This document shows, in pieces, positions 1 through 64,000 of a DNA stretch of 64,000 bases. Made by a program: the position numbers and the translations under genes. The stretch's first letter is position 1, and each line of letters opens with the position of its first letter. The notes beneath the pieces are model-generated. The model was given only the letters and a program-made list of their open reading frames with translations, was not told where the DNA came from and searched no databases. This stretch comes from a virus (taxonomy: Duplodnaviria; Caudoviricetes): IMG/VR virus record IMGVR_UViG_2974518066_000001, positions 66,139 through 130,138 of that record; one strand, 5' to 3'.

Positions 1-71
1 TTACGAACCCGTCTTGACCTCCTAAAGGGAACGGAATAGCTCTCCGTCATCACCGAAGAAGGAGACGAGAA

Positions 72-440
72 GTGGCAAATGATTCTGCACCGAAGAGAGC
101 TAAGCCGAGGGCGGGCGCCAAGACCGCCCCGGCTGCGCCCAGCTTCACCAAGGATCAGGTCGTGATCGAGGATATGGAAGCGCCCAACCGAGGTGCTGCG
201 GTCCTTGCCGAAGAGATTTGGCCATTCGGTCTTCTCAAGCCCTCGGTCATTGGCGAAAACGGGAAGCTGACAGGGCCGTCTTTCTTCATTCCGGATGTGG
301 ACGTTGGTGAGAAGGCGCTGTCGTCGGCGCGGAAGCGCTACAAGGTCGATAAGATCAAGTTCACCTCGCGCAAGATGGTGGGGAAGGGGCCTGACGGGGT
401 TGAGTGCGAAGGCCTTCGCATCTGGCGGATGCCGGATTGA
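72..440 (+). CDS. hypothetical protein
   Basis: ORF with AAGGAG RBS upstream; TTGACC promoter-like site at 14. Confidence 0.7.
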   Translation: MANDSAPKRAKPRAGAKTAPAAPSFTKDQVVIEDMEAPNRGAAVLAEEIWPFGLLKPSVIGENGKLTGPSFFIPDVDVGEKALSSARKRYKVDKIKFTSRKMVGKGPDGVECEGLRIWRMPD

Positions 441-471
441 TAACTTTTTCATGAGCAATGTCGATTTTAAG

Positions 472-500
472 TTGACATTCGTGAAAAACATCTCTATTAG
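472..500 (+). promoter_or_regulatory. sigma70 promoter of tRNA operon 1
   Basis: TTGACA-N17-TATTAG. Confidence 0.75.
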
Positions 501-503
501 CAC

Positions 504-777
504 AAACACCGGCGAGGGGAACCTTGTCGGTGTTTCTGTCTCCACGGTTTTCCGAGGGGCAGGGAGGGCCGTTGAACGGGCCGAGGAGTAAGCGCCGAGC
601 TTGGGCGCTGAAAGCCAGTCCCGGATACGGTTTCGCAGTTGTAGTCCGAGCATAGCTTCGAGCTGGTGACAGAAGGATGGGCGCTGGATTAAGCACCCAG
701 CGTTTCCGGAATTACCACGAGAAGAACTAGCCCGCTGCGAAGGTAAGCTGACCTGTCACGCGGTAAGTCGTGGTTTC
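504..777 (+). ncRNA. unassigned structured RNA at the head of tRNA operon 1
   Basis: 14-bp hairpin with GGAA loop, several further stems, GTGACAG/CTGTCAC long-range pairing; no credible ORF. Confidence 0.55.
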
Positions 778-779
778 AT

Positions 780-857
780 CTGGGTGTAGCGCAGTCCGGT
801 TAGCGTGTGCGGTTCGGAGCCGTGAGGTCGTAGGTTCAAATCCTACCATCCAGACCA
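780..857 (+). tRNA. tRNA-Pro(CGG)
   Basis: cloverleaf, loop TT-CGG-AG, encoded CCA. Confidence 0.92.
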
Positions 858-865
858 TTTTCAGT

Positions 866-943
866 GCCAGTGTAGCTCAGCCCGGTAGAGCAGGAGGCCC
901 ATACCCTCTTTGTCGGTGGTTCAAATCCACCCGTCTGGCACCA
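866..943 (+). tRNA. tRNA-Met/Ile2(CAT), atypical
   Basis: loop CC-CAT-AC (C33), bulged acceptor stem, CCA. Confidence 0.8.
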
Positions 944-950
944 GTTCTTA

Positions 951-1089
951 GAGGTAACGCCGGTTCGAGCCCGGCTCGCCCGCCCAGCTGGTGATCGTCT
1001 AGTTTCGTAGGACGCCTCGCAAGGGAAACGTCGGTTCAAATCCGGCCCGCCCGTAGTTTAGGGTGGTCGTCTAGTGGTTAGGACGCCCT
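951..1089 (+). ncRNA. tandem circularly permuted tRNA-like modules (YrlA/Y-RNA-like architecture)
   Basis: two units of T-arm, loop-closed acceptor stem, D-arm, closed by GAGG/CCTC and AGGG/CCCT. Confidence 0.65.
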
Positions 1090-1131
1090 GTAATTCGGTC
1101 CAGGTATCCGTCAAATCGGATGGACCAGCGG

Positions 1132-1206
1132 TGGGGATTAGCTCAGCGGTAGAGCAGCCGTTTTACATGCGGCCGGTCGGCGGTTCGATCCCGTCATCCC
1201 TAACCA
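1132..1206 (+). tRNA. tRNA-Val(TAC)
   Basis: cloverleaf, loop TT-TAC-AT, CCA. Confidence 0.92.
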
Positions 1207-1208
1207 AC

Positions 1209-1283
1209 GCCTCGTTAGCTCAGCGGTAGAGCGCTGCTATGACATGGCAGATGACGGTGGTTCAAACCCATCACGAGGCACCA
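1209..1283 (+). tRNA. tRNA-Val(GAC)
   Basis: cloverleaf, loop AT-GAC-AT, CCA. Confidence 0.92.
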
Positions 1284-1287
1284 TTTT

Positions 1288-1555
1288 GAGACCCGAGGTA
1301 AAGGGATGTGAGGCGTGCAAGAGCCACGCGCTTTAGAAGCCCTGATCCTTGCGACGGTAGGCTCACGTCGCACCAGTTAGACCAAATCCGTGGCGGATGC
1401 TGCGGCCACCCGCGAGAGTGCGGTAACACCGGAAGGCCAGAGGGCGGTGGCGGTTAGTTATTCGAGGTTGGGCCTGTCGGACGCGGCAGGTAGGAGATCG
1501 CATAGCCCGGCTGTTAACCGGCGGTCCTATACGGACGTGTGAAGCTCCACCCAGC
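1288..1555 (+). ncRNA. unassigned structured RNA containing a tRNA-Asn anticodon stem-loop copy
   Basis: multiple hairpins; GCCCGGCTGTTAACCGG also present in tRNA-Asn. Confidence 0.5.
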
Positions 1556-1630
1556 GGGGATGTAGCTCAGAGGTAGAGCACCCGTTTTGCAAGCGGAAGC
1601 GCGTCGGTTCGACTCCGACCATCTCCACCA
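1556..1630 (+). tRNA. tRNA-Ala(TGC)
   Basis: cloverleaf, G3:U70, CCA. Confidence 0.93.
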
Positions 1631-1764
1631 GTTTAGGACGGCGAGTGGCCCGGTATTGGTCCGGGCATCAAATGGACTGCGGAGCGGGGAACTATCGCCT
1701 ATCCCGCCCGGTCATGCGAGGACAAAATGGAGCGTGGCGCTCCTACTCGCAACGCCACACCTGT

Positions 1765-1846
1765 TTGGTAGTGACAGAGTGGTAATGTGCCCGGCTGTTA
1801 ACCGGTGACCCGAAAGGCGGTGGTTCGATCCCACCCTACCGAACCA
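1765..1846 (+). tRNA. tRNA-Asn(GTT) with long variable arm
   Basis: loop CT-GTT-AA; CC-GAAA-GG variable stem; CCA. Confidence 0.85.
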
Positions 1847-1847
1847 T

Positions 1848-1924
1848 AGCGGTGTAGCTCAGCCCGGTAGAGCAACCGACCGATAATCGGTGTGTCGCAG
1901 GTTCAAATCCTGCCATCGCTACCA
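1848..1924 (+). tRNA. tRNA-Ile(GAT)
   Basis: loop CC-GAT-AA (C33), CCA. Confidence 0.9.
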
Positions 1925-1946
1925 GTTTCTCGAAAGGACCCGACCC

Positions 1947-2453
1947 TTGAAGAAGATGTTCGTGATGGCGGCTGCGGTAGCCTCAATGCTCGTTGCTGCC
2001 TGCGATCGACAGCCTTCTGCTGCCGAGCGCTGCATGGAGGCCAAGAACCCGCAGGAATGCTATCAGGTGGCAAACGCTGGTGGCGACATCAACGATTACC
2101 TGATCGGTGGCCTCGGCGGTTACATGCTGGCGAAGGTCATGAGCGGCGGGCGGCAGCAGACCGTCATCGTGCAGAACCCGAATTATCATGGGCCGCGCCG
2201 ATACGTCCCCAGCTACGCTTCCAGCCGTCAGCGCGTCCTCAACGGACAGGTCAAGACGGTCAGCACCACGACCACGAAGCGCGGCCTGTTCGGGTCGAAG
2301 ACCACCACCACGACCAAGACTTTCGGCTCCAAGCCTGCCAGCTCGTGGGGCTCTTCCTACTCGAAGCCATCCAAGTCTTGGGGCTCGTCGTCCCGGTCCT
2401 TCTCTTCTTCGCGGTCGTCCTTCTCGTCGCGATCTTCGTTCCGGCGCCGCTGA
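1947..2453 (+). CDS. lipoprotein, DUF1190-like, Ser/Arg-rich tail
   Basis: TTG start after AAGGA; lipobox-like LVAAC; Cys pair, GGLGGYMLAK helix, SSR-rich C-terminus. Confidence 0.7.
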   Translation: MKKMFVMAAAVASMLVAACDRQPSAAERCMEAKNPQECYQVANAGGDINDYLIGGLGGYMLAKVMSGGRQQTVIVQNPNYHGPRRYVPSYASSRQRVLNGQVKTVSTTTTKRGLFGSKTTTTTKTFGSKPASSWGSSYSKPSKSWGSSSRSFSSSRSSFSSRSSFRRR

Positions 2454-2488
2454 CAATCTAGGGTTGGTGAATTATTTCACTAACCCTA

Positions 2489-2517
2489 TTGACAGTTAAA
2501 GTAACTTCCGTTACACT
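2489..2517 (+). promoter_or_regulatory. sigma70 promoter of tRNA operon 2
   Basis: TTGACA-N17-TACACT. Confidence 0.85.
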
Positions 2518-2571
2518 CTCCGCATCATGAGCCAATCGGCTCTCATCAGTTTCAGAGAAAAGCTCACCACC

Positions 2572-2631
2572 ATGTTCACCCGGTTTGGAAAACGAGATCG
2601 CCGAGAAGGCGAACGAGGTTTTAGCCTCTAA
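2572..2631 (+). CDS. attenuator leader peptide 1 MFTRFGKRDRREGERGFSL (in-frame upstream ATG at 2527)
   Basis: core made only of K,G,D,E,R,F, matching downstream tRNAs; followed by antiterminator/terminator. Confidence 0.8.
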   Translation: MFTRFGKRDRREGERGFSL

Positions 2632-2668
2632 CCGGTAGTGTGCCTTTTGCTGCCGGTGCTGTTTTAGC

Positions 2669-2744
2669 GGATCGGTAGCTCAGTAGGTAGAGCAGGGGAT
2701 TCTTACTCCCAAGGTGGACGGTTCAAGCCCGTCTCGATCCTCCA
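2669..2744 (+). tRNA. tRNA-Lys(CTT)
   Basis: loop TT-CTT-AC, U73 discriminator, CCA. Confidence 0.88.
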
Positions 2745-2765
2745 AGACAGCATCGGAAGTTTTAG

Positions 2766-2801
2766 ACACCCTACCGGACACCCGGTGGGGTGTTTTCGTT
2801 T
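2766..2801 (+). terminator. intrinsic terminator (attenuator) after first tRNA of operon 2
   Basis: ACACCCTACCGG/CCGGTGGGGTGT stem plus TTTCGTTT. Confidence 0.8.
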
Positions 2802-2816
2802 GCGCTTCTCGGCTTC

Positions 2817-2892
2817 GGGCCGGTAGCTCAGTAGGCAGAGCAGGGGGCTTTTAACCTCAAGGTGGTCGGTTCAAGCCCGACCCGGCTCACCA
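2817..2892 (+). tRNA. tRNA-Lys(TTT)
   Basis: cloverleaf, loop CT-TTT-AA, CCA. Confidence 0.92.
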
Positions 2893-2900
2893 GTTTCAAT

Positions 2901-2975
2901 GCAGGCGTCGTTCAGACGGTAGGACACCTCCTTGCCATGGAGGAGACGCGGGTTCGAGACCCGCCGCCCGCTCCA
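2901..2975 (+). tRNA. tRNA-Gly(GCC)
   Basis: cloverleaf, U73, CCA. Confidence 0.92.
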
Positions 2976-2987
2976 TCATTCACCTTT

Positions 2988-3064
2988 GGTTCTGTAGCTT
3001 AGCTGGTGAAAGCGCCGGGTTGTCAACTCGGAGATCGCGGGTTCAAGTCCCGTCAGAACCGCCA
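2988..3064 (+). tRNA. tRNA-Asp(GTC)
   Basis: cloverleaf, G73, CCA. Confidence 0.93.
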
Positions 3065-3065
3065 T

Positions 3066-3140
3066 GGGGCGTTCGTCTAGCGGACAGGACGCTGGCTTCT
3101 CAAGCCGGAAGCAGGGGTTCGATTCCCCTACGCCTCACCA
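3066..3140 (+). tRNA. tRNA-Glu(CTC)
   Basis: cloverleaf, loop TT-CTC-AA, CCA. Confidence 0.92.
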
Positions 3141-3148
3141 GTTCACAT

Positions 3149-3224
3149 AGCGCCATCGTCTAGCGAGCAGGACACGTTGGCTTTCACCCTTCGGACGCGG
3201 GTTTGAATCCCGTTGGCGCTGCCA
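3149..3224 (+). tRNA. tRNA-Glu(TTC), distorted anticodon stem
   Basis: loop CT-TTC-AC, tandem U.U mismatches, T-loop TTTGAAT, CCA. Confidence 0.75.
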
Positions 3225-3250
3225 GTGAACAGTTATGAAGAGAGTTTCGA

Positions 3251-3325
3251 GCGACATTAGCTCAGCGGTAGAGCGGCGGTTTTCCAGTCCGCGCGTCAGG
3301 AGTTCGATCCTCCTATGTCGCTCCA
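3251..3325 (+). tRNA. tRNA-Gly(TCC)
   Basis: cloverleaf, U73, CCA. Confidence 0.9.
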
Positions 3326-3334
3326 AATTCTCTT

Positions 3335-3410
3335 GGCCCGGAAGCACAACTGGACGTGCGCTCCGCTACGAACGGAAAGGTTGTGGGTTCGAGTCCCACG
3401 CGGGCCTCCA
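3335..3410 (+). tRNA. tRNA-Arg(ACG)
   Basis: loop CT-ACG-AA, CCA. Confidence 0.9.
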
Positions 3411-3415
3411 TTTTC

Positions 3416-3490
3416 GGTGAGGTAGCTCAGAGGTAGAGCGCCGGTTTGAAAAGCCGGGCGTCGGTGGTTCGATCCCGCCTCTCACCACCA
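3416..3490 (+). tRNA. tRNA-Phe(GAA)
   Basis: cloverleaf, loop TT-GAA-AA, CCA. Confidence 0.93.
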
Positions 3491-3497
3491 GAGGTTT

Positions 3498-3854
3498 ATG
3501 CAAGACGAAATCGAACGAAAGCGACGAAACAGCGCGGCCCACTATGCGAGAAATCGGGAGGCCGTAAAGGCTAAGTCGAGGGCAGCAAAGCCTCTACGCC
3601 GAGCTGCCTGTCACCAGTTCGTCCTAGAGTATTTGCTTAATCACCCTTGTGTCGATTGCGGCGAGGACGATCCGATCGTTTTGGAGTTCGACCATCAACG
3701 AGACAAGAGCTTCGCGATTTCTGATGGAGCCCGAGCCGGGTATAGCCTCAAAAAGCTAGAGGCAGAGATCGCAAAGTGTGAGGTTCGCTGTGCCAACTGC
3801 CACAGACGGAAAACCTACCGGGAGCGCGGATTGGAAAATCGCACCATCCATTAA
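3498..3854 (+). CDS. HNH endonuclease
   Basis: CVDCG..LEFDH..CEVRCANCH motif. Confidence 0.88.
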   Translation: MQDEIERKRRNSAAHYARNREAVKAKSRAAKPLRRAACHQFVLEYLLNHPCVDCGEDDPIVLEFDHQRDKSFAISDGARAGYSLKKLEAEIAKCEVRCANCHRRKTYRERGLENRTIH

Positions 3855-3862
3855 AATAGTTA

Positions 3863-3891
3863 TTGACACTAACCTATAGTTCGGTTATCAT
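3863..3891 (+). promoter_or_regulatory. sigma70 promoter of tRNA operon 3 (probably leaderless transcript)
   Basis: TTGACA-N17-TATCAT, ATG 8 nt after the -10. Confidence 0.85.
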
Positions 3892-3898
3892 TCGCACC

Positions 3899-3967
3899 AT
3901 GTTCACACAGACCACCTTGCTTACGCAGTGCCATTATTGGCAACTGCTATCGAGTTCATCCCTCTAA
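3899..3967 (+). CDS. attenuator leader peptide 2 MFTQTTLLTQCHYWQLLSSSSL
   Basis: core made only of S,Y,L,T,H,Q,C,W, matching downstream tRNAs; same start and end context as leader 1. Confidence 0.85.
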   Translation: MFTQTTLLTQCHYWQLLSSSSL

Positions 3968-4001
3968 GGGAGTGGTTCTGACGCGCCACTCCCCGACCTA
4001 C

Positions 4002-4090
4002 GGAGGGTGGCTGCAAGAGGTGCGTAACCGGTCTCGAAAACCGGGCTGGGGTTAGGAGCCCTACGGGTTCGATCCCTGCACCCTCCGCCA
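4002..4090 (+). tRNA. tRNA-Ser(CGA)
   Basis: class II cloverleaf, G73, CCA. Confidence 0.88.
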
Positions 4091-4097
4091 AGTTTTT

Positions 4098-4138
4098 AAG
4101 CGTCTGCGACCACTCGGTCTCAGGCGCTTTTTCGTTTT
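4098..4138 (+). terminator. intrinsic terminator (attenuator) after first tRNA of operon 3
   Basis: AAGCGTCTG-GACC/GGTC-CAGGCGCTT stem plus T-tract. Confidence 0.8.
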
Positions 4139-4154
4139 GGAGATTTTGATTTTC

Positions 4155-4238
4155 GGGAGGGCTGGGCACGAGTGAGCCCACACGCCTGTAAAGCGGACGC
4201 GAAAGCTGTGAGGGTGCAAATTCCCTCACCTCCCACCA
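4155..4238 (+). tRNA. tRNA-Tyr(GTA), atypical
   Basis: loop CT-GTA-AA, variable stem, T-loop TGCAAAT, CCA. Confidence 0.8.
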
Positions 4239-4243
4239 TTATT

Positions 4244-4328
4244 GGCCCGCTGGTGAAATGTAGACGCACTCGCCTCAGAAGCGAGCGACCGAGAGGTCAT
4301 CCCGGTTCAAATCCGGGGCGGGCCACCA
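4244..4328 (+). tRNA. tRNA-Leu(CAG)
   Basis: class II cloverleaf, CCA. Confidence 0.92.
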
Positions 4329-4333
4329 TGATC

Positions 4334-4418
4334 GGGGATGTGGTGAAATAGGTAAACGCAGCGGGTCGAGAGCCCGCCGCCTGATGGCTTGAGGGTTCAA
4401 GTCCCTCCATCCCCACCA
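4334..4418 (+). tRNA. tRNA-Leu(GAG)
   Basis: class II cloverleaf, loop TC-GAG-AG (C33), CCA. Confidence 0.88.
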
Positions 4419-4449
4419 TGATTATCACGCATCTCAGATGCGCCAGAAT

Positions 4450-4523
4450 GCCCGGTTAGCTCAATGGTAGAGCTACGCCGTCGTAACGCGAGGACGAGGG
4501 TTCGATTCCCTCACCGGGCTCCA
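4450..4523 (+). tRNA. tRNA-Thr(CGT)
   Basis: cloverleaf with mismatched anticodon stem, CCA. Confidence 0.82.
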
Positions 4524-4537
4524 TGCAGGTCTCAGGT

Positions 4538-4611
4538 GTGACCGAGGCAGAGTTGGATCATGTGCCGGGTCGTGATCCCGGATACGGCGGGTTCGAGCCC
4601 CGCCGGTCACC
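4538..4611 (+). tRNA. tRNA-His(GTG), no encoded CCA
   Basis: loop TC-GTG-AT (C33), GTGACCG/CGGTCAC acceptor. Confidence 0.82.
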
Positions 4612-4631
4612 CCTAAGCCCTGCAAGGCTAT

Positions 4632-4705
4632 TTCCCGTTCGTTCAATGGTAGGACGCCCGGCTCTGAACCGGGAGATCGAGGTTCGAGTCCTTGACGGGG
4701 AACCA
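4632..4705 (+). tRNA. tRNA-Gln(CTG)
   Basis: U1:A72 cloverleaf, CCA. Confidence 0.92.
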
Positions 4706-4720
4706 GATTTATCCGCACAC

Positions 4721-4807
4721 GGAGAGTTGCCAGAGCGGTAATGGGCTGGCTTGCTAAGCCAAGACAACCTCACGGTTGCGAGGGTTCGATCCCCTCACTC
4801 TCCTCCA
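4721..4807 (+). tRNA. tRNA-Ser(GCT)
   Basis: class II cloverleaf, CCA. Confidence 0.9.
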
Positions 4808-4815
4808 TCATCACT

Positions 4816-4889
4816 GCCGCCTTGGCCGAGTGGCAAGGCTCCGGATTGCAACCCCGGCATCTCCCGTTCGATCCGGGAAGGCGGCTCCA
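4816..4889 (+). tRNA. tRNA-Cys(GCA)
   Basis: cloverleaf, U73, CCA. Confidence 0.9.
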
Positions 4890-4893
4890 TCAT

Positions 4894-4969
4894 ATCTCCA
4901 AAGCATTAAGGGGCGATGCACCGGTCTCCAAAACCGGCAAGCTGGGTTCGAGTCCTAGTGGAGGTGCCA
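4894..4969 (+). tRNA. tRNA-Trp(CCA)
   Basis: loop CT-CCA-AA, G73, CCA. Confidence 0.9.
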
Positions 4970-5133
4970 TATTGCAAAGTCGGGCGTGATGCCCTACATC
5001 CACTCCCGGCTCTCGTCCCTCTTCTCGTGGAGGTTCCGAAAGCCGGTCATGTTAGAAGCGGAACTCGATCTCGATCGTGAGCCACTTCGTGATGAACCGG
5101 AGGATGAGACGGCACATCTCACTTCCTCCAATT

Positions 5134-5165
5134 CGCCGCCGGGTTAATTCCCGGCGGCTTTTTTG
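5134..5165 (+). terminator. intrinsic terminator ending tRNA operon 3
   Basis: GCCGCCGGG/CCCGGCGGC plus T7. Confidence 0.88.
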
Positions 5166-5309
5166 TGCTAATTCGCCTAGAATGATTCGGCAAGGGCGTA
5201 TCTTCTGGTCATTGACTTTTTCGGCATTTTGCTCTATGATCCGGCGTTCTGCATCCGTCTTCGAGGGTGCGTCTCCTCCACATCGTTATCACCCTCACGA
5301 GGACCCATC

Positions 5310-5738
5310 ATGTCCAAGAGCAATTTCCTTGAGAACGCGATTCTGGCCCTGCTGTTCAACGGCACCGGCATCGCCAACCTCGCCGACAACTCGGGCGTCG
5401 CCCCGCTGACCACCCTCTATGTCTCGCTGCACACCAGCGATCCGGGCGAAGCAGGCACGCAGGCCACCAACGAGATCGCCTACACCAACTATGCCCGCGT
5501 CGCCGTCGCCCGCACTGCGGCAGGCTGGCAGGTGACCGGTAATGCCGTGTCCCCGGCGCAGAACATCGACTTCCCGACCGGCACCGGCGGCACCGGCACT
5601 GCCACCCACTTCGGCATCGGCGTGGCGCAGAACGGCGCTGGCACGCTCCTCTACTCGGGCACCATCACTCCGAACATCGTTTGCGGCAACGGCATCACGC
5701 CGCGCCTGAGCACCACGGGCACCATCACCGAGGACTGA
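5310..5738 (+). CDS. virion/tail-fibre-associated structural protein
   Basis: MSKSNFLENAIL..LYVSLHTSDPGEAG..YARVAV pattern typical of phage tail proteins; promoter TTGACT-N17-TATGAT at 5212. Confidence 0.75.
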   Translation: MSKSNFLENAILALLFNGTGIANLADNSGVAPLTTLYVSLHTSDPGEAGTQATNEIAYTNYARVAVARTAAGWQVTGNAVSPAQNIDFPTGTGGTGTATHFGIGVAQNGAGTLLYSGTITPNIVCGNGITPRLSTTGTITED

Positions 5739-5764
5739 TGTGCCTCTCTAACGGGAGGTAATCC

Positions 5765-7396
5765 GTGGCAACAATCTTTGCCAAAGACGATCTGATTGTC
5801 GATGCCACCGCCAGCCTGAATGGGCGGGTGGCGGAGATCGGCGGATCATGGGTCTCTGTTTCTGGCACCAGCTCGGGGCTTGGCGGCACGAGCGGGACCA
5901 TGGGCGTGTATCTGAATCAGGGCGCTCGCTCGACCTCTACCACTTCGCCCGGTGTAATCGCTTACTTGTCGGACCCGGCGCCTGCAGATGACATTGTTCT
6001 GTCTTGGAAGTCCGGCTACTTCGGCACTTCCGGCGCTCCGGGTGTGGCCTTCCGTGTCAATGGCACGTCAGGCTACCTACTGCAGCTCGCGCAGACTTTC
6101 ATCGTCCTCTACAAGACTGTTGCCGGTTCGCGGAAGACGGTCATCCAGCAGACGGGATTGTCGCCTCTCAGTCCCACCAACGCTTTTCACGACTACGAAT
6201 TGCATGTGAAGGGTGGCCGTCTCAGCCTTTATAAAGACGGCGCCCTTTTCTGGGAATATGAGGACGCAGACGCGCCACTTCTGACGGCGGGTAACGTCGG
6301 CCTCTTCATTCGCGGCGATGGTCGCACAACAAATTTCCTAGCCTACGTCCCGGACGGCGAAATTGTCGTCGGCTCCCCTGAATCGGCGGGCTCCTCGGAG
6401 GCCGCTTTCGCCGGTGAGAAGTTCGTAGCGGGGTCGATCAGCTCAGCAGGCACGACGCCGACCGCCTACATGCAGTCGGCGACCTACCGCGTCGGCGAGA
6501 TGCGAAACGCTAACGGCGAGTCAAACGCTCGCTTCGACGCTATCGCTCTCATCACTGCCCAGATGTATGCGCTGGCGCAGGCTCCTGAGCCAGACTTCCA
6601 TAGCGTCGGCTTCTCCGCCACGACCGGTGCCATGGATGGCGCAGGGACCACGGTAGCTGCGTTCGTTGGTCGGGCTACCATGTCGGGCGATATGGCTGGT
6701 GCTGGCGTTACCAGTGATGCTATGGTCTCTCGCGCTTTCGGACAGGGCGAGGGCGAGTTCTCGATCGGCAGCGGCGGCACCTCGGCGGCTGCGTTCACCG
6801 CTCAGCGGATCGTCAGCGCTCGGATGCAGTCGGAGCCAAAATACGACGGCGACTCCTTCAAGTTTGTCGGCGGGCGCACGATCGAGGCTTCGTTCCTTTC
6901 GGAAGGCTCCAGCACCGCAGGCTTCACCGGTTACGTCGCAGTGCGGATCGAGGCCGCTGGCTCCTCGACTGCCTCGTTCGCTCCCACTGATGTCACGATC
7001 CCGGCGACCTTCTCGGCTGTCGGTTCGTCAGTCGGCGCTCTCAAGGAGCTGGAGTTCGCGGTAACGCGCTTCGGGCAGGTAGGCGCCCTCGGCTTCGGTC
7101 GCATGGTGGGCGTATCTGTCACCGGCGGCGCCATGAAGTCGCAGGGTGCTTCGATCATGTCGGGCTGGGCAGGGGCGACGATCTTCTCTAGCGAGATGGG
7201 GGCGGAAGGCTCCATGCGTGGTCGCATGGTCTCGCTCTCGTTCAGCAGCAACATCCCCACACCGGACGATCGCGTCTCCTTCCTCCCGGCCGAGGATCGA
7301 ACCGCTGTCCTTGAGGTCGAAGATCGGGAAGTGCTTCTCCCGGTTGAAGACCGCGAAATCCTCCTCCCGGCCGAAGATCGGATTGCATACCTATGA
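5765..7396 (+). CDS. tail fibre/head decoration-like protein with lectin-like N-terminal domain
   Basis: 543 aa, G/S/A-rich repeats, C-terminal (L)PxEDR repeats, structural gene context. Confidence 0.6.
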   Translation: MATIFAKDDLIVDATASLNGRVAEIGGSWVSVSGTSSGLGGTSGTMGVYLNQGARSTSTTSPGVIAYLSDPAPADDIVLSWKSGYFGTSGAPGVAFRVNGTSGYLLQLAQTFIVLYKTVAGSRKTVIQQTGLSPLSPTNAFHDYELHVKGGRLSLYKDGALFWEYEDADAPLLTAGNVGLFIRGDGRTTNFLAYVPDGEIVVGSPESAGSSEAAFAGEKFVAGSISSAGTTPTAYMQSATYRVGEMRNANGESNARFDAIALITAQMYALAQAPEPDFHSVGFSATTGAMDGAGTTVAAFVGRATMSGDMAGAGVTSDAMVSRAFGQGEGEFSIGSGGTSAAAFTAQRIVSARMQSEPKYDGDSFKFVGGRTIEASFLSEGSSTAGFTGYVAVRIEAAGSSTASFAPTDVTIPATFSAVGSSVGALKELEFAVTRFGQVGALGFGRMVGVSVTGGAMKSQGASIMSGWAGATIFSSEMGAEGSMRGRMVSLSFSSNIPTPDDRVSFLPAEDRTAVLEVEDREVLLPVEDREILLPAEDRIAYL

Positions 7397-7677
7397 GCAT
7401 GAAATGGAAGACCCCGAAGGACCCGGATGAAATCCTCGACTATGTGGTCGATTATTCCAGTCGCATGGTTCCCGGCGACCGCATCGCCTCGATCATGGAG
7501 GTGTCTGTCGTCGATGGCTCCGTCCATATCGACAGCTATTCCTTCACCGACAATCGCCTGACGGTCTGGCTGTCTGGCGGCACGGAAGGGGAGGCATGTC
7601 CGATCCTGTTTCGTGTCACCACGGAAGGCGGGCGCTTGCTCGACCAGACTGTCACCGTGAAGATCAAAACGAAATAA
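7393..7677 (+). CDS. phage fibre-tail adaptor-like protein
   Basis: KDPDEILDY..VWLSGG..TTEGGR motif. Confidence 0.7.
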   Translation: MSMKWKTPKDPDEILDYVVDYSSRMVPGDRIASIMEVSVVDGSVHIDSYSFTDNRLTVWLSGGTEGEACPILFRVTTEGGRLLDQTVTVKIKTK

Positions 7678-7732
7678 TTTTGGCTGCGATGACAGAATCA
7701 GTTGACATATGAATCATTCGGGTCTAGTGATC

Positions 7733-8035
7733 CTGTCATCGAGACGGCGATGCGGAGGGGCCTCCTCCACGGAGACGCTGAGGCACTGGACTACAAAGCC
7801 GGTGGCGTTTCTACCGTTCGAGACTGAGCCCGCGCTTACAGCGATGGGTCTATCGAGGCTTCGGCCGCTGAGCCAGCGTAGCAGATCAGCGGTCACCAAC
7901 ACTCGCAATGCGAGACCTCTTGCATAAGCGCCCGGCCTGAATCGTCGGTAGCGGGATGTGGCTCAACACTAGGGCGGCGAAGCTGGGAGTAGTGCCCCGG
8001 CGAGCTTCGAGGTTTCACATTGCCAGTGATGGCTA
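7733..8035 (+). ncRNA. unassigned structured RNA
   Basis: downstream of TTGACA promoter at 7702; dense hairpins, no credible ORF. Confidence 0.45.
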
Positions 8036-8036
8036 A

Positions 8037-8165
8037 GATCAGGTCGGTTGCCCGAGTGGTTTAAGGGTGATCGATGCAAGACTGGATGGGATCGGAGGCA
8101 ACGGCTCCGCACCACATGACGGTAAACCGTCCAGCCGAGGGTTCGACTCCCTCACCGGTCTGATC
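8037..8165 (+). ncRNA. tRNA-like element with expanded anticodon/variable region
   Basis: canonical D-arm and T-arm GGTTCGACTCC, 12-bp extended acceptor, no CCA. Confidence 0.6.
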
Positions 8166-8176
8166 GATTACGAGGT

Positions 8177-9056
8177 TGGCCCGCCGTGCCGTTATCGTCC
8201 GCGCTTCTTAGCGCGGGGCGCCGGGCCACATTTTTAGAAAGGAAGTTGTTGGATACGGAACTTGCCTACCTTGCTGGGTTTCTTGACGGAGAAGGCACGA
8301 TAGGTTTGTTCAAGACTTCTGGTGCCAATGCGTTCAAGGTGCCGTGTATTTCGGTGTCCAGCACGGATAGGTATCTTCTGGATGCTTACGTCCATCGTTT
8401 CGGTGGACACATCCAGACCAAGGCGAGCAAACGGCCTGAAAATCATCGGCAAGCCTATGAATATCGCTTGCGTGGTCCTAAGGCTATTTGCGCGATTTCG
8501 GAGTTGTTTCCGTATTTACGCCACCACGTCAAGCGCGCCAGAGCGACGATGATCTTGGAGCACTTCACCAAGATCACTAAGCGCAACGGGAAATACACCG
8601 AAGCTGAGCGCGCTATAAAGATAAGGTGGGAAGAGTTATTTCTCAGCTTGTCATCGCGAGGTGGCGATGCTTGGACAAGGGATTACCAGCAGTTCGCTGT
8701 TGGTGATGATGATCGTAATTCGGACGATTGAGGACGCGCACGGACCGGGGAGCGTTACCCCGCACCTCCACCATTGCTGCTGAGCGCGAGGCTCAGAACT
8801 TCGGAGACACGGCGGTATCCAACCCGCAGGGCCTCAGTAGCATTGATGGGGGTGAAGTAGGATCGACGTGCAAGGCTGAGAGAAGGACGCGATCGGTTTG
8901 GGTGCTGCCCCTTATGCGGTGCCAAGGCTTTAACTGCCAACGACAATGATGTTGTCACTGCGGAAGTGCGCCTCGCGGCGTAACCCGAGAAATTCCTGAG
9001 CCTTCAACAAGCTCAGGTGCGGACTGGCCCACCGAGCAACAGGACGGGCCACATTT
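8177..9056 (+). ncRNA. ssrA: permuted two-piece tmRNA (acceptor piece 8177-8773 interrupted by HEG; coding piece from 8848), tag ANDNDVVTAEVRLAA
   Basis: CACCTCCACCA 3' end lies before GGGGGTG 5' end, G3:U70, TAACT-GCC-AAC-GAC resume site, tag ends LAA. Confidence 0.9.
8186..8731 (+). CDS. LAGLIDADG homing endonuclease (likely start TTG near 8246)
   Basis: LAYLAGFLDGEG motif; AAGGAAG RBS; lower GC than flanks. Confidence 0.88.
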   Translation: MPLSSALLSAGRRATFLERKLLDTELAYLAGFLDGEGTIGLFKTSGANAFKVPCISVSSTDRYLLDAYVHRFGGHIQTKASKRPENHRQAYEYRLRGPKAICAISELFPYLRHHVKRARATMILEHFTKITKRNGKYTEAERAIKIRWEELFLSLSSRGGDAWTRDYQQFAVGDDDRNSDD

Positions 9057-9286
9057 GAGGCAGGGGCCGATCACAACCTCCCCTGACCGCTCGCTGTGTC
9101 CCCGCGCAGCCGTGATCGGTCTCTTCCTCAACTGTGACAAATTTAGGTGAGGAGCCGTGGCTGCAATCGCGGTGTTTTGCAGGACCGACCGACACAACTG
9201 GACAGTCCTCACCTGATCATCTCTGCAGGGTTTCCCGTTCCCTGCATGACAGCCGGGCGACCCATGTCTCCCCCGAAAGCCCGGCG

Positions 9287-9328
9287 AGGCCCGCGACCAA
9301 AATCATCGGTCGCGGGCCTTTCTGTTTG
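9287..9328 (+). terminator. intrinsic terminator
   Basis: AGGCCCGCGACC/GGTCGCGGGCCT plus T-rich tail. Confidence 0.75.
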
Positions 9329-9433
9329 TCGGATGGTTATTAAAACTTGACTTTCAACGGTTCGAGAGTTAGTCAGGCGGACCAAATCTGAATCGGCGAC
9401 CCAAGCCGAAATCCCTCATTCTCTAAGGTATCC

Positions 9434-12400
9434 ATGGCAACATACACGAAAGCCCTCGCCGAGCTGTTCGACGGGGTAGGGGGCACGGTCGTCCTCCACG
9501 ACGCCGATGGCGCGACTTACGCCGAGACCGATCTGGCGGAGCTGGCGAGCATCGCCGACGAGCTGATTGCCGGTGACCTCGACCCGTGGGTTGATCTGGT
9601 GACCGCCGAAGGCACTGCTATCGGCTTGTTCGTTCCCGGCGACGCCACCGCCGTGAGCCCGCCGCCCAGCGCGATCGTGGATGGTGGCATGGTCTACCTG
9701 TTCAATGAACCGGTCGAAGGTCAGAAGCCGGGCGTGAACCTTTGCCCGCTCGACCTCATCGAAGGCGCCGTGACATATGATCCGACCCGCTTGGAGCTGT
9801 CCACCGACGCCTCCAAGCGTTCGATCACTCTGGGGCAGGGCCGCCGAAGTGATGAAAAGCAGGGCAAGTGGAAGGAGATCACTTCCACCTTCGGCGCGTT
9901 CACCGATTTCCTGCGCCAGCACAATGAAGGCCAGAAGGATGGTCCATGCTTCCTGCAAGGCGCCACGGCTGGTGGCACCCGTAAGGCGGCGGCGATTATC
10001 GGCAACGATGTGCTCGGCGTCGATCTCGATTCCGGTGCGCCCCTGAGTGACGTGATCGACACAATCGTCCGCCATCGGCTGGAGGCTGTGATCTACACGA
10101 CCCACAGCCATCTCAAGGACACCAGCGTCATCAAGCGCGACCATTATTTCAAGTGGTCTGGCGAGCTTGTCGCAACGACCGAAGGCGTCGCGGATTACCT
10201 GCAGCAGGTGAAGGGCGTCCTCCCCCACATCGTCGAGGACGTGGAAATCGTCAACGAGAGCCACCATACCGAAGATGGTATCGTGATCCTCGTGAAGCAC
10301 CGGCCGATGCCAAAATTCCGCGCCGTGTTTCCGCTCAAGGAGACTTTCGTGTTCTCCAAGCGCGGCGGCACCCAGCAGGACGCCATCGCGGAGTGGAAGG
10401 AACGATACGCTGGCTTCTGCACCGAGCTGGGTCTGTTCTTCGACGAGAAGTGCGTCGATCCGGCGCGCCTGTTCTATTTCCCTCGGCACGCCAAGGGCGA
10501 CACCAGCTTTGGCTCGTGGCACGTCGTGGGCGGCGCTCTGGACCTCGACGACTACGACCGTGTGAAGATGAAGCGCGGCCGGGATGGTAAGCGCCGGGCC
10601 GTGTCGAGCAATGCCTTCACGGCGGCTGGCGGCGGCGAGGAAGAGGACGATCGGGAGCGCTACGTCACCGACGATGGCTTCCACCTGCGTCCGTGGGCGG
10701 CGAAGTTCGCCAACCGCTTCGAGGTCGAGATGATGCTGGAGACGGTGGTCGGCGACGACTTCATGCGAGACCCGCGCACCGGCGGTAAGCCCGGCACGCA
10801 CGTCGAGTGCCCCTTCGAGGCGGAGCACACCAGCTTCGGCGGCGGCGGCACCTATGTCGTCAACGCCTCCGACAATATGGATGACGGCTTCGACGGCGGC
10901 TTCACCTTCCACTGTGTTCACAACGCCTGTTCAGGTCGTGACCGGCTCGACTACCTGTGCGAGTTGATCAATCAGGGTGTGATCTCGTCGAAGGACCTGC
11001 AGAACAAGGAGTTCATGGTCGCGCTGGAAGGCGACGACGATGATGAAGATGAAGTCGAGGCGGAAGCCGACGATCGCCGGGTGAATGCCGCAGCGGCCAA
11101 GGCCGGGCTGTCCGGGACGTTCGCAGGTGTTCGTGGCCAGTCCAAGAAGCCTTCGATGGAGGGCATGACCGAGGACGAAATTCTCCTCTGGGAGATGAAC
11201 GATCGCTATGCGGTGATCCGCACCAGCGGCGGCGTCAAGATTCTTGTCGAGCCCCGCACCGCTGATGGCGATGTCTCATTCGAGAGCCAGAACGACGTTG
11301 CCCTGTTCGAGAAGAACAACGTGCTGTGGATGGGCGACGGCAAGAAGGGCAAGCAGAAGATCGAGGTCTTCAAGCTGTGGCTCGAATGGGAGCACCGCCG
11401 CACCTACGTCGATGTCGTCTTCGAGCCGGGCCGGGAGACTGAGGAGCATACCTACAATCTCTTCCGTGGCTGGCCCTACAGCCCGAAGGAGACGTTCTGG
11501 GAGCAGGTCACCGATAACAAGGACAAGCCCGTGCCCGGCGACTGGTCCATGCTTCGTGGTCACATCTACGAGAACATCTGCGAGTCCAACGACGAAATGT
11601 TCGGGTGGTTGATGACGTGGCTGGCCCACCTGTTCCAGCACCCCGACCAAAAGCCGGGCTCCACCGTCGTCGTCACCGGCAAGAAGGGCACCGGCAAGTC
11701 CACGCTCTTCGACTATGTGAACAAGGCTCTGGGGCGCTGCGGGATCACTGTGTCGCAGCGTAAGCAGATCGTCGGCCAGTTCAATGGTCACCTTGCTACG
11801 ACGCTCCTGATGGTCTGCGAAGAAGCCTTCTGGGCAGCGGACCCGCAGGCGGAAGGCGTGCTCAAGGACATGATCACCAACAAGTCGATGTTGATCGAAA
11901 AGAAGGGCTACGACCCGATCCAGTCGAACAACTACACCCGGCTTGCCCTGATCTCGAACAACGAGTGGGTCGTTCCCGCCTCCCTCAAAGACGAGCGTCG
12001 CTTCTTTGTTCTGCGATGCTCCGATGCACGTCAGGGTGACCTTGCTTTCTTCGGCGCCCTCCGTGAACAGATGGAGAAGCTGGGAGGTATCGAGGCCATG
12101 ATGTATGACCTCATGACTTGGGAGCCGACGAACGGTCACTTCTCCTCGCTCTACACGCCGCCGGTGACGCAGTATCTGCAGCAGCAGCAGGTCGAATCTC
12201 TTTCGGGTGTCCAGAAGTTCATGCTTGAACTGGTCAAATCGGGTATCTACGAGACCCATGACGACAAGGTAGAGGCGATCGAACTCAACACCGACAAGGA
12301 GACCATGGTCACGGCGGTGGATATGCGAGCGGCGATCGAAGATTACACCCGCTTCCGGTTTGCTTCCGACAAGGCCAAGACTTCCTATGACGACATTTCG

Positions 12401-12583
12401 TCTGTCGTCATCGACTGGTTCGGCGCCCGCGAGGTGAAGATGCAACTGGAGGGTTCGACCAACCGGAAGCGCATGTTCATCTTCCCGCCGCTGGCGGAAA
12501 CGCGCGCCACCCTCAAGGAGAAGAAGGGGCTCGATATTGAGGCCATGACCGAGGAAACGGTCAAGAACCTCAAATCGCGGTAA
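9434..12583 (+). CDS. primase-helicase fusion (AEP/PrimPol-like N-part, Zn-binding module, SF3/DUF5906 helicase)
   Basis: DLD and YTTHSH primase motifs, CPFEAEH..HCVHNAC, Walker A GKKGTGKS, EKKG motif. Confidence 0.85.
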   Translation: MATYTKALAELFDGVGGTVVLHDADGATYAETDLAELASIADELIAGDLDPWVDLVTAEGTAIGLFVPGDATAVSPPPSAIVDGGMVYLFNEPVEGQKPGVNLCPLDLIEGAVTYDPTRLELSTDASKRSITLGQGRRSDEKQGKWKEITSTFGAFTDFLRQHNEGQKDGPCFLQGATAGGTRKAAAIIGNDVLGVDLDSGAPLSDVIDTIVRHRLEAVIYTTHSHLKDTSVIKRDHYFKWSGELVATTEGVADYLQQVKGVLPHIVEDVEIVNESHHTEDGIVILVKHRPMPKFRAVFPLKETFVFSKRGGTQQDAIAEWKERYAGFCTELGLFFDEKCVDPARLFYFPRHAKGDTSFGSWHVVGGALDLDDYDRVKMKRGRDGKRRAVSSNAFTAAGGGEEEDDRERYVTDDGFHLRPWAAKFANRFEVEMMLETVVGDDFMRDPRTGGKPGTHVECPFEAEHTSFGGGGTYVVNASDNMDDGFDGGFTFHCVHNACSGRDRLDYLCELINQGVISSKDLQNKEFMVALEGDDDDEDEVEAEADDRRVNAAAAKAGLSGTFAGVRGQSKKPSMEGMTEDEILLWEMNDRYAVIRTSGGVKILVEPRTADGDVSFESQNDVALFEKNNVLWMGDGKKGKQKIEVFKLWLEWEHRRTYVDVVFEPGRETEEHTYNLFRGWPYSPKETFWEQVTDNKDKPVPGDWSMLRGHIYENICESNDEMFGWLMTWLAHLFQHPDQKPGSTVVVTGKKGTGKSTLFDYVNKALGRCGITVSQRKQIVGQFNGHLATTLLMVCEEAFWAADPQAEGVLKDMITNKSMLIEKKGYDPIQSNNYTRLALISNNEWVVPASLKDERRFFVLRCSDARQGDLAFFGALREQMEKLGGIEAMMYDLMTWEPTNGHFSSLYTPPVTQYLQQQQVESLSGVQKFMLELVKSGIYETHDDKVEAIELNTDKETMVTAVDMRAAIEDYTRFRFASDKAKTSYDDISSVVIDWFGAREVKMQLEGSTNRKRMFIFPPLAETRATLKEKKGLDIEAMTEETVKNLKSR

Positions 12584-12795
12584 CCTACTGGAGTCGAATG
12601 AGGACTCCGGATAACAAAAGAATCATTGACGGACAGTTTCACTAACCCTATCACCTCCCTGCCAGCTAACCGAATCCTCGGAAACGCCAGCAGGGAGGTT
12701 TTTCATGAACTAATACGATACCGAAACGATGCCGACTACGAAAGAGTTTTGGCCGCCTGACGCTTTCTGTCAGGCGGCACCCTAAAGGGAGAATC

Positions 12796-13320
12796 ATGAG
12801 CAACTGGAATGACACTTTCTGGCTCGAAATGGCGCAGAACTATGCCAAGGGCAGCAAGGACCCTTCCACCAAGGTTGGGTGTGTCATAGTGCGTCCAGAT
12901 CGGACGCCGTGCTCGTGGGGCACCAATGGTTTCCCGCAGGGGATTGCAGACACGCCGAACCGTCTGAATGACCGTCAGACGAAATATGATCTGACGATCC
13001 ATGCCGAGTTGAACGCGCTGTTGTTCGCCCCTGAGCGGGTCGTCGGCTACACGCTTTATTCGACGTTCGCGCCGTGCATTCGTTGCGCCGTCAACATTAT
13101 CCAAGCCAAGATTTCCCGTGTTGTGTTCACGGCCAGCGCGAACCCGCGATGGCAGGATGAACAAGCTCGGTCGGTCCTTTTGATGGTGGAAGCTGGTCTG
13201 GACGTGCTGATTTACAGCCCTGACGGCGAGCTTGTCGATCACCTCAGCCACAAACACCTCCCGCCTGCAAGCGAGCCGAGCATTCTAGGTGGCTTCGGCG
13301 GGCGCGGCCCCATTCTCTGA
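12796..13320 (+). CDS. dCMP deaminase
   Basis: SKDPSTKVG, HAELNA, PCIRC motifs. Confidence 0.93.
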   Translation: MSNWNDTFWLEMAQNYAKGSKDPSTKVGCVIVRPDRTPCSWGTNGFPQGIADTPNRLNDRQTKYDLTIHAELNALLFAPERVVGYTLYSTFAPCIRCAVNIIQAKISRVVFTASANPRWQDEQARSVLLMVEAGLDVLIYSPDGELVDHLSHKHLPPASEPSILGGFGGRGPIL

Positions 13321-13342
13321 CAGAACAGAAAAGGAGACAATC

Positions 13343-14647
13343 ATGAAGATCGAGATGGTCCCGCACGACCACGGACGCGGCCTGATCAAGATGTGGGAGC
13401 CCGAGGGTTACCCCTTCGAGGCCGAGGCAATGGCGCAGCTCCGCAACCTGTCGAAGATGCCGTTCGTCCACAAGCATGTCGCTGCGATGCCTGACGCCCA
13501 CATGGGCAAGGGCGCCTGCGTCGGCACTGTCATCGCCACCAAGGGCGTGATCATTCCGGCTGCGGTCGGCGTGGACATCGGTTGCGGGATGATGGCACTG
13601 CGGACCAACCTGACCGCCAGCATGTTGCCTGACAGTCTGTCGCATATTCGCGGAATGATCGAGGCGGCGGTGCCCCATGGCCGCACCGACAACGGCGGCA
13701 AGAACGATCGCGGGGCGTGGGGCGAGACCCCGAAGAGCTTCTTCGATCGCTGGAACTATCTGTCGAGCGGCTATGCCAAGCTGGTCGAGAAGCATCCAAA
13801 GATCAACCATTGGGCCGTCGATCGGCATCTCGGCACTCTCGGGACTGGTAACCACTTCATTGAACTGTGCCTCGACGAAGACCAGTTCGTGTGGGTGATG
13901 TTGCACTCGGGCTCGCGAGGCGTCGGCAACAAGATCGGCACCTACTTCATCGAAGCGGCCAAGCGCGAGATGGAGCGGTATCACATCGACCGCTTCTTGC
14001 CGGATCAGGACCTTTCCTATCTGGTCGAGCATACCGAGGTCTACGACGATTATGTCGAGGCCGTCGAGTGGGCGCAGGAATATGCGATGGAGAACCGCAA
14101 GGCGATGATGGGCGCGGTCCTCAACGTCATGCACAAGGTGCTTCCGCCGTTCATGGTGACCGAGCAGGCCGTCAATTGCCATCACAACTACGTCACCCGC
14201 GAGCATCATTTCGGCGAGAACGTCTGGGTGACGCGCAAGGGCGCCGTGCAGGCTCGTAAGGGCACCCTCGGCATCATCCCCGGCTCGATGGGCACCGGCA
14301 GCTTCATCGTCGAAGGTCTGGGCAACGCGGACAGCTTCTGTTCGTGCAGCCACGGCGCCGGGCGCGTGATGAGCCGCACTCAGGCCAAGAAGATGATCAC
14401 GATGGAGGAGCACGCGAAGGCGATGGTCGGAATTGAGGCTCGGCTGGACGCAGACATCATCGACGAGAGTCCGGCGGCCTACAAACCGATCGGGGCGGTG
14501 ATGGTCGGAATTGAGGCTCGGCTGGACGCAGACATCATCGACGAGAGTCCGGCGGCCTACAAACCGATCGGGGCGGTGATGGATGCCCAGAGTGATCTCG
14601 TCGAGATCAAGCATCGGCTCCGTCAGGTGCTCAACGTAAAGGGATAA
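13343..14647 (+). CDS. rtcB: RtcB RNA ligase with internal 26-aa tandem duplication
   Basis: MPDAH, VGVDIGCG, GNHF, HSGSRG, HGAGR, DESPAAYK motifs. Confidence 0.95.
   Translation: MKIEMVPHDHGRGLIKMWEPEGYPFEAEAMAQLRNLSKMPFVHKHVAAMPDAHMGKGACVGTVIATKGVIIPAAVGVDIGCGMMALRTNLTASMLPDSLSHIRGMIEAAVPHGRTDNGGKNDRGAWGETPKSFFDRWNYLSSGYAKLVEKHPKINHWAVDRHLGTLGTGNHFIELCLDEDQFVWVMLHSGSRGVGNKIGTYFIEAAKREMERYHIDRFLPDQDLSYLVEHTEVYDDYVEAVEWAQEYAMENRKAMMGAVLNVMHKVLPPFMVTEQAVNCHHNYVTREHHFGENVWVTRKGAVQARKGTLGIIPGSMGTGSFIVEGLGNADSFCSCSHGAGRVMSRTQAKKMITMEEHAKAMVGIEARLDADIIDESPAAYKPIGAVMVGIEARLDADIIDESPAAYKPIGAVMDAQSDLVEIKHRLRQVLNVKG
14422..14582 (+). repeat. perfect 78-bp tandem duplication in rtcB
   Basis: 14422-14499 identical to 14500-14577, GATGG microhomology. 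Confidence 0.95.
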
Positions 14648-14692
14648 AACCGGCTGGTCTGTGACCGGCCAACATAGGAGGAGTGGTCGCAA

Positions 14693-15136
14693 ATGAGCGT
14701 TATTTTGTATAGCGGCTGGTATAGCCCCGAGCTGTGCCAGCGGCATCCCAACAAGGTCTTCGTGTTCGGAGACAATATGCGCGGCTTCGGTAAGGGCGGT
14801 CAGGCCGTGATCCGTGATGAGCCGAACGCTTTTGGCGTCCCGACGAAGCGTCTCCCGTCCATGGTGGATGAGGCGTTCTTCCGGGAGGGCGATAGTGATG
14901 CGCTCGACGCCATCCTCAACGCTCTGGAGGAGCTGTGGGGACGCCTCAAGGATCGCGACACCGTGGTCATCCCGACGACCAAGACCGGAAAGGTCAGCCT
15001 CGGGCTCGAACGAGCCCAGCTAGATACGCTGGCGCCGTCGCTCTACGCGACGATCGCCCAGCACGTCGAAGAGATGGTTGATAGCTACGGAGGCCGCCGT
15101 GCCGAGGATGAAACGGAACTCATCGCCGCCTATTGA
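14693..15136 (+). CDS. conserved phage protein (VFVFGDN..GKGGQA family)
   Basis: GGAGGAG RBS; recognisable phage motif. Confidence 0.75.
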   Translation: MSVILYSGWYSPELCQRHPNKVFVFGDNMRGFGKGGQAVIRDEPNAFGVPTKRLPSMVDEAFFREGDSDALDAILNALEELWGRLKDRDTVVIPTTKTGKVSLGLERAQLDTLAPSLYATIAQHVEEMVDSYGGRRAEDETELIAAY

Positions 15137-15521
15137 GGTCTTCTCCGAAGATCAGGAAGTGATGGCGCTGCAGGCTATGATCAAAGGCCTGCAGCACCTC
15201 AATACCCGTCACTTCACTATGCGGCACATGAAGGTCCTGATGGCGGCCCAGCTCTGCATCAGGATCATGAAAGGTGGCTACCCACGCGCTGTGGATATTG
15301 CCACTTTCGCCCGGCTGGAAGTGCCTGACTTCGAGGCGGAGCTTCGGGAGCTGGTGGAGAAGAAATATCTCCACGAGATCGTTCCGAGCTTTGGGCCTCT
15401 GGTCATGCGCTACAAGATCGGCTCCATGGGAGGGACTTTGCTGCGAAAGATGATGAGAGCAGAGGAGCCGCCTGCCCGCCCTAAATCGAACTTGAAGGTG
15501 GTCAAAGATGGGAAGCCTTGA
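15108..15521 (+). CDS. winged-HTH-like protein
   Basis: IATFARLE..ELRELVEKKYL pattern. Confidence 0.55.
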   Translation: MKRNSSPPIEVFSEDQEVMALQAMIKGLQHLNTRHFTMRHMKVLMAAQLCIRIMKGGYPRAVDIATFARLEVPDFEAELRELVEKKYLHEIVPSFGPLVMRYKIGSMGGTLLRKMMRAEEPPARPKSNLKVVKDGKP

Positions 15522-15672
15522 ACGGAAAATGATGCGGACACGGAAGCTCAAATCACCTGCCGATGGTCCGGGAATGGGGCGCTCCGGGACACCGAAGGCT
15601 CGCATCATCATGAAGTGGAATCCGAAGACGGACCAGATGCAGGAATATCACCTCACCAAGGGGTGGAGATAG
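15508..15672 (+). CDS. small basic protein (YHLTKGWR C-terminus)
   Basis: 54-aa ORF overlapping the previous stop. Confidence 0.55.
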   Translation: MGSLERKMMRTRKLKSPADGPGMGRSGTPKARIIMKWNPKTDQMQEYHLTKGWR

Positions 15673-15814
15673 TAACGGAATCGATACGTCGCAAAACCAG
15701 ACCGGTTTTGTGACTTTAGGTTGCATTTAGACGACCGGGGTGGTAGAATAGGCGCTTCCCACGACGCTTTCTTGCGTCTGCAGATGCTCCCCTCCATCCC
15801 GGACCTAAATCCAC

Positions 15815-16192
15815 ATGTTCCTCGTCTATCTAGCGACGATCTGCAGCGCATTGGCCTTTTTCTCAGGCATCGCGGCGGTCGGATCAGGCCATGATTGGCA
15901 CTTCACCCCGAAGGACATCTGGGACGGCAAGCAAAATGCCGTCCTTTATGTATGGGTGACACTCTCGTCGATCTTCTCGCTGGCACATATGGCGTCGCTT
16001 CTGATCTACGGGTTCCAGTGGAATTGGACTTATGCTCTCCCGGAGAGCGGGCGATGGATGGCAATCCATTCGGGTGTTGGCGTCCTGTTGATGGCCGCAC
16101 ATCTTTTCATCAAGCGCACCCTAGCGGCTGAACAGGGAAATCCTGTCTACGTTTGGGGACCCAAGCGCCGTCGTCGTCGTCTGACGCTGTAA
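15815..16192 (+). CDS. membrane protein
   Basis: three hydrophobic segments, basic tail. Confidence 0.7.
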   Translation: MFLVYLATICSALAFFSGIAAVGSGHDWHFTPKDIWDGKQNAVLYVWVTLSSIFSLAHMASLLIYGFQWNWTYALPESGRWMAIHSGVGVLLMAAHLFIKRTLAAEQGNPVYVWGPKRRRRRLTL

Positions 16193-16200
16193 GGTCCATC

Positions 16201-16560
16201 ATGTCCCCCACCTATCCGCAGTATGCGAATGAAATCTGGATCGGCTTTGCCGGTGCCATGCTTGTCCTCCTCCGCTCCATCCTCGACGGCACCCGCCGCA
16301 CTTGGTATGCTCTTCTCGTCGGCTGCGTCCTCGGCGGTGCCGGTGCCGCCATGGCAGGTCACGTCTTTGCCGAAAGCAAGTGGGTCTACCCGATCTGTGG
16401 CGTCGCGGCAGTGATGACTGAAAACGTGATGCTCGGACTGTTCAAGGCCAGTCAGGAGTTCAGCGAGAAGCCGATCGACGTGTTTAGCCGGGTGTGGCGT
16501 CTGGTGATGCCCACCTTTGGTAAGAATACCGGCAGCGACGATCCGCAGCCGGTCGGTTAA
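16201..16560 (+). CDS. holin-like membrane protein
   Basis: three short TM segments, Gly-rich. Confidence 0.55.
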   Translation: MSPTYPQYANEIWIGFAGAMLVLLRSILDGTRRTWYALLVGCVLGGAGAAMAGHVFAESKWVYPICGVAAVMTENVMLGLFKASQEFSEKPIDVFSRVWRLVMPTFGKNTGSDDPQPVG

Positions 16561-16684
16561 CGGAACATTATCTTACGGTTCGTAAAGGGCTCGGCAGCAA
16601 TGCCGGGCCTTTTTCGTAATTGACAAATCTTCTGGTTCTCTTTACACGCTTGGTCACCGAATTGAGAAGGAGACCGAGCCCTAT

Positions 16685-17347
16685 ATGTCCGAACGCTTCA
16701 CCATAGCTGATCCGCATTTTAGCCATGTCGGGATGATCAAGTTCGCCCGCTCGAATGGCGAGCCTCTGCGCCCGTGGGGCCGCGTCCCCACCGAGGCCGA
16801 GCCCATGAGCGATGAAGAGGCGCAGCAGCGCGTCGAGGCCATGGATCAGGCCTTCGAGGAGCGCTGGAACGCCGTGGTGGGTCCCAAGGACAAGGTGGAG
16901 CTGCTGGGCGACGTGGTGATCAATCGGCGAGGTCTTGCTATCCTCGACCGCCTGAATGGTCGGAAGCGTCTTCGCATGGGGAACCACGACATCTTCCTCA
17001 AGGACTATGGGAAGTATTTCGAGGAAGTCAGCGCCTACAAGGTGATGGACGACCTCATCATGTCCCACATTCCGCTGCACGAAGAGAGCGTAAAGCAGCG
17101 TTGGCTCGCGAACGTCCATGGCCATCTTCACTACGGCCGGGTCATGTTGACGCGAGCGACCGGCGCGATGCGTCGGGTGCCGATCCCCGGAACGGATCGT
17201 ATGAGCTGGCCTTTTCCGGTCACGGAAGAGGTGATTCACCCGCGCTATCTCTGCGTCAGCGCGGAGCACGTCAACTATACTCCGATCTCGATGGACGAGG
17301 TATATGCCCGCATCCGGGCTCAGCAGGTAATGAAGGAGGCAGCATAA
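16685..17347 (+). CDS. metallophosphoesterase
   Basis: DPH, GD, GNHD, SH, HGH motifs. Confidence 0.9.
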   Translation: MSERFTIADPHFSHVGMIKFARSNGEPLRPWGRVPTEAEPMSDEEAQQRVEAMDQAFEERWNAVVGPKDKVELLGDVVINRRGLAILDRLNGRKRLRMGNHDIFLKDYGKYFEEVSAYKVMDDLIMSHIPLHEESVKQRWLANVHGHLHYGRVMLTRATGAMRRVPIPGTDRMSWPFPVTEEVIHPRYLCVSAEHVNYTPISMDEVYARIRAQQVMKEAA

Positions 17348-18117
17348 TGGGGGCCACTGTCCGATACGTCACTCCGGAACTCGTCCGTGCGTTCCGGCTT
17401 CGTCACCTCGGCCCGGCGGGCACGCAGTCTGATCTCGCCGAAGATTTCGGCGTTCAGGCCCGTGCTGTGCGTCATTGGGAAGGGGAGGGCGCGCCGCTCT
17501 ACGTCGGCCTGATGATGGCTTATGCCGAGAAGTATGGCTATCGCCTGCTGGCAGAGCTGGGGCGCAAAGCTGTGAAGGGACAGCTCCCTGCGTTCGATCG
17601 CGACGCGATGAAGATATTCCTGACCTCTCACGACATCACGCAGACCAAATTCACCAAGCTCTTGGGCTTCACCAGCGAGAAGGCTTCCACCAACTGGAAG
17701 ATCGCCGGTGACGCGCCGAACCACGTCAAGATACTGGTGGCGGCGATCGAGCGCTGCGGCATCGATCTCCTCGTCGCTATGAACGGCGGCGTGGAGATCG
17801 CTGGGATGAAGTCTCTGATCGAGGCGAAGGACATGAAGACGGTGGTCGACTCGTTCGACCTCCCGGATGTTTCGGTCGTGGCCGATGTTCCGGCACCGGT
17901 GGCGCTCGACGCCCGGATCGAAACGCTGGACAACCCGGCTGTCGCCAAGGCGCTCCGGTTTCTGTCGGCCCGCGATCGTGACATCGTGATCTCGCGGAAG
18001 TTCTCGGCCGAGCCGCAGTCGCTTGGGGAGCTGGGCGACAAGTATGGGATCACCCGCCAGCGTGTGCAGCAGATCGAGTCCGTCACAATGAAGAAGTTGG
18101 CGTCGGCGCTCGTATGA
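17347..18117 (+). CDS. regulator with two XRE-like HTH units and a C-terminal sigma70 region 4
   Basis: TQSDLAEDFGV..VRHWE; TQTKFTKLLG..TNW; LSARDRDIV..LGELGDKYGITRQRVQQIE. Confidence 0.75.
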   Translation: MGATVRYVTPELVRAFRLRHLGPAGTQSDLAEDFGVQARAVRHWEGEGAPLYVGLMMAYAEKYGYRLLAELGRKAVKGQLPAFDRDAMKIFLTSHDITQTKFTKLLGFTSEKASTNWKIAGDAPNHVKILVAAIERCGIDLLVAMNGGVEIAGMKSLIEAKDMKTVVDSFDLPDVSVVADVPAPVALDARIETLDNPAVAKALRFLSARDRDIVISRKFSAEPQSLGELGDKYGITRQRVQQIESVTMKKLASALV

Positions 18118-18166
18118 TATAGACGGGAGGCGTCTGGAAACGTCTCCCGTTTCCTGATTCGGAAAG

Positions 18167-18200
18167 CCAAGGGCCAGAGGAGCGATCCTCTGGCCCTTGG
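18167..18200. terminator. terminator between convergent gene blocks
   Basis: CCAAGGGCCAGAGGA/TCCTCTGGCCCTTGG inverted repeat. Confidence 0.7.
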
Positions 18201-18210
18201 TGATTCTTGC

Positions 18211-18453
18211 TTAGCCCTGCAGTCTTATCGAAAGCGTCCGCTTCATGATGAAGCGTTGTGCTTGGGGCTCGGGCCAGTCAGCGGTGAGAAGCTGCGACAG
18301 TGACCAATCCCATGGGACATCAAAGATAGCCGCATACTTATTGTCCATGACGCTGTAGGAGCCGTCTCCACCGAGCTGCAGTAGCATCACATGAAGGCGT
18401 CGAGCCGGGCCGTAATGAGGATGGTTCGGGTTGTCGTAGATGCGGTCGCTCAT
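18211..18453 (-). CDS. hypothetical protein
   Basis: translationally coupled ORF. Confidence 0.6.
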   Translation of the reverse strand: MSDRIYDNPNHPHYGPARRLHVMLLQLGGDGSYSVMDNKYAAIFDVPWDWSLSQLLTADWPEPQAQRFIMKRTLSIRLQG

Positions 18454-18731
18454 ACCTCTCCTATCTCGCGCGCCCACATAGCGATCGGAGGAACCAGCGG
18501 AGAGCCGTCAGGACGCTGCAGGAGCATCATCAGGAAGCGGACAGGCTGTCCAGCAGCCATAAGCTCGATTTCCTCCTTGGTGGGCAGAAATTCGGCCATG
18601 AGGGCGAGGCGACCGTCGCTGTCTACGATCCGGTAATCCAGATCGACGCAGTTCTCCATGCCGGGCGGCGCCTTCATCGTGATGAAGCTGTCAGGAGCGT
18701 CCGGGTGGGGCGTGATGTGGCCGAGGTTCAT
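18450..18731 (-). CDS. hypothetical protein
   Basis: ATGA overlaps with both neighbours. Confidence 0.65.
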   Translation of the reverse strand: MNLGHITPHPDAPDSFITMKAPPGMENCVDLDYRIVDSDGRLALMAEFLPTKEEIELMAAGQPVRFLMMLLQRPDGSPLVPPIAMWAREIGEV

Positions 18732-18970
18732 AGCGACTGGATTCCGATATCGTTGACGCGCTTGAGGAAGCGATTGAGGATGTCACCGGCCGCCTGTTCG
18801 ATCTGCGTTGGATCGGACACCTCGATCACGAACTTCGGCGTGACCGGGCGGTATGCGAAGTAGCGAGGCGGCGACTGGCAAAAGCCGATGGTCCACATGT
18901 TGTGGGGCGGTTGGAAGTGATGGAGAGGGACGCCTTCGGGGAGGCGGTCGAGCTTGGTCACGGTGTGCAT
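18728..18970 (-). CDS. hypothetical protein
   Basis: RBS, coupled ORF. Confidence 0.65.
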   Translation of the reverse strand: MHTVTKLDRLPEGVPLHHFQPPHNMWTIGFCQSPPRYFAYRPVTPKFVIEVSDPTQIEQAAGDILNRFLKRVNDIGIQSL

Positions 18971-19176
18971 GTTTTTCCTACTCAGGAAGAAGACGGCGAA
19001 CGTTATCGCGAGCGAACACGGGGTTACTTTCGTTGCCCTCGATGAACGCGCGAACTCGGCTGTCTTGGTCAGCGCTATCCACCTCTTCGAGAGTCATGTG
19101 GAACTTGATCGCTGCTACCCGGAATACGGTATCGTTGAACTCAACGATGTCACCTTCGGAGAAGCGCCGTGGGCTG

Positions 19177-19821
19177 TCAGGATGGCAGTGCATGGGGCAT
19201 GGTTTCCTTCGCAATATCGATCTGGTTGACGGCATCAATGAGGCGGTCAATGCTGTCGGTGTGGTAGAAGTCATTCGTCCGGGCCTTGACGCGAATCTCA
19301 GGGCGAGGATCGATCGGATAAAAGCGGCGACCGTCCACCGCTTCGGCCGCGCAATAATCACGGTTGGAGGAGGTAAGGAGGTAGCTATACGGCTGATGCA
19401 CTTTCGCGCTACTGATAGCCTCAAGTTTCAGGCCGATCTCCATCTCGTTGGCGCACATCATTACGTAATGATCGCTGGCAATGGAGGTGTCGAACTCCGC
19501 AAGGTTTAGACGCCAGCAGATGCCTTCCCATTCCACCAAGTTGTAGGCGTTGCGGTATAAGGCTTCACCGCCATCCCGCGCCCAGACGGTGAGGCTTGCA
19601 GTGCGCCGACGCATCCCTCGGCGTTGGCTGTTTGTCACTTCCTTCTCGCCGATGAAATCGACCAGCGTGTCGAGAGCTACGCCGTGTCCTTCTCCAGCAC
19701 GAAGCCATTCGCCTGTCTGCTGGACGATGAGCGCGATCGTCGCATTGTCCACCTCAGTCTTGAGGTTCGTGATCTCGGCTAGGAGTTTGCGCTTCTGGTT
19801 GCGTCCGAAGCGCTTGCTCAC
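19177..19821 (-). CDS. hypothetical protein
   Basis: MSKRFGRNQKRK N-terminus common in phages. Confidence 0.7.
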   Translation of the reverse strand: MSKRFGRNQKRKLLAEITNLKTEVDNATIALIVQQTGEWLRAGEGHGVALDTLVDFIGEKEVTNSQRRGMRRRTASLTVWARDGGEALYRNAYNLVEWEGICWRLNLAEFDTSIASDHYVMMCANEMEIGLKLEAISSAKVHQPYSYLLTSSNRDYCAAEAVDGRRFYPIDPRPEIRVKARTNDFYHTDSIDRLIDAVNQIDIAKETMPHALPS

Positions 19822-20471
19822 CGCATGATCTCCTGCAGCTTGGCGCGAGCCTTCATTGCATCGGCATGGACAGCGATCATGGCGCGCTCGTAGGCCGGGC
19901 CTACTTGGACGATCTTCTTCTCGGGCGGAAGCGTCGTGTCCAACTCGATCTCCATGCCGCGCATCTGCCAGTTGTGGATTTCCGACTTCTTCATTTCCAG
20001 ATCGAGGTCGAAGTCGGAGTGTGCAAGGATGCGCGCCTCGATGCTCGCATAGTCCGTATCGACGACGCGGTTGGCGGCGGCTTGCTGCTTTAGCCAGTGA
20101 TCGCCTATGAGGCGGTGACGGACATAATCACGGTCAGGTGACCGGAAGCGGCCGGTGGGCGTGGCCCGCCGTGACAGCTCAGTGACAGCCGCCTCAACCA
20201 GTTCCGGGTCGAGTTCCTTGGGCTTGATGTCGTAGGCGACGCGATACATGGCGGCCTTCACGTCGGGCTTGGTGCGACGGACGTAGCCGTTGTCGCGGAG
20301 CCACCGGACGAACCGGTCGTGGATCGATGGATCGATACCATCCGGCCCGGCCGATGGTCGGGAAGGTCCCAGATCAATCTCAGCGCAAAGATTTTTGACA
20401 TGAGAAATGGAGGGAGAGGCGATTCGTTTTTCGTCGGGAGTCAACCCGGAACATTCGGTCTGGTTCATCAC
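19818..20471 (-). CDS. hypothetical protein (start uncertain)
   Basis: ORF with DYASIEARILA segment. Confidence 0.6.
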   Translation of the reverse strand: MMNQTECSGLTPDEKRIASPSISHVKNLCAEIDLGPSRPSAGPDGIDPSIHDRFVRWLRDNGYVRRTKPDVKAAMYRVAYDIKPKELDPELVEAAVTELSRRATPTGRFRSPDRDYVRHRLIGDHWLKQQAAANRVVDTDYASIEARILAHSDFDLDLEMKKSEIHNWQMRGMEIELDTTLPPEKKIVQVGPAYERAMIAVHADAMKARAKLQEIMR

Positions 20472-20680
20472 TAACCCTGAATCGGAAATAGGTCATTATG
20501 ACGTAACTGGCCACTCGCTCAATGTCAATCCAAACTAACTATGGTGTCCAGCAAATGGCCAGCAAATACCGTTCTGTTCGCGCTTAGTTCACGCTTTATC
20601 TCGACGATTTGACAACGCCCCGAAGCGCTGGATTCAGCGCCGGAGCGGTCGTAAGTGCCTGATTTTAGGGGATTAAAAAG

Positions 20681-20727
20681 TGGTGCACCCAGCAGGATTT
20701 GAACCTGCGACCTTTGCCTTCGGAGGG
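20681..20727 (-). mobile_element. attP core: 3' half of tRNA-Arg(CCG)
   Basis: reverse complement CCCTCCGAAGGC..GGTTCAAATCC..CACCA next to the integrase; TG(G/T)CCAGCA arm-type repeats near 20545 and 20820. Confidence 0.85.
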
Positions 20728-20851
20728 TAAATTAGGGGTGATTCATGCCCCGTTTTCACCCTCCTAAAACGCCGGATTCATTGGGTTTTGCGCTACGTTC
20801 TGAAAAATGGCCTAACAAAGTGGCCAGCAGGTGTCCAGCAGGTTTTTCAGG

Positions 20852-22228
20852 TCACTTCTTCTGTTCTGAACCTGCGACCCTTGCCTTGCGAAGGCGGCGG
20901 GCGGTGTTGATCTGGTCCCGACGACGCTGTTTGGCTTCGTCGGTCTGGTTCTCAGTGAGTGATTCGCTGAGGGTGAGACGCTTGGTCGGGTCGTAAGGAA
21001 CGCTCAGCTCCTTGCGCTCAACCCGCACCAGTTTGCCGTTCGGTCCCCTCGCTACGACATAGCGATGGTTCCACTGATCGGCTGCTGCCTGCACGTCATC
21101 CCACAGTTCAATCAGTGCGCTGCGGACAGATGCCATCCGCTTCGGATTATAGTGTCGGTAGGTTCCGGAGGTCCGGTTCTGGGCGACGTGACCAAGGAGA
21201 CGGGACACCTGCATTTCGTCAGCCTCGCGCCACTCCATCTCGGTGGCGACAGTGTGGCGGATCGTTTTCGCCACCACGTCGTCCGACAGGCCCAGCACCT
21301 CCCGCATCGTCAGCCAACGCTTCCGCATGGAGGTGATCGAAGTGCCATCGTCCTCCCGCACCCACAGGCCTTCGTGCCCGGCCAGCAGGTCAGCGAATTG
21401 GGGGATGCACGGGATGATCGGATTCCGCTTTTTGGTGAGCGGGCGCCCCTTCGGGTGCAGGTCGATAAGACCATACTGCATGGTGAACTGGTCGCTTGGG
21501 CACATCAGCATAGCAGCCTCTGGACGGGCGGCGGTCGCCAGCATCAAGAGCACGAAGCGAAGAAGCGGGGGATCAGATCGAGCATACCCGACGATAGAGC
21601 CCAGCTCCTTGAGCGTCAGGACGCGATCCCGGCCGGGCGTCTCCAGCTTGTCCATAATCGTCTTGGGGATCATGGGCACATTCTGTGCGCGCTCTTCCGC
21701 GACAGCGTGATGAAGCGCTGCCGATACCATCCGGAGGTTCTTCTTGATGGTGGCGTCGTTGCAGCCCTTGGAGCTGATGTTGTAGGTCTTGCCCTTCCAC
21801 GTCAGCGAGTAGCTGTGAGGCGCACGCATCCACGCCACGAAGCGTCGAAACACGGCGGGCTTTAGCTCGGCAAACGAGCACGCCATCGTGACCTCATCCT
21901 CCCGCAGGAATGCGATGAAGTTTCGCAGGTAGGTGGCGATGCTGTTCGAGCTGATCGCCTTGCTACCGTGCTCGTCCCAATAGAGTATGATCTGCGCCAC
22001 GACAGCGACCTTGCTGTCGTCGCTCTGCGGCTGCTTGGAACGGATTTCCTCGACGTGAGCGAGGATAACCTGCTTGGCGTCGTCTACATCGCTGCAACGA
22101 GTGCTTCTAAAGCGGATGCTTCTGGAGTCGTCGTAGCTCGCGATTTGCCAGATCGTCGGCGACTTGCCGTCGCGCCTTTTGTCGAGCCAGAAGTCCCCGA
22201 CGATAAACGGGCTGTCTTCTCTTGCCAT
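20852..22228 (-). CDS. int: tyrosine integrase
   Basis: R (ARPEA), K, xxRH (TIRH), LLGH, Y catalytic pattern. Confidence 0.92.
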   Translation of the reverse strand: MAREDSPFIVGDFWLDKRRDGKSPTIWQIASYDDSRSIRFRSTRCSDVDDAKQVILAHVEEIRSKQPQSDDSKVAVVAQIILYWDEHGSKAISSNSIATYLRNFIAFLREDEVTMACSFAELKPAVFRRFVAWMRAPHSYSLTWKGKTYNISSKGCNDATIKKNLRMVSAALHHAVAEERAQNVPMIPKTIMDKLETPGRDRVLTLKELGSIVGYARSDPPLLRFVLLMLATAARPEAAMLMCPSDQFTMQYGLIDLHPKGRPLTKKRNPIIPCIPQFADLLAGHEGLWVREDDGTSITSMRKRWLTMREVLGLSDDVVAKTIRHTVATEMEWREADEMQVSRLLGHVAQNRTSGTYRHYNPKRMASVRSALIELWDDVQAAADQWNHRYVVARGPNGKLVRVERKELSVPYDPTKRLTLSESLTENQTDEAKQRRRDQINTARRLRKARVAGSEQKK

Positions 22229-22380
22229 TTTTGCTTCAACTCCTCATTCACGCGAGCACCCAGCAGCTCCAAAAAGCCCAGCTCCGCGATCAGTGCGACC
22301 TCCTCAGAGGTGAGGCGGGTGCCCTCGCTATTGCGGAGGGATCGGCGGAGCTTTCGTTCGAGTTTCACGGGCGTGGTCAT
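22084..22380 (-). CDS. small protein overlapping the integrase start (possible excisionase/regulator)
   Basis: own TTGACT promoter immediately upstream; overlaps int. Confidence 0.5.
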   Translation of the reverse strand: MTTPVKLERKLRRSLRNSEGTRLTSEEVALIAELGFLELLGARVNEELKQKWQEKTARLSSGTSGSTKGATASRRRSGKSRATTTPEASALEALVAAM

Positions 22381-22417
22381 GCGGTGAGGGTTATTCAAAC
22401 TAACCCCCAAAGTCAAG

Positions 22418-22909
22418 TCACGATGCACTTTCTTCCTGTTGCGCCAGACCCGCGAGAACCAGCATCCCGAGGCCGCGATCAACCGCCGTCGTGCCGCCAC
22501 CCCACGACGTGGCGCGCTTGGCGAACTGGTTCCAGCCACGAGGCCCGGCCGTCTCATGGAGACGCGAGATCGCGGCTTCGAGAGCGAGGAACAGGTCGTT
22601 ACCCTGCAGCTCAAGGATGCGTTCCGTGATGGAGCCGCTAGGGGCGGCTAGGGGCGCCGGTGGGGGAGGCGGAGAGGGTTCCGGGGCAGTGATGGGCTGG
22701 ACAGTCTCCACAGCGCTCTCAGGGGCCGTCTCAGCCGCCCGGCGCTCCATCTCCGCATACCATGCCGCCCACTCTTCGTTCAGCCACGCGATGAGGCCGG
22801 GCTTATCGGTGGGCACCTCGATCGCCTCGAAGTCAGACCCGCCCTGTGCTTCCTTTGCGTCGGCCTGTGTGCCGGTCCAAGTGCGGGCGTTCGAGAGATA
22901 GAGCTTCAA
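22418..22909 (-). CDS. hypothetical protein
   Basis: AAGGA RBS, Pro-rich linker. Confidence 0.7.
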   Translation of the reverse strand: MKLYLSNARTWTGTQADAKEAQGGSDFEAIEVPTDKPGLIAWLNEEWAAWYAEMERRAAETAPESAVETVQPITAPEPSPPPPPAPLAAPSGSITERILELQGNDLFLALEAAISRLHETAGPRGWNQFAKRATSWGGGTTAVDRGLGMLVLAGLAQQEESAS

Positions 22910-22946
22910 TCCAAGTTCCTTTTCTTTGAGCTAGTTTCGATGAAAA

Positions 22947-23234
22947 TCAGGCGGCGTGTTCGCCGCCGTAAAAGGCGATGTCTTCGGCCGTCTGCGGGCG
23001 GCAGCGCGGGCAAGTCGCATCCTTGCACTCATGGATTTCCCGACGAACCCAATTCAGGGCGCTCGTGGCGGTCTCGCCGTTGTCCCTGTAAAAGCCCTTG
23101 GAGTATCCGTCGCCGCATCGGCCGTAGCGGTTCCAACCCTTGACCAGATAGACCCAGAGAGTGTCACCGCCGTCTTGCACTGTGACACTCTCGACGCGCT
23201 TGTGGTTGCGGATCAGTTCGATCGTCTTGCTCAC
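22947..23234 (-). CDS. hypothetical protein
   Basis: GGGAGG RBS, upstream promoter. Confidence 0.7.
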   Translation of the reverse strand: MSKTIELIRNHKRVESVTVQDGGDTLWVYLVKGWNRYGRCGDGYSKGFYRDNGETATSALNWVRREIHECKDATCPRCRPQTAEDIAFYGGEHAA

Positions 23235-23304
23235 TTGAAGCCTCCCGTGGTTGTGAGATTGCGATAGGTCGTATCTACCGGTTTGTCAATAACCTATGCG
23301 CTTC

Positions 23305-24210
23305 TTACCAACCCATCCGGCCAGCGCAGATCGGACCAATACCGTCGTCGATCGACGCATGGTTGGTCAGCCCGCGACCGCAGACGGAACACGCGCCTTC
23401 ACGCTTGCCGTAGGCGATGGCGGCGGCGCGCGGATCGGCGGCGGCGTCGAGGATACGCTGCTCATACTCATCCGTGCATTCGCGCGCCCGGAAGAACTTA
23501 CCACCCTCGATCTTGCCCATATAGGCGTCTTCGTCCTCGCCCTTGAGGCGGACATAGATCAGCCCCTTCTCGGGCTTGTAGGCGAATTTGAAGAGATCGA
23601 GGCGCAGGAGCGGGCGCTTGACCTGATTTGCCATGGCGGTCTCGAAAGCCTCCATGATCTTCGACAGATCGATCGCCTTGGCCAGCTCGACCGACTTGGC
23701 CTTTGCCTCGGCGCGCTGCTTGTCCTCCGCCATGAAACGGCGGATCAACGCGACCTTGCCTTCGGTCAGGGAGCCCCACTTGGCGAGGTCGAAGAGGAGG
23801 TTGGCGGCAATTTGGAAGCCGCGAGAGCCAGCGGCGGTCAGCCACTCATACTCTTCCTTGTTTTCGGCAATCCACGCCTCGATCTTCGCGACCTGTCGAT
23901 TTGCCTTGGACTGGCGGGCGGCAGCTCGCTTCTCAGCCGACTGTTTGTAGCCGATCCTGCCCTCGCCCTTGCACTTGAAGCAGTCGCCGACGACGCGGCC
24001 GGTGTAGCTGCGGAACACCTTGGAGCCTCGGCAGGCCGGGCAGGTGTCGTAGTGCAAAGCATCCTCGACCGAAGTGGGGAGAGGAGCCATCGGCGCGGCG
24101 CGCTGCTCTGCGGTGGGGGCTTCGCGGCCGAACGCGGCCCAGAAGCTGTCCGAGCTGTCGTCCAGTTCGTCGTTGATCACGTTATGGTTGCAGTTGGAAG
24201 CATCGCACAT
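23305..24210 (-). CDS. DUF6011-like Zn-finger protein
   Basis: CxxCxG repeats; CSVCGRGLT..SI..GIGPIC C-terminus. Confidence 0.8.
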   Translation of the reverse strand: MCDASNCNHNVINDELDDSSDSFWAAFGREAPTAEQRAAPMAPLPTSVEDALHYDTCPACRGSKVFRSYTGRVVGDCFKCKGEGRIGYKQSAEKRAAARQSKANRQVAKIEAWIAENKEEYEWLTAAGSRGFQIAANLLFDLAKWGSLTEGKVALIRRFMAEDKQRAEAKAKSVELAKAIDLSKIMEAFETAMANQVKRPLLRLDLFKFAYKPEKGLIYVRLKGEDEDAYMGKIEGGKFFRARECTDEYEQRILDAAADPRAAAIAYGKREGACSVCGRGLTNHASIDDGIGPICAGRMGW

Positions 24211-24265
24211 AGTTTGTCTCCTGATTCGGTGATGTATCGATAGGGCGATTCTTCCGGTCTGTCAA

Positions 24266-24529
24266 TCAGTCCGGATCATCGAAGTCATACCAGCGGCGTC
24301 GTGTGCCGTCGCTGTTGAACGCGCCCTTTGCGTCCATGTCCTTCATCCGCTCGCGCCGCTCATGTTCGTCCCGGCGGCGCTCCCACCGGCGTTCAGCGCG
24401 TCGTTCGGCGGCGGGGTCGTATCGCTGGTGACCGGGGCGGTCTGGCGCCGCATGGACGGGGATGTTGACGGCGAACACGGCGGCGGTGAGGAAAGCCGTC
24501 CATGCGGCTATCTTGATCCGGCGGCGCAT
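24266..24529 (-). CDS. small secreted protein
   Basis: signal-peptide-like N-terminus, coupled to upstream gene. Confidence 0.55.
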   Translation of the reverse strand: MRRRIKIAAWTAFLTAAVFAVNIPVHAAPDRPGHQRYDPAAERRAERRWERRRDEHERRERMKDMDAKGAFNSDGTRRRWYDFDDPD

Positions 24530-24873
24530 CAGTAGTTCGGCTCCTCGGGGATGTTTTCGAGATAGTCGATATGCTCCTGCAGCTCGTCGTCGGTGATGGC
24601 ATCCACGTCCACCAGCTCGCCGCTGACGCCTTCGATCTCGTCGATCCATTCTCGGGTCGCGTCTCCACGTTCTCCTTCCTGCCACTTTTCCGACTTGTCG
24701 TTGAACTCGTCGTTGAAGTGACCGGCGACCGTGTTGTCGATGAAGTCGCGAGCGTCTTCGAGGGACTTGTTGTAGTTCTCGATCGCGGCGATGATGGCGT
24801 CCTTCTTGTCCTGCAGGTCCGAGATGATCTCGGCCCGGCGGGTGATCATTGCTTTGTTCAGCTTGAAAGCCAT
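24529..24873 (-). CDS. acidic phage protein (KSEKWQEGERG motif)
   Basis: RBS, promoter repeat upstream. Confidence 0.75.
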   Translation of the reverse strand: MAFKLNKAMITRRAEIISDLQDKKDAIIAAIENYNKSLEDARDFIDNTVAGHFNDEFNDKSEKWQEGERGDATREWIDEIEGVSGELVDVDAITDDELQEHIDYLENIPEEPNY

Positions 24874-24994
24874 GTGATTCGTCTCCCGTTGTTCGTGATT
24901 AGGGATTGATAGGACGATTCTTCCGGTATGTCAAATGCAATGCGCAAGAAAAAGCCCGGCGCTTGGCCGGGCTAGGTGACGGCCGGGTAGCCTA

Positions 24995-25474
24995 TTATCG
25001 AGCGAACGGATCGCCCATTGAATTGGCGCAGCGGGAGAACTCGTGCGCCGCGTTGAGCTGCCGCGTGATGATCGCGACGGTCTCGGTGCCGACTGAAATC
25101 TTGAGAGGCTGATCGCTTCCGATCGACGACATGAGCGCCGTCAGGTCGGTCAGGGCGGCGAGCATGACACCTCTGGCTGTGATGTCTTCGATCACACGGC
25201 CTTGGAGCGCGTAACCGCCCACATTGAAGGCTTTGACCTCGCCTAGCTGTAGGGAATGCCAGCTAGGGTTGCTGATGGCGATCACTGCCTTTCCGGGGTA
25301 GGCGTTAGAGGCCGCGATCGTGACCTTCGCATTCGGATAGTTGGCTGTCATGGCACAGCCGCCGGTGGCGTCTTTGAATAGGCGCCACCCGTCCGGACGG
25401 CCCCACTCAGTTACGGCTTGAGCGCCGACAGTAGTGGGGAGAAGAAGGGCGAGAGCGGATATCAGCTTTTTCAT
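24995..25474 (-). CDS. secreted/periplasmic protein
   Basis: signal peptide, GGAGG RBS. Confidence 0.7.
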   Translation of the reverse strand: MKKLISALALLLPTTVGAQAVTEWGRPDGWRLFKDATGGCAMTANYPNAKVTIAASNAYPGKAVIAISNPSWHSLQLGEVKAFNVGGYALQGRVIEDITARGVMLAALTDLTALMSSIGSDQPLKISVGTETVAIITRQLNAAHEFSRCANSMGDPFAR

Positions 25475-25509
25475 ACCCTCCTCCTATCATCCGGTCGTTA
25501 AGCGATTGT

Positions 25510-26967
25510 TTACGCGGCGGCCGGGAGCGACCGGAAACGAGCGCCCATCTCGCGGACTTCGGTGAAGCCGGTCGGCCACATCAGGCCATGATCCCACACG
25601 ACATCCAGCAGATCGTCCTCGTCCTCGCCCAGCTCGTCTTGCGAGATGGTGACCACCTTGCCCTCACGAATGACGACGGCGAAACGGCCCTTCTTCGACG
25701 CCTTGGTCGGGTCGGTTTTCACCGTCTTCTGGATTTCCCGGACCTCGCCGCCGATGATGACTTCCGAGGCCTTCATGGCGAACCGGTGGGTGTCGCGCTC
25801 CGCCGCGTGGACAAGCAATCCGCCTCCCGATCCGAACGTCAGGTTGTCGATCGACCACTTGTGATAGACGACGCGCTGCAGGATGCGACGCAGAGTCTCC
25901 TCGTTAATGCCGTCGCCCTGAATGATCCGGACAAAATCCGGAAGGACGCGATAACCCTTTTCGTTGGTGGTCGAGCCAACGAGCGAGCCGACCAGATCGA
26001 GGATGTGGACGACATTGATGATCGGGTCGCCGCTATCCGGACGGAGGACGAGCTGCATGTTCGAGCGCTGCAACTCGCCGAGCAAGCCGCCTTCGGCTTC
26101 GGGCGTCAGCCACATGCGGATCGCGTTGTCCTGATCATAGGTGTCGATTACGACCGAGACCGGATTGCGGGGACCGTCCTCGCCCCAGCGGCCGTGGACC
26201 TTGAGGATGTGCTGGAAGAACGCCTTTTCGTTCTCTGCTCCCCACGACGTGGTGACCGAATGCTCGGTCGCCGGGATCGAGAAGCCGGGCATGGCGTCCA
26301 TCGGATAGGCGTGCTTGGCGAAGCGGATGCCCATCAGATTGTCGGTGACTTGGAAGTTCAGCAGATGAGCCATGCCGCCGATCGCCGCCGCTTCGGTCGA
26401 GGCCGCGCCGCGTGCGCCGAAGTCCACCATCTTGAAATCGGTGGTGTCGGGGTTGCCGCTCACGGTCAGATATTCGTGAATCAGGCGCCACCAGCGCATC
26501 GAGCGGGTCGCGATCGTCGTCGGATACCATACCCGCATCAGCAGCGTCTCGAAATAGACGGCCAGCCCGGCGCATTCAGGATCGGTGGATTCCACCGTCG
26601 CGAGGACGGTGCCCTGCGGAACGATGATGCCTTCGGGCAGGGCTTTGATGGTGAGAGGCGGGATGCCGCCGAAATAATCGACGACCCGGCGCCACATGGA
26701 CTCGTGACATTCGACGCCATGGGCGGCCAGCTCTGCGACAGCCTCGTCGATCATCTCGTGCGTGATGCGCTGGCTGAGGAAGTAGGACAGGATATATTGG
26801 AAGCCGAACCACTGGACTTCCTTGAAGGCGCCGCCCTTACGTGCCTCCAGATAGCCATACTGGCGCTCGAACTCCGGGTGCTCGAAGGTCCAGTGGGTGG
26901 TCTTGTAGGTGTCGGTGTTGATGATCGGCTGGTTCATGAGGAGGCCGATGCTCGTGACGAAATTCAT
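25510..26967 (-). CDS. nadV: nicotinamide phosphoribosyltransferase (Nampt)
   Basis: TDTYK, DFGARG, SIPATEHS, LRPDSGDP, IQGDG, FGSGGGL motifs. Confidence 0.93.
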   Translation of the reverse strand: MNFVTSIGLLMNQPIINTDTYKTTHWTFEHPEFERQYGYLEARKGGAFKEVQWFGFQYILSYFLSQRITHEMIDEAVAELAAHGVECHESMWRRVVDYFGGIPPLTIKALPEGIIVPQGTVLATVESTDPECAGLAVYFETLLMRVWYPTTIATRSMRWWRLIHEYLTVSGNPDTTDFKMVDFGARGAASTEAAAIGGMAHLLNFQVTDNLMGIRFAKHAYPMDAMPGFSIPATEHSVTTSWGAENEKAFFQHILKVHGRWGEDGPRNPVSVVIDTYDQDNAIRMWLTPEAEGGLLGELQRSNMQLVLRPDSGDPIINVVHILDLVGSLVGSTTNEKGYRVLPDFVRIIQGDGINEETLRRILQRVVYHKWSIDNLTFGSGGGLLVHAAERDTHRFAMKASEVIIGGEVREIQKTVKTDPTKASKKGRFAVVIREGKVVTISQDELGEDEDDLLDVVWDHGLMWPTGFTEVREMGARFRSLPAAA

Positions 26968-26980
26968 GGATCGGGTCTCC

Positions 26981-28069
26981 TTAGAGGTCGCGGAAATCGT
27001 TGGCGAAGTGCTGGATGACGTTAAAGTGATCCTCGAACATCATCTCGCGAGTCACCTCGTCGATCGGCCACCAGCGGGCGATCTTGGCGTCGTCATGTCC
27101 GGTTACGATCGGCAGCTCGACGCCTTCGAGATGGAGACCGTAGGCCACCGAGATGGTCCGCTTGCGGGTCGAGCGCCACGGATTGTCCAGCAGTTTCTCG
27201 CCACGGATGGCGCGCCGCAGGGTGTCCTTGTTGATCGGCCCGAAATCGCTCCAGCCGGTGCCCGACGTGATGCCGGTCTCTTCGATCAGCTCACGGATCG
27301 CGGCTTCCTTGAAGGTCTCGTCGATGCCGACATGCCCGCCGGGCAGCGCCCAGAGACCGGCGCCCGGCTTCTCGCCCCGGCGAACCAGCAGGACGTGGCC
27401 CGACTGAATGACGCAGGCGTCGGCCGCCGTGAAATAACGCGGGTAGGGGAGCTGAGGGAACTGCGCCAGATATTCCCGCATGAACACGAACTCGTCCCGC
27501 AGACGGAGGAAATCTTCGGTCTGCACCCATTCGCGGAGGAACAGATAGGTGCCGGTCGGGATGGCCTGCTCCCCCATCGTGCGGCGGACTTCGGCGAGAT
27601 ATTCCAGAGGATCGGCCGACATGTAGAGGCCTTCGCGGATAAGCGTCGCGTCGAGGCCCTTGAAGTAGTCCTTGATGGCGACGTTGCCCCACTGCGGGAA
27701 CATCTTGAGATAATAGGACGAGGAGTCCTTGGCATAGCCGACGAGCGCGATTTCAGGCTCGCGGCCGAAACGCAGAGCGTCGGCCTGCTTGGTCACGATC
27801 TTCTGCACGGCGGTGACCCACTTGAGGTCCGTGTCGTGGTCTTCGACTCCGAAGATGAACACGCGGTCGCGCTCGGTCGGCGACAGGCTGGCGCGGATCA
27901 TCTCGCGGACTTCGGCGAAGGTGAAGGGGTTGCGGAAATTGATGGGTTCATTGATCGAACCGACGATCACGAACACATACTGAGCCTTCTGCAAGGCTTC
28001 GCAGATCACCGTCATGTGACCGGCATGGAAAGGGCGGAACCGCCCGGCGAAAACGCAAATGTCGTGCAT
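26981..28069 (-). CDS. nadM: bifunctional NMN adenylyltransferase / Nudix ADP-ribose pyrophosphatase (NadM-Nudix)
   Basis: GRFRPFHAGH, RNPFT, Nudix box GGHV..E..AAIRELIEETG, MFEDH. Confidence 0.93.
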   Translation of the reverse strand: MHDICVFAGRFRPFHAGHMTVICEALQKAQYVFVIVGSINEPINFRNPFTFAEVREMIRASLSPTERDRVFIFGVEDHDTDLKWVTAVQKIVTKQADALRFGREPEIALVGYAKDSSSYYLKMFPQWGNVAIKDYFKGLDATLIREGLYMSADPLEYLAEVRRTMGEQAIPTGTYLFLREWVQTEDFLRLRDEFVFMREYLAQFPQLPYPRYFTAADACVIQSGHVLLVRRGEKPGAGLWALPGGHVGIDETFKEAAIRELIEETGITSGTGWSDFGPINKDTLRRAIRGEKLLDNPWRSTRKRTISVAYGLHLEGVELPIVTGHDDAKIARWWPIDEVTREMMFEDHFNVIQHFANDFRDL

Positions 28070-28157
28070 GTCTGTCTCCCGATTCGTTGATGTGTTGGTG
28101 TGGATACGCATGGGTGGAATCAATGGCAAGTTAAACTAACCCAATAGCGCAAAAAAG

Positions 28158-28550
28158 TTAGCCGTCTGGGATGTGGTTGACTTCGATCCCTAGGTTTTCG
28201 AGGCGTGATGCAAGGTCGCGAAGGACGCTCCGCGCCTCGCGTGCATAGGCCTCTTTGTCGGCGATCAGCTCGTTCTCGTAATAGGCGGTGATCCAAGAAG
28301 TCTGTTCGACAGAGACGCGCAGAACATCCTTCTGGAGATCGGTCAGCGGCTCGCTGATCCAGTCGCCATAGGCCATCTCCCACATGCCTTCGACCGTCGC
28401 CATGATGTCGGAACGGTCGTATTTTGACAGCAGGATCAGCAGTGGATCGGTTGGGTCCGTGGGGATGCGATCGGGACGGTCGCCGATCTCGGCGAGGGTC
28501 CACATGATGGCCTCGCCCATCTTCTGCGTGATGGGGATTTGGATCGTCAC
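28158..28550 (-). CDS. hypothetical protein
   Basis: coupled ORF. Confidence 0.65.
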   Translation of the reverse strand: MTIQIPITQKMGEAIMWTLAEIGDRPDRIPTDPTDPLLILLSKYDRSDIMATVEGMWEMAYGDWISEPLTDLQKDVLRVSVEQTSWITAYYENELIADKEAYAREARSVLRDLASRLENLGIEVNHIPDG

Positions 28551-28807
28551 ATGGCTTCCTTTATGACTTTCGCTGCTGCGGCGCGGGCGGTTTCTTCCGA
28601 TCCGAAAATACGGACTTTTCCCGCATAGTCGCGGAGGTGCTTACCCGCTACAGCTACGGTCCAAGGGCGTTTCGACGAAGCGGTGCTGCGAGCCTTCCCC
28701 GTCGCAGCACCGGCGATGTCATAATAAAGGATGACTTCCTTCCCCTCTATGAGGCCCTTGACATAGTAGCGACTGCCCCCGCCCAGCTTCGTCCAGATGC
28801 CAGTCAT
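28547..28807 (-). CDS. hypothetical protein
   Basis: coupled ORF. Confidence 0.6.
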   Translation of the reverse strand: MTGIWTKLGGGSRYYVKGLIEGKEVILYYDIAGAATGKARSTASSKRPWTVAVAGKHLRDYAGKVRIFGSEETARAAAAKVIKEAM

Positions 28808-29175
28808 CCAGCGCGAACCGACGTTTCTGCGCCCGCAATGCTTCCACTCTCGCGTGCCGCCGCAGCCCATTTGCCGAGCGGCACGTCGGATTTGAAGCTC
28901 AGATCACGTTCGACCGGCAGGCGGAGACGGCCCCGAATGTCCTTGATCTCGTTGAGCGATACGTAACCCAATTCAGGTTCACCTAAACCGAGGTCGCAAA
29001 GCGCGAAGGCAATGTCGGGGTTATGCGGGTCGATCTCCGACAGCAGCCACGTTGCGTTGGCGTCTGGCGTAAAGAGCTTGACGACCGGGGCGTGATCGAC
29101 GGCGCCCGGCGTGGCGGCCGACTCCCGGCCATTTTCCAGCAGCTTCTCGCGGATTTCGTTAGTCAGCAGTTCCAT
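28804..29175 (-). CDS. DUF2958 protein
   Basis: PVVKLFTPDANATWLL..DLGLGEPELGYVSL..VERDLSF. Confidence 0.88.
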   Translation of the reverse strand: MELLTNEIREKLLENGRESAATPGAVDHAPVVKLFTPDANATWLLSEIDPHNPDIAFALCDLGLGEPELGYVSLNEIKDIRGRLRLPVERDLSFKSDVPLGKWAAAARESGSIAGAETSVRAG

Positions 29176-29237
29176 GATTGTCTCCTCAATCGTTTCGCTG
29201 AGAATCGGATAGGGCGCATCTTCTGATTCGTCAAGCA

Positions 29238-30554
29238 CTATGCCGCGCGAATGTCTTTGGTGTTCCGGATTTCGTATTCCGCCCCGTCGTCGCCGTCTAC
29301 GATGTAACCGCAGGCGCCCGTGTCACGCGGGATCACTTCCCTGACGGTGCCGTGGACGGAGCCGCCCAGCCAGCCGTGGCGGTGGCGCTTAATGGCGACG
29401 CGGAGGCCTTTCGGGTGTGTGTTGGTCATCAGCGGAACGTCGCATCTTCGATCGAGGTCTTAGCGCCCGCCTTGATGTGCCGGTCGCGGGCTTTGTCTCG
29501 CGCCGCCTCGGTCGCGTAGCCGAAGGTGTGGGTGAAGGAGCGGTCGGTGACCGTCAGCTTGTAGCGGACCATCAGGCAGGCGCCCCGTAACGCTTGAGCA
29601 TGGTGTCCTGCAGGTGCTCCAGATGGCCGACGATACCTTCCGGCGTGGTGGTCGGCATGGCGTGGAAGATGGTGCGGAGGGATTCGGCGCACAGCTTCAT
29701 CTGCGAGATCGTCATCGTATCCGGATTGAACGGGATGGGGTTCGGCTTCCTGTCGGTCATTGATTCCTCCGAGTCGTTCGTGTTGATTGACTGGTAGGTC
29801 AGTTCATCCGGTCTGTCAATTGCGAGATGACTTAGGCTTCATCATCTCCACTCGGAGGCGCTTCTTGATCTCCAACACTTCGGGGAGGTGGTTTACCTCG
29901 ATGCGTGCCTCGTCCGGGGTCGTGGCTTTCAGCTCGAACATCTCGGTGCGTGTGCCTTCCGATTCGATCGTGGCCTTGATCCAGAAATAGGGCTTTTTGG
30001 TGATGCCGTGCAGGGCGAGTGCGTTCGCTGCGATCAGGTCCTGCCGCTTCTGGATGTAGCCTTCGACGATCGTGGCCTGCAGGGCACCGATCGCGCCACC
30101 CGGCCCGCCGAGGATCACGGCGGCCATCTGCGCCATGACGGCGGACTGATGAAGCGCCTTGTCGTCGATCAGGTAAAAGCCCTGAAACTCGTCCAGCGAG
30201 GGGATGACGACGGCGCCGAAGCCGATGGTGTTAGGCGGGGTCATGGTTTCTCCCAATAGGGTGCAAGTCCCAGAACTCGTCTCCGATCTGTTCCCACTCC
30301 ATCTGGTAGTGCGCCGCGATGGGAGGGATGATCCGGGCAAGAAGCTCAGGAATGTCGAACCGGTAGAGGGAACCCGTTTGGATGTCGAGACTCCCGTCGA
30401 GCCCGTATATGTCGAACCCGATGTCGTAGGAGATGCTGTGGAGGGGGCCGTTATGGTGGCCCAGCGGGCTCTTTAGGAAGCCAACACCTCGCCGCTTTGG
30501 CACGAGGATGCTGACCTCGTGGCGTCCTAGCGCGGCGTAGACCAGCAGCTTCAC
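29238..30554 (-). CDS. cluster of small hypothetical genes (29238-29429, 29572-29760, 29816-30244, 30231-30554)
   Basis: co-oriented, coupled ORFs with RBSs. Confidence 0.6.
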
Positions 30555-30573
30555 ATTCGATCTCCTTGATCTT

Positions 30574-30981
30574 CTATCCCCATTTCAATGGGTCGATGGC
30601 AAGCGCCTCTTCATTGAAAAAAACCCGCTCGATTTTCATCTTGCGGGCGTGTCTGGTGCAGTTTGTGGTCCCGGTCCCACCGGGGAAGACGAGAAGATAG
30701 TCGGGCTTGAAATCGATCAACATCTCCTCGTTCCGGATGCCTCCAGCCGCTTCCCCGTGACGATCCCAATCGGCTTTGTAATCGCGGGTTGGAACGCCAG
30801 CGGCCTGAGCCCACTCCTTGGCGAACCGATCGACGCCAGTAGCCTCTCCTTGGCCCAGCTCCTCGATCTCCACATCATGGTCACGCTCGAACTGGTTGAT
30901 GCTCCGCCAGACGAAGCGCCAATCCTTGTAGGCCCGGCCGCCGGTGACGCAGACGCGGACCCGTCGCTTAGAGAGGGCCAC
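30574..30981 (-). CDS. SLOG/DUF2493 (YspA-like) protein
   Basis: VCVTGGR, GEATGVD, ADWD..G.AAG.IRN, FPGGTGT. Confidence 0.85.
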   Translation of the reverse strand: MALSKRRVRVCVTGGRAYKDWRFVWRSINQFERDHDVEIEELGQGEATGVDRFAKEWAQAAGVPTRDYKADWDRHGEAAGGIRNEEMLIDFKPDYLLVFPGGTGTTNCTRHARKMKIERVFFNEEALAIDPLKWG

Positions 30982-31423
30982 TGGTGGAAAGGGCGCTGAT
31001 CGCCCAGCCTCCGAACAGCGCCAGAACGGCCATGATGAACATGTAGAGCCAGTCGCACCAGTCCACGGCAGAGAAGTCGGGACCGGCGCGGCGCGGCGAA
31101 TTGAGGGTCGCGATCACAGTGCCCCCGATCGGGTAGCACCGAGTTCGCGGAGGACACGGCGGATATCGTTGCAGTGGCGCATCGGGCCGCGCCGCTTGTC
31201 ACCGGCGGAGCGCGGCGAGACCACGAACCGGCGCTGCGTTCCGAACCGGATGAAGGTCTTGCGGTGCAGCTTGCCGGAAACGATCCCGTCAATCTTGGCG
31301 CCCGGCCAGCACGCCACTTCGGCGGCGGCAGCAGCGTCATATTCGGCCATCGGAGAAGCCATCAGAAAGGTCCTATCGGCAAGAGGGTGGTGAACAGGAT
31401 ACAGGCGATCAGGAGTCGGACGC

Positions 31424-32029
31424 TCAGGCCGGTTCTCCGTGCCACCAGTCCTTGAAGCCGGTCGTCCGGTAGCGGAAGAAGCTGGCGACGGCCGAGATGC
31501 AGCCAAGCGTCGTCGAGGCGATCGAGGCGGCGAGGAACGCTGCCAAACACGCCGGGACGGCGGCAGGGGCGAGGACCGTCACCGCCCGGCGGGCGGCGAT
31601 CGACCAGCTCTCCGGATAGCGCAACGTCGAAGCGCGCCGATCGAGCCAGTAAGAAGCGTCGTCGATGGTTTCGATCACGCGGTCGGTCAGCGTCTGCTTG
31701 TGACCGAAGACCGCGTTCAGGACGGCTTCGTCGCTGAAATAGACGTGCAGGGTTCCGCTGACATCGAACACACCGTCGGGGATCGCCGACTTGTCGGTGA
31801 AGGACGAACGGCCGGGGAGGTCGTAGGTCATCGACAGGTTGATGATGTCGCCGATCGGCTGGCCATCGATCATGAGCTGGCTCATCGTGCGGTGGGCGTG
31901 GTCCGCGTCGGTGTGTTCGCGCGTCTCTTCGGAGCCGTCTGCGAAGCCGATGTTGACATATGGCACCAGCGGCGGGTCGCGATCGGTCGAGGGGTGGATC
32001 ATCGAGTGGATGGTGGCGTGGGCGTTCAT
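31424..32029 (-). CDS. hypothetical membrane protein
   Basis: C-terminal hydrophobic segment. Confidence 0.55.
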   Translation of the reverse strand: MNAHATIHSMIHPSTDRDPPLVPYVNIGFADGSEETREHTDADHAHRTMSQLMIDGQPIGDIINLSMTYDLPGRSSFTDKSAIPDGVFDVSGTLHVYFSDEAVLNAVFGHKQTLTDRVIETIDDASYWLDRRASTLRYPESWSIAARRAVTVLAPAAVPACLAAFLAASIASTTLGCISAVASFFRYRTTGFKDWWHGEPA

Positions 32030-32039
32030 GGCGGTCCTC

Positions 32040-32423
32040 TCAGCGAATGGGGATGAAGCAGTCGGTGCGCTGCACCTGCTGGAAGCGGGGAAGGATCGCG
32101 TCAGGGATGGGGCCATCCCCGATCGCCACATCCTCGAAGAACTCGGACGGAGGGCGGTCGAACTGGAGGAACGACACGTCGTGCTCGGTCAGCGAGCCGA
32201 AGGGGTAGAAGGTGATACCGTCCCGCGTCTTTGGCATGTCTTCGACGATCGGGCGGAACACGACCTTCAAATCGTTAGTCTGTTCCGAGATGGTGAAGCC
32301 GGTGATCTCGTAGATGCCACCCTTGTAGTGCTTCCAGAAGGAGCCCACCGGGATGGCCATGGCCGCTTTCCTGCAGCGCTCTGCGAGCTGGGTCAGGGTC
32401 GGGCGTTCGATCGTCTTGGTCAT
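32040..32423 (-). CDS. DUF1653 protein
   Basis: WKHYKGG.Y..RPPSEF motif. Confidence 0.75.
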   Translation of the reverse strand: MTKTIERPTLTQLAERCRKAAMAIPVGSFWKHYKGGIYEITGFTISEQTNDLKVVFRPIVEDMPKTRDGITFYPFGSLTEHDVSFLQFDRPPSEFFEDVAIGDGPIPDAILPRFQQVQRTDCFIPIR

Positions 32424-32507
32424 ATGTCTCCCCTTCGTTCGTGTGGATGCCTTTGCGGGCGATTTTGTCAGTTAAAATAACCCGCAAAGGCAAATTAAAT
32501 CAGACGG

Positions 32508-33489
32508 TTAGACCGTCTCTTCGTCCTCTCGGACGGTATCCGACAGCGCGCCGATCGCCTTGGTCAGCGCGATGATGTCGCGAGCCCGGCGGTCATATTC
32601 GTGCTGGTGCGGCGCGTCGAAAGCGCGGCCCTTGAAGGCATTGGTCAGGCCTTCGTTCTGCCGGGTCATGTCCTGAACCAGCTTGTTCAGCTCGCGGTTC
32701 GCGATGGTGAACTCGGCGGGGGTGAGGGTGGTGGTCATGGCGTTCCTTGATTCGTTCAATGATGAGTTTGAATAACCATCGTGCATAAATGTGTCAACGT
32801 GATTACTCACGTCTTTTTCAGCTTGATGGTCAGGACGGGGCGATCCCGCTGGCGTTTCACGGACTCAGCCACTTCCTTCATGCGATCATCGGCTTCGCTA
32901 AGCCACTGGTCGAGCGTCAGGTCGTTCAGGCGGTAGGCGCCGTAAACGCCAGTCTCCTTGCAGACCTCGGTCCCTGCGCCTGCGAAATAATAATAGCCCT
33001 CTCCCTTGACCAGTTCGAGGCCGGGATATTTGGCTCCGAGCGCCTTGTTGACAGTGCGGAGCTGCATCATGCTGCTTCCCGCGAGGTCAGGTCCTTACGC
33101 GCCAAGACAGGCGTGCGTCCGAAGCCGAAGTGCTTACCGCGCTGGGCATAGTAGCGGGTGGCTTCGGTCGGCTCCCAATCCGGCCCCGTCAAGCCGTAGC
33201 TGATACCCTCGGCGTCGGCGGGGAGTTCACCTCCCGCTGCTGCTCGGATGGCGGGGATCAGCTCCAGAGGATCAGCAGGCTCTTCGATCTTTTCGATGCG
33301 CCAGCCACTCTCGACCTTGACGATCTCAACCCAGCCGCTGAGGTCGTTACCGGACCACAGGTTGCGCCCAGAGTCCTTACCCCACGGGTGTGGGTCATAG
33401 CCATGTTCGGTGAGATACGTGGTGGCGTCACCCCAATACGGGACGGTGAGGGCACCATCATATTTCAGGCTGTGGTGGTCGTAGGCCAT
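32508..33489 (-). CDS. three hypothetical genes (32508-32738, 32807-33070, 33067-33489)
   Basis: RBSs, promoter repeat at 33524. Confidence 0.6.
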
Positions 33490-33545
33490 GGTAATCTCCC
33501 GATTCGCTCTTGATGTGCTATCAATAGGTCGATTCTTCTGGTCTG

Positions 33546-33950
33546 TCAATCAAGCAATTCCTGATCTGCTCCGCCCAGACTGTAACCCTTTTCGTCTGGG
33601 AATATGCCCCGCGTGTCGGGATAGATCACCTGCACCACATCGCCCAGCCCCGGCGGTCCGTTGTGGATTGCCTGCTGCATCATGCTGGCGATGTAGCTGG
33701 TGCTGACGCGGCCGAACTTGGTGGGCATGGTGAACATGTCCACGTCGATGTCGCCGGGCTTGAAGGCGCCGCGAGAGTGCATGAAGGCGGAGCACAGGTT
33801 GAGACACTGGCCGCTCTGCTCCATGTTCATTCCCACGATGATCAGCTCCGGGAGGCCATGGTGCCACAGGCCGATCGTGTAGGCGAAAGAGGGCGTGTCA
33901 TGCACCCACTGGATCGTGATGTTGTCGCGGACCCAGAGGGCGTCTTCCAT
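33546..33950 (-). CDS. DUF4262 protein
   Basis: FAYTIGL..GLPELII.G..Q.IYPD.RG.FP. Confidence 0.8.
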   Translation of the reverse strand: MEDALWVRDNITIQWVHDTPSFAYTIGLWHHGLPELIIVGMNMEQSGQCLNLCSAFMHSRGAFKPGDIDVDMFTMPTKFGRVSTSYIASMMQQAIHNGPPGLGDVVQVIYPDTRGIFPDEKGYSLGGADQELLD

Positions 33951-34138
33951 GGTGATCAAAGGGCGTTCCCTCTCTTGGCCAGCTCGCCGACGCATATCTC
34001 GAACATGGGCATCATCGTTTCTCCTTCGGCGTGTCGATCGGGATGTGCCGGGCGTGTTGCAGCACGATGCACTGCCGTTCGTGGTCGAGGGCTGTCTGCG
34101 GTTTAAGGAATCCCTGTCCGCAGACGCCGCAGTTCCAG

Positions 34139-34834
34139 CTACGACCGCCCATCGGAGTTGTCTTCTATCATGATCGGCAAGGAGCCGCCTGTGAGTTGTT
34201 CAAGCCCGGCGCGCTGGAGAACGCCGGTCATGTAACCGTGGACTTCGGCCTTGGCCGCTTCGACGCTGTTTTCCATGTGCTTGTCGAAGGACTTGGCGAC
34301 GAAGGGGATCGAGTCCGACAGGCGCCGCTCGGCCGCGCGAACCTTGTCCATGATCTTGGAGGCTTTGGCCTTGGGGAGCCCGAGCTGGTCGATTTCCTCC
34401 ATGAGTTTCTTCAAGGCCTCAACAGCATCGGACAGGTCTTCGCGCACCTCGTCTCCGAATTGCTCCGTCCGGGGCGTCGGGTCTGGGAGGCCGGGTATCA
34501 TCTTCCCATCTGCGGTCTGGATCGTGCAGGGCACGCCGCTGCCGTTGTTCAGGGAGGAGACGAACGTCGCCCACTGCGCTTCGGTCATCGCCACTTCGAT
34601 GAAACCATGCCGCTTAGGGAAGTGCCAGTCGCTGCTCAGGTTGCGGTGCAGCTCGCTTTCCGACAGTCGGATCGTGATATAGTGCTGGTGGACGAAATCG
34701 CTGCCGTAGAGGGCGGCACGACCGCTGACGCGCGACGCTGCAATCTGCCCGAACGACGGATGTGTGGTGATCATCTCACTGACGGGAGAATTTTCGACGG
34801 TTTTGACCACCGGTTCCTGAATTTCACGAGCCAT
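34139..34834 (-). CDS. conserved phage hypothetical protein
   Basis: HPSFGQI.ASRVSG..LYGSD..QWATFVSSLN.G.GVPCT. Confidence 0.75.
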   Translation of the reverse strand: MAREIQEPVVKTVENSPVSEMITTHPSFGQIAASRVSGRAALYGSDFVHQHYITIRLSESELHRNLSSDWHFPKRHGFIEVAMTEAQWATFVSSLNNGSGVPCTIQTADGKMIPGLPDPTPRTEQFGDEVREDLSDAVEALKKLMEEIDQLGLPKAKASKIMDKVRAAERRLSDSIPFVAKSFDKHMENSVEAAKAEVHGYMTGVLQRAGLEQLTGGSLPIMIEDNSDGRS

Positions 34835-34961
34835 GCTGGTCTCCTTCCTTGATCAGGCCACGCTCGATCAGATTGTCGAGGGCCTTGCTGATTTCTTCCG
34901 GGCTTTTGTCCAACTCCTGAGCCAGTCGGTCTTCAAGCGCGGCGGTCGTCTTGCGGGGGCG

Positions 34962-35285
34962 TCACTGCTCCACCAACAAGCTAACGTCGGTGTGATAGGA
35001 GGTGCGAGCCGCCTTCTCTGCGTCGCGGAGGCGCTGAGCATATCTTTGCAGACGCTCGCTGACAGTCGCGGGGTCGGCGCCAATAGGGAGCTTACCCTGC
35101 ACTGCTTCGAGATTTCGCCGCCTCGGTTCGTCCGACCACCCGCTCGATTTGAAATAGATGACCATGACGGTGCGATCGGTGGGGTTTCGCGCTATCCTAG
35201 CGACGACGTGAGCGTAGTGAGCATGGGGATGCTCTATGACTACCAAATCGCCGATGCTCAGATTGAGATTGCCAAACTTGGCCAT
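34962..35285 (-). CDS. hypothetical protein
   Basis: RBS, ORF. Confidence 0.55.
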   Translation of the reverse strand: MAKFGNLNLSIGDLVVIEHPHAHYAHVVARIARNPTDRTVMVIYFKSSGWSDEPRRRNLEAVQGKLPIGADPATVSERLQRYAQRLRDAEKAARTSYHTDVSLLVEQ

Positions 35286-35604
35286 GCATTACGCTTCCTT
35301 CTCTTCGATCAGTTGCTTGTCCATGACACGGTGACCGATGATCGCGTAGGCCGCGTCCTTGTGGGTGTAGTCGTGCTGGGCGATCTCGCTCAGGATCGTC
35401 TCGAAGGTGTCAGCCAAGGCTCACCGTCCCGTCTTCTTCTATCTTACCGAACGTCGTGCCGCCGAACATCTCGAACTTCTCCGGGGTCATGTCGTCCGGG
35501 GCCTTCTTGATGGCCTGACGGAGCGCGGGGATGGTGGTGAGATCGGTCATCTTTCCTCCTGATTCTCTGTGTTGAGAATCTGATAGGTCACATCTTCCGA
35601 TTCG

Positions 35605-35970
35605 TCAAGCAGCCTTTTTCGATCGCTTCGCTTTCGGGGCGGGCGGGTTCAGGCAGCGATCGACGAACTCGACGATGCTGTCAATCGTCATGGTGCCGAC
35701 ATAGGAGCCGAGCGGCTGGCCCTCCTTCACGACAGCGAGCCACGGCGTTCCCTTGACGCGGAGAGCCTGACAGGACTGCGGCGCCTTCTCGATGTCGATC
35801 TCGGCCAGCATGACTTCGGGCGGGAGGATTTCCATGGCGTCGTAGACGGTATCGCGGAACGCGAGGCTCGGGGCGCACCAGACGGCGTGGACGAAGATTA
35901 GGACAGGCTTGGAGGAGACGGCGATCCGCGTCTTGAAGAACTCGTCGTCGATGACGGGGGCGTCAGTCAT
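35605..35970 (-). CDS. thioredoxin-fold protein (WCAPS, CxxS variant)
   Basis: PVLI..A.WC.P, cis-Pro GTP. Confidence 0.75.
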   Translation of the reverse strand: MTDAPVIDDEFFKTRIAVSSKPVLIFVHAVWCAPSLAFRDTVYDAMEILPPEVMLAEIDIEKAPQSCQALRVKGTPWLAVVKEGQPLGSYVGTMTIDSIVEFVDRCLNPPAPKAKRSKKAA

Positions 35971-38900
35971 GGATTTCTCCGGATAGTAGGGCATAGATGT
36001 CGCGGGCCGTGTCGAGATCGAACACAAGACCGCGCCGGATGATCTCGCGGTTGATCTCTTCGCAGCGCTCGATGAGCGTGTTCGGCGGGAGGGCTTCGAC
36101 CTTGAGGAGTTCGGAGGCGCGCTGGATGATGCCTTGGGCCTCGGCGGTGCGGGCTTCGATGTTTGCGGCCAGCTCGTCGCGCAGCGCCTCGAAGCCTTCC
36201 ACGAGATGATCCTTCATCTGCTCGGACGGCTCCCATTCGGACCATGCTTTATGGCCGTCTCCAGCCATGTCGCCGTAGTCACAGCCGTAGTTCATTCCCG
36301 CGACGTATCCCGCCTTGAACGCGATTTCCGAGATATACAGCGCCACGTCCATCAGGCTGGCGTCTTCGTTCCCGGCGAACTCGAAGCTGTCCAGCTTGGT
36401 CAGGCCGATATGCGTCAGGTCGAGCATTTCGCGCCCGATCGCGTGGGTGTATCCAGCGGCTTCGAGCTTCTTCTTGATCCAGTCGAACGAGGCGGACGGG
36501 ACGGGGAGGGTGGCGACAGTGTAGGTCATGAAAGCTCCAGACGGCTGTATCCGCCGCAGTTGATTTCGTCGTAGTCAACGCTCTCCGCAGCGCCGGTTGA
36601 CACGAGATAATCGCCGAAATCATATGCCTTGACGCCCTCCTTGCGAGCATTGTCAGCGGCTTCGGTGAGATTGATGTCGGCGGTCATTCGATACAGTCCT
36701 GCGATGCCGTAGTCGGAGTGACTCTCGTAACTCAGCAGCACGAGCGTCCCAGCCGTCTTGATCTTGGGCGTCGGAGGAGGGGGAGGAGGCGGCGGATCGA
36801 TCCGGAACCGGCGGCGTGGCTTGTCGGTCATATTTTACTGTCCTCGACCCGCTTTCGCAGGCGGTTGATGGTGACATTGAGGGCGGCGAACTGCGCGTCT
36901 TCGGTGCGCCGGGCGTGGCGCTCCATGGCGTCGATGTGCTCGATGATCTGGCGGAGGTGGAGGTTCCACGCTTGAACGTCGAACGGGACGGGGCAGCGAT
37001 CGATCAATTCGTTGTCGGTGCGTTGGCAGATACCGCAAACGAGGTCGAAGCGTGGCGAAACGTCCGAGATATCGGTGACCACATGGGAGGCGTGAGGTGT
37101 CATTGCGGTCCCTATTCTTCCCGGCCATACATCCAGAATTGGGAGGCGTGCGGAAGTCGCTGGTGGTTGATTGGCCACTTGGTGACGGGCAAGTCGGTCA
37201 GAACATTACACTGACAGCAGCGGAACATGACCGCAGGGTCGCGAGAGCCCCAAGAGCTTCCCGGAACGCCGGGGAAGTAGCGCATGTCCGCCAGCTCGAC
37301 GAGAAGCACGGCGCCGCAACCTCCGCCGCCGTTGCCGTGACCGGAGCATTTGTGCTCGACCGAATAACCTTGCTGGTCGCGGCCGGGGGTGATGATCTTC
37401 ATGGCTCTTTTCCCCAAGACAGGCGCTTGCCGATCGCGTCGTGGAAGCCGTCCACAGTCGATGCGATATTGCCGCGACGTTCTCCCGTCTCCGGGTCGAA
37501 GCAGGCCGTGACGCGGCCCATGGCGACGCCTTTGTGGTTGATGGGAAGTGCGAGGTCTTCGACCCGATGCTTCTGAGCCCAGCCACACCACGTCTGCATC
37601 CGGACGAGGATGCAGGGGATGAGCCGGGCCGGGGCGATCGACGGGATGACGACGCTCTTCTTGCCGAGGTAGGTGGCGGGCATCAGTCTTCGTCCTCGAC
37701 GAGGGGTGTGTCATACAAGGTGCGGACGCCGTGATCCATGCCCAGCCACGTTCCCAGCTCATTGAGGTCACCGACCTCCTCGGGCGGCTTCATCTTGATA
37801 CGCTCCAGAACGGTCCAGATATCTCCCGCAACATCGGCCAGATTATCGGCCAACGAGAGCGAGCCGATGAAACTGAGCATCAGGGCGCGTGCCTTGTCGC
37901 GTTCGGCGAGCGCCGCTGCGAGCGACTCCTGCAAGGCTACGACGGTGGCGGAAAAGGCGATCGGGTCCGACATTATGCAGGTTCCATGATATGGGCGAGT
38001 GCGGCGCGGCCAGCGTGCAAGGCGCACATCGGCACGTCGTCGATGCTGTGGGTGGCGTTTCGGGTGCAGCAGTCCGGGTCGAAGCCCTTCTTGGCGGCCA
38101 GCGCCCGGCGGCGATCGTGATAATAATCGGTCGCGGCTTTGAGTGTGTCGTCCGAGATCGGGGACTGACACTGCTGCTTGGCGCTATTGAGGGTGATGGC
38201 TTTCACTTCTGTCCTTCGGGTGGCATGGGTCCTCGTAGAGGGCCAAGAAATCGGTGTGCCACGAGGGCGTCTGCGTCATCTTGTCCGGGTTGATCCTGCA
38301 GCGGACCAATGCGCCGTCAGGGTTCCATCCATGATGCCGGTGGCCTTCGACACGGACCCGTCCGTCGCGAGCCCCGCCGATGACTTCGACCCGGCAATAG
38401 TCGAGGGCCGTGTGATGCGGGATCACCCAGCCAGTGGTGGTCAACCCGACTTCCTCTTCTTCATCGTCCATCGTGCGGCCTCCGGAAGGCTTCTACCGTT
38501 CGCGCGAACGCGATCGAGGCATAGGGGCTGGGGTTGGCGCCGAAGATGTCTTCGACCTGACGGCGGTCGTTCCAGAAATCGAGGCGGGCGACTTTCGCCG
38601 GGCTGTTGTGGATCGGAATCCCCCGCTGCCGACCCGTGACGCGCTTCCCGGCATAATAGGCGACACGGGGACCACCCCCGGTGCGCGTCATCTCGAAATA
38701 CCGGTTCTGCTCGAACAGCAATTGGTAATAGGACTTGCCCTCGATCGCCTCGATCTCTTCGATCGAGATCGTCTCCTCTAGGATCAAAGGACGATCCCGC
38801 GAGGCGGAGCCATCTCCCGGCCTAGCTTGATTCCGGTGCGGAGCGACTGGAGCGCGGTCTGGACGCCATAAGCGTGGTCATACCGGCCCGACAGGAAATT

Positions 38901-40235
38901 TTCCCGGTTCTTTCCGGTCTGACTCGAGTTGTCAGCAGCGATGCGCCGCGCCAGCGTAAGCAGGGCTTGCTCGAACGCGGCGCCCTTCTTGGGCGTTTTC
39001 TTGCTCACTTCGGCAGACCGTCAATGAAGGCGCTGAGCTGGGCAGCGGCGTCGCGTTTGATCCCGGCGTCGAGGCGGTGGCGGGCAGCGTCACCCTCCCA
39101 CTGCTTCATCCGCTTGTCGAGTTCGTCGGCGTTGCGGAGCTTGGCGTCAGCCTCCGACAGGAGGCTGTCGCGCACCCTTATCAGTTCCCGACGAGACGGG
39201 CTGGTGCAGTCTACCATAGGTCCTCCGAATAGAGTTCCCGGTCGTTCCGGGACGGGTGATCGATCAGCGGCTGGTTCGCAGCCAAGGCGATCTGGAGGGC
39301 TTCCGCGCGGCCGACGAAGCGGCCGGTATTCGTGAGGAAGCCTTGGTTGTCCGGGGTGATCCGCTTCTGCGTGAGATCGTAGAAGGGATGGATCAGCGAA
39401 TAGTGCCGGGCAGGTGGCGGCGCGCTGATGGTGAGGGTGCCGTGCCTAACGGCGGCGGCGACGACGATTTCGGCCAAGGGCTACAAGCTCCAGCAGGTCG
39501 AAAATGATCTCGACGAGTTACAGAAAGATGATCACAGGCGGCTTCCGATCCATGCGATAAAGATGGCGGCGGCGAGGCAAAGAAGGTCGGTGCTAGGCAC
39601 GATCGATCTCGACGATGGTCAGATCACCGATGCGTTCAGACACCAGTTTGTTCGCCACCCTGATGATCGCCAGTGGTCCCCAGCCGGTGGGCGACATTAC
39701 GAAGCCCACCACCGTGCCGAGGCGGCTATCCGGCAGACGCACGATGATGGGCTCCGCGATCATGTCAGGCGGCCTCCGCTGGGGCGTTGATCAGGCCCGC
39801 TTCGATGAGGTATGCTTCAACCTCCTCTTCCGTAGCCGCACGCCAATCGTCGCCCGGTTTCACATAGGAGGACGATCCATCCTCCCCGCTCGCGAGGGAC
39901 GGGGAATCTGCGTCGCCGTCGCGGTCGATCGCCCGGACAAGCAGCAGCTCTTCATCGTCGTTGAACCAGATGATCGAACCGAGGATATGCTCCTTGCGGA
40001 GCTCTTCTCCCGGCTTCTTGATGATCGGAAGAGGCTCGCCGATGATGGCCTCCACTAGGCTGCGCACGTTGCGTTCCTGACAGCCAAATTTGTTGTTGGA
40101 GAGCGCTTCCACGATGGCCGCGATCCGGGGAGTAAGCTCGGCTTCCTGTTCCGGCGTTGCGGGAGCGGGAGCCAGCGCCAGACGGAGTTCGGCGGTGCGG
40201 GCGCGGATATTATCCGGGTTGTAGATACGGAGCAT
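35963..40235 (-). CDS. run of coupled small hypothetical genes (35963-36529, 36526-36831, 37112-37402, 37399-37683, 37683-37973, 37973-38206, 38461-38787, 38784-39008, 39005-39217, 39211-39477, 39765-40235)
   Basis: stop/start overlaps, host-like codon use. Confidence 0.6.
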
Positions 40236-40260
40236 GATAATTCCCTTGGAAGTCTGACGG

Positions 40261-40689
40261 TCAGTCGCCCGACGCGGCGAGGTGGTTCAGGCGGGCGGCC
40301 TCGGTCACCGGCAGACCGGCTTCGGTCGGCACGTAGATGATCTGGCCCTTGGCTTCGCTCATGGCCTGAATCTTGAGGTATTCGAGATACCCGGCCGGGC
40401 CGCCCAGACCGTTCGCGATGATCTTGTTCGCCTGCGCGGTGCCACGGGCGCGGATTACTTCCGCCTCGGCCAGCGACTTGGCGCTTTCGGCGGCGGCCTT
40501 GGCTTCCAGCGTCTTGACCTGACGGCTGGACTCCGCCTCGGCGAGGACGGCGCGACCGGCCTGCGTGGCGGAATAGACGCGGTAGTGGTTGTAGGCGGCA
40601 CAGCCGCCCATGCCGCCGCCGATCAGCACGACGATGGCGAGAAGCAGGCCCAGAACGGGCAGCAGCGGATTGGACTTGGAATTGCTCAC
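40261..40689 (-). CDS. membrane-anchored SPFH/band-7-like small protein
   Basis: TM helix, coiled coil, IYVPTEAGLPV.EA motif. Confidence 0.7.
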   Translation of the reverse strand: MSNSKSNPLLPVLGLLLAIVVLIGGGMGGCAAYNHYRVYSATQAGRAVLAEAESSRQVKTLEAKAAAESAKSLAEAEVIRARGTAQANKIIANGLGGPAGYLEYLKIQAMSEAKGQIIYVPTEAGLPVTEAARLNHLAASGD

Positions 40690-40860
40690 GGGGTCTCCTT
40701 GTTGTTCGTGATTCGATGCACCGTGATTAGCAAAACATGACACAAGGTCAAGTCAAACTAACCTATAAGGGCAAAAAGTTATACGGACGGCGGCGCTTGA
40801 TCCAGCGCGACGAGATGATTTCGACGCCCAGAGCGAGGGCGACGCCGATCAGGATGTCGG

Positions 40861-41554
40861 TCAGGTTGGCGGTGATGGGCATGCGAGAACCTTGAATCCA
40901 CGGGCCTTCATGTCGGCCTTGAAGGTGGCGATGTCGCCGTTGGGGACTTCGACCGTGATGGAGGTGTGCGACTGCGACTTGAGCCACTTGCGAGCGAATT
41001 TCAGAGCGCACTCCGCCTTCGCTCCCGCCTCGTAGCCGAAGATCACGATGCCGCTGAGGATGACGATTTCGTCGGTCGGTTCGACCGTGCCCAGATCGTC
41101 CACTTCTTCGCCGTTGTGGCGGAACACGGTGTCGTCCCAATAGGCGTCCGGTCCCCAATCGGCAGCGGTGAAGGCGGTAAATTCTGCCCCGGTCATCTTG
41201 ACGCCCTTAGCCATGCTTAGGGTCCATCAGCTCGGTGAAATAGAGCGCCGTCATCATCGTGGCCTTGGAGGTGCCGAAGTGCGGCTGGTAATAGCCGAAG
41301 ACGATATCGGCCAGATCAGGCTCGGCGGTGGTGATGCCCGAGAAGTGCGGGCGCCGGGTCGTGATATCCGCGATCAGCGAGAGCACTTCCTTGATGGTCT
41401 CTTCCTCGGCGGCGCGGATCGGCGAGAGAGGGATCGGGCGGCCGGATGCTTCGATCTGGTCGGCGAGCTTCTGCAGCTCGGTCCCTTCGTAGATGCCAGT
41501 CTTGCGCCACGCGAGGATTTCGTCGCAGCGGGTGGAGAGGTTGGTGGTGCTCAT
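40861..41554 (-). CDS. two hypothetical genes (40861-41214, 41207-41554)
   Basis: coupled ORFs. Confidence 0.6.
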
Positions 41555-42471
41555 TCGAGATAACTCCGCATGGAGAAGTAGGACGCCATGGCGTCTTGAT
41601 GGGTGCCGAAGACGAGAGGTTCGGGCTCGTAGATGGCGCGGATCGCCAGCGCCTCGGCGGTCGGCTTCCAGCCGTCCAGCTCGGTGTCGAGGAGGTAGCC
41701 ACGCGACTGGACGAACAGCATGAGCTTTCCGCCGACCGGCGTGATGTCGGACTTGAACAGGAAGCCTTCGCTCGGCGTGATCCCGGTCTCTTCCTTGAAC
41801 TCGCGGGCAGCAGCAGCTTCGGCGGACTGGTCAAGACCGACCTCGACGTAACCGGCAGGAAACGCCCAGCCCAGATTGTCCGGGCGCTGAATGACGATGA
41901 GCCCGGCCCGGCCGCTATGGTCGCGGACCTCCTGCATCATGACAGCGATCGGCTTCGGGTTCTCGAACTCCGTCTCGTCCTTCATGGCTTTGACAGCCTT
42001 CGGCGCCCACTCTCTCAGCTCGTTCGGCGACATATAGTCGTGGTGGAGCGCGGCCAGCCAGATCATCCGTTGGCGCGGAGGAGCTTCGTCCGAGAACGGC
42101 AGCGGCGGCTTGTCCATAGCCAGCCAGTCATGAGCGGCGCGATAGCCGACCATGCCGTCCCGGTTGCACGTCAAGCAGTGGAGGACGAAATCTGCGTTGT
42201 TGGGGAGGTTCGCTTCATCGCCCAGCAGCCACGCGACGTAGGCGGTCCAGCTTTCGAGATCGGTGTATTGCGCCAGCGGGGCGTCACCTTCGGGCGTGAT
42301 ACCGTGGTCCGAGAACCACTTACGCTCTTCGGACCCGAGACCGAGCTGGCGACGCTTCCGCTTGCTGTGCTGCTCGCACGGCAGAGGTTTGGGCTTGCCG
42401 CTCATCGGGCCGCCGGGCGCGTAGGCGTCGTCGGCCAGTTCCGACAGGCAGGTGCAGTTTCGATCAGCCAT
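41551..42471 (-). CDS. Nudix hydrolase with N-terminal extra domain
   Basis: WAFPAGYVE..AAAREFKEETG Nudix box. Confidence 0.8.
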   Translation of the reverse strand: MADRNCTCLSELADDAYAPGGPMSGKPKPLPCEQHSKRKRRQLGLGSEERKWFSDHGITPEGDAPLAQYTDLESWTAYVAWLLGDEANLPNNADFVLHCLTCNRDGMVGYRAAHDWLAMDKPPLPFSDEAPPRQRMIWLAALHHDYMSPNELREWAPKAVKAMKDETEFENPKPIAVMMQEVRDHSGRAGLIVIQRPDNLGWAFPAGYVEVGLDQSAEAAAAREFKEETGITPSEGFLFKSDITPVGGKLMLFVQSRGYLLDTELDGWKPTAEALAIRAIYEPEPLVFGTHQDAMASYFSMRSYLE

Positions 42472-45400
42472 AGATCGTAGCCTCCAGTGCGTTGCGCTGG
42501 GCGATGAGGTCCGCGATCTCCTTCTTGGTGTTGTAAATCTTGCCGTGAGCCTCGTCGAGCCACTGGCTGTAAGTCTCGCACCGCTTGGTAGTGTCATCCA
42601 CGGTGCGCCGCTTGTCAGCAAGCTGGCCGTTGAGGTTTTCGATCTGGGCACGGATGGCGTCGATCGCGGCGGCCGAGCGTTCCGGCGTCAGGCCGTCGAT
42701 GTGGACGACGACCGCCGGGCGGCGGAAGAGGAGGGCGAGGTTGAGTAACTTGTTCATGGCGCTCCTTTCAGCGGCGAAGCAGGCGGCAGGGGTGGGCTTC
42801 GATCGGTTTGTCGTTACCGAACTGGACGACGGCGAGATCGTCACTCATCCAGAGGATCGCACCGACCGTGCCCTTATCGACGCCCGGTAGATCGTAGGCC
42901 TCGACCAGATCATATTGGCGCAGAACGACGCCGTGGGCGTCCTTGTTCACATAGTCGATGAGGGACGGGCTGACCGCTTCGCTGACCTTCTCATCGCCGA
43001 TGGAAAATTCCACATCGACCAGCGTGCCGGTGCTCGGGAGAAAACCGACCGCCTTGATGACGCCGAGGGCGCCATAATAGGGATGGGTCACATCGTTCAT
43101 GATGCGGACCTGCAGACCGATACGGTCGTCTGCTTCCAGCTTGAAGCTGTCCTTGAGCTTGACGACATGGAACTCGATGCCGGGGTTCTTCTTCGCCAGT
43201 CGGTGGGCGGCCGAGATCGCCCATTTGCGCGAGTTGTGGGCGCGGGTTGGTGCCTTGGCGCCGGGGCGGTAGACGAAGTAGGACGGACGAGGTTCGCCGA
43301 ACGTGCGGCTGATCGCCTCGTCGAAGAAGGCGGGCTTCTTATGGGTGGTCATGGACTCCCTTTCTGTTGTTGTCTTGAAGACCGAATAGGTGCGTTCATC
43401 CGGTATGTCAAATGATTCGTTAACGCGACGGCCAGTTGTGAGCGCAGCCATATTCGCGATAGAAGCGATCCCACGCCGTGGCTCGGCGGTAAGCCGAGAC
43501 GGCTGTGAAGATGATGATGAAGACGGCGATGGAAAAGATGATCATGTGGCGGCCTAGCTACCTGATTGGAGGGCTGTGATGATTTCGTCAGCGATCTCAT
43601 CGGCCCGCTGGTCGGTTGGGTGGAAGTCGTCTGCCGACATGGTTCCGACGCTCCATGCGTGCCAGACCCGATTGCAGTCGTAGGTGTCTCCCAAGGAGGC
43701 GTAGAGCACGTCGGCGATCTTCTCGCGATCGAGGACCGGGCGCTCGGCGGCGAGGATATTGGCGATGCGGCGCAGCTCGATGCGGTCGTGGCCATGGATG
43801 GCTTGCCAAGTCGGCGGCTTGCCCATGATGAGCTTGGCGAGTTGCCAGTCGGCGGTGATGGGTTTCGTCATGGGGTGGCGCACGTCTTGTCACGATTGTC
43901 GAGGATTTCGATCGCCCGGCGGCCGAGCTGGATCGCTTCGGCGTAGAGCGGATCATTGCGGCGGCGTCGGCGCTCGACCGCGTTGTCGAACAGGCCCATG
44001 AGGTTGCGGACGGTATCGGCGACCGGATCGACGATCATGCGGAGAACTTTCGGCAGTGCTCGACGATCTCGATCGGGATGTTGAAGATAGTTGTGAGGTT
44101 CGTGTAGTCGGTATAGCCGACTTCCATCAGTCGGCGGCACCAGAGGATATCCATCTGCTTCTGGTAGGGAGCCACCTTGGCGCGCTGTTCTTCGGTCATA
44201 TGGAGCTTGGCGATGCCGAGGTAGTGCTGCACCACATAGTTGTATTTAGACAGGTAGTTCAGTCGGGTGATCGACTTCTTGAGTTCCCCGACGAGCCGAA
44301 CGGCCTCGTCGTGATCCACATAGAAGGTTCCTTCGGTGAGGAGATCGGCGAGCTTGTTCAGGTCGTCGAGTTCGGATGTGTTGGGGATGTTCATGTTATC
44401 GTCCGTGAGTGGGGATGACAGCGTGGACGCGGGGCGGCGCCGGTGCGTTGGAGATCGACAGAAGAGCCAGCTCGGGGCTGTGAAAATCGTCGCCATAGAT
44501 GTCCCAGAAATAGCCCTGCATCGGTCCCGCGCTGTGGCGCAGGAAGTGTTCGGTGCCATCGTCGTAGCAATAGCGGACGACGCATCGCGGCTGGGTGTCC
44601 GGGCGAGGGTAAGGCGGCATGTAATTGACGATGATGTCGCACTCGTGCTGCCAGTGTTGGGACAGGAGAAGGCGGATCAGCTTGTCCTTGTCGAACAGGT
44701 CGGGACACAGGCGGATCGCCATGCGCTTCTGCCACGCTTCCTGCTGCGCGTTGTAGCAGGGCGGGCAGTTGCCGTTGGCGGTCACGGTGGTGGGTTCGTC
44801 GCAGGTGGCGCAGTTCATGTGCTGATGACTCTCGTGGTGCGGCACGCCGGGCAGTATTCGGAATAGCCGGGATCGCTGCAGGTTGATGGGATGTGCCGGG
44901 CGAAGAGATGGCGGCCGATCCATCGGCACGCCCACCATTTCAAATTCACCGCCCGGCGGCCCGGTGCATGGTGCGCCAGATGTTGGCCATGGCCGATCGA
45001 CCGAAGCGCGAGCCGGTGGTGAGCCCAGCGTCGATCATTTCCGGCGTCGCCTCGGCTGGGATGTTCGGCTGGGCGGGGCGGAATTTGTTCACATGGGCAA
45101 TGATCAGAGCGGCGGCGTCGCGGCTCTGGTCGAAGTTGATAACGCCCTTGCCAATGGCGAGCATCGCGTCGCGGATGGCGTCGGCGGTGTGGCCTTCCTC
45201 GTCCCAATTGCGGCTGGCGGCGCTCATCGGCCGACGTGTCCGCGTGCGAAGTCATGACGCAGCGCGTCGGCCATCTCCCAGCCGTGGGCGGGGACGGACT
45301 GGCGCTGCTTCTCCAGCCACTTGGCGATCTCTTCGACCAGTGCGGCTTTCTCAGGCTCCGCTTCGGCGGCGATCGTCTCCTCGTGAGGCAGCGGCGCCGC

Positions 45401-48400
45401 CAAGGTTCCGGCGATGCGGTCGCGGGCGCGCTTGAGGCCGTTGATGAAATCGCTGCCCCAATCGCCGGGGTCCGATGCGATCTCCTTGTTGATGATCGCG
45501 ATATGGGGATGGTGCCGGGCGGCGCCGGGCACGGAATCCTCGATATCCATGAGGCGGGTTGCCGCATAGGCGATGTCGAAGGCGCGCTCGAACAGCTTCC
45601 ACTTCGGGAACTTGGCATAGGCGCAGGAGCCGAGATCGCAGATTTGCGAGATGGCGTCGCGGAAGGTGGCGACGTGGATCGGGGCCGTGATGCTTGCGTC
45701 GGTCATTGTTCTTCGATCTCTCTGGAAATCCACTTGATCTGACGCTTGCACGTCGCGATGGCGGCTTCATTGTGGGGATTGTTTTCGGCCTGCCCACTCG
45801 CTCATGACGCGAGGTCCGCGAACATGTCGGCAGGTGCCTTCCCGAACGTTACCGCCGGGCCGGTCTTGTGCTTCCATTCGGTGCCGTCGAACCACGTCTC
45901 GTTCGTCCGTCCGGTCTCGTGGAGGCGGATGACGTAGCGATAGCCTTTGTTAGGATGGAGGATGTAAGGCGAGCCCCAATGGTCGTAGTGGACGATCGCT
46001 TCGTAGAGTTCCGCCGGGGAGACGCGGGTGCGAATGCACACGATCGTCTGCTCGGTCGGTGCCCGGCGGAGGAAGTGGAGGATGTTCTTCAAGCTCATGA
46101 CGCGCTCGCTTCCACGATCTTCGACAGGTCGGCCGGTTCGTATCCGGCGGAGAGGTCCTGCAGGATGAGGTTCAGGATGGTCTCACCCAAGCCGAACGGC
46201 ACGAGGATGATGTCGTCGGTGCCGTGGAAGACGATACCGTCATCGACCGCCGGGCGGGGGACGTAGGGGATTGTCCCATATTCCTCGTTGTAGGTCGTCC
46301 GCCAGTATGTGTGGGCATCACGCTGGGCAGCGGTGAAGGGCCGCTCGCCCTGCATTCGTGTGTTTTCCCACGTCTGGGAATCCACCCACTTATCGATGGC
46401 GTCACCGACGACGAAAACGCCTTCGGACTTGCCAGCAGGCGCGCCCGGCTGCACCGAGATGCGAGCCACCTTGGCGAGATTGATGGCGACCATCATCTTC
46501 TTGTTCCGCTTGTTTGCCTCGCGGGTGACGAAGACGGCCAAGAAGTCACCATGGCGCTGGGTCGTCATGGTGAAACCGTTGCGGTGGATGTCGTCGATCT
46601 GCTTGTGGAAGAGGACGAGGTTGTCGCGATCGGCTTCGATCTTGGCCGTGATGTCCTTGACCTTTTGGTCGAAGATGTCCTGCGGCGTGATGGGCTTCAC
46701 CTCGACGTGCGGAGCGATGACCACGCCAGCGTCGGCCTGCTCCTCGGCAGCAGTCTTTGCCGCCGCGACGATCTTGCGGTGGTGGAAGTGGCTGAGGAAG
46801 CTCATGCCATGGCCTCCGAGATCGCACCGGCCAGCGCTTCGAGGTTGATTTCGCCGTCCACCAGCAGCTCGTCGGGCACACCGATCGAGCGTTCGCCGAC
46901 GTAGAGGTAACCGGCGCGCTGGCTTTCGCTCTGGCGGCACAGCTCGACGACGATCGCGTCCGCCAACTGCTCGCGGTCGATGGTGTTGGTGCGGTGCGCC
47001 GCGAGGTCGCGAAGCGCCTTCTGGTCGATCGGCGAGTTCGAGGGGAGGACGCCGAACAGCTTCACGAAGAGCGCGCGGTCGGCCATGGTGGGTTCAGGGG
47101 TGGTGGTCATTATTGATGTCCTTCCATGGTCGATTGTTATTAAAACTGTCCTCGGTAGGCATAGGTTCGCGAGCGCTCGCCGATACGGGCGCCTCCCTTC
47201 TTCGAGCGGACCTTGTTGTGGCGCAGATAGGTTTCCCGGTGCGCCGCCTTGCGTTCCTTCTCGGTCATGTCTTCGGGGGACGGGAACCGGCATTCATAGA
47301 GGCGGCGCCAGTCGTCCATCTTCGCATACTCGTTCTTGAGTTCGATGATGCGATCGGCATACGACCCGTCAGGCCAGCAGGGCATGGGCCAGAGCCCATC
47401 GAACGCTTGTGCGAGTTCGGAGTGTTGGTCGCCGAAGGCCGCCTCGTCGATGATGGCGAAGGACGCCGACGATCCGGACAGAGGCTTCACCTCCAGCTTG
47501 GGGAAATGGTAGCGGCGCGGTTCGGTCGCCGCCGCGAAATAGGCGGCCAGCGCGGCGGCGGCACGACCAGTCGGTGCCACCAGAAGGACGCCCGATGAAT
47601 CATACGCCTTGCCGTGGGCGACAACGTTTTCGATGAAGCGCTGAATGTCCGCGACGCTCTCGCTGAGCGGCTTCGGCTCAATGACGATCTGCTTGTTGGT
47701 GATCGCGTCGCGGTCGATCGGCTGGGCATGGCGCATCGAGCCCGAGGGCGCGTCGTAGATCATGAAGCGTCGGCCGTCGTTGTCGCCGAGGAAGTCGCCC
47801 ATCTGCTGCTCGACCTGCTCGCGTTCGATCCAGACCGTGTGGTCGTGGCTGGTTTCGATATCCACGACCAGCGCAGTCTCGGGCGGCAGGGCGGCGACCT
47901 CTTCGGGGGTCAGAAACTTGGTCATACAATGCCTCCAATCATTCGTTCCCGTTCCTCCGCGCTCTCCAGAGCGCCGGTGATCATGCGGAAACGGAGGGGG
48001 CGTTCCTCGAAAGTCGGAACGCGGTTCATGATGCGCCACTGGCGGCGATATTCTGCGATCTCTTCCTTCGTTCCGAAGAACTCAGGCGGCTCCACCATCT
48101 TGGTTCGGTCCTCGTAGACCGGGCGCCGGAACTCAGGCAGGTAGAGGGAGAAGGGCTTCGTCCGACCGTTGATGCCGGGGTCGAAGATGATGTCGATATG
48201 GTGGGTGCCTCCGACCTTCATGTCGCCCGGCCGCCAGAGGATGCGTTCCTCTTCGTCCGCTTCCTCATAGAGGTGGAGGGCATATTCCTCCGCCGACAGC
48301 CATGTGGGGAAGACGCGGATCGAGTCATCAGCGTTGCGAACGACCTCATCCCCGATCATGACAGCGCATTCGCCCGGCGCGTGCGGGATAGCGGTCTGCT

Positions 48401-48908
48401 GGTTCGGGCGGCCCTCCTTCGTGCGGCGGCCGATATTACCCTTCTCGCCGACGACACCATTGCACTGCCAGACCTGAGCGATCGGGTTGGCGCAGATGCA
48501 ATCGAAATAGGTGGTCGCGAAAGGCGGAGGCGGCACCCGTAGGGCAGGCTTCTCAGGCTCTGACGCGAGGAAGGTGGAAGCAGCAGGTGCTTCGCCCAGC
48601 CAGCGCGCCGTATATTCCTGTGCGACCGAGATCGCCTCTTCCTTGGTGGGGACGTGCCGCTTCTTGGTGGGCGCGCCGCTTTCCTTATGGGCGCCCATCA
48701 CCCAACGCATCTTGTGCCGGTCCTTGGCGGTGGCCGGGCGCACGAAATGGATACCGTCAGACCACCCGTCCTTGGGGACGAGAGGGGCCTGCACTCCATC
48801 ACTGCGAATTTGGCGTTGTCGCCGGGTGGTCACTGTCACTGTCTCCGATGGGTGCGAGGGCGAGCCCTGCGATCGCTGCGCGATGTGAGGATGAACCTCA
48901 CGAATCAC
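42464..48908 (-). CDS. run of hypothetical genes (42464-42757, 42768-43352, 43554-43871, 44035-44394, 44396-44818, 44946-45227, 45224-45706, 45802-46098, 46095-46805, 46802-47110, 47140-47925, 47922-48908)
   Basis: co-oriented coupled ORFs. Confidence 0.6.
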
Positions 48909-49090
48909 TGTGTTAGTGAAACTGTCCTAGTCGAGAAAAAGTGTCGTTGCAAGAGGTCAGTGTTATCTAGGGTAACAGGCGCTTCGCAGCGTTTTTCACT
49001 TTTATTGTCTAGAATGGCGGGGAGACATCACGGTCATGGTGCCGGTTTGGCATGGTGCCCGGATCGCACATTATCATCACGGGCAGGCTC

Positions 49091-49445
49091 GCGTGATGGC
49101 TCGTTGAGAGGTTGGCGTTGTCCATATGGACCGCTTCGCGTGATGCTCGGTGGGCGTGATGACGGGTCGCCCGTGATGGTCGGCTGGGTGGTGGACAGTG
49201 ATGATGATGGGAGGTTGGGCGTGATGTTTTGGGCGTGATGAGCGCTTTCTTGAACCTCTCAGAAAGCAAGAATGGCGGATTTCTGCCGTTTTTCAGCTCT
49301 CACAACTTTTAGCAAAACTTATGCGAAAAAGCGCTGGCGATTTGCACACGATCCTGAGCACCGTTCTCAGCCTGTCTCAGTCGGCCATAGAAGTCCCTAC
49401 TTTTACTATTTCTTTAATTAAAAGTTAAAAAATATATAATATGAG
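49091..49445. other. candidate replication origin (CGTGATG repeats plus AT-rich tract)
   Basis: seven (C)GTGATG copies at 49091-49241, AT-rich 49398-49443, at the strand switch. Confidence 0.4.
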
Positions 49446-49648
49446 GGGATTTAGCCCTAGAGTGGCGGTTTTCCGAGGGTTTCGAGACCCGACCGTTTCC
49501 GCATTGTTTTTGCACAAAACACAAAACCGTTGTTTTTCAATGGGTTGCGAGATTTACACCTCGCTTAGATATTCTCGCTTGACCTGAGTGTCAGTCTAGC
49601 TAACACATAGGGCCTCCAAAGACACCCTAGCGAGACAGTCGAATCACC

Positions 49649-50676
49649 ATGGACGCACACGGTTACCTCTTCAAGGGCTATGCCAGCAAGGCCGCCCCGG
49701 ATTTCACCCCTTCCCTGATCGGCCAAGAGCCGGGCGCCTCAAAAGGCACGGGGCAGGACGCCTATTTCGAGCGGGTCGAGATCGACGACCGCCACATCGA
49801 CACGATCAAGCGTTCGCGCTGGGCGGTCTTCGACAATTCGGACGCCGACGCTGCCGCGATCAATCCGACCGAGAGCGCGGGTAATGATCCGATCCTCGCG
49901 GTGAAAGGCCGGGCCGGGTCCTATTACATCCCGTTGTCGGAACTCTACGAGATCGCTGCGTCGAACCACGACGACGACACGATCGCCCTCATCGAAAAGC
50001 TCTTTCCCAACGCGGGGTGACCATGGTCCCGACCAAAGACGACCTGATCCGGATTTTCCGGGAGCATCGCGGGCTTCACCGCATAGGCGCTGAGCGCAGT
50101 CCCTATCTCAATCTGGATATCGCGCCGTCTCTCCCGATCTCGTTTACACTGGACGCGCCCCCTGTCCTTGAGGTGACGATCCACACGGTTCGCTATCGCC
50201 TGCGGGAACTCCCCCTCGGCAGCGAGTGGTGGGCCTATGTAGAGTGCGACGGTCACGTCATCGTCCCGCCATTCGAGTGGCTGGGCTATGAGTTCCTGTC
50301 CGCACATGTGTGGTGATCCATGTTCTGCATCCCGGTCACGACACCCTTCCGGTTCCCCGAATCGGTCATCACTCTCCCGGTAGCGATCCCCATTGATGAA
50401 ATCGTCGTTGTCAAGTCTTTACTTGACAGCGACGCTAACATTGGTGTAGAGTCTGACTATCACCTAATCTCCCCTCGCGCCGAAATCCTCTTCGAGGACG
50501 GCCGGAAGCTCCCCATCATCGAAAGCGCGGCGTTCGTAAACCAGTATCTGGACGGATACCGCCAATTGGAAGCCTTCTATTCCGCCCCGGCGGGAGCGAT
50601 CGAGAAGACGGGTGTCGTCATCCCTCTCTTCCAAGGTTCATCGTGCGCTTCATCGGAGGCATCGATCCCGGCCTGA
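49649..50676 (+). CDS. three hypothetical genes (49649-50020, 50017-50316, 50320-50676)
   Basis: coupled ORFs. Confidence 0.6.
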
Positions 50677-51200
50677 CCGGGGCACTCGCCGTTCTCGACT
50701 TCAAGGATTACCGCCTTCACCTTTGGGACACCCCGACTGTCTCGGTGAAGGTGGGAACCAACATCCGTAAACGTTGCAACCCGGAAGCCTTCACGGAGGC
50801 GTTCCGGCTTTTCCCGTTGGACTATTGCACCATCGAGAATGTCAACTCGACCCCGAACGACGGCCATGTCGGCGCCTTCTCGTTCGGTAAGGTCACCGGG
50901 ATCGCCATCGGCATCGCCCACGGTCTCGACATCCCGCTCGCCTCGGTCTCACCGGCGAAGTGGAAGCTGCAAATGCAGGTGCCCGCCTACAAGGACGCGG
51001 CCAAGGCGAAAGCCTCCGAATATTTCCCCCTCTGCTCGCCCATGTGGGCACGCGCCATGGATCACGGCCGGGCCGAAGCCGCCGTCATCGGTCTCTATTC
51101 CGCGATCCTGCTCGGCCTGACGCCCGAGCGGCCCTTCGAGCCGGGCTTCATGAACGGCGAAACCTTCGTCCCCTCCAAGCGCGCAAAGGGCAATGGCTGA
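50643..51200 (+). CDS. RuvC-like Holliday junction resolvase
   Basis: IGGIDPGLTGALA, IE.V, AFSFG, P.KWK, HGRAEA. Confidence 0.88.
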   Translation: MRFIGGIDPGLTGALAVLDFKDYRLHLWDTPTVSVKVGTNIRKRCNPEAFTEAFRLFPLDYCTIENVNSTPNDGHVGAFSFGKVTGIAIGIAHGLDIPLASVSPAKWKLQMQVPAYKDAAKAKASEYFPLCSPMWARAMDHGRAEAAVIGLYSAILLGLTPERPFEPGFMNGETFVPSKRAKGNG

Positions 51201-51760
51201 TGCCGCAACTCGTGATCCGCAAGCAGGAAATCTTCTGCAAATTCGTCGCCGAAGGCGAAACCTATTCCCGCGCCTACGAACTGGCCGGTTACACTCCCTC
51301 CACCTCCAACGCCTCGACGCTGGCGAACCGACCCGAGGTCGCGGCCCGCATCGCCGAATTGAAGGAAGAGCATGAACGCCGGGAACTCGATTTCCGCGTC
51401 CGCCTCGCCGAGGCCAAAGTCGATCCTGACAACCCGACCTTAGCGGCCACCGAAGCGGCGGTCTGGACGGTTGCACAGGTCCACGCCTCCCTCGCCGAAA
51501 CCGCCCGCCTCGCACAGATCGCAGGCGAGTTCAAAGCCGCCAAGGAATGCCTCGAATTGATCGGCAAGTCCCTCGGCATGTTCGACAACACCCCTTCTGG
51601 AAAATCAAATGGAAACGCTCCGCGAGCGGAAGTCTCGCTTACTCTCGTCCAGCAAGCTGTTGACCAACTTGCAGATGCGCGTGGAGGAATGCCAGCGGAA
51701 GGGGGCAACCCTCTCGCCCCACGAGTATCAAGCGCTCGTAACGCTAAGCCAGTCAACTAA
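51200..51760 (+). CDS. terS: terminase small subunit
   Basis: QEIFC..AYELAGY..ASTL..P.VAARIAEL; ELIGK.LGMF. Confidence 0.85.
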   Translation: MPQLVIRKQEIFCKFVAEGETYSRAYELAGYTPSTSNASTLANRPEVAARIAELKEEHERRELDFRVRLAEAKVDPDNPTLAATEAAVWTVAQVHASLAETARLAQIAGEFKAAKECLELIGKSLGMFDNTPSGKSNGNAPRAEVSLTLVQQAVDQLADARGGMPAEGGNPLAPRVSSARNAKPVN

Positions 51761-53324
51761 CTTCGACACGCAGATTACTGCGCTCGACGACCTAGCTGAA
51801 CAGGCAGAAGCGGAACTTCTTGAGGTCTGGGCGGAACTCGCCAAAGACAACTACCACGACTTCTACGAATATTGCGTCCGCGAGGAGGGCTTCACCATGA
51901 GCCCTCACCAGACGCTGATCGGCGACCTGCTCATGGCGGCCGAGCGCAAAGAGACCATGCGGTTCATGCTCTCCATGCCGCCGGGCCACTGCAAATCCAC
52001 GCACAGCTCCCACCACTTTCCGGCTTGGTATTTCGGCCGGAACCCGAAGATGCGCTTCCTGCAGGCAGGGCATAGTCAGGACTTCGTGGCGAACGAGCTG
52101 GGCGCCAAGGTCAAGCAGATCATCGACAGCGAGGATTATCGCCGGGTCTTCCCGGAAATCCGTCTCCGTGCCGACATGCGCGCCAAGGATTATTGGGGCC
52201 TCAACAACGGCAAGGGCAAATATGTCGGCAAGGGCGTGGGGCAGGGTATTTCCGGCTTCCGTGGCAACATCGGCATGGTCGATGACCCTTACAAGTCGCG
52301 ACAGGCCGCCGAAAGCCAGACGATCCGCGACCATACCTTCAAATGGTATGCGGACGACTTTTCGACCCGACTGCTGCCGGGCTCTCCGCTTGGCCTGATC
52401 ATGACGCGCTGGCACTCGGACGACGTTTGCGGACGCATCTCCGAGCGCGAAGAGAAGGAACGCCGCGAGGAAGAAGAAAAGCGCCTCGAAGGCCTGATCG
52501 ACGAACTCGAAGAGCGCGAAGGCAAGCGCAAGAAATATCGCTTCGAGATCATCAACCTCCCGGCCATCGCCGAGGAAGATGACGTGCTCGGCCGCAAGCC
52601 GGGTGAACCGCTCTGGCCTGAGCTGTTCGACATCGACGCGCTCGACAACCTCCGATCGGACATGACCGCCGGTTCGTGGAACTCCCTGTATCAGGGCACG
52701 CCCATGGACATCGAAGGCGGCGCGCTCAAGTCGGACTGGTTCCAGCGCTACGACAAGCACCCGTCCAAGGCCACCGAGACCACGGCGAACGAGATCAAGC
52801 GCACGGTCGTTTCGGTTGACGCCGCGAACACCGCGAAGGAGCGATCGGACTATACGGTCATCACCGTGTGGATCGAGGACTTCCACAAGCGCCACTATCT
52901 CGTCGATGTCGTCCGCAAGCAGATCGAGTTCACTGAGCTGTCGCAGGAGATCGACAAGACCTGCAAGCGCTGGGAGAAGATCACCGGCCGGATCGACGCG
53001 CTGCTGGTCGAAGCCAAGGGCAACGGCCTCGCCTACATCCAGCTCAAGCAGACCGGCGGCGCCCCGGCGCCCCTGATCTCGATCGAGGTCGGCAACAACT
53101 CGAAGGAGTTCCGCTTCGACAAGGTGACACCCATGTTCGAGGCCGGGCAGGTTTTCCTCCCCAACCGCGCACTGTGGCTGGCCGATTACGAGAAGGAATT
53201 GATCGCCTTCCCGAACGGCAAGAACGACGACCAAGTTGACTCCACCGGCCAGTATCTGGATTGGGCTCGACAGAAGGGACGGCGCGGATCGAAGAAGCTG
53301 GGCGGCACCGGCTATAAGTCGTAA
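51609..53324 (+). CDS. terL: terminase large subunit (start may be 51675)
   Basis: MPPGHCKS Walker A, VDDP Walker B, MTRWH.DD, FPNGKNDDQVD nuclease. Confidence 0.93.
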   Translation: METLRERKSRLLSSSKLLTNLQMRVEECQRKGATLSPHEYQALVTLSQSTNFDTQITALDDLAEQAEAELLEVWAELAKDNYHDFYEYCVREEGFTMSPHQTLIGDLLMAAERKETMRFMLSMPPGHCKSTHSSHHFPAWYFGRNPKMRFLQAGHSQDFVANELGAKVKQIIDSEDYRRVFPEIRLRADMRAKDYWGLNNGKGKYVGKGVGQGISGFRGNIGMVDDPYKSRQAAESQTIRDHTFKWYADDFSTRLLPGSPLGLIMTRWHSDDVCGRISEREEKERREEEEKRLEGLIDELEEREGKRKKYRFEIINLPAIAEEDDVLGRKPGEPLWPELFDIDALDNLRSDMTAGSWNSLYQGTPMDIEGGALKSDWFQRYDKHPSKATETTANEIKRTVVSVDAANTAKERSDYTVITVWIEDFHKRHYLVDVVRKQIEFTELSQEIDKTCKRWEKITGRIDALLVEAKGNGLAYIQLKQTGGAPAPLISIEVGNNSKEFRFDKVTPMFEAGQVFLPNRALWLADYEKELIAFPNGKNDDQVDSTGQYLDWARQKGRRGSKKLGGTGYKS

Positions 53325-53449
53325 CCGCTCTGAAAGACGGGCGCCGCTGGAAAATTTTTGTCAAGGACTTTTCGTCCGATTCGCCTTGACTGCCAGAAAA
53401 GTTTCAGCACAGTCCCGGCTCCGCCCTCCGCAGGCACGACGACGGGCGG

Positions 53450-54815
53450 GCTCGTTAACCATTTCTGTAAAGGTTAACAAGACCCGTTCCCCGTTAACCA
53501 TTTTCGTAAAGGTTAACGGCGGCGCCAGCTATCGATAAGGATTTGCAGGGTTCTCAGGTGGGTAGGTTCGACACCTCCTCGCTTGGGGACCCTGTAGTCT
53601 ATCATGCCGGGGACCCGGAGCAAGCGCAGCATGGGACCCTGTAAGAAATCGCTGCCGGGACCCTCACGGATTTTGGACCGGGGACCCTCTCGAAAAAGGA
53701 TAGGCGGCCCTTCCTTCCCGGACACTTCCATGTTCCCGAACGGGAACGATACCGCCTCAAGGCCCGGAAAACTCCCGGAATGTTACCGTTCGGGATCACT
53801 GAGGCGACTCGGGCGACTCGCCGAGTCGTGTCAGAAAAAGCTCCTTACCTTACAGCTCCTTCCCGCACCGTAAGGTGAAATGAGATCAGCTCGATCGTGG
53901 AAGTCAAGTGGAATCCGACACGCACCAGTTGGGTGACCACGTAAGACAATCAGCATTATATTACATGGCTGTAAGTCATTGATTTTATTGGTGTTTTATA
54001 CCCCATGTAAGAATTTGGTGTAAGGAAATCGGCACATTTTTGACCCGAAAACGGGTCAGGACCCGAAAAATGACCCTTTTCAGGGTCAAAATCGGTATTT
54101 TCGATCACCGAAAATAGGTCCTTGACAATTAGAAGGCGTCAAAAGGCGATCAAAGGCGGCATCAGAGCCGCCTTTTGCATATCTGGACCGGATCAGAGCT
54201 GCGGATCGTCGCGATCGATCGCCAGCCGAGGCGCTAGGAAGGCCGTCAGCGATCGAGAGGAGTGGGGAGGTCTCAACGCTGCGCTGGCATCACGCCAGGC
54301 GCTCCAGCAGGCCTCCTAGCCGTAAGAAAAGGGTCACCGGCCGCCGGGCCGGGCATCATCACGCCCAGATGTCATCGAGCGGCGCCATTTTGGCCATCGT
54401 GCCCGGCCATTTTCATGGTCGATCGCCATTTTCGCTATCGAGCGGCGCCATTTTATCGGCGGAGGCCATTTTCGCTATCGTCGGAGGCCATTTTCGCTAT
54501 CGTCGAAGGCCATTTTGCCTTGCCGAAGCTATCGAGCGACGCCATTTTGAGTAATGGTCATGAGCATTTTCATTTTCACCGCCGGGATCGCGATCAGATC
54601 GGCAGATGCGATGAAGTCGAAGCGATCGGTAAGGTTAACGCGAAGTCAACCCGATTTTTTGTTAAGGTTAACGCGCGGTAAGGTTAACGGGTTTGTTAAG
54701 GTTAACGCCTATTAACCTTAACGCTCATTAACCATTACTATTAAGGTTAACGCCGCATCATGGTTTGTTGACCCTAACGGATATGGTTAACGCGAAAGCG
54801 CGCCGCGTTAACCAT
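53450..54815. repeat. repeat-rich non-coding junction (GGGACCC, GCCATTTT and GGTTAAC arrays), probable genome end / terminal repeat boundary
   Basis: three distinct short-repeat arrays directly after terL. Confidence 0.7.
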
Positions 54816-54880
54816 CTCTCTATTTGACGGAACAGAAGAATCGACCTATACGAGTCGCATCACTTCCAAGGAGCGACTCC

Positions 54881-55297
54881 ATGCGCGTATTTGAAGCCAT
54901 CGCCACCGCTTTCACCGCACGCCAGAATTGTGAAAAATCCGGCAATACGGATTGGCACGCCATCTGGTCCGATCGGATCAGCACGCTATGCCGCGAGGAG
55001 CTGCCTAGCGGCAGCGGAATCAGCGCAACGTCGTTCGATTGGCTTGCCTCGCGGCCGGATCGCCTCGTCTTCCTGACTTCCTTCCATCATATGCACGAAA
55101 GCGGCTATTATGACGGCTGGTCCGATCATAGCGCTATCGTGACTCCGTCCTTCCTTGGCGGATTCGATATCCGCATGACCGGCCGCAATCGGAACGACAT
55201 AAAGGACTATCTGGCCGAAACGCTGCATCACGCGCTAAGCCGCGAGATCGGCGAATGGACCGACATTGTGAAGGAGGCGCCTATTGCCGTTCCTTGA
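54881..55297 (+). CDS. conserved phage early protein
   Basis: LPSGSGI..FHHM.E.GYYDGW..IKDYL motif; promoter at 54824. Confidence 0.75.
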   Translation: MRVFEAIATAFTARQNCEKSGNTDWHAIWSDRISTLCREELPSGSGISATSFDWLASRPDRLVFLTSFHHMHESGYYDGWSDHSAIVTPSFLGGFDIRMTGRNRNDIKDYLAETLHHALSREIGEWTDIVKEAPIAVP

Positions 55298-55485
55298 AGG
55301 GCTGGCCCGGCTAATAACCGGCCTATTGCTCCTTATCCTAGCGGCCGGGCTGCTAAGATAAGGGGCGACCCTTGACCTGTTACCATTCGTTAAGGTTAAC
55401 GCCGGGCAATATGGACCAGAAGAAAAGACCTTGACGAATCATCCCGACTCGCTCAAAAGGAGATCACCGAAACGGGAGACACCCA

Positions 55486-56549
55486 ATGCAGTATGTTATG
55501 ATTATCCGGAACAACGGCAAGGATAAGCGCTATAAGCTGCCGACGCTGGAGGCGGCTAAGGCGCTCGCTCAAGAGATTTTTGAGGCGACCGGCATCATCA
55601 TCGGCATCACTGAGGAGGCGGCCTAATGCGCGTCGCGACTATCAAGGAGCGCCAGCGCGTCGCCCGGCGCGACGCTCGCAACCATCGCCGTAATATCCGC
55701 CGCTATGGCGCCTTGCGCGCTTGGCTCATCCGTTTGGGCGTCGCCGAAAGGGCCTGATATGGATATCCGTATCGCATATGAGCGGCACGATGCAGCAGGC
55801 GAAACGCTTTGCATCGGCTTCGTCGAGCCGGATCATGAAATCATGATTCCGCTTTTGGAAGCGATCGATATGCCCATTGAATGGCGCTTGAACCGGGCCG
55901 AAATCTACCTTGGCCGCGCCGGGATGGAAGATTGCGGCCGGTGGTTCCGCGCGCTGGACCCTATCCGCGATTTCAAAACGGGCGAAGAAACCTATTTGAC
56001 CCTCCATCCGGGCCATGTAACGCCCGCGTCCTATAACCGCCTGAAAAGGATTTTCTGCAATGTCTGAGCCTGTGAAAATCGCCACCGTCGCGGATTTCGA
56101 CGCCGCGCTGGCGGAACCCTACGCATGGCCCGGCGGCTATCCGCGTTTCTTCATCACGAAGGACGGCCAAGCCCTGTCCTATAAGGCGGCCGAACGGGAG
56201 GCGGACAACATCCGGGAGTCCATCACCGAACGGGCCAATGACGGCTATCTGGTCGATGCCGTCGCCATCAATTGGGAAGATAATTCCCTCTATTGCGATA
56301 TCACCGGCGACCGGATCGAGTCCGCCTATGCTGAACCCGACGAAGAGGAGTCGACCAATGGCTAATATGAGCGACGCCATCGCCCAAATTCACGCGGCGC
56401 GCCGACTGGTCCAGCGGATCATGGCGCCGGGCGAAACGGTCGATAGGGTGGACATGCTGGATTTCCTTGCGGAATCCGAAGTGTTTCTGGTCGAGGATTG
56501 CGGACATCGGGCACGCTACTGGAAACCGGGCGATGAGGAAGGGGCTTAG
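55486..56549 (+). CDS. early small genes (55486-55626, 55759-56067, 56060-56365, 56358-56549)
   Basis: RBSs; AWPGGYP..NWED motif in 56060. Confidence 0.7.
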
Positions 56550-56677
56550 GCCCCTTTCTTAATTTCCGGCCGCCATCTGTTAAGGTTAACGAACGGCAAA
56601 CGGGACCAGAAGAAAAGGCCTTGACGAATCATCCCGTCTGGTCCAGAAACGAATCACCGAACAACGGGAGACACCAA

Positions 56678-57870
56678 ATGCCGATCGACTTCGACAAGCC
56701 TGAAACCCTTTATGCCCGCATCCGCGAGGCTTTCGCCGACTACGACCAGTCGCTGGAGGGGAAGGCCGCCGCATCGGAGATCACCAATCGCCTCTATGAC
56801 CTGCTGCGCGTCGTCGCGAAAGAATGCGGCATGGACCCGCTCTATGAAGTCTTCGCGTGGCGTCCGGGACAGGGCGGCGACCGTGGCGCCAATTGTTGGG
56901 GCGTGTCGTGGGAAGCCGGGCCGTATCAGTGGGCAATCGGCGCGTCGTTCGTCCTTATGGACCTGACCGGCCGTCTGGTCGAACCGCACTATTCTTTCGA
57001 CCTTTGCTTCTATGAGGTTGAATGATGGGAACCCTCGACCAGCGCAAGGCCGCTTTCGCGAGCGAGCCTTGCACGGCGACGGCGCGTCGCTACGCGACCG
57101 AATTGCTGGACTATTGGGCCGATGACATGATCGGCCGCGATACGCTTCGCAATGGCCTGATTGAGATCGCAACGGGCCTGACCGAAGGCCGGAACGATAT
57201 CGGCCAGCGCGTCGCCGTCACTGTGGAAGGCCGCTAAATGGCGTCGCACAATATCGGCTATCACACCCGCAAGGCCGGGCAGAATAGCGTCAAGGTGGCG
57301 GGTGGAAGTTTCGGCGGCGGTTTCGACCTTGAAACCGCAAACCGGCTTGTAAAAGCTCATTTCACCGTCGCGGTGAAGCCGTCCGGATCGCTTGTTTTTG
57401 TGGACAGGGAAGGGCGGGAGGTGACGCTTTATGTCACCGTCGATCCGGCCGCGACTGAGGCAGGGAAAGCCGCCCTAGCCGCCGACCAGCGGCGGCGGGA
57501 GATCGCAAGGAAGGAGGAAGAGGGGAAGCGCGAAGAGCTGGAGCGACTGCTAGACGATATGAGCCTAGACGACGCGCTGCATCTTTTGCGTGGACAGAAG
57601 AAAAGACCTTGACGAATCATCCCGTTCCGGTCAAAAGGAGATCACCGAAACGGGAGACGACAAATGGCACTGACCCATGATCCTTATTTCCATCTCCAGC
57701 CCGATCACGGCCAGCCCGACGCCGTTCAAGAAGAATGGTATGAGCATCTAGATAGCGCGATGGATCGCGGCCTGTCCGAAGACGAAGCCCGCGAAGAATG
57801 GGACCGGCTGGAGGCCTTGCGCCGTCAATCGCGACGCCCGCCGGATTACCAGCGCGGCGGGAATTTCTGA
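56678..57870 (+). CDS. early small genes (56678-57025, 57022-57237, 57238-57612, 57664-57870)
   Basis: cassette RBS, coupled ORFs. Confidence 0.7.
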
Positions 57871-58013
57871 AAGGGAGGGCGGCTAAGGCCGCCTTTTCTT
57901 TATCCGTTAACAGGCGTTAAGGTTAACGGAATAATCCAGCGACCAGAAGAAAGAGCCTTGACGAATCGTTCCGAATCGGCCAGAAGCAAATCACCGAAAC
58001 GGGAGACACTGAA

Positions 58014-58750
58014 ATGACCATCTGGACGAAGGAACTGGCTGAGGCCACCCGCAATCTGACCCTGACCCGCCTGTGGAACGAGGGCGGCGCCGTCCACGAA
58101 ACCCGCGTTTCGCTGATGCAGGGCGTCAAGGATCGCGCTCGCGAGATCGTCGCCGGTAACCTGCCGATCGGTGCGGAACTGTCGCCGATGCAGAATGATT
58201 TCATCAACGCGCTGCGCTCGCGTCTGGGCGATTTCGACCTTGCCCGTCACCCCGTCGTCGCCGCATGGTCGGCGGCATACAAGGAGGCCTGAAAATGGTA
58301 AAGTATAACCATGCGCTCGACATTGGGTTTGAAGTCATATCCGCCGACGCAAACGGCGAAGACATCACTCCAGAAATGCTCAAAACGGCCCTCCTTCGCC
58401 GCATCGATGAGCTTGATCGGGAAGGCACTTGGATTGAGGCGACGGGAAAGCCGTTTGATACTTATGAGCTGGAGGCCTAAGCCATGGAAGTCGCAAAAAT
58501 GCTGGTCCTTTCCACGGCGCACGTCGCGGAAACTACCGCGCAGAAACTGGACGCCGGGCAGGCTGGCGTCATTTCATACCGCAAAGGGGATTATGGGTGG
58601 TTCGTCTATTGCGGCGACTTGCCCGATAGCGTGGACGTGGCCAGCGAGCTGGAGCGGGTTATCCGCTTCGCCCACAACCATGATTTTCAGTGGATCATGT
58701 TTGACCGCGACGGTGATACGATCGCCGATTTACCGTCTTTCGATTGGTGA
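58014..58750 (+). CDS. early small genes (58014-58292, 58295-58480, 58484-58750 DUF5983-like)
   Basis: LSTAH..YGW..FDRDG..LP.FDW motif in the last ORF. Confidence 0.7.
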
Positions 58751-58923
58751 AAGGACGAGGCGGCTTAGGCCGCCTTTTTCTTTGCCCGTCTCCCCGCCGT
58801 TAACCTTAACAAATGCACCCAGCCGGTTAACCATTCATCGATTTGGCGACCAGAAGAAAAGCCCTTGACGAATCAGTTTCGAGTCGCCTAAACAAGTCTC
58901 ACCGAAACACGGGAGACACTTAA

Positions 58924-60334
58924 ATGCGTATCAAGGCGAAAGACTTCCACCGCACTGGCCAGACCCCTCGCGTCCGGGTCCAGCCGCATCCGCTGGCGCG
59001 CCTCGACTCCACCCGCCGCTTTCTTTCTGTGGCGTTCGGCTAATGGCCAAGCGTCGTCGGGAAAAGCTGGCGCGCATTGAAGCGCTCAACCGTTGGATCA
59101 TTGCAGGCAAGAAAGGCCGTTAACATGACGAAGAAAGCAGAAAAGGCGGCGCAGGCCGCAGAAGCAATCGCGACGCTTCGCAAGCTCATAAAGCCGGGCC
59201 AAAAGGTCTATTGCCAGTTGCAGGGTAAGCCGTCCTCGTCGGGTATGTCGCGGACTATCAATCTCTTGATCGTCGCGCCGGTCTATGACCTGACTTATCC
59301 GCTAAAGCCTGCTGAGATCGCGAAGTATCCCGGCGAAAGGGATTACGAAGCCAAGCCGGTGAAGAAGCTGCGCGGCCACGAAATCCGCCCCATCGGCTAT
59401 ACTGCATCAATCGCCATGGGCCGCACATGGGACAGCGACAAGCAGGGAATCCGCATCGGCGGGTGCGGCATGGATATGGGCTTTTCACTGGTCTATGATC
59501 TGGGCAACACGTTGTGGCCCAAGGGAACGCGCAAACCACACGGAACGCTAAACGGCAAACCTGACAAGTCAGGCGGCTATGCGCTCAAACATGAATGGCT
59601 ATGACGAAAGGAAGCGCCATGATCGAAATCATCGAAACCGGAATGCAGGGCCGCCGCGCCGTCATCGACACCGCGCCAAGCTTTGAGGAAGCAAAGGCCA
59701 AAGTGGAGGCGATGGGCGTCGGGTTCATGGAAGACGACGAAGAGCACGCCGATTGCGCCGATGCCTACTTACTCGACGGCCGGTTGATTGCGATCCAGCC
59801 CGAAGGCTTCAAGCTGGCGGCATAAGGGGAGGGGCGAAAGCCCCTCTTTTAATTCCCGGTAAGGACTTGTTAAGGTTAATGAAATGGGCCGAAACCGTTA
59901 ACCAAGAAATTTTCAGGACCAGAAGAAACGGCCTTTACATAGTTGGTCGAATCTCCCTATAAGCGAATCACCACAACGGGAGACACTAAATGACCAACGC
60001 CAACGAAACCGCCATCTGCCTCGATCGCTACGCGGACAAGGAAGAAGCAGCCGTGGCGCGCCGCCTCGTTCGCAAGGCGCTGGAAGCAGGTTACACGATC
60101 AGCGTCGATGACGGCGAAGATGTCACCGTGGCGCGATCCACAGACCGCAAAGCCATTCTGGAGGCGCTGGCCACGACAGGCGCCGATACCCTCATCATCC
60201 GCGACGCGACGGGCGCCCGGCTGGGCAGTCTCTATCTGGTCTATCAGAACGGGCCGGGCGAAGAGCTGATCGCGGACCATTCGGACAATGAGGCGATGGA
60301 AGCCCTCTATCGGGCCGCGAACAAGGAAAGCTAA
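58924..60334 (+). CDS. early small genes (58924-59043, 59125-59604, 59619-59825, 59990-60334)
   Basis: cassette RBS; SSGMSR..GCGMDMGF motif in 59125. Confidence 0.7.
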
Positions 60335-60621
60335 GGGAAGGGGCTTCGGCCCCTTTCTTAATTTCTGCCCGCCTTTTGTTAACCCTAATGGGTATGGTTA
60401 ACAAAATAGCCCAGCCCGTTAACCATTTGAGACCAGAAGAAAAGGCCTTGACGAATCATTCCCGAGTCTTCAAAACAGAATGACCGAAACGGGAGACACC
60501 AAATGGAAGCCGCCATCGCCAAGCTCATGCAAGAGCGCAACCTTTCCGAAATTGACGCCTATCGCGTCCTCCTCAATTCCCCTTGCGCGCCGCGCCGCGC
60601 CAGCCGCTAAGGACCGCCGTC

Positions 60622-63600
60622 ATGATCCAAGCCCGCATTGACACGGCAAGCTCTTGCCTGATCGTCACGGCCGATAACAGCGCCCGATCGGAATTGGCCG
60701 ATGCCTACGCGCTGGGCGGCTATCCGCGCGCTGAAATGCTGGTGATCGACAACTTGCATGAGGCTTTTGAGCTGATCGATCCGGCCGCGCTTGGCGCCCT
60801 CACTGATGCCCCGATCCTCATGGCGTCGGACGATACCGGCATTGACGACGATGGCGCCAGAACCTTCACCGATGGCGCGCCCGTCTACTGGTATCCGAAT
60901 TATTGCATTTCCGATCCGTGGGAAGCGCTCAAAAATACCGGCCGCGTGGTATTTCCCGCCGGTTCCAAGATTGAAGGGAACGCCTAATGCCCACCGCAAT
61001 CGAAACCGCACGCAACGCCGATTTTCAGGCCTGCCCGATCCTTTCCGACTATATCGCGGCCATGTTACAAGATTTGCAATTCTACGAAGCGGACGCGGCT
61101 TGCGAGGAAGAACGCGAGGAACGCGACACCGGCACAATCTATACGCTGGCCGAGTCCGAATATACCAAGTGCAAGGCGGATTGCGAAGCCTTCTATACGG
61201 CCAATCTGGCCGATATTGAGGAGGCGATAAAGCTGGAGCCGGGCGAAGATGGACTCCGCTACGCAAACGGTCGGCACATGACGATGAATCGGATCGGTTA
61301 TTATTTCTACATGACCCGCGTCGGGCATGGCGTGACTTTCACAGACGACGGCGACGCGCCTTGCCTTGAACGTTTGCGGGAAGCTACGAAAAGCGCCGGG
61401 ACGATAGAGACGACGCTAGGGGATGACGGTAGCGTCTACATTATGGGTCCTTACAAGGGCTGATAGGGAAGGGGCTTAGGCCCCTTTTCTTTTGGGCTGG
61501 GCGACCTGTTAACCTTAACGGAATGGCGCGATCCGGTTAACCAAACAAACCAGAAGAAACGGCCTTGACGAATCAGTTTCGAGTCGCCAAACAGTAATGG
61601 CTGCAACGGCGCAGCGGACTTGAAGGAGACTGACAATGCGGACTGTTTATGGTGACAAGCGCGTGGCTCGCCCGGAAAAGCTGGACCGTCGCAACGCCCG
61701 CCGCGCCAAGGTAGCGACCCGCAGGATTTTCGGCTAACACAATCGGCTAGGGAGAATAGCCATGGAAATTATCGCCCACGAAGAAACGCGCGGCGCCCTT
61801 CGTCTTCGCATCATCGTCGATGCCGATCCGATCAACCCCCGCAAGGATTTTGACCACGAAGGCACGGTTATGTGCTGCGATCATCGCCGCTATACGCTGG
61901 GCGACGACGACGCGCACGCCGACGCGGCGGAAATGATCCGCGCCAGCCGCGACTATCGCCCTTCATGGGAAGACGAAGACGGTAAGGCGCTGGACTTTTC
62001 CTATGGTCCCGACTTGTGGGCGGCTATCCAGCTTTGCAGCGACATCGTGGCTCTTCCCTGCTATCTCTATGACCATTCCGGCCTTACTATGTCCACCGGC
62101 CGCTTTTCCTGCCCATGGGATAGCGGACAGGTCGGGTTCATCGCGATGGCCAAGCCCGCGATTCTGGAAGCCCAATGCAAGCCCAAGGGATCGCGCCTTT
62201 CGTCCTTCCTGAAACAGCGCACCGCCGCGCTGCTAAAGGCAGAAGTGGCCGAATATGACCAGTATCTGCGCGGCGATGTCTATGGCTATGTCGTGGACAG
62301 GGTGGACGGCGAAAGCCTCGACGATATGGACTCGTCATGTTGGGGCTTTTTCGGCCTCGACTATGCGACGGAGGAAGGCCGGGAAGCGCTGGAATATATC
62401 GCGGGCAAGCGTCCCGACCTTGCCAACATGACGGCCGATCAGGTCGAGGAAATGGAAGGATAAGGGGAAGGGCCGAAAGGCCCTTTTTCTTTACCCGAAA
62501 GCCTTTGTTAACCTTAACGGGATCGCGACAGAAATTAATAATTGAACCAGAAGAAGAAGCCTTGACGAATCAGTTTCGAGTCGCCAAAAAGGAGTCACCG
62601 AACAACGGGAGACACCAAATGGACGAACTGATGTATCTGCTGGGCGACCGCGAAGAAAACCGCGTCGCATATCTGGCCTGTCTGATCCGCGAGCGCGGCA
62701 AGATCGACGGCGAAACCATCGCGCCGCATATCGCCTGCGCCGTCGCCGACAAGCTGGCCAGCGTCGCCGGACTCATCAAGCCGCTTTGCGAAGAGGCTTG
62801 CAACACAGGGCTGGACGCTTGCCGAGATATGACGCTGGTGCGTCTGGAGGCGACTTTCCAGCGTATCGCCGAGCTGGTCGGTTTCTCGCCCCGCACCGGC
62901 GGCGATCCGCGTGGCGCTTGCGCCTATATCATCGACCCCGCCAAGCCGCGCGACGGTGACGGATGGGGCGAAGGCTGGGCAGTCTACCGCTAATGGGGCT
63001 GCTAGAGGGAATCACGCGCCTGCTAACCGGCATCCTTATGTTGGTATTTGCAGCGGGCGTTGTCTGAAACGGGAGGGGCTTAGCGGCCCCTCTTTTTTCG
63101 CCTGAAAAACTATCGAGCAAAGCCATTTTGCGCGCGTAGGGGGAAAGCCTGCCCATAGCGGCCCTGTAGTGCCCTGACAGGGCCGATCAGGGCTTAGCCG
63201 CCCCTTGCCTAGTCCAGCACGCTCGCACGCTTCCAAGCCCTGTGTATGGGGCTGGATTGCACGCTATCCGGCACGCTTGCCGCATGGCGATTTTTTGCGT
63301 GGAACCGAAGAAAGGGCCTTTACGAATCAAATCCGACTCGATACAAGGGGACATCAACCACGGAGACTGACCCATGCGGAACTCGATGCCCCTCTTCACC
63401 GTCCTCAAGAACAAGGTTGTCGTTGGTCAGGTTTCGGCTGTTTCGCTGGAGCAGGCCAAGGGCCGCGCCTACGGTCGCTTCGGCCGTTGCGAAGTGATCG
63501 CCAATGGCAACGTCCCCATGGACGCTAAGGGCCGCCACGCCGATTGCTTCACCCATGGCCGCCGCCCCTACGCCACGCCGGGCTTCGAGGAACGCCGCGC

Positions 63601-63634
63601 CGCACTGATCGCCGAATTTAAGGCGGCCCAATAA
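60622..63634 (+). CDS. early small genes (60622-60987, 60987-61463, 61762-62463, 62619-62993, 63374-63634)
   Basis: RBSs; YDHSG..WDSGQVG..DSSCWGFFG motif in 61762; GGDPRG motif in 62619. Confidence 0.7.
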
Positions 63635-63687
63635 GGGCCGCCGCAAGGCACTAGGCGCCACGCATTAAGGTTAAGGAGGCAAACCCA

Positions 63688-63828
63688 ATGGATATGAATC
63701 GCATCATCGGAACGCTTGTGTCTGGCTTTGCGTGTAAGGCCTATGCGCTGGCCCTTGGCGTTTGGATCGCAAGCGAAGCGATGGCCAGTCTTTCCAACGT
63801 TGCGGCGCGCGTCGCTGGCGTCATGTAG
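63688..63828 (+). CDS. 46-aa hydrophobic peptide
   Basis: AAGGAGG RBS, single hydrophobic helix. Confidence 0.55.
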   Translation: MDMNRIIGTLVSGFACKAYALALGVWIASEAMASLSNVAARVAGVM

Positions 63829-64000
63829 CGCCAGCGAATCGACTCGGCGGAGTATCACGCGAAAAATTTTCGGAGGGGAGGGTTCCCTTGACGGGTATCC
63901 CCTTACCCGAAAAAATCGCCCCTGTAAGTGCCGGGATGAGCAAGTAGAAGGTGACATTGACACAGAACTGTGTTATCGTCACTAACCATGACGCATTTCA

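Follow-up and report, generated by a model that had tools for sequence, protein, structure and literature searches.

Three non-overlapping tRNA units in Sphingobium phage Lacusarx and its relatives, and the probable loss of one leader cassette in Lacusarx

Sphingobium phage Lacusarx, a sewage phage with a genome of 130,138 bp, and its relatives distribute their tRNA genes over three co-directional, promoter-led units that have no amino acid in common. We consider it likely that in this lineage the three units are normally gated by short leader ORFs, and that in Lacusarx the cassette of unit 1 has gone, leaving this unit to be transcribed via the promoter of an upstream structured RNA (RNA-A) and units 2 and 3 attenuated. 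The window on which this analysis is based is a stretch of 64,000 nucleotides (positions 66,139 to 130,138 of the IMG/VR record IMGVR_UViG_2974518066_000001), to which all coordinates below refer. A long-standing question is why phages carry tRNAs and how these are controlled; the organization described here suggests as an answer that they are kept as on-demand blocks behind ribosome-read gates, with the non-overlapping partition as the design feature that would make the gates independent of each other. We found no published account of leader-attenuated phage tRNA blocks.

A non-overlapping tRNA partition kept in related phages

At default settings, ARAGORN detects 24 tRNAs between 780 and 4969, and the rest of the 130-kb genome is devoid of tRNA genes. 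The Rfam tRNA model adds one more at 867-939 (41 bits), and relaxed ARAGORN settings recover the same gene as Met(CAT) 866-943 together with a Tyr(GTA) at 4155-4238. This brings the total to 26 tRNA genes covering 20/20 amino acids, as against only 18 amino acids in the published annotation of the phage:

780-1924, plus strand: unit 1 tRNAs (ARAGORN default and relaxed, Rfam tRNA model), namely Pro(CGG) 780-857, Met(CAT) 866-943, Val(TAC) 1132-1206, Val(GAC) 1209-1283, Ala(TGC) 1556-1630, Asn(GTT) 1765-1846 and Ile(GAT) 1848-1924
2669-3490, plus strand: unit 2 tRNAs (ARAGORN), namely Lys(CTT), Lys(TTT), Gly(GCC), Asp(GTC), Glu(CTC), Glu(TTC), Gly(TCC), Arg(ACG) and Phe(GAA)
4002-4969, plus strand: unit 3 tRNAs (ARAGORN default), namely Ser(CGA), Leu(CAG), Leu(GAG), Thr(CGT), His(GTG), Gln(CTG), Ser(GCT), Cys(GCA) and Trp(CCA)
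4155-4238, plus strand: Tyr(GTA) of unit 3 (relaxed ARAGORN), between Ser(CGA) and Leu(CAG)

The Met and Tyr tRNAs are real despite their low scores, and both have a cloverleaf and an anticodon loop and are conserved in relatives. The former is low-scoring through acceptor mismatches and C33, its 41 bits comparing with an Rfam gathering score of 29, and the cloverleaf of the latter displays compensatory changes, with nine covarying pairs in a consensus fold of four phages. Read in gene order, the units are P M V V A N I / K K G D E E G R F / S Y L L T H Q S C W, and the gene calls by ARAGORN and Rfam thus uphold the original prediction that all 20 amino acids are divided among three operons without any being common to two of them.

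Random placement of the 26 genes of the window yields a non-overlapping split at P ~0.001 (permutation). Taken alone, this is modest evidence, since of the six pairs of isoacceptors four consist of adjacent duplicates. The same three-way split is kept in 7/7 distinct relatives examined; the permutation P is at most 1e-4 for each of five relatives, and across six phages (Lacusarx and five relatives) only 3 of 175 tRNA calls lie outside their set. It had been proposed that isoacceptors are kept together as independent sensor modules would require. Comparison across phages strongly supports this interpretation as independent modules. The tRNAs of Lacusarx are 0.70-0.74 identical to those of all relatives, values that do not fix the branching order.

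Leader ORFs and intrinsic terminators

The elements that flank and separate the tRNA units are:

1956-2453, plus strand: 165-aa ORF separating units 1 and 2, its start resembling a signal peptide and its tail rich in Ser/Thr
2489-2517, plus strand: promoter of unit 2 (10/12 consensus positions)
2527-2631, plus strand: leader ORF 2, with its tail spelled in K, G, D, E, R and F
2766-2802, plus strand: intrinsic terminator 3' of the first unit 2 tRNA (-25.2 kcal/mol, z -6.0, then a T-run)
3498-3854, plus strand: 118-aa ORF separating units 2 and 3, with Cys/His motifs that are HNH-like by eye
3863-3891, plus strand: promoter of unit 3 (11/12 consensus positions)
3899-3967, plus strand: leader ORF 3, with 20/21 post-start residues in S, Y, L, T, H, Q, C and W
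4098-4138, plus strand: intrinsic terminator 3' of the first unit 3 tRNA (-20.8 kcal/mol, z -5.8, then a T-run)
5135-5168, plus strand: strong terminator closing the tRNA region (nine G-C pairs, then a T6 run)

The sole Pfam match of the 165-aa ORF is a weak one to DUF1190, below the cut-off, and the Pfam search with the 118-aa ORF gave no match. Units 2 and 3 both start with a short ORF spelled almost wholly in the amino acids of its own unit, with an intrinsic terminator between it and the bulk of the genes. Leader ORF 3 has all eight amino acids of its set, including the rare C, H, Y and W, and is probably leaderless, given that 8 nt separate the -10 box from its ATG; in leader ORF 2, an internal ATG at 2572 corresponds to the shorter leaders of relatives. 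Across the genome, just these two leaders reach 14 of 14 in-set residues next to tRNAs. For almost all tRNAs, the leader of the same unit contains a cognate codon, and many leader codons are read by no phage tRNA; therefore, the quantity sensed would be the total pool or the amino-acid supply and not the phage tRNAs specifically.

The partition and the third leader that were sought in relatives are both present in 7/7 of them, and their units 1-3 all possess a short 5' ORF in the matching amino acids. Their leader 1 is made of N/V/I/A/M/P residues and occurs in L02, XM05, G001/G004, G002, G005, G006 and the L019 group. In seven sequences, a terminator hairpin with a T-run stands directly before tRNA-Pro, between leader 1 and the bulk of the unit, its structure kept and its stem sequences differing. 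In folding predictions for truncated leader 1 transcripts, the 5' arm of the terminator pairs with ORF nt ~43-59, which are alternatively paired with nt ~29-40, and the classic 1:2 / 2:3 / 3:4 logic is recovered in 4/6 phages. The composition of the leaders tracks that of their units (3x3 table comprising the two leaders of the window and leaders 1-3 of the relatives, chi-square 409), and across phages this composition is kept and the order of residues is variable.

A different division of the amino acids is seen in phiCbK and CcrColossus, with the sets {P,T,K,L,H,A,S} and {Y,F,V,I,Q,N,R}. The phiCbK-type leaders match their own sets with 35/38 and 14/14 residues, and one of them is annotated in phiCbK as a hypothetical protein. 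That clades divide the amino acids differently, with each leader tracking its own block, is a form of co-variation that argues for function.

We propose that the gate of each unit comprises a ribosome-read short ORF, spelled in the amino acids of the downstream tRNAs, and a coupled intrinsic terminator. When the aminoacyl-tRNAs of a set are scarce, the ribosome would stall in the leader, an antiterminator would form and the tRNA block would be transcribed; with a good supply, transcription would terminate. The sequences show the partition, its conservation, the leaders and the terminators on which this scheme draws, together with alternative pairings predicted by folding, and we infer the step from stalling to read-through. 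Each block would then constitute a negative-feedback loop on its own products, an arrangement that needs the blocks to have no amino acid in common. Units 2 and 3 have their strongest terminator 3' of the first tRNA and an additional hairpin after each leader, so that their switching logic would be more complex than that of a textbook attenuator.

Two other explanations of the leaders deserve consideration. The partition could be a matter of history alone, with tandem duplication having grouped the isoacceptors and the small ORFs being products of chance or unrelated to tRNA supply, a view in keeping with the adjacent duplicates and the weak statistics of the window by itself. We give it hardly any credence, given that leader composition follows unit content in every phage and does so again in the phiCbK-type partition, that the rare residues of set 3 are all in leader 3, that composition outlasts order, and that only the two leaders of the window reach 14/14 in-set residues beside tRNAs genome-wide. 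Alternatively, the leaders might be translated and regulatory without antitermination induced by shortage, acting through Rho shielding, reversed polarity or the reporting of amino-acid starvation. The need for host tRNAs at many leader codons would suit such a role, and the additional hairpins that follow leaders 2 and 3, together with a tRNA before the main terminator, misfit the simplest model of attenuation. Nevertheless, the relatives' leader 1 folds as a classic four-segment arrangement with a canonical terminator, and strong intrinsic terminators stand after leaders 2 and 3; hence, we regard this alternative as unlikely, and favor shortage-induced antitermination.

Unit 1 of Lacusarx and its non-coding RNAs

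The region of unit 1 contains, besides its tRNAs:

472-500, plus strand: promoter of RNA-A, here most likely also of unit 1 (TTGACA, 17 nt, TATTAG; read by eye)
504-775, plus strand: RNA-A, a conserved structured non-coding RNA (5' hairpin 504-535; closing helix 542-563 with 752-773)
951-1089, plus strand: two tandem circularly permuted tRNA-like modules (T arm, loop-closed acceptor, D arm; read from the sequence)
1284-1555, plus strand: spacer in which the tRNA-Asn anticodon arm recurs at 1505-1522 (folding z of the spacer +0.16)
1631-1764, plus strand: spacer, unsupported as a structured RNA (folding z -1.05)

Unit 1 of the window has neither a leader ORF nor an attenuating terminator. No P/M/V/A/N/I-rich ORF is present in 440-790 or near tRNAs anywhere in the genome, no terminator precedes or immediately follows the first tRNA, and no hairpin stands before tRNA-Pro (z -0.09); ORF and terminator searches thus agree with the earlier reading that operon 1 lacks such a leader and an early terminator. 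In G002, a promoter-leader-terminator cassette fills the ~270 nt between RNA-A and tRNA-Pro, and in Lacusarx RNA-A abuts tRNA-Pro, with 4 nt between them. Because all seven relatives carry the third leader and the terminator before tRNA-Pro, Lacusarx most likely lost the cassette; its loss here, rather than its gain by the relatives, is favored by parsimony and by a tail motif common to the XM05 leader 1 and a CcrColossus leader.

With the cassette missing and RNA-A reaching to within 4 nt of tRNA-Pro, unit 1 (P, M, V, A, N, I) would most likely be read from the 472 promoter as one precursor that RNase P would cleave at the 5' end of tRNA-Pro. Since the two are abutting, unit 1 is probably co-transcribed with RNA-A and always on rather than attenuated, its tRNAs being made regardless of tRNA supply, with units 2 and 3 predicted to stay attenuated. 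The 472 promoter has a weak -10 box and was missed by a consensus scan as this box ends in G; its -35 box is conserved at the matching position before RNA-A in G002, XM05, G005 and G006.

RNA-A has a folding z of -3.4 as a whole and of -4.5 for its 5' hairpin, and ~8 pairs of its closing helix have changes on both sides. Homologues are found in at least six other phages, and Rfam has no match to it at E up to 5. In relatives, it carries its own promoter and lies from ~20 nt to >1 kb upstream of the leader-1 promoter: it is directly upstream of the latter in G002, and in XM05, G005, G006 and L019 it forms a separate unit >1 kb before leader 1, with another promoter after it. It is also present in L030, a phage without this partition. 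On this comparative evidence, RNA-A is a separate conserved structured RNA gene unrelated to the leader cassette. Identification as a T-box riboswitch was ruled out by the lack of an Rfam match and of a terminator/antiterminator pair after it, and as YrlA or another bacterial Y RNA by a closing helix unlike the YrlA stem.

The original prediction had structured RNAs standing in operon 1 in place of a leader, a claim that holds for part of the region: 504-777 is structured and conserved and 951-1089 is tRNA-like, with homologous stretches in G001, G005 and G006, but 1284-1555 and 1631-1764 fold no better than shuffles, the former having a homologue in no relative and the latter being without homologues. 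Judged by its sequence, 1284-1555 is probably decayed tRNA rather than a structured RNA. The tandem modules were rejected as YrlA (RF02553), to which their tRNA-like part alone aligns (model positions 30-81; a non-significant 12-14 bits, the gathering score being 69), and the phage genome has no TROVE gene for a Ro partner. Upstream of unit 1, L02 and XM05 carry a GOLLD-like RNA (RF02032; E 5e-38 and 1e-31, respectively, just below the gathering score); the Lacusarx genome has none.

It had further been suggested that operon 1 is either constitutive or under some other control, such as that of the RNA at 504-777. Constitutive expression fits the above observations. RNA-A as a replacement cis-regulator after leader loss, acting like a riboswitch or sensing tRNAs in T-box style, would be well placed, as this highly structured RNA sits between the only promoter of unit 1 and the first tRNA, and likewise just upstream of unit 1 in G002. 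We find this quite improbable, however, for an RNA that elsewhere is an independent gene distant from leader 1, recurs in a phage lacking the partition, and has neither an attenuation-type hairpin pair after it nor a T-box or other Rfam family match. Still more improbable is that the missing leader is an artefact of assembly or curation, or a deletion during laboratory passage of the sequenced stock. Although the evidence is a single genome with a junction of just 4 nt, the paper describing that genome reports manual curation (PMC5648845), the junction is free of ambiguous bases with intact functional elements on both flanks, and Lacusarx has one tRNA-Pro fewer than its relatives, which fits a real deletion.

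Relationship to known systems

The proposed leader gates resemble the enterobacterial thr (Thr, Ile) and ilvGMEDA (Ile, Val, Leu) attenuators in having a short ORF enriched in several regulatory codons and an intrinsic terminator. In the enterobacterial systems, the position of the ribosome decides between this and a competing antiterminator, a choice that folding predicts for leader 1 in 4/6 phages. The proposed gates differ in being phage-borne, in controlling tRNA genes and not biosynthetic enzymes, in having 6-8 amino acids per leader with the three leaders jointly covering 20, and, for units 2 and 3, in having a whole tRNA between the leader and the main terminator. Leader-peptide attenuation of a translation-apparatus gene has a precedent in the E. 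coli pheST attenuator with its pheM leader, which answers to the cognate aminoacyl-tRNA; pheST, however, monitors a single amino acid, and what it controls is a synthetase, not tRNAs. T-box riboswitches likewise couple the state of tRNAs to terminator read-through upstream of translation-related genes, but they bind uncharged tRNA directly and ribosome-free, and no T-box motif or Rfam match was found here. A thematic counterpart on the cellular side is the trn operon of Anabaena sp. PCC 7120, a long accessory tRNA array described as induced by translational stress (PMC8421152, PMC10272220), i.e., switched on when translation is impaired. The latter report places it under the transcriptional repressor TrcR (PMC10272220), and the words leader, attenuator and terminator are absent from PMC8421152.

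The cultured carriers, namely Lacusarx (Sphingobium sp. IP1), the Erythrobacter phages vB_EliS-L02 and XM05, and phiCbK and CcrColossus (Caulobacter crescentus), have known hosts and make the idea unusually testable, above all in the last two, which infect a model bacterium. Lacusarx, as a natural variant minus one gate, provides a ready-made control against its relatives. More speculatively, and with considerable doubt on our part, the split might serve as modular surveillance, in which each module reports the loss of a tRNA subset, for instance to host anticodon nucleases or infection shut-off, and resupplies that subset alone. The loss of the module-1 sensor might then be an adaptation for permanent P/M/V/A/N/I supply in Sphingobium, and RNA-A and the permuted modules, borne on one transcript with unit 1, might also take part in the contest, for instance as decoys or processing scaffolds.

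The unrelated phage tRNA arrays that we examined have neither the partition nor the leaders. The isoacceptors of arrays such as DSS3_MAL1 and L020-L033 (IMG/VR) are spread across several clusters, and matching leaders were not found; what these arrays have in common with the phages described here is the many-tRNA cluster itself, often beside genes for tmRNA, RtcB and the CCA-adding enzyme.

The tRNA units of the window and their leaders

The window spans positions 66139-130138 of a complete 130,138-bp record, and the tRNA genes all fall at genome positions 66918-71107, an interval identical to that published for the tRNAs of Sphingobium phage Lacusarx (PMC5648845), a CbK-like siphovirus that is almost certainly the phage of the window. 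ARAGORN at default settings called 24 tRNAs in the window, and the Rfam tRNA model marked an extra one at 867-939 (41 bits), which under relaxed ARAGORN settings is Met(CAT) at 866-943; these settings also called Tyr(GTA) at 4155-4238. These Met and Tyr genes are present but low-scoring, both departing from the perfect cloverleaf; the latter can be aligned with the Tyr genes of three other phages, with nine pairs changed on both sides. The total is thus 26 tRNAs for 20 amino acids at 780-4969, in the order P M V V A N I (unit 1), K K G D E E G R F (unit 2) and S Y L L T H Q S C W (unit 3). The original observation of a three-unit partition is confirmed, with no amino acid common to two blocks. 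When the 26 genes are assigned at random to blocks of 7, 9 and 10, a split free of shared amino acids arises in about one of 1000 trials; because the isoacceptor pairs are adjacent in four of six cases, the window alone is not compelling statistically. Each block is headed by a sigma-70-like promoter, three in all: those at 2489 and 3863 were found by a scan, and that at 472, with a weaker -10 box, was read by eye and is kept in position in relatives.

Units 2 and 3 each begin with a putative leader, i.e., a short ORF largely in the amino acids of its own unit.

Leader ORFs and terminators of units 2 and 3 in the window
2527-2631: leader ORF of unit 2, directly after the promoter; tail in the six unit-2 amino acids
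3899-3967: leader ORF of unit 3, directly after the promoter; 20 of 21 post-start residues drawn from the eight unit-3 amino acids, all eight of which are present
2766-2802 and 4098-4138: strong terminators, folding z about -6

The strongest terminators of these two units are placed 3' of the first tRNA, namely Lys(CTT) and Ser(CGA) (tRNA plus terminator, 2669-2802 and 4002-4138), and a genome-wide scan returned no further tRNA-adjacent small ORF of leader-like composition. The best-supported reading is that a shortage would induce antitermination at each leader, with each tRNA block being placed under negative feedback from its own products; we infer leader translation, stalling and read-through from the sequence and the predicted structures. 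The leaders of relatives omit the codons of Lys(CTT) and Ser(CGA), the tRNAs lying between leader and main terminator, which is consistent with a switch-independent synthesis of these two tRNAs. Moreover, the phage has no tRNA for about one in three leader codons, suggesting that what the leaders measure is the entire tRNA pool or the supply of amino acids. Full-text literature searches returned no publication in which tRNA operons are controlled by leader peptides. The closest published system is the trn array of Anabaena, which is induced by stress and differs in being repressor-controlled according to its authors; that paper mentions neither leaders nor attenuators.

Conservation of partition and leaders across phages

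Relatives were reached by three routes: DNA searches for the Erythrobacter phages vB_EliS-L02 and XM05; the conserved leader-2 motif for the IMG/VR genomes G001/G003/G004, G002, G005 and G006; and a tRNA-Asn motif for the L019 group. A metagenome scan with the leader-2 motif added only two more contigs, both G001/G005-like, and a scan with a 15-nt leader-3 motif gave 53 loci, which look mostly like chance matches. The tRNA-Asn anticodon-arm motif also matched many unrelated phage arrays, which were used solely as negative controls; in these, isoacceptors are scattered and matching leaders are absent.

All the relatives share the same three-way split. Across six distinct phages (that of the window and five relatives), only three of 175 tRNA calls are out of set. 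One of these is weak; the others are an Ile(GAT) with an odd long arm, placed in unit 2 of vB_EliS-L02, and an additional CAT tRNA that G001 has in unit 3. The partition is broken most clearly by this second CAT tRNA of G001 and G004. The extra isoacceptors of relatives (three to four Arg, two Gln, two to three Thr, three to four Leu and two Pro) always stay within their own set. Likewise, three leaders are present in all seven relatives. Their leader 1 consists of N, V, I, A, M and P residues around a common NNPAP core (e.g., L003:2156-2242 in vB_EliS-L02 and L013:818-910 in G002), and is followed, directly 5' of tRNA-Pro, by a GC-rich hairpin with a T-run, the stem sequences of which vary while the structure is kept. 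In predicted folds of truncated sequence from four of six phages, the 5' arm of this terminator pairs with a conserved segment of the ORF, which can alternatively pair with the segment preceding it, as in the classic four-segment arrangement. The residue order of the leaders is shuffled among phages and their composition is kept; the table of leaders by amino-acid sets has a chi-square of 409, the leaders being homologous and the events hence not independent. Taken together, the partition and leaders of the relatives strongly support, at the level of comparative sequence evidence, the proposal that the three blocks would act as independent sensor modules.

In the phiCbK-like phages of Caulobacter, the tRNAs are divided along other lines. 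In CcrColossus, one leader (L086:8770-8889; 35 of 38 residues in set) precedes the block P P P T K L L L H A L S S S, and another (L086:15654-15749; core 14 of 14 in set), with a terminator 3' of it, stands before the block Y F V I I V Q Q N R R R. Both leaders are also present in phiCbK (leader ORF at L089:692-829), one of the two being annotated as the hypothetical protein phiCbK_235, and homologues of the region occur in 45 Caulobacter and Brevundimonas phage records. These differing blocks, matched by leaders of their own, indicate that the partition varies by clade and that the leaders vary along with it. In both phiCbK and CcrColossus, the second leader is followed by an unannotated tRNA-Tyr gene.

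Several tRNAs of these phages are unusual in their own right. The second CAT tRNA lies in unit 3 of G001 and G004 (L012/L014, at about 10253-10326 and 10524-10597) and in unit 1 of G005 and G006; it may be a Met, an initiator or an Ile(lysidine) tRNA. At 1765-1846 of the window, the tRNA bearing the GTT (Asn) anticodon measures 82 nt and has A73 and an extended variable arm. Long-armed forms are likewise found in vB_EliS-L02, XM05 and G001 (85-86 nt, G73), CcrColossus also has an 89-nt form, and G002, G005 and G006 carry an ordinary 75-77-nt tRNA-Asn at the matching position; the long-armed tRNA(GUU) might be chargeable by a synthetase that ignores the anticodon. Three Val-type tRNAs missed by ARAGORN (L003:3399-3470 in vB_EliS-L02; L004:4833-4905 and L004:5099-5171 in XM05) pass the Rfam tRNA model and have a non-canonical T loop, GGGCAGGAC-like instead of TTCGAAT. 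Downstream of the tRNA units of the window, at 8681-9074, there is a permuted tmRNA gene (two-piece, alpha-type), which in relatives lies directly 3' of unit 3 with its own promoter.

Unit 1 and the structured RNA preceding it

Unit 1 of the window was originally reported to have neither leader nor early terminator, and this is correct: no P/M/V/A/N/I-rich frame is found in 440-790, and no terminator lies before or just after its tRNA-Pro. An ORF at 451-591 that overlaps the promoter was rejected as a candidate cryptic leader, its 16 in-set residues of 45 being close to the background rate. Two options had been raised for this unit, namely constitutive expression or control by the RNA at 504-777 (RNA-A). 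RNA-A (504-775) folds far better than shuffled sequence (z -3.4), with a 22-bp closing helix (542-563 with 752-773) in which about eight pairs are changed on both sides among seven phages. An nhmmer profile search recovered homologues in G002, XM05, G005, G006, the L019 group and one phage lacking the three-way partition, and in all of these RNA-A is preceded by a TTGACA promoter of its own. In XM05, G005, G006 and L019 a second promoter lies 3' of RNA-A, with the start of leader 1 more than 1 kb beyond; in G002 the leader-1 promoter is the next element 3' of RNA-A. RNA-A is a real, unclassified phage RNA gene that matches no Rfam family. Its only link to the control of unit 1 is its new position; it is a bystander gene rather than a substitute leader.

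That position points to what was probably lost. RNA-A ends at 775 in the window and tRNA-Pro starts at 780; in G002, a promoter, the leader ORF and a terminator fill the space from the end of RNA-A, at about L013:716, to the start of tRNA-Pro at 993. The simplest reading of this comparison is that a cassette of about 270 nt, perhaps together with one of two Pro genes, was deleted in the lineage of the window. Loss of leader 1 is more parsimonious than gain, given its presence in all relatives, the leaders before the main blocks of the phiCbK-type outgroup, and a common tail motif (VGDGG is shared by leader 1 of XM05 and one CcrColossus leader, with related variants in other leader-1 tails). 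Mean tRNA identity singles out no closest relative, and the tree is unrooted; nor does comparison with relatives assign the single tRNA-Pro of the window to their first or second Pro gene. Most likely, then, unit 1 of the window has lost its gate and is constitutive, which upholds the first of the two options and not control by RNA-A.

Other structured-RNA candidates

Assignment of RNA-A as a T-box, Y RNA, 6S RNA or part of a GOLLD RNA was rejected, none being supported: it does not resemble the stem of YrlA, and the phage genome lacks both a Ro protein and a GOLLD RNA. A distinct element lies within unit 1.

tRNA-like element inside unit 1
951-1089: tandem pair of circularly permuted tRNA-like modules, each with T arm, loop-closed acceptor and D arm

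These modules resemble the tRNA-like half of YrlA, with a score far below threshold; they have no Ro-binding stem, the phage has no Ro gene, and similar stretches are present in relatives. For 1284-1555 and 1631-1764, folding is not better than that of shuffled sequence and conservation is absent; nhmmer found no homologue in relatives for either stretch, or for the ORFs at 1956-2453 and 3498-3854. In the former stretch, 17 nt duplicate the anticodon arm of tRNA-Asn, and it is likeliest to be decayed tRNA sequence. Finally, unannotated GOLLD-like RNAs with an embedded tRNA-like element lie between RNA-A and unit 1 in vB_EliS-L02 (L003:769-1259; Rfam E 5e-38) and XM05 (L004:3349-3833; 1e-31).

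Follow-up and report, generated by a model that had tools for sequence, protein, structure and literature searches.

The role of tRNA genes in phage genomes has been debated for fifty years, with codon compensation, decay of host tRNAs and escape from anticodon nucleases as the main ideas. The tRNA region of Sphingobium phage Lacusarx, the phage under study, raises the question of how the expression of such genes is controlled, and of what the short open reading frames (ORFs) at the head of two of its tRNA operons are for. The initial annotation of the window, i.e., the whole stretch of 64,000 nucleotides of phage DNA in which positions are numbered here, had proposed that these ORFs encode leader peptides of attenuators that sense shortage of exactly the tRNAs that each operon supplies.

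Operons 2 and 3 share a common layout, in which a promoter is followed by a leader ORF, a post-stop segment (segment A), a first tRNA gene, a terminator and the other tRNA genes, and all of these elements were found where they had been described. All features lie on the + strand. In operon 2, the sigma-70-like promoter (2489-2517; -35 element at 2489-2494, -10 element at 2512-2517, 10/12 in the consensus scan), whose position is unchanged in all relatives, is followed by leader ORF 1 (2572-2631; 19 amino acids plus stop), segment A as the putative antiterminator strand (2632-2643), tRNA-Lys (CTT) (2669-2744) and the intrinsic terminator of attenuator 1 (2766-2801; 5' arm 2766-2777, loop 2778-2781, 3' arm 2782-2793, T tract to 2801). 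The tRNA genes that this terminator would gate, at 2817-3490, are those for Lys (TTT), Gly (GCC), Asp, Glu (CTC), Glu (TTC), Gly (TCC), Arg (ACG) and Phe. In operon 3, the sigma-70-like promoter (3863-3891; -35 element at 3863-3868, -10 element at 3886-3891, 11/12 in the consensus scan) is followed by leader ORF 2 (3899-3967; 22 amino acids plus stop), segment A (3969-3984), which lies in the 5' strand and loop of a post-stop hairpin (3968-3993), tRNA-Ser (CGA) (4002-4090) and the intrinsic terminator of attenuator 2 (4099-4139; 5' arm 4099-4111, loop 4112-4115, 3' arm 4116-4128, T tract to 4139). The putatively gated genes at 4155-4969 are those for Tyr (GTA), Leu (CAG), Leu (GAG), Thr (CGT), His, Gln (CTG), Ser (GCT), Cys and Trp; that for Tyr (4155-4238) was matched by ARAGORN at a relaxed threshold only and resembles the Tyr tRNA of a relative, L147. 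A strong terminator with nine G-C pairs followed by a T run (5135-5165) closes the tRNA region. Both terminators therefore stand between a leader and the genes presumed to be regulated, with one tRNA gene upstream of each, which is atypical.

The composition of the two leaders follows the content of their operons. After the initial Met, 15 of the 18 residues of leader 1 are Lys, Gly, Asp, Glu, Arg or Phe, with all six present, and 20 of the 21 residues of leader 2 are Ser, Tyr, Leu, Thr, His, Gln, Cys or Trp, with all eight present. The claim that a 14-residue core of leader 1 and a 20-residue core of leader 2 use exclusively, and completely, the amino acids of their own operon was borne out, as were the counts of synonymous codons sampled by the leaders (5 Leu, 4 Ser, 3 Thr, 3 Arg and 3 Gly). 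When all ATG-initiated ORFs of 12-40 amino acids in the 130-kb genome (n = 1324) were compared with the three tRNA sets (3972 ORF-by-set tests), leader 2 ranked first genome-wide (binomial p = 2e-8; 8/8 set members) and leader 1 ranked fourth (p = 6e-6; 6/6 set members). At the level of codons, the operon-2 tRNAs can read 14 of the 15 in-set codons of leader 1, the operon-3 tRNAs of Lacusarx only 11 of the 19 in-set codons of leader 2. Stalls at leader-2 codons that the operon-3 tRNAs do not read could not be relieved via read-through. In addition, the sole Lys codon of the operon-2 leaders is AAA at the six loci examined, which tRNA-Lys (CTT) is unable to read. The match between the leaders and the tRNAs supplied by their operons is complete at the amino-acid level of the cores, but only partial at the codon level for leader 2.

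Homologous leaders, which the initial annotation had suggested looking for, were present in every relative found. Both leaders are kept in two Erythrobacter phages and eight uncultured contigs, leader 1 being conserved in 8 relatives, and each of 20 leaders from these genomes and Lacusarx fits the set of its own operon only, with none lacking a member of that set. Near-identical public contigs have no changes within either leader ORF. For the operon-2 leader, the nucleotide sequence itself is highly conserved. The leader-2 homologues are 48-58% identical to that of Lacusarx, with the order of residues reshuffled and the set kept, and 62% of the substituted columns in operon-3 leaders stay in the set versus 36% for one-step mutational neighbours. 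The Erythrobacter phages and uncultured contigs also have a third leader, with a terminator directly after it, for a Pro/Met/Val/Ala/Asn/Ile block. This leader is lost from Lacusarx, whose operon 1 has none, and Phaeobacter phage MD18 likewise has no leader, so leader control is dispensable.

A further comparison was provided by the CbK-like phages of Caulobacter and Brevundimonas, in which tRNA genes are partitioned differently and the leaders are written in the new partition. The blocks of CcrColossus, phiCbK, CcrSC and Brevundimonas phage Domovoi are Pro/Thr/Lys/Leu/His/Ala/Ser and Tyr-or-Phe/Val/Ile/Gln/Asn/Arg. In phiCbK, 39 of 41 leader residues belong to the set (p = 9e-13), and CcrSC, which alone has a tRNA-Trp gene in the first block, is also alone in having Trp in the leader of that block. 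The co-variation of leader composition and cluster content for which the initial annotation had asked was thus found, and because of the shuffle and rank statistics and of this co-variation across partitions, a chance match is excluded.

Immediately after the promoter, both operons have a short ORF whose start signals are plausible and which is presumably translated. The two ORFs have identical first bases around the ATG and an identical last sense codon followed by TAA. In operon 3, the distance from the end of the -10 element to the ATG is exactly 7 nucleotides in 8/8 homologues, and the operon-3 mRNA is therefore probably leaderless. Leader 1 has a 5' UTR of approximately 48 nucleotides and a conserved start, and its Shine-Dalgarno sequence is weak in Lacusarx and clearer in relatives. 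A hairpin is predicted in this UTR (2529-2542); as read by eye, relatives have a stem-loop in the same place with different stem letters. An upstream in-frame ATG at 2527, which abuts this stem-loop, is lost in one near-identical public contig.

Segment A begins within 2 nucleotides of the stop codon in both operons, and its complementarity to the 5' arm of the terminator, another element of the original proposal, was confirmed for both (duplexes of -15.3 and -20.9 kcal/mol). In operon 2 of Lacusarx, the 12 nucleotides that begin at stop+1 are a near copy of the 3' arm of the terminator, and 10 of these 12 positions pair with 2766-2777. Among nine loci, the operon-2 segment A is located at stop+1 or stop+2, with 10-11 of 11-12 positions paired with the terminator 5' arm, and compensatory double changes were found at two positions of this pairing. 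One conserved mismatch keeps the pairing of segment A weaker than the terminator hairpin itself (-21.6 kcal/mol), which, together with its T-rich tail, is kept in all relatives. In operon 3, whose terminator hairpin (-18 kcal/mol) is also kept in relatives, the duplex of segment A with the 5' arm and loop was matched by only 2 of 500 shuffles, and the complementarity beats shuffles in 6/8 loci. No co-variation was found in the operon-3 antiterminator, a 7-bp core of which is invariant in 7/8 loci, with one mismatch in Lacusarx; a loop change at 4114 in close relatives breaks one predicted antiterminator pair and is uncompensated.

The effect of a ribosome on these structures was modelled by equilibrium folding with a ribosome mask, for the full transcript and for a transcript cut before the 3' arm. 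With the full operon-2 transcript and the ribosome at the stop codon, terminator formation was predicted at 0.97-1.0 in 7/8 loci and at 0.77-0.98 in the eighth (L148), where the value varies with the limits set for the hairpin. At some stall positions it fell to about 0-0.1 in most relatives; in Lacusarx the effect was modest, with stalling lowering it only to 0.3-0.6. In the cut operon-2 transcript, approximately 0.9 of the 5' arm was paired unless the ribosome was at the stop or within the last 1-3 codons, where pairing was 0.28-0.74; in two loci the drop was only from 0.91 to 0.74 and from 0.83 to 0.67. Thus, in the operon-2 models, a stalled or absent ribosome leaves the terminator 5' arm sequestered. 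Mask folding of operon 3, and of the operon-1 leaders in relatives, yielded no clear ribosome-dependent switch. In the CbK group, the full-transcript models switched at 2/4 loci for leader B and 2/4 loci for leader C; in CcrColossus and CcrSC, leader B had no recognizable terminator. The switch logic of the initial annotation is therefore supported for operon 2, by the compensatory changes and, weakly in the Lacusarx copy itself, by mask folding, and not by mask folding for operon 3.

From the sequence features and the folding models, we consider it likely that these loci are ribosome-mediated transcription attenuators, which would adjust tRNA transcription to the speed of decoding. Each operon would be transcribed from its strong promoter, and a ribosome would translate the 19- or 22-codon leader, which contains at least one codon for each amino acid of the downstream tRNAs. 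If decoding is fast, the ribosome would reach the stop codon and cover segment A with its footprint, and the terminator 5' arm would pair with the 3' arm, such that the transcript ends after the first tRNA. A shortage of any one of the sensed aminoacyl-tRNAs would instead stall the ribosome within the leader and leave segment A free to pair with the terminator 5' arm across the folded first tRNA, and by this antitermination RNA polymerase would go on to transcribe the remaining eight or nine tRNA genes. The polarity of the switch, i.e., termination upon completed translation and read-through upon stalling, is the one suggested by the models. A point against this mechanism is the distance of approximately 130-160 nucleotides from the stop codon to the decision point, for which a single ribosome or successive ribosomes would have to hold the stop codon for seconds. 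The outcome of such attenuation would be a feedback loop that tunes the tRNA output of the phage to decoding demand, set by set.

There is a small but appreciable probability that the leaders, although translated and operon-matched, control something else, such as the maturation or decay of the tRNA precursor, or protection against Rho, or that the polarity is reversed, with completed translation leading to read-through. The first tRNA of operon 2 is enclosed by a long helix, formed by its flanks (2650-2668 and 2745-2762, which pair with one another) and by segment A with the terminator 5' arm, that resembles a processing stem and could be a nuclease site. The lack of a clear switch in the operon-3 and operon-1 models would also fit such control, as would the truncated models of the CbK-group C leaders, in which a ribosome at the stop codon again leaves the 5' arm sequestered. 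Against this, a canonical terminator that ends in a T tract separates the leader from the gated tRNA genes in every unit, segment A mimics the 3' arm of the terminator and its changes co-vary with those of the 5' arm, and the models for operon 2 and half of the CbK B and C loci predict that the transcript terminates once translation is complete and that antitermination follows when the ribosome stalls.

It is somewhat less probable still that the leaders are classical sensors of amino-acid starvation, which respond to the level of charging, with an incidental tie to tRNA abundance or tRNA-cleaving defences. A missing and an uncharged tRNA are indistinguishable to the ribosome, all known leader-peptide attenuators (e.g., trp, his, thr and ilv) respond to charging, and many leader-2 codons cannot be read by the phage's own tRNAs. 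However, an extra tRNA is useless when its amino acid is missing, so that starvation sensing hardly explains the exact match between leader and tRNAs, a match which moreover follows operon content across two different partitions. The natural signal would be a shortage of tRNA rather than of amino acid. Several of the leader ORFs are at present unannotated or annotated as hypothetical; the homologues gp335 of phiCbK and gp541 of CcrSC are annotated as hypothetical proteins, which, together with the nucleotide conservation of the operon-2 leader, might suggest small trans-acting proteins or a composition that is a by-product of constraints on the RNA or of chance. This is very improbable, because the operon-3 peptides keep their composition and not their order, unlike peptides that evolve to fold or bind, and because chance conflicts with the ranks and the cross-partition co-variation described above.

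Multivalent attenuators are well known in enterobacteria, where the thr leader senses Thr and Ile and the ilvGMEDA leader senses Ile, Val and Leu, in addition to the trp, his, leu and phe leaders. The phage units resemble these in having a short, presumably translated leader rich in regulatory codons, more than one sensed amino acid, an intrinsic terminator with a competing antiterminator, and a stop codon placed so that a terminating ribosome would block the antiterminator. In contrast to the enterobacterial units, they would regulate tRNAs rather than biosynthetic enzymes, they list six to eight amino acids at least once each instead of having runs of one to three, operons 2 and 3 place a whole tRNA gene between the antiterminator strand and the terminator, and operon 3 is probably leaderless. 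The phage and enterobacterial units are related neither in sequence nor through an Rfam family. Attenuation of pheST by the pheM leader likewise controls a translation component that serves the sensed amino acid, but it is a synthetase, a single amino acid is sensed and the gene is cellular. T-box riboswitches also attenuate transcription in response to the state of a specific tRNA, but they bind uncharged tRNA directly without a ribosome and mostly control synthetase and amino-acid genes. An Rfam scan of positions 1-10000 of the window (E up to 1) returned only tRNA, tmRNA and weak chance matches, and neither the leader families (Trp, His, Thr, Leu and others) nor the T-box matched at 2489-2668 or 3863-4001.

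The inducible tRNA array (trn operon) of Anabaena sp. PCC 7120 is supernumerary, horizontally spread and silent until translation is impaired, and an rtcB ligase gene is co-regulated with it (PMC8421152, PMC10272220). An rtcB gene has also been reported in the tRNA region of Lacusarx (PMC5648845), which is thus a shared association. The Anabaena operon differs in being controlled by a repressor on direct repeats of the promoter, and neither a leader peptide nor attenuation is mentioned in these reports (PMC8421152, PMC10272220). In mycobacteria, leaderless polycysteine short ORFs are reported to act as attenuators whose codon content ties downstream expression to an amino acid, as is proposed here, but they sense Cys only and precede Cys-related protein genes rather than tRNA genes (bioRxiv 10.1101/834739). 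No published account of leader-peptide attenuation controlling tRNA genes was found in the literature, in agreement with the initial annotation.

A broader reading, which we put forward only tentatively, is that the tRNA blocks are modular and self-gauging: the leaders, as inventories, would gauge the decoding capacity for each set, and the phage would replace only those tRNAs that the host has lost to host shut-off or to tRNA-cleaving defence nucleases. A link of the leaders to anticodon nucleases is a conjecture; if this reading is true, the leaders would be the sensor arm of a counter-defence, and the grouping of tRNA genes into fixed sets that move together in evolution would be explained. 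The element is present in cultured phage-host pairs (Lacusarx with Sphingobium sp. IP1 and phiCbK with Caulobacter crescentus), which makes the proposed attenuation accessible to standard tools. If it operates as proposed, a mechanism familiar from textbooks for amino-acid and synthetase genes, namely leader-peptide attenuation, would be extended to tRNA genes, with an unusual leader design that lists six to eight amino acids. The tRNA genes of these phages would then be a demand-driven supply rather than a constitutive supplement, and the leaders would directly reveal which shortages the phage expects.

The window comprises bases 66139-130138 of one 130,138-bp contig of Sphingobium phage Lacusarx, whose tRNA region, published as 66918-71107 (PMC5648845), corresponds to 780-4969 of the window. 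The tRNA listing of the initial annotation was matched by ARAGORN and Rfam. The tRNA genes are arranged in three blocks, whose sets of amino acids are Pro/Met/Val/Ala/Asn/Ile for the Pro-first block (operon 1), Lys/Gly/Asp/Glu/Arg/Phe for the Lys-first block (operon 2), and Ser/Tyr/Leu/Thr/His/Gln/Cys/Trp for the Ser-first block (operon 3). Combined, these sets make up all twenty amino acids with no overlap, provided that two tRNAs are counted in: a CAT-anticodon tRNA (866-943), and a tRNA-Tyr GTA (4155-4238), which was detected by ARAGORN at a relaxed threshold only, has irregular D and acceptor stems, and is identical at 70 of 89 positions to the Tyr tRNA of one relative. Met and Tyr tRNAs were stated to be lacking in the published description of Lacusarx.

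Promoter-like sites are located on the plus strand ahead of operon 2 (2489-2517, 10 of 12 consensus positions) and operon 3 (3863-3891, 11 of 12), and the short ORFs that had been proposed as leader 1 (2572-2631) and leader 2 (3899-3967) are present with the reading claimed for them. With the initiator set aside, the downstream block's own set accounts for 15 of the 18 residues in leader 1 and 20 of the 21 in leader 2, and each member of the set occurs at least once, in keeping with the composition that had been described; the residues outside the set are confined to the shared codons 2-3 and the shared final two codons. Neither the leaders nor attenuation is found in the text of the Lacusarx paper (PMC5648845), and the leader regions gave no Rfam matches. 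Near-identical contigs from public DNA runs, used for variant comparison only, showed no substitution in either leader ORF. A longer ORF from the ATG at 2527 was rejected, because it is absent from relatives, abuts the 5' stem-loop, and has its ATG destroyed in one of these contigs. In none of the public RNA runs searched for Lacusarx did the phage make up a useful share.

The -10 element ends exactly 7 nt ahead of the ATG in each of the eight operon-3 units, and this spacing points to an operon-3 mRNA that is probably leaderless; the operon-1 and operon-2 leaders have a 5' UTR stem-loop, whose stem letters vary by eye between phages. A Met-Phe-Thr start, or a close variant of it, is common to many leaders across blocks and phages, as seen in the window, in the Erythrobacter phage L001, in the relative L003, and in the CbK-like phage Domovoi (L183), and several leaders have a Gly-Asp-Gly-Gly tail motif in common. 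The shared start and tail suggest either attenuator units of common descent or a constraint on initiation.

It could be argued that the leader compositions match their operons by chance, a probability that the initial annotation had proposed to compute, and this explanation was ruled out by a genome-wide rank test together with the relatives. Every ATG ORF 12-40 aa long on either strand of the whole genome (n = 1324) was scored against the three sets with a short-ORF background, giving 3972 tests, of which leader 2 ranked 1st (p 2e-8) and leader 1, with its six-member set fully represented, ranked 4th (p 6e-6). Each of the two sits exactly between a promoter and the operon of the matching set. 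Relatives with the same tRNA layout were the Erythrobacter phages vB_EliS-L02 and XM05, found by distant BLAST, and at least 8 uncultured contigs, found by pattern scans; a degenerate DNA pattern scan of metagenome contigs gave at least 120 matches, and the real relatives among the matches listed were L147 and L148 only. The leaders proved to be conserved, with homologues ahead of the Lys-first and Ser-first blocks in all these relatives. In a matrix of 20 leaders, every leader fitted its own set (p 1e-3 to 2e-10), none fitted the other two sets, and each leader contained every member of its own set. The operon-3 leaders of the relatives, 22-27 aa in length, are 48-58% identical to the window leader and differ in the order of the rare residues; both residues were in the set in 62% of their substituted columns, compared with 36% for one-step mutational neighbours, pairs here not being independent.

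These relatives have a third leader ahead of the Pro-first block, for example at 2156-2242 of L001, in which the first twenty codons specify only Asn, Val, Ile, Ala, Met, and Pro, plus one Phe. A terminator and then the tRNAs follow directly downstream, a direct succession that is the textbook attenuator layout. A scan of viral contigs with the operon-1 leader pattern gave no matches, and no such leader was found in six frames of the 130-kb Lacusarx genome, where the Pro block lies directly downstream of a structured non-coding stretch similar by eye to the start of the relatives' long non-coding unit. In both Erythrobacter phages, a GOLLD-like giant RNA (Rfam RF02032; L001 769-1259, L002 2965-3449) scored 142 and 120 bits, just below the gathering score of 150, and lies with an embedded tRNA-like module within this unit of about 1.5 kb upstream of the Pro-first block. 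No GOLLD match was found in Lacusarx, in which by eye only the first part of the GOLLD-bearing unit is kept (window 500-780), fused directly to tRNA-Pro. Such a reduction would explain the absence of the operon-1 leader.

The initial annotation had proposed testing whether leader composition co-varies with cluster content, and co-variation was borne out in CbK-like phages, whose tRNA grouping differs from that of Lacusarx. In CcrColossus, phiCbK, and CcrSC (host Caulobacter) and Domovoi (host Brevundimonas), the first block contains Pro, Thr, Lys, Leu, His, Ala, and Ser, the second Tyr or Phe, Val, Ile, Gln, Asn, and Arg, and a small block Glu and Asp. A generic search of the regions upstream of tRNA runs for short ORFs yielded one leader for each large block, written in the amino acids of that block: 35 of 38, 36 of 42, 39 of 41, and 32 of 38 residues of the first-block leaders are in the set (p 1e-7 to 9e-13), and the second-block leaders have a core of 13-15 residues, nearly all in the set. 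Furthermore, a first-block tRNA-Trp is present in CcrSC alone among these phages, as is a Trp codon in the first-block leader. The leaders of the Glu/Asp block had too few sensor codons for scoring, and no matched leaders were found in Phaeobacter phage MD18, in which tRNAs are interspersed with genes. Several of the CbK-like leader ORFs (L185 7806-7943, phiCbK gp335; L187 2552-2671, CcrSC gp541; L183 8738-8872) were deposited as hypothetical proteins, and others are unannotated. Leader classes B and C of this group have a terminator directly 3', except that none was found behind leader B in CcrColossus and CcrSC. In the full-transcript model, half of the loci in each class behaved classically, with a ribosome in the sensor codons giving the antiterminator and one further on the terminator. 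CcrColossus (L182 8950-8985) and Domovoi (L183 8960-8995) have a second mini-ORF, five codons long and with a good Shine-Dalgarno sequence, which lies downstream of the attenuator terminator and ahead of the first tRNA in the Val/Ile/Gln/Asn/Arg block.

The initial annotation had further proposed that a ribosome reaching the leader stop masks a segment complementary to the terminator 5' arm (segment A), so that the terminator forms, and that stalling frees it. In nine operon-2 loci, the 12-nt segment A (2632-2643 in the window) begins 1 or 2 nt past the leader stop, and its pairing with the terminator 5' arm (2766-2777) holds at 10-11 of 11-12 positions, with -13.7 to -17.4 kcal/mol. It resembles a copy of the terminator 3' arm with one conserved mismatch, and is thus the weaker partner. 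Compensatory double changes occur at two positions (A-T to G-C in the relative L005; C-G to T-A in the window and L005), and wobble-compatible single changes at two more. The flanks of tRNA-Lys CTT, located between segment A and the terminator arm, pair with each other, so that the modelled antiterminator would be a long helix of composite make-up that encloses the tRNA. Folding was modelled for full and truncated transcripts at equilibrium, with a 29-nt ribosome footprint kept single-stranded. With the ribosome at the stop of the full transcript, terminator probability was 0.97-1.0 in 7 of 8 loci and, depending on how the hairpin was delimited, 0.77-0.98 in the eighth (uncultured contig L148). 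With a stalled ribosome, most relatives had stall positions at which this probability fell to about 0-0.1; in the window it fell less, to 0.3-0.6 at several codons. For a transcript ending just short of the 3' arm, sequestration of the 5' arm was about 0.9, except with the ribosome at the stop codon or within the final 1-3 codons, where it was 0.28-0.74, a small drop in two loci.

In contrast to operon 2, for which the models supported the proposed ribosome-position switch, though weakly in the window, mask folding of operon 3 and of the relatives' operon-1 leaders showed no clear ribosome-dependent switch in either the equilibrium or the truncated-transcript models. Pairing of the operon-3 post-stop segment (stop+1 to +18; segment A at 3969-3984, terminator at 4099-4139) with the loop and 5' arm of the terminator has an energy of -15.5 to -24.2 kcal/mol, outdone by just 0-5 of 500 shuffles in 6 of 8 loci. 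The 7-bp core of this pairing does not vary among 7 of 8 loci, the window having one mismatch, and therefore provides no co-variation; in close relatives, a single loop change disrupts a predicted pair.

At the codon level, the tRNAs of operon 2 can read 14 of 15 in-set codons of its leader in the window and all 15 in several relatives, which says little, because nearly any synonymous codon is readable there. The sole Lys codon is AAA in all six operon-2 leaders examined, and tRNA-Lys CTT, ahead of the terminator, is unable to read it. For operon 3, only 11 of 19 in-set leader codons are readable by Lacusarx's own tRNAs; in relatives that have additional isoacceptors for Thr, Ser, Leu, and Gln, 17-18 of about 20 are readable. 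Therefore, the match between leader and operon is firm for amino acids; for isoacceptors it looks ancestral rather than current in Lacusarx.

Other features were seen around the tRNA region. A 118-aa ORF between operons 2 and 3 (3498-3854) has Cys pairs and a His-containing motif with an HNH-like look, and is probably a mobile insertion, such as a putative homing endonuclease; near-identical 90-kb and 121-kb contigs from public runs are without it, and in them a different stretch of 93 nt links 3411 to 3853. Between operons 1 and 2, the ORF at 1955-2453 opens with a signal-peptide-like stretch that ends in Cys and continues into a Ser/Thr-rich tail, and its product looks lipoprotein-like by eye. 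Pfam assigned no family to these two ORFs or to that at 72-440. The long inter-tRNA spacers of operon 1 (940-1131, 1284-1555, and 1631-1764) contain tRNA-like fragments and gave no Rfam family, with only weak Y-RNA-like matches nearby. A two-piece (permuted) tmRNA of the alphaproteobacterial type is located at 8667-9074, 3.7 kb downstream of the tRNA blocks; the tmRNA of the relatives is directly 3' of the last tRNA.

The anatomy of leader, terminator, and tRNAs is real, conserved, and co-varying, and it is probably best explained by predicted ribosome-mediated leader-peptide attenuators. As the initial annotation had supposed, full-text literature searches turned up no description of tRNA genes, whether of phages or of other origin, being controlled by a leader peptide or by attenuation. 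The nearest published inducible tRNA array is the Anabaena trn operon, which is controlled by a repressor at the promoter, with no leader mentioned (PMC8421152, PMC10272220). The phage units would be a variation on a known mechanism, leader-peptide attenuation, and a putative role of the leaders in counter-defence is an attractive guess.

Follow-up and report, generated by a model that had tools for sequence, protein, structure and literature searches.

The window analysed here is a stretch of 64,000 nucleotides that begins at base 66139 of a virus record of 130,138 bp, and its phage is taken to be Sphingobium phage Lacusarx. A total of 24 tRNA genes are located at positions 780-4969 of the window (66918-71107 in the genome). 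Part of this array forms an operon encoding tRNAs for K, G, D, E, R, and F, at the head of which a promoter, a short open reading frame (ORF), a tRNA-Lys(CTT) gene, and an intrinsic terminator are arranged together with several mutually complementary segments. The features of this unit are as follows (window coordinates, all on the + strand).

2489-2517, +, sigma-70-type promoter, TTGACA-17-TACACT
2529-2542, +, 5'-proximal hairpin GAGCC-AAUC-GGCUC, present in the predicted folds, with ATG 2527 at its foot
2572-2631, +, leader ORF of 19 codons, MFTRFGKRDRREGERGFSL, with start codon ATG at 2572-2574 and a TAA stop; the proposed sensor
2598-2612, +, small hairpin H0 (UCGCC-GAGAA-GGCGA) inside the ORF, found in the folds of all nine phages analysed
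2600-2615, +, L, leader codons R10-R15, pairing with P
2615-2628, +, small hairpin H1 (GAGG-UUUUAG-CCUC) inside the ORF, likewise found in the folds of all nine phages
2632-2642, +, A, the antiterminator strand, CCGGTAGTGTG, directly 3' of the stop codon
2648-2657, +, X, local partner of A (anti-antiterminator and possible pause hairpin), overlapping B
2653-2665, +, B, 5' strand of the pre-tRNA leader-trailer helix
2669-2744, +, tRNA-Lys(CTT) with an encoded CCA (57.8 bits), upstream of the terminator and enclosed by the putative switch
2744-2756, +, B', 3' strand of the leader-trailer helix, beginning at the final A of the encoded CCA
2767-2801, +, intrinsic terminator: T5 at 2767-2777 (CACCCTACCGG), loop at 2778-2781, T3 at 2782-2792, and U-tract UUUUCGUUU at 2793-2801
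2797-2813, +, P, post-terminator segment made up of the distal U-tract and spacer, ending 3 nt before tRNA-Lys(TTT)
2817-3490, +, eight tRNA genes past the terminator: Lys-TTT, Gly-GCC, Asp-GTC, Glu-CTC, Glu-TTC, Gly-TCC, Arg-ACG, and Phe-GAA

The nearest sequenced relatives of the stretch are the Erythrobacter phages XM05 and vB_EliS-L02 (L02). Further relatives were sought by pattern scans of viral, metagenome, and genome collections, using a downstream tRNA-Lys as the filter. The metagenome and genome scans yielded 67 and 45 matches, respectively, most of which were due to chance; the genuine ones were L075, L213, and L029, the last being a duplicate of L003. When the DNA pattern was relaxed, 111 loci were obtained from viral contigs, none of them a new member. 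Besides Erythrobacter phages XM05 and L02, homologous units were found in a contig of a Sphingobium assembly and in seven metagenomic contigs, and ten distinct units were distinguished (Lacusarx, XM05, L02, L003, L004, L007, L008, L010, L075, and L213). All ten share the same order of parts, namely TTGACA promoter, 5' hairpin, short ORF, A, X/B, tRNA-Lys(CTT), B', terminator, and tRNA-Lys(TTT), and the K/G/D/E/R/F tRNA set continues after the homologous terminator in the relatives whose locus is long enough. L213 is a 126,565-bp contig (NODE_9) of the isolate assembly of Sphingobium sp. MK2; it is a Lacusarx-like phage genome of high coverage and carries the same tRNA array and attenuator as Lacusarx. 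Phaeobacter phage MD18 was considered as another example of the layout and rejected, its tRNA genes being interspersed with protein genes and unsorted by amino-acid set. The embedding of a tRNA in the switch appears to be special to the Lacusarx phage group.

The promoter is a 10/12 match, and two such sites were found against 0.1 expected. Its -35 TTGAC and the T/A positions of its -10 hexamer are invariant among nine relatives, and transcription would start near A2524. A hairpin of differing sequence occupies the same 5' position in all nine relatives. On the upstream side, a palindrome of approximately 36 nt (TAGGGTTGGTGAA..TTCACTAACCCTA) at 2451-2486 adjoins the -35 hexamer; it could serve as an operator or terminate the ORF upstream. 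A Pfam search gave no matches for the ORF at 1892-2461.

The leader ORF, which is predicted to be translated, comprises 18-20 codons in all ten units, with the same frame and stop position and with length differences of whole codons. Its core, KRDRREG(D/E)ERGF, has changed mostly by synonymous or D/E substitutions, and the stop codon lies 0-1 nt before strand A in every unit. Among the 18 residues that follow the initial Met, 15 belong to the K/G/D/E/R/F set (binomial P=7e-5), and comparison of leader and tRNA set over the two units of the locus (the second is described below) gave 4.6e-7 in Fisher's test. Under standard wobble rules, seven of the eight post-terminator tRNAs (all but Glu-CUC) together read 14 of the 18 codons; the pre-terminator tRNA-Lys(CUU) reads none of the leader codons, and the conserved leader contains no AAG, the codon of this tRNA. 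Leader codons AAA, CGA, and TTT (0.13 each) and GGT (0.18) are rare in the long ORFs of the phage itself. No clear Shine-Dalgarno sequence precedes ATG 2572. The pairing of H1 is preserved in L010 by a change of GGU to GGG plus the insertion of a C. Codon CGA, present three times in the leader (2593-2616), needs inosine-34 in tRNA-Arg(ACG), and a tadA deaminase is encoded by Lacusarx in the tRNA module (PMC5648845), so that the sensor may report tRNA modification as well.

The first-pass annotation of this DNA had suggested that the leader might be extended from ATG 2527. This codon is indeed in frame, and the resulting 34-aa ORF would gain an AAG codon at 2560-2562, but the extended leader is not conserved. 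In seven relatives the 5' region is clean, and no upstream ATG is in frame in any of them; the one found in L010 lies inside the promoter. In addition, the extra residues include S, Q, A, L, I, and T, all of which are outside the operon's amino-acid set, and ATG 2527 is peculiar to Lacusarx and located within the 5' hairpin. The longer leader was therefore rejected, and the conserved ATG 2572 is regarded as the start.

The terminator has an 11-bp GC-rich stem (predicted fold -25.2 kcal/mol; z = -5.4), and transcription is expected to terminate at 2801. Homologous hairpins followed by a UUUU(U)CG tract were found in all ten units, and a terminator pattern scan misses the 2767-2801 segment because the stem can run on into the U-tract. 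The U-tracts of both attenuator terminators of the locus (2793-2801 and 4129-4139) and of the homologues in the relatives are interrupted by CG (UUUU(U)CGUUU); a strong terminator at 5135-5168 has no such interruption.

Strand A is identical to T3 at nine of 11 positions and pairs with T5 at ten of 11, as the first-pass annotation had stated, the sole mismatch being U x C at position 8 of A. In the alignment of nine sequences, A:T5 is paired in 90 of 90 cells (26-58% of the cells in slid registers), and L213, the tenth sequence, keeps nine of 11 pairs when read from its sequence. Two pairs have changed on both sides (A-U to G-C and U-A to C-G), with T3 tracking both changes, and two others have changed to G.U. 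The compensatory changes coincide with clade splits and should therefore be counted as two events, not five. Position 8 of A is mismatched with T5 in all nine phages, by which T5:T3 is kept stronger than A:T5. Compared with shuffled sequences, the z-scores of duplex energy in the nine phages range from -2.8 to -5.4 for A:T5, from -3.6 to -7.7 for B:B', and from -1.2 to -3.2 for A:X.

A local fold of strand A had also been predicted, and A was found to fold onto 2648-2657, giving a hairpin of 10 pairs at 2631-2657. The 43-nt stretch that holds it (2626-2668) has a folding energy of -15.2 kcal/mol (z = -3.3). The A:X pairing is conserved more weakly than the other helices, with one compensatory pair (C-G to U-A) in L003. 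Three other arrangements around A and X were examined and are not claimed here. An early terminator made up of A:X and the U-run that follows it was discarded, the U-run being unconserved (UGUUGUCCUGA in L007) and belonging to B. Pairing of X with the 5' end of tRNA-Lys fits L02 and fails in L003. As for a trp-like 1:2 helix between the ORF start and A, cognate duplexes were no better than those with shuffled or swapped partners (z -1.7 to +0.6).

The second helix of the nested structure, formed by B and B', is complete (13 of 13 pairs, including 2 G.U), again as previously described. Its register, counted from the tRNA ends, is fixed in every phage, with 5' offset n pairing with 3' offset n-4. 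In the ten-sequence alignment, nine of the 13 pairs have changed on both sides and 93.8% of the cells are paired (35-49% in slid registers); this covariation support is as good as that of the tRNA's own stems, all four of which are kept in the relatives. A second, stand-alone tRNA-Lys(CTT) is present several kb upstream of the embedded copy in XM05 (L001 2032-2105) and L007 (8880-8956). The whole nested helix, A-B-[tRNA]-B'-T5, is present and conserved in the relatives with compensatory changes, competes with the intrinsic terminator, and corresponds to the unconstrained minimum-energy fold of the read-through-length RNA. The part assigned to B:B' in the switch requires qualification: the helix is real, but it forms in every full-length fold and is compatible with both terminator and antiterminator. 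Since it is present in both states, only A:T5 versus T5:T3 discriminates between them.

A second unit of the same layout is located at 3863-4140 of the window and consists of a promoter (TTGACA-17-TATCAT), a leader, a stop-codon hairpin, tRNA-Ser(CGA), a terminator whose tract is likewise UUUUUCGUUUU, and matching tRNA genes. Its leader ORF (3899-3967, MFTQTTLLTQCHYWQLLSSSSL) is near-leaderless, and 20 of 21 residues belong to the S/Y/L/T/H/Q/C/W set (P=2e-9). This layout is conserved in L010 and L02, and in both the predicted folds include an antiterminator spanning tRNA-Ser; the second unit of Lacusarx lacks one in its unconstrained and in its tRNA-constrained fold alike. A tRNA-Tyr-like sequence with anticodon GTA, a long variable arm, and a CCA end, which was not called by ARAGORN, is found at 4146-4238. 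The published annotation lists no tRNA-Tyr for Lacusarx, and the second leader contains a TAT codon despite that absence. Between the last tRNA gene of the first unit and the promoter of the second, a 118-aa ORF (3498-3854) contains CxxC...CxxCH motifs reminiscent of HNH endonucleases and has zero Pfam matches.

In the first unit, a conserved short ORF, codons that match the operon, a predicted terminator, and an A:T5 helix that is mutually exclusive with it occur together, as in leader-peptide attenuators. We therefore interpret the unit as a transcription attenuator of the ribosome-mediated (trp) type, by which the K/G/D/E/R/F tRNA operon is gated in Lacusarx and its relatives, and assign this reading a probability of about 0.6. 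Recurrence of the layout in the second unit and in L010 and L02 also speaks for it. Points against it are the absence of a clear Shine-Dalgarno sequence, the lack of a 1:2 helix better than shuffled sequence, the small number of compensatory events in A:T5, and, as described below, the weak footprint effect in Lacusarx and L004, the preference of the naked RNA for the antiterminator in two phages, and the share of leader conservation explained by L:P.

A third, outer helix, absent from the first-pass annotation, extends past the terminator. In Lacusarx, the L:P duplex has 16 pairs (dG -28.5 kcal/mol; z = -4.0), and its 9-nt core is paired at 8-9 of nine positions in nine phages. L003 carries one compensatory change and L02 four G.U pairs, a pattern that points to selection on the RNA of the P strand. 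In RNAs of read-through length, the predicted probability of L:P is approximately 1 in eight of nine phages, and the unconstrained minimum-energy structure of the Lacusarx read-through RNA is the nested L:P / A:T5 / B:B' / tRNA fold. Because P is located past the release point, L:P cannot decide termination; its role may be to lock the fold after antitermination, to silence the sensor ORF, or to make a processing stem. The nucleotide conservation of the leader is partly structural owing to this pairing.

If the last of these roles were the only one, L:P, A:T5, and B:B' would form a long leader-trailer duplex, comparable to the stems around rRNAs, that guides cleavage of pre-tRNA-Lys(CUU) by RNase III, RNase E, or RNase P and frees the tRNA array from the 5' RNA, the terminator would be constitutive and leaky, and the position of the ribosome would be irrelevant to read-through. 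Such a view is consistent with the enclosure of the tRNA by three nested covarying helices of about 40 bp in the minimum-energy fold of the read-through RNA, with the location of P beyond the termination point, which places L:P outside the termination decision, and with the position of B:B', which includes the CCA end and reaches to within 3 nt of the RNase P site. It leaves unexplained, however, why T3 repeats A at nine of 11 positions, with a U-tract after it in all ten units, why the ORF stop always adjoins A, and why two unrelated leaders each spell the amino acids of their own operon; we regard it as unlikely.

The attenuator reading calls for an ordered exchange of the partners of A during transcription. 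The RNAs of nine phages were folded at successive transcript lengths with the tRNA held as a cloverleaf, and these predictions, which represent equilibrium and not kinetics, gave the same path in all nine. Before the tRNA is made, A is on X, with a probability of about 1 in six of the nine phages. Once B' is out, A:X is lost and B:B' is formed in all nine without any ribosome, and once T5 is out, the probability of A:T5 is 0.89-1.0 in all nine. After the emergence of T3, the naked RNA favours the terminator in five phages, is mixed in two, and favours the antiterminator in the remaining two, suggesting that the two end states are close in energy. From this model, B:B' is predicted to act by detaching X from A ten nucleotides ahead of the emergence of T5 and by placing T5 beside A.

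The ribosome was then modelled as a 28-nt footprint mask at each leader codon, again giving equilibrium and not kinetic estimates. Masks on the last one or two sense codons or on the stop codon reduced the probability of A:T5 to 0 in all nine phages, whereas, in phages whose naked RNA prefers the terminator, masks at many earlier codons raised it, for example to 0.86-0.99 in both XM05 (0.04 without a mask) and L007 (0.05 without a mask). The effect was weak in Lacusarx (from 0.06 to at most 0.64) and in L004. In this model, stalling would give read-through, which is the classical direction. Confidence in the direction is held at roughly 60%, because the mask effect is driven by pairing of A with the naked upstream leader, which is predicted with a probability of about 0.7 and yet is no better than that of shuffled sequence.

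In the opposite direction, a terminating ribosome would melt A:X, B' would capture X, and A would be freed for T5, so that a stall or lack of translation would lead to termination and the tRNAs would be made only when translation runs well. The early formation and stability of A:X, a stop codon sited such that a ribosome there opens the A:X hairpin, and the preference of the naked full-length RNA for the terminator in five of nine phages are in line with this logic. On the other hand, B' displaces X without a ribosome in the folds of all nine phages, after which A:T5 forms, and footprints at the stop codon abolish A:T5 while upstream footprints favour it. The reversed logic would also place tRNA supply under positive feedback with no obvious benefit to the phage, and we consider it quite improbable.

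Least likely of all, and by our estimate very improbable, is a factor-dependent switch in which A:T5 or A:X is stabilised by a protein of the phage or host or by an RNA, for example a tRNA, and the short ORF is conserved for a charged peptide or only for L:P pairing: the 36-nt palindrome beside the -35 hexamer, the share of ORF nucleotide conservation that is ascribable to L:P, and the fact that translation of the ORF is only predicted would suit it, but no Rfam family (T-box, riboswitch, or known leader) was found at or near its curated score, and the frame-preserving indels, synonymous changes, codon-tRNA match, and stop placement are those predicted for a translated sensor.

For the ribosome-mediated attenuator that we favour, the following course of events is proposed from the predicted folds. 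Transcription would begin near 2524, and the 19-codon leader (2572-2631), many of whose codons are rare and which are read by the operon's own tRNAs, would be translated, with strand A first parked on X as a hairpin. After tRNA-Lys(CUU) has been transcribed and folded, its trailer B' would zip onto B, extending the acceptor stem and stripping X off A. T5 would emerge ten nucleotides later and, where A is free, would form the A:T5 antiterminator closed around the whole pre-tRNA, allowing RNA polymerase to read on into the eight further tRNA genes. If a ribosome on the last two sense codons or the stop codon covers A, or if the naked leader holds A, T5 would instead pair with T3, and transcription would end at approximately 2801. 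An earlier stall for want of one of the sampled tRNAs would leave A free, so that shortage would result in read-through. After read-through, P would pair with leader codons R10-R15 and lock the nested fold. A point against this scheme is the distance of approximately 170 nt between A and the termination point: a terminating ribosome would need to remain on A for seconds, or others would need to follow it. On this scheme, the phage probably makes the operon tRNAs when ribosomes run short of them.

It had further been suggested that the folding or processing of the pre-tRNA could feed into termination, which is plausible. A stronger version, in which pre-tRNA-Lys(CUU) is an active part of the sensor, its co-transcriptional folding timing the hand-over of A from X to T5 via B' and its state of maturation altering read-through, is doubtful in our judgement. 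Maturation could be affected where B:B' blocks RNase P or 3' trimming, or where a host anticodon nuclease damages the tRNA. If this were the case, one RNA would combine stalling on seven sampled anticodons with the health of tRNA biogenesis, and L:P would shut the sensor ORF on transcripts already extended by read-through.

It has long been asked why phages carry tRNA genes, and the regulation of phage tRNAs is almost unstudied. The present results suggest that a virus gauges decoding speed at the codons read by its own tRNAs and adjusts the transcription of these tRNAs, thereby extending the logic of the trp operon to the very machinery of translation. Such a device would fit with tRNA-targeting host defences, in that the sensor ribosome would stall when tRNAs are cleaved, and replacements would be called up; genes for rtcB, tadA, and tmRNA are located in the same region of Lacusarx (PMC5648845). 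The embedded tRNA would also provide a natural case in which a long-range antiterminator relies on the folding of the structured RNA between its strands.

Among known systems, only the tRNA and tmRNA families reached the gathering score in an Rfam search, and a permissive search of 2440-4160 revealed no leader, T-box, or riboswitch. The genome papers on Lacusarx (PMC5648845) and L02 do not mention leaders or attenuators; promoters and terminators of whole modules are predicted in the former. A literature search on the attenuation of tRNA operons found no attenuator of tRNA genes.

The accessory tRNA array (trn) of Anabaena sp. PCC 7120 resembles the Lacusarx operon in being switched on when translation is impaired (PMC8421152, PMC10272220). 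In the latter report, its control is attributed to TrcR, a ribbon-helix-helix repressor acting at the promoter, and the words attenuation, terminator, and leader peptide are absent from the 2021 paper (PMC8421152). Similarly to pheST/pheM and T-box riboswitches, genes of the translation apparatus would be controlled by tRNA status in Lacusarx. However, pheM gates a synthetase and senses a single tRNA, and T-boxes bind uncharged tRNA directly via a specifier loop and a T-box motif; no match to the T-box family of Rfam was obtained in the Lacusarx region. B:B', A:T5, and L:P also resemble the RNase III stems of 16S and 23S rRNA and the leader-trailer pairings of pre-tRNAs in that they covary, flank a stable RNA, and stack on the acceptor stem. 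In contrast to such processing stems, one of the Lacusarx strands is the 5' arm of a terminator and the other begins at the stop codon of a conserved ORF.

The closest class is that of the leader-peptide attenuators, represented by trpL, hisL, pheL, leuL, and the multivalent leaders of thrL and ilvGMEDA in enterobacteria and by trpL of Sinorhizobium (PMC6614838). As in these systems, a short ORF near the promoter is rich in codons that report the product of the operon, its stop is sited where a terminating ribosome covers strand 2, the resemblance of strand 2 to strand 4 makes 2:3 (A:T5) and the 3:4 terminator mutually exclusive, and the intrinsic terminator lies ahead of the regulated genes. 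The Lacusarx unit differs from them in several respects. Its regulated genes encode tRNAs, not enzymes; its leader samples six amino acids and seven anticodons with one to four codons each and has no runs of a single amino acid; and a whole 76-nt tRNA gene is contained in the 2-3 loop. Moreover, A is first parked on the downstream segment X, from which it is removed by the trailer B', no discrete 1:2 helix exceeds shuffled sequence, and an additional helix, L:P, forms after the terminator. The class of mechanism is a known one; what is new, as far as we have found, is that it is applied to tRNA genes and that the switch itself encloses a tRNA gene.

Follow-up and report, generated by a model that had tools for sequence, protein, structure and literature searches.

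Positions 3863-4138 of the window, by which we mean the whole 64,000-nucleotide stretch of viral DNA analysed here, probably encode a transcription attenuator of the ribosome-mediated, leader-peptide type, which would gate a tRNA operon of the phage and whose antiterminator helix would close around a whole tRNA. The tRNA block behind this element is probably made only when ribosomes decode its codons slowly. What is new in the element is best described as the gating of tRNA genes, the sampling of eight amino acids and the enclosure of a tRNA by the antiterminator helix.

Layout and genomic setting

The viral record comprises 130,138 bp, and the window, which starts at record base 66,139, covers the part of the Sphingobium phage Lacusarx genome in which its tRNA genes lie; the span published for these genes, 66,918-71,107, corresponds to window positions 780-4969 (PMC5648845). 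Within this span, ARAGORN and Rfam placed about 25 tRNA genes on the + strand, and the same tools called a permuted tmRNA at 8681-9074. The Lacusarx genome also holds rtcB, tadA and tmRNA (PMC5648845). The candidate element sits within the array of about 25 tRNA genes and runs, in order, from a promoter through an ATG, a 22-codon ORF, hairpin P4 and tRNA-Ser(CGA) to a terminator with a T-run, such that the switch spans a complete tRNA gene. All parts that an earlier note on this DNA had described in the interval were present; the tRNA-Ser(CGA) gene between hairpin and terminator had gone unmentioned there. The features of the element and its surroundings are as follows.

3863-3891, + strand: sigma-70-type promoter; -35 TTGACA at 3863-3868, 17-nt spacer, -10 TATCAT at 3886-3891; 11 of 12 consensus matches
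3899-3967, + strand: leader ORF, "leader 2", predicted to be leaderless; 22 codons plus TAA; frame and stop position kept in 12 units
3925-3947, + strand: ORF-internal hairpin P2 (MFE fold); 9-bp stem with one bulge, loop UUAU
3968-3993, + strand: hairpin P4; 5' arm 3968-3975, loop UUCUGACGCG 3976-3985, 3' arm 3986-3993; -16.8 kcal/mol
3970-3984, + strand: candidate antiterminator strand A, formed by the P4 5' arm and loop; complementary to 4100-4115
4002-4090, + strand: tRNA-Ser(CGA) with long variable arm and 3' CCA (ARAGORN); within the candidate antiterminator helix, 5' of the terminator
4098-4138, + strand: intrinsic terminator T; 5' arm 4098-4111, loop 4112-4115, 3' arm 4116-4129, T-run to 4138; -20.5 kcal/mol
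4156-4243, + strand: putative tRNA-Tyr(GUA)-like gene with a non-canonical T loop; matches the position of a called tRNA-Tyr in phage vB_EliS-L02
4244-4969, + strand: putatively gated block of tRNA-Leu(CAG), Leu(GAG), Thr(CGU), His(GUG), Gln(CUG), Ser(GCU), Cys(GCA) and Trp(CCA) (ARAGORN, Rfam)
5135-5167, + strand: strong terminator closing the operon; 9 G-C pairs plus TTTTTT

Terminator T is thus preceded by one tRNA gene and followed by nine tRNA or tRNA-like genes. Further upstream, an ORF at 3498-3854 gave no Pfam match.

A predicted leaderless start and the need for read-through

The promoter at 3863-3891 ranked first among seven promoter-like sites in 4 kb, where shuffled sequences are expected to yield 1.3. 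Its -10 hexamer was correctly placed close ahead of the start codon by the earlier note: seven nucleotides separate it from the ATG at 3899-3901, the A of which is the eighth base past the hexamer. Transcription is therefore predicted to start at or beside A3899, giving a leaderless mRNA. Comparison with homologous units supports this prediction, which the earlier note had also made, as the ATG follows the -10 at exactly 7 nt in 12 of 12 units, with an invariant -35 whose first base lies 36 nt from the ATG. In all units, the gap from the -10 to the CATG is 7 nt long, variable, pyrimidine-rich and devoid of any SD-like motif, and the first ~17 nt are unpaired in the family consensus fold. Alphaproteobacteria frequently have leaderless mRNAs and translate them efficiently (PMC4117421).

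No promoter-like site was found on the + strand between terminator T and position 5212 in the window, and none occurred between terminator and block end in the window and nine of the ten other units inspected (10 of 11 units). The next terminator downstream of the block lies at 5135 and the next promoter at 5212. The nine tRNA and tRNA-like genes behind the terminator consequently need read-through or upstream transcription, and, as they must be expressed, the terminator has to be leaky rather than absolute. A 191-nt contig of a freshwater metatranscriptome matches 4083-4273 exactly and hence crosses the terminator, a weak hint at read-through that may reflect DNA carry-over. Public RNA runs contained 5-8% of the window's words, mostly from tRNAs of other organisms.

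The leader peptide mirrors the tRNA genes that follow it

Leader 2 encodes MFTQTTLLTQCHYWQLLSSSSL. Leaving aside the initiator Met, 20 of its 21 residues belong to the set S, Y, L, T, H, Q, C and W, that is the amino acids of the following tRNA genes, and the only residue outside this set is a single Phe. Among 235 ORFs of similar length taken from all six frames, the mean in-set fraction was 0.37, and the value of leader 2 was never equalled when the ORF was shuffled 20,000 times. The match extends to codons: cognate codons were present for 10 of 10 block anticodons when the Tyr-like gene was included and for 9 of 9 when counting ARAGORN-called tRNAs only, as opposed to just one of nine anticodons of the neighbouring tRNA block. 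Not one of 50,000 random 21-codon pieces from the phage's long open frames covered even 9 of the block anticodons.

Under strict wobble rules, 11-12 of the 21 leader codons are readable by tRNAs encoded in Lacusarx. The remaining ones (ACA, ACC, UUG, CAA, CUA and UCA) fit isoacceptors found only in relatives, which suggests a loss of tRNA genes from Lacusarx. Over its first 15 nt, the ORF is almost invariant, synonymous sites included, pointing to an additional constraint at the RNA level.

The ORF does end in TCG AGT TCA TCC CTC TAA with its four different Ser codons, and these had earlier been proposed to form a Ser-codon ladder acting as the sensor. The codons exist, yet the proposed specificity does not hold, as the peptide samples all eight block amino acids. 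We likewise rejected UCG as a dedicated sensor for the embedded tRNA-Ser(CGA), since this codon occurs in just 2 of 11 tabulated leaders. The earlier interpretation is hence partly supported, being right in kind and too narrow with respect to the Ser ladder.

Conservation in homologous units

Pattern searches of viral and metagenome contigs, one of them anchored only on the tRNA and terminator with leader and loop left free, yielded 12 distinct units, originating from Lacusarx, the Erythrobacter phages XM05 and vB_EliS-L02 and nine uncultured phages. Every one of the 12 units keeps the layout together with all eight amino acids, with 81-100% of the residues in the set. At the same time, the order of residues differs among leaders, as illustrated by units L173 (MLTHTTLTTTLWHYCQQQSSSL) and L026 (MFTQTLLSLTGTTLWHYCQQHLSSSL). 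Conserved composition combined with changed order indicates selection on what is decoded, not on the peptide product. For each homolog, between 7 of 8 and 13 of 13 tRNAs behind the terminator have a cognate leader codon, and the usual exception to cognate coverage is Ser(CGA), the sole tRNA ahead of the terminator. The embedded position is occupied by a tRNA-Ser with CGA or UGA anticodon in every homolog, and orthologs were called in all relatives.

The leader ORFs comprise 22-27 codons, and their lengths (69, 78, 81 or 84 nt) differ only by multiples of three. Despite this variation, the stop codon lies 0-3 nt ahead of P4 in 12 of 12 units; where the junction has lost a base, TAA-G has become TAG and the stop is retained. 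The frame and stop position kept in all 12 units lend comparative support to the predicted translated sensor ORF, a further proposal of the earlier note.

Two alternative partners for the antiterminator strand

The segment at 3970-3984 has two possible partners, just as had been read from the sequence before: it can pair locally within P4 (-16.8 kcal/mol) or form a duplex with 4100-4115 (-22.2 kcal/mol), and shuffled strands paired as well as this duplex in only 1 of 300 cases. The hairpin, antiterminator and terminator alternatives were conserved in homologs, with P4 and the terminator covarying. In the window, P4 begins right after the leader stop codon. Across the homolog alignment, its eight pairs are 100% paired and four of them have changed on both sides; in L173, the P4 stem has been fully rewritten around an identical UUCUGACGCG loop. 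Terminator T comprises 14 pairs, six of which have changed on both sides, with a conserved stem base, GCGUC(A/U)G, and a variable upper stem. Taken jointly, 10 of 22 pairs in P4 and terminator changed on both sides and 94% of cells were paired, a result reached by 0 of 500 shuffles. A simple terminator scan had missed terminator T owing to one internal mismatch.

The antiterminator core CUGACGC:GCGUCAG behaves differently: it is 97% paired in 11 units with both strands invariant and no covariation, and due to this invariance covariation neither supports nor refutes the pairing. In 10 of 11 aligned units, CUGACGC finds its full complement, GCGUCAG, where the terminator 5' arm has its base. The window itself carries the heptamer GCGUCUG, resulting in one U-U mismatch, and an extra 7-bp stretch between 3970-3976 and 4109-4115 lengthens the helix. 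A search anchored on neither leader nor loop still recovered the loop-to-terminator core. An invariant loop and stem base amid freely varying stem positions argues for what appears to be a sequence-specific constraint. The P4 loop contains CUGA, which fits the YUNR U-turn motif of fast-pairing antisense-RNA loops.

Within the ORF, P2 and a further hairpin of the relatives, P1 (loop CUUACG), show compensatory changes across the family; P1 is reduced in the window by a deletion. Selection acts on structure, as the earlier note had argued, and on codon content too. No T-box or other Rfam family matched 3892-4001 at E<=1.

Several further pairings were considered and set aside. A trp-like "segment 1", in which codons 4-6 (CAGACCRCC) pair with strand A, covaries between the window and XM05 and fails in the L020 clade and L173. 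A pairing of ORF codons 5-7 with the tRNA 5' acceptor strand proposed by RNAalifold was unconserved, as were window MFE folds that paired the terminator 5' arm with the ORF segments CAGAC and GCUUA; we regard both as folding artefacts or unexplained.

Sister leaders ahead of the other tRNA blocks

A real mirror predicts that the other promoter-proximal small ORF of the array mirrors its own block, and this is what leader 1 does. The unit it belongs to, "attenuator 1", is composed as follows, the terminator position having been read by eye from the sequence.

2489-2800, + strand: sister unit "attenuator 1"; promoter 2489-2517, leader ORF core 2572-2631, hairpin 2631-2657, tRNA-Lys(CUU) 2669-2744, terminator ~2766-2800

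The leader 1 core encodes MFTRFGKRDRREGERGFSL, in which 15 of 18 residues are K, G, D, E, R or F, and the genes behind it are tRNA-Lys, Lys, Gly, Asp, Glu, Glu, Gly, Arg and Phe. The core was found in seven phages, and each of the six besides Lacusarx has all six amino acids in it. The sequence of leader 2 had been called unrelated to attenuator 1; this applies to the switch segments, which differ, and not to the ORFs, both of which start with ATG TTC AC and end with CTC TAA.

A third class, leader 0, is present in four relatives 5' of a Pro/Pro/(Met)/Val/Ile/Ala/Asn block, which it mirrors. In vB_EliS-L02, it reads MFNVIAMNNPAPAIMVPVAMACVEGTRD, with long runs made up solely of N, V, I, A, M and P. 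No leader 0 was found ahead of this block, block A, in the Lacusarx window. The leader 0 units of the relatives display the classical 1:2 / 2:3 / 3:4 geometry, with an ORF-internal 1:2 hairpin over the sensor codons and a segment 2 that pairs with the 5' arm of the terminator as long as its 3' arm is missing.

Each of the 20 amino acids belongs to exactly one of the sets {P,M,V,A,N,I}, {K,G,D,E,R,F} and {S,Y,L,T,H,Q,C,W}, and the three tRNA blocks divide them in the same way. We consider it fairly likely that this phage lineage (Lacusarx, the Erythrobacter phages XM05 and vB_EliS-L02 and uncultured relatives) divides the 20 amino acids among three tRNA operons, each gated by a codon-matched leader peptide that feeds back decoding speed, with the antiterminator enclosing a whole tRNA in two of the three units.

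Proposed mechanism and its polarity

In the proposed mechanism, transcription would begin at or beside the A of AUG 3899, and a ribosome would translate the resulting leaderless mRNA, whose 22-codon ORF would serve as a "checklist" calling on the downstream tRNAs (Tyr-like, Leu, Leu, Thr, His, Gln, Ser, Cys and Trp). The leader stop codon abuts P4, the strand A of which (core CUGACGC) could pair with the 5' arm of the terminator located just past the first tRNA, Ser(CGA). Under fast decoding, a ribosome at the stop codon would mask strand A, the terminator would form and only tRNA-Ser(CGA) would be made. With the ribosome stalled on hungry codons, strand A would be free and its loop would nucleate pairing with the terminator 5' arm across the folded tRNA; the antiterminator formed in this manner would block the terminator, and RNA polymerase would continue into the remaining tRNA genes.

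Energetically, P4 and antiterminator differ by a ddG of -2.4 to +5.4 kcal/mol in 11 units when the acceptor stem is enforced and the transcript is cut before the terminator 3' arm, and such a near iso-energetic balance would suit a switch. A whole-transcript MFE comparison lacking the tRNA constraint was discarded, as it misfolded the tRNAs and yielded +15 kcal/mol for the L020 clade, a spurious value. At equilibrium, P4 plus terminator (~-37 kcal/mol) is more stable than the antiterminator (~-22), and with the tRNA folded P4 stays in the MFE structure at every simulated ribosome position; RNAfold cannot represent P4 and loop-terminator kissing together, so that these folds understate that state. 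Stop codon and terminator are about 130 nt apart, corresponding to 2-3 s of transcription, and the influence of the ribosome would have to be felt only that much later.

The competitor of strand A, the P4 3' arm, lies downstream of it, and a stalled ribosome can therefore not free strand A as in trp. As the trp logic is not literally transferable, the polarity rests on analogy and biological logic. The anatomy fixes that a terminating ribosome would cover the P4 5' arm and the first loop bases. That stalling would lead to read-through is backed by the biological sense of a block-specific mirror and by the classical geometry of leader 0.

The opposite polarity appears unlikely to us. There, a ribosome at the stop codon would melt P4, the P4 3' arm would pair with the emerging 5' acceptor strand of tRNA-Ser and strand A, left without a partner, would capture the terminator 5' arm, such that good decoding would result in read-through and stalling in termination. 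The arrangement would amount to a private "stringent control" that halts tRNA synthesis when charged tRNA or amino acids run short, a role we hold to be equally improbable. The required pairing can form in 11 of 11 units (-10 to -16 kcal/mol) and is used by the unconstrained antiterminator state of the window and XM05; in the L020 clade, the acceptor stem is almost duplicated in the P4 arms, and folds with an undisturbed P4 form the terminator. However, the same pairing sacrifices folding of the embedded tRNA. Moreover, a block-specific mirror is what negative feedback on a block's own tRNAs needs, whereas positive coupling would not require it, and the relatives' leader 0 has a geometry in which a stall gives the antiterminator.

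It seems rather improbable, too, that the leader is translated without controlling termination, with its effect residing in 5' end protection, in RNase P/RNase E processing of the pre-tRNA or in Rho access. Such a reading takes the terminator to be leaky, which the need to express the downstream tRNAs demands in any case, and it is compatible with an antiterminator core without covariation; the resemblance of P4 to a tRNA acceptor minihelix could moreover mark a processing signal. It leaves unaccounted for, however, that the stop codon sits at the foot of P4 in every unit, that P4 loop and terminator stem base stay invariant while adjacent stem positions change, and that attenuator 1 repeats the promoter-ORF-hairpin-tRNA-terminator layout with switch sequences unrelated to these. 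That the element is a non-coding structured leader or a small RNA, its open frame and composition being incidental, is very unlikely. P1, P2 and P4 do covary, the 5' end is invariant at the nucleotide level and frame +1 is open too in most family members; yet the compositional mirror reaches P<1e-4 in each of several diverged members and is replicated in two further leader classes, composition is preserved through changes in residue order, and the ORF changes length in threes and retains its stop despite base loss.

Relation to known systems

The attenuator reading of leader 2 places the element beside the amino-acid operon attenuators, with which it shares a short ORF enriched in codons tied to what the operon makes, an intrinsic terminator and a stop codon from which a terminating ribosome would mask the antiterminator strand; a candidate antiterminator that would exclude the terminator is a further likeness. 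Enterobacterial examples include trpL and hisL as well as multivalent leaders, namely those of thr (Thr and Ile) and ilvGMEDA (Ile, Leu and Val). Unlike these, the phage element would control tRNA genes instead of biosynthetic enzymes, and its leader samples eight amino acids, mostly once to a few times and without runs. Its mRNA is predicted to be leaderless, its candidate antiterminator helix encloses a complete tRNA gene located 5' of the terminator, and the competitor of the antiterminator strand is located downstream of that strand, not within the ORF. To our knowledge, all described leader-peptide attenuators regulate amino-acid biosynthesis enzymes or a synthetase; the genes behind the switch here are, according to ARAGORN and Rfam, tRNAs. 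The attenuator of E. coli pheST (pheM leader), which acts on phenylalanyl-tRNA synthetase, likewise applies leader-peptide attenuation to the translation apparatus rather than to biosynthesis. It differs from the phage element in regulating a synthetase gene, in sensing one amino acid and in having no embedded tRNA. A further leader-peptide attenuator is pheL (PMC3082878).

The nearest published functional analogue is the trn L-array of Anabaena sp. PCC 7120, which holds 26 tRNA genes and is silent until translation is impaired (PMC8421152). It resembles the phage array, as read here, in being an accessory array responsive to translational stress, and an rtcB ligase accompanies it, as is the case in Lacusarx (PMC5648845). 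Control of the Anabaena array, in contrast, is exerted by a protein repressor, TrcR, whose binding sites are direct repeats covering the -10 and the start site (PMC10272220), and neither Anabaena paper mentions a leader peptide or attenuation (PMC8421152, PMC10272220). T-box riboswitches also perform transcription antitermination in response to tRNA status; unlike what is proposed for the phage element, they bind uncharged tRNA directly and need no translation. Our full-text literature searches yielded no account of tRNA genes being controlled by a leader peptide, and the genome papers of Lacusarx and vB_EliS-L02 mention neither leaders nor attenuation.

If true, the three-operon reading would be the first case of tRNA genes controlled by attenuation, and it would supply a natural sensor of decoding speed for multiple amino acids. 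Phage tRNA arrays are usually regarded as constitutive supplements to codon usage; a built-in sensor would mean that phages gauge decoding speed per codon class and replenish only what is short. This bears on why large phages have tRNAs at all and on how they cope with host defences that cleave or deplete tRNAs, for which the rtcB, tadA and tmRNA of Lacusarx may be compared. It also bears on the reach of classical attenuation, which would extend to RNA genes, to eight amino acids together, to leaderless messages and to an antiterminator that spans a tRNA. Being self-contained and ~280 nt long, the element could be a compact natural sensor of tRNA supply.

Identity of the embedded and the Tyr-like tRNA genes

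Two of the tRNA assignments deserve comment. For the embedded tRNA-Ser(CGA), the best-scoring member of the Rfam clan was the long-armed tRNA-Sec model, with 35.3 bits, which is under its threshold. The putative Tyr-like gene at 4156-4243 received no ARAGORN call, even with relaxed settings, and scored 11.3 bits (E=8) with the Rfam tRNA model. It is kept in unit L058 with a compensatory change in the T stem.

Related leader units

The sister unit of leader 2 and a third leader class, leader 0, lie at the following positions, the latter in contigs of related phages:

2489-2800, + strand: attenuator 1, in the order promoter, leader ORF, hairpin at the stop codon, tRNA-Lys(CUU), terminator
L306, 611-697; L057, ATG at 7162 (- strand); L009, 4210; L055, 1548: leader 0 ORFs, with a high content of N, V, I, A, M and P

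The core of the attenuator 1 leader ORF, MFTRFGKRDRREGERGFSL, mirrors the Lys/Gly/Asp/Glu/Arg/Phe block, and the 5' arm of the terminator (CACCCTACCGG) is complementary to the 5' arm of the hairpin at the stop. In relatives this ORF is not leaderless, since it is preceded there by a 5' UTR of about 60 nt. Leader 0 ORFs precede a Pro/Met/Val/Ile/Ala/Asn tRNA block in relatives and show the classical 1:2 / 2:3 / 3:4 attenuator geometry, without an embedded tRNA; a search of the Lacusarx window for a leader 0 ORF found none.

Separately, the arms of P4, the hairpin directly after the leader 2 stop (3968-3993), and those of its homologs look like the acceptor stem of the tRNA-Ser that follows. The 5' arm in the related contig L038 contains the exact first seven bases of the tRNA, and the 3' arm is able to pair with the tRNA 5' strand in all units. 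This likeness may reflect mimicry, common origin or a part in the switch.

Possible RNA across the terminator

A freshwater metatranscriptome run yielded an exact 191-nt contig (depth 16.8) matching window positions 4083-4273, which run across the terminator and a Tyr-like gene into the start of tRNA-Leu. The match shows that a near-identical phage was present in that sample, and the contig may represent read-through RNA. The gene within it is as follows:

4156-4243, + strand: putative gene resembling tRNA-Tyr(GUA); its anticodon stem is weak and its T loop reads UGCAAAU instead of UUCRANU

ARAGORN made no call at this position and the Rfam score was sub-threshold; the gene is kept in the related contig L058, with a compensatory T-stem change.

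Other features of the tRNA region

Two ORFs, one further tRNA match, several long gaps and a tmRNA accompany the array:

1890-2453, + strand: 187-aa ORF, Ser/Thr-rich, between tRNA-Ile and attenuator 1
3498-3854, + strand: 118-aa ORF, flanked by tRNA-Phe and the leader 2 promoter
867-939, + strand: tRNA match (Rfam, 41.4 bits) without an ARAGORN call
940-1131, 1284-1555 and 1631-1764, + strand: long gaps within the array, with T-arm-like motifs inside
8681-9074, + strand: permuted two-piece tmRNA of alphaproteobacterial type, tag ANDNDVVTAEVRLAA

The 118-aa ORF recalls HNH homing endonucleases in its paired CxxC motifs and its DH...N pattern, but had no Pfam match at E<=0.01. Because tRNA-Arg(UCU) is directly followed by the leader 2 promoter in relatives, this ORF looks like a Lacusarx-specific insertion. 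For the 187-aa ORF, a weak DUF1190 match was sub-threshold.

The 867-939 match, whose anticodon loop as read by eye contains CAU, probably represents a tRNA-Met or Ile2 gene absent from the ARAGORN list. Near the gaps lie weak YrlA-like Rfam matches, and the gaps themselves may hold more structured RNAs or degenerate tRNAs. A tmRNA is also present in vB_EliS-L02, at the end of the same tRNA array.
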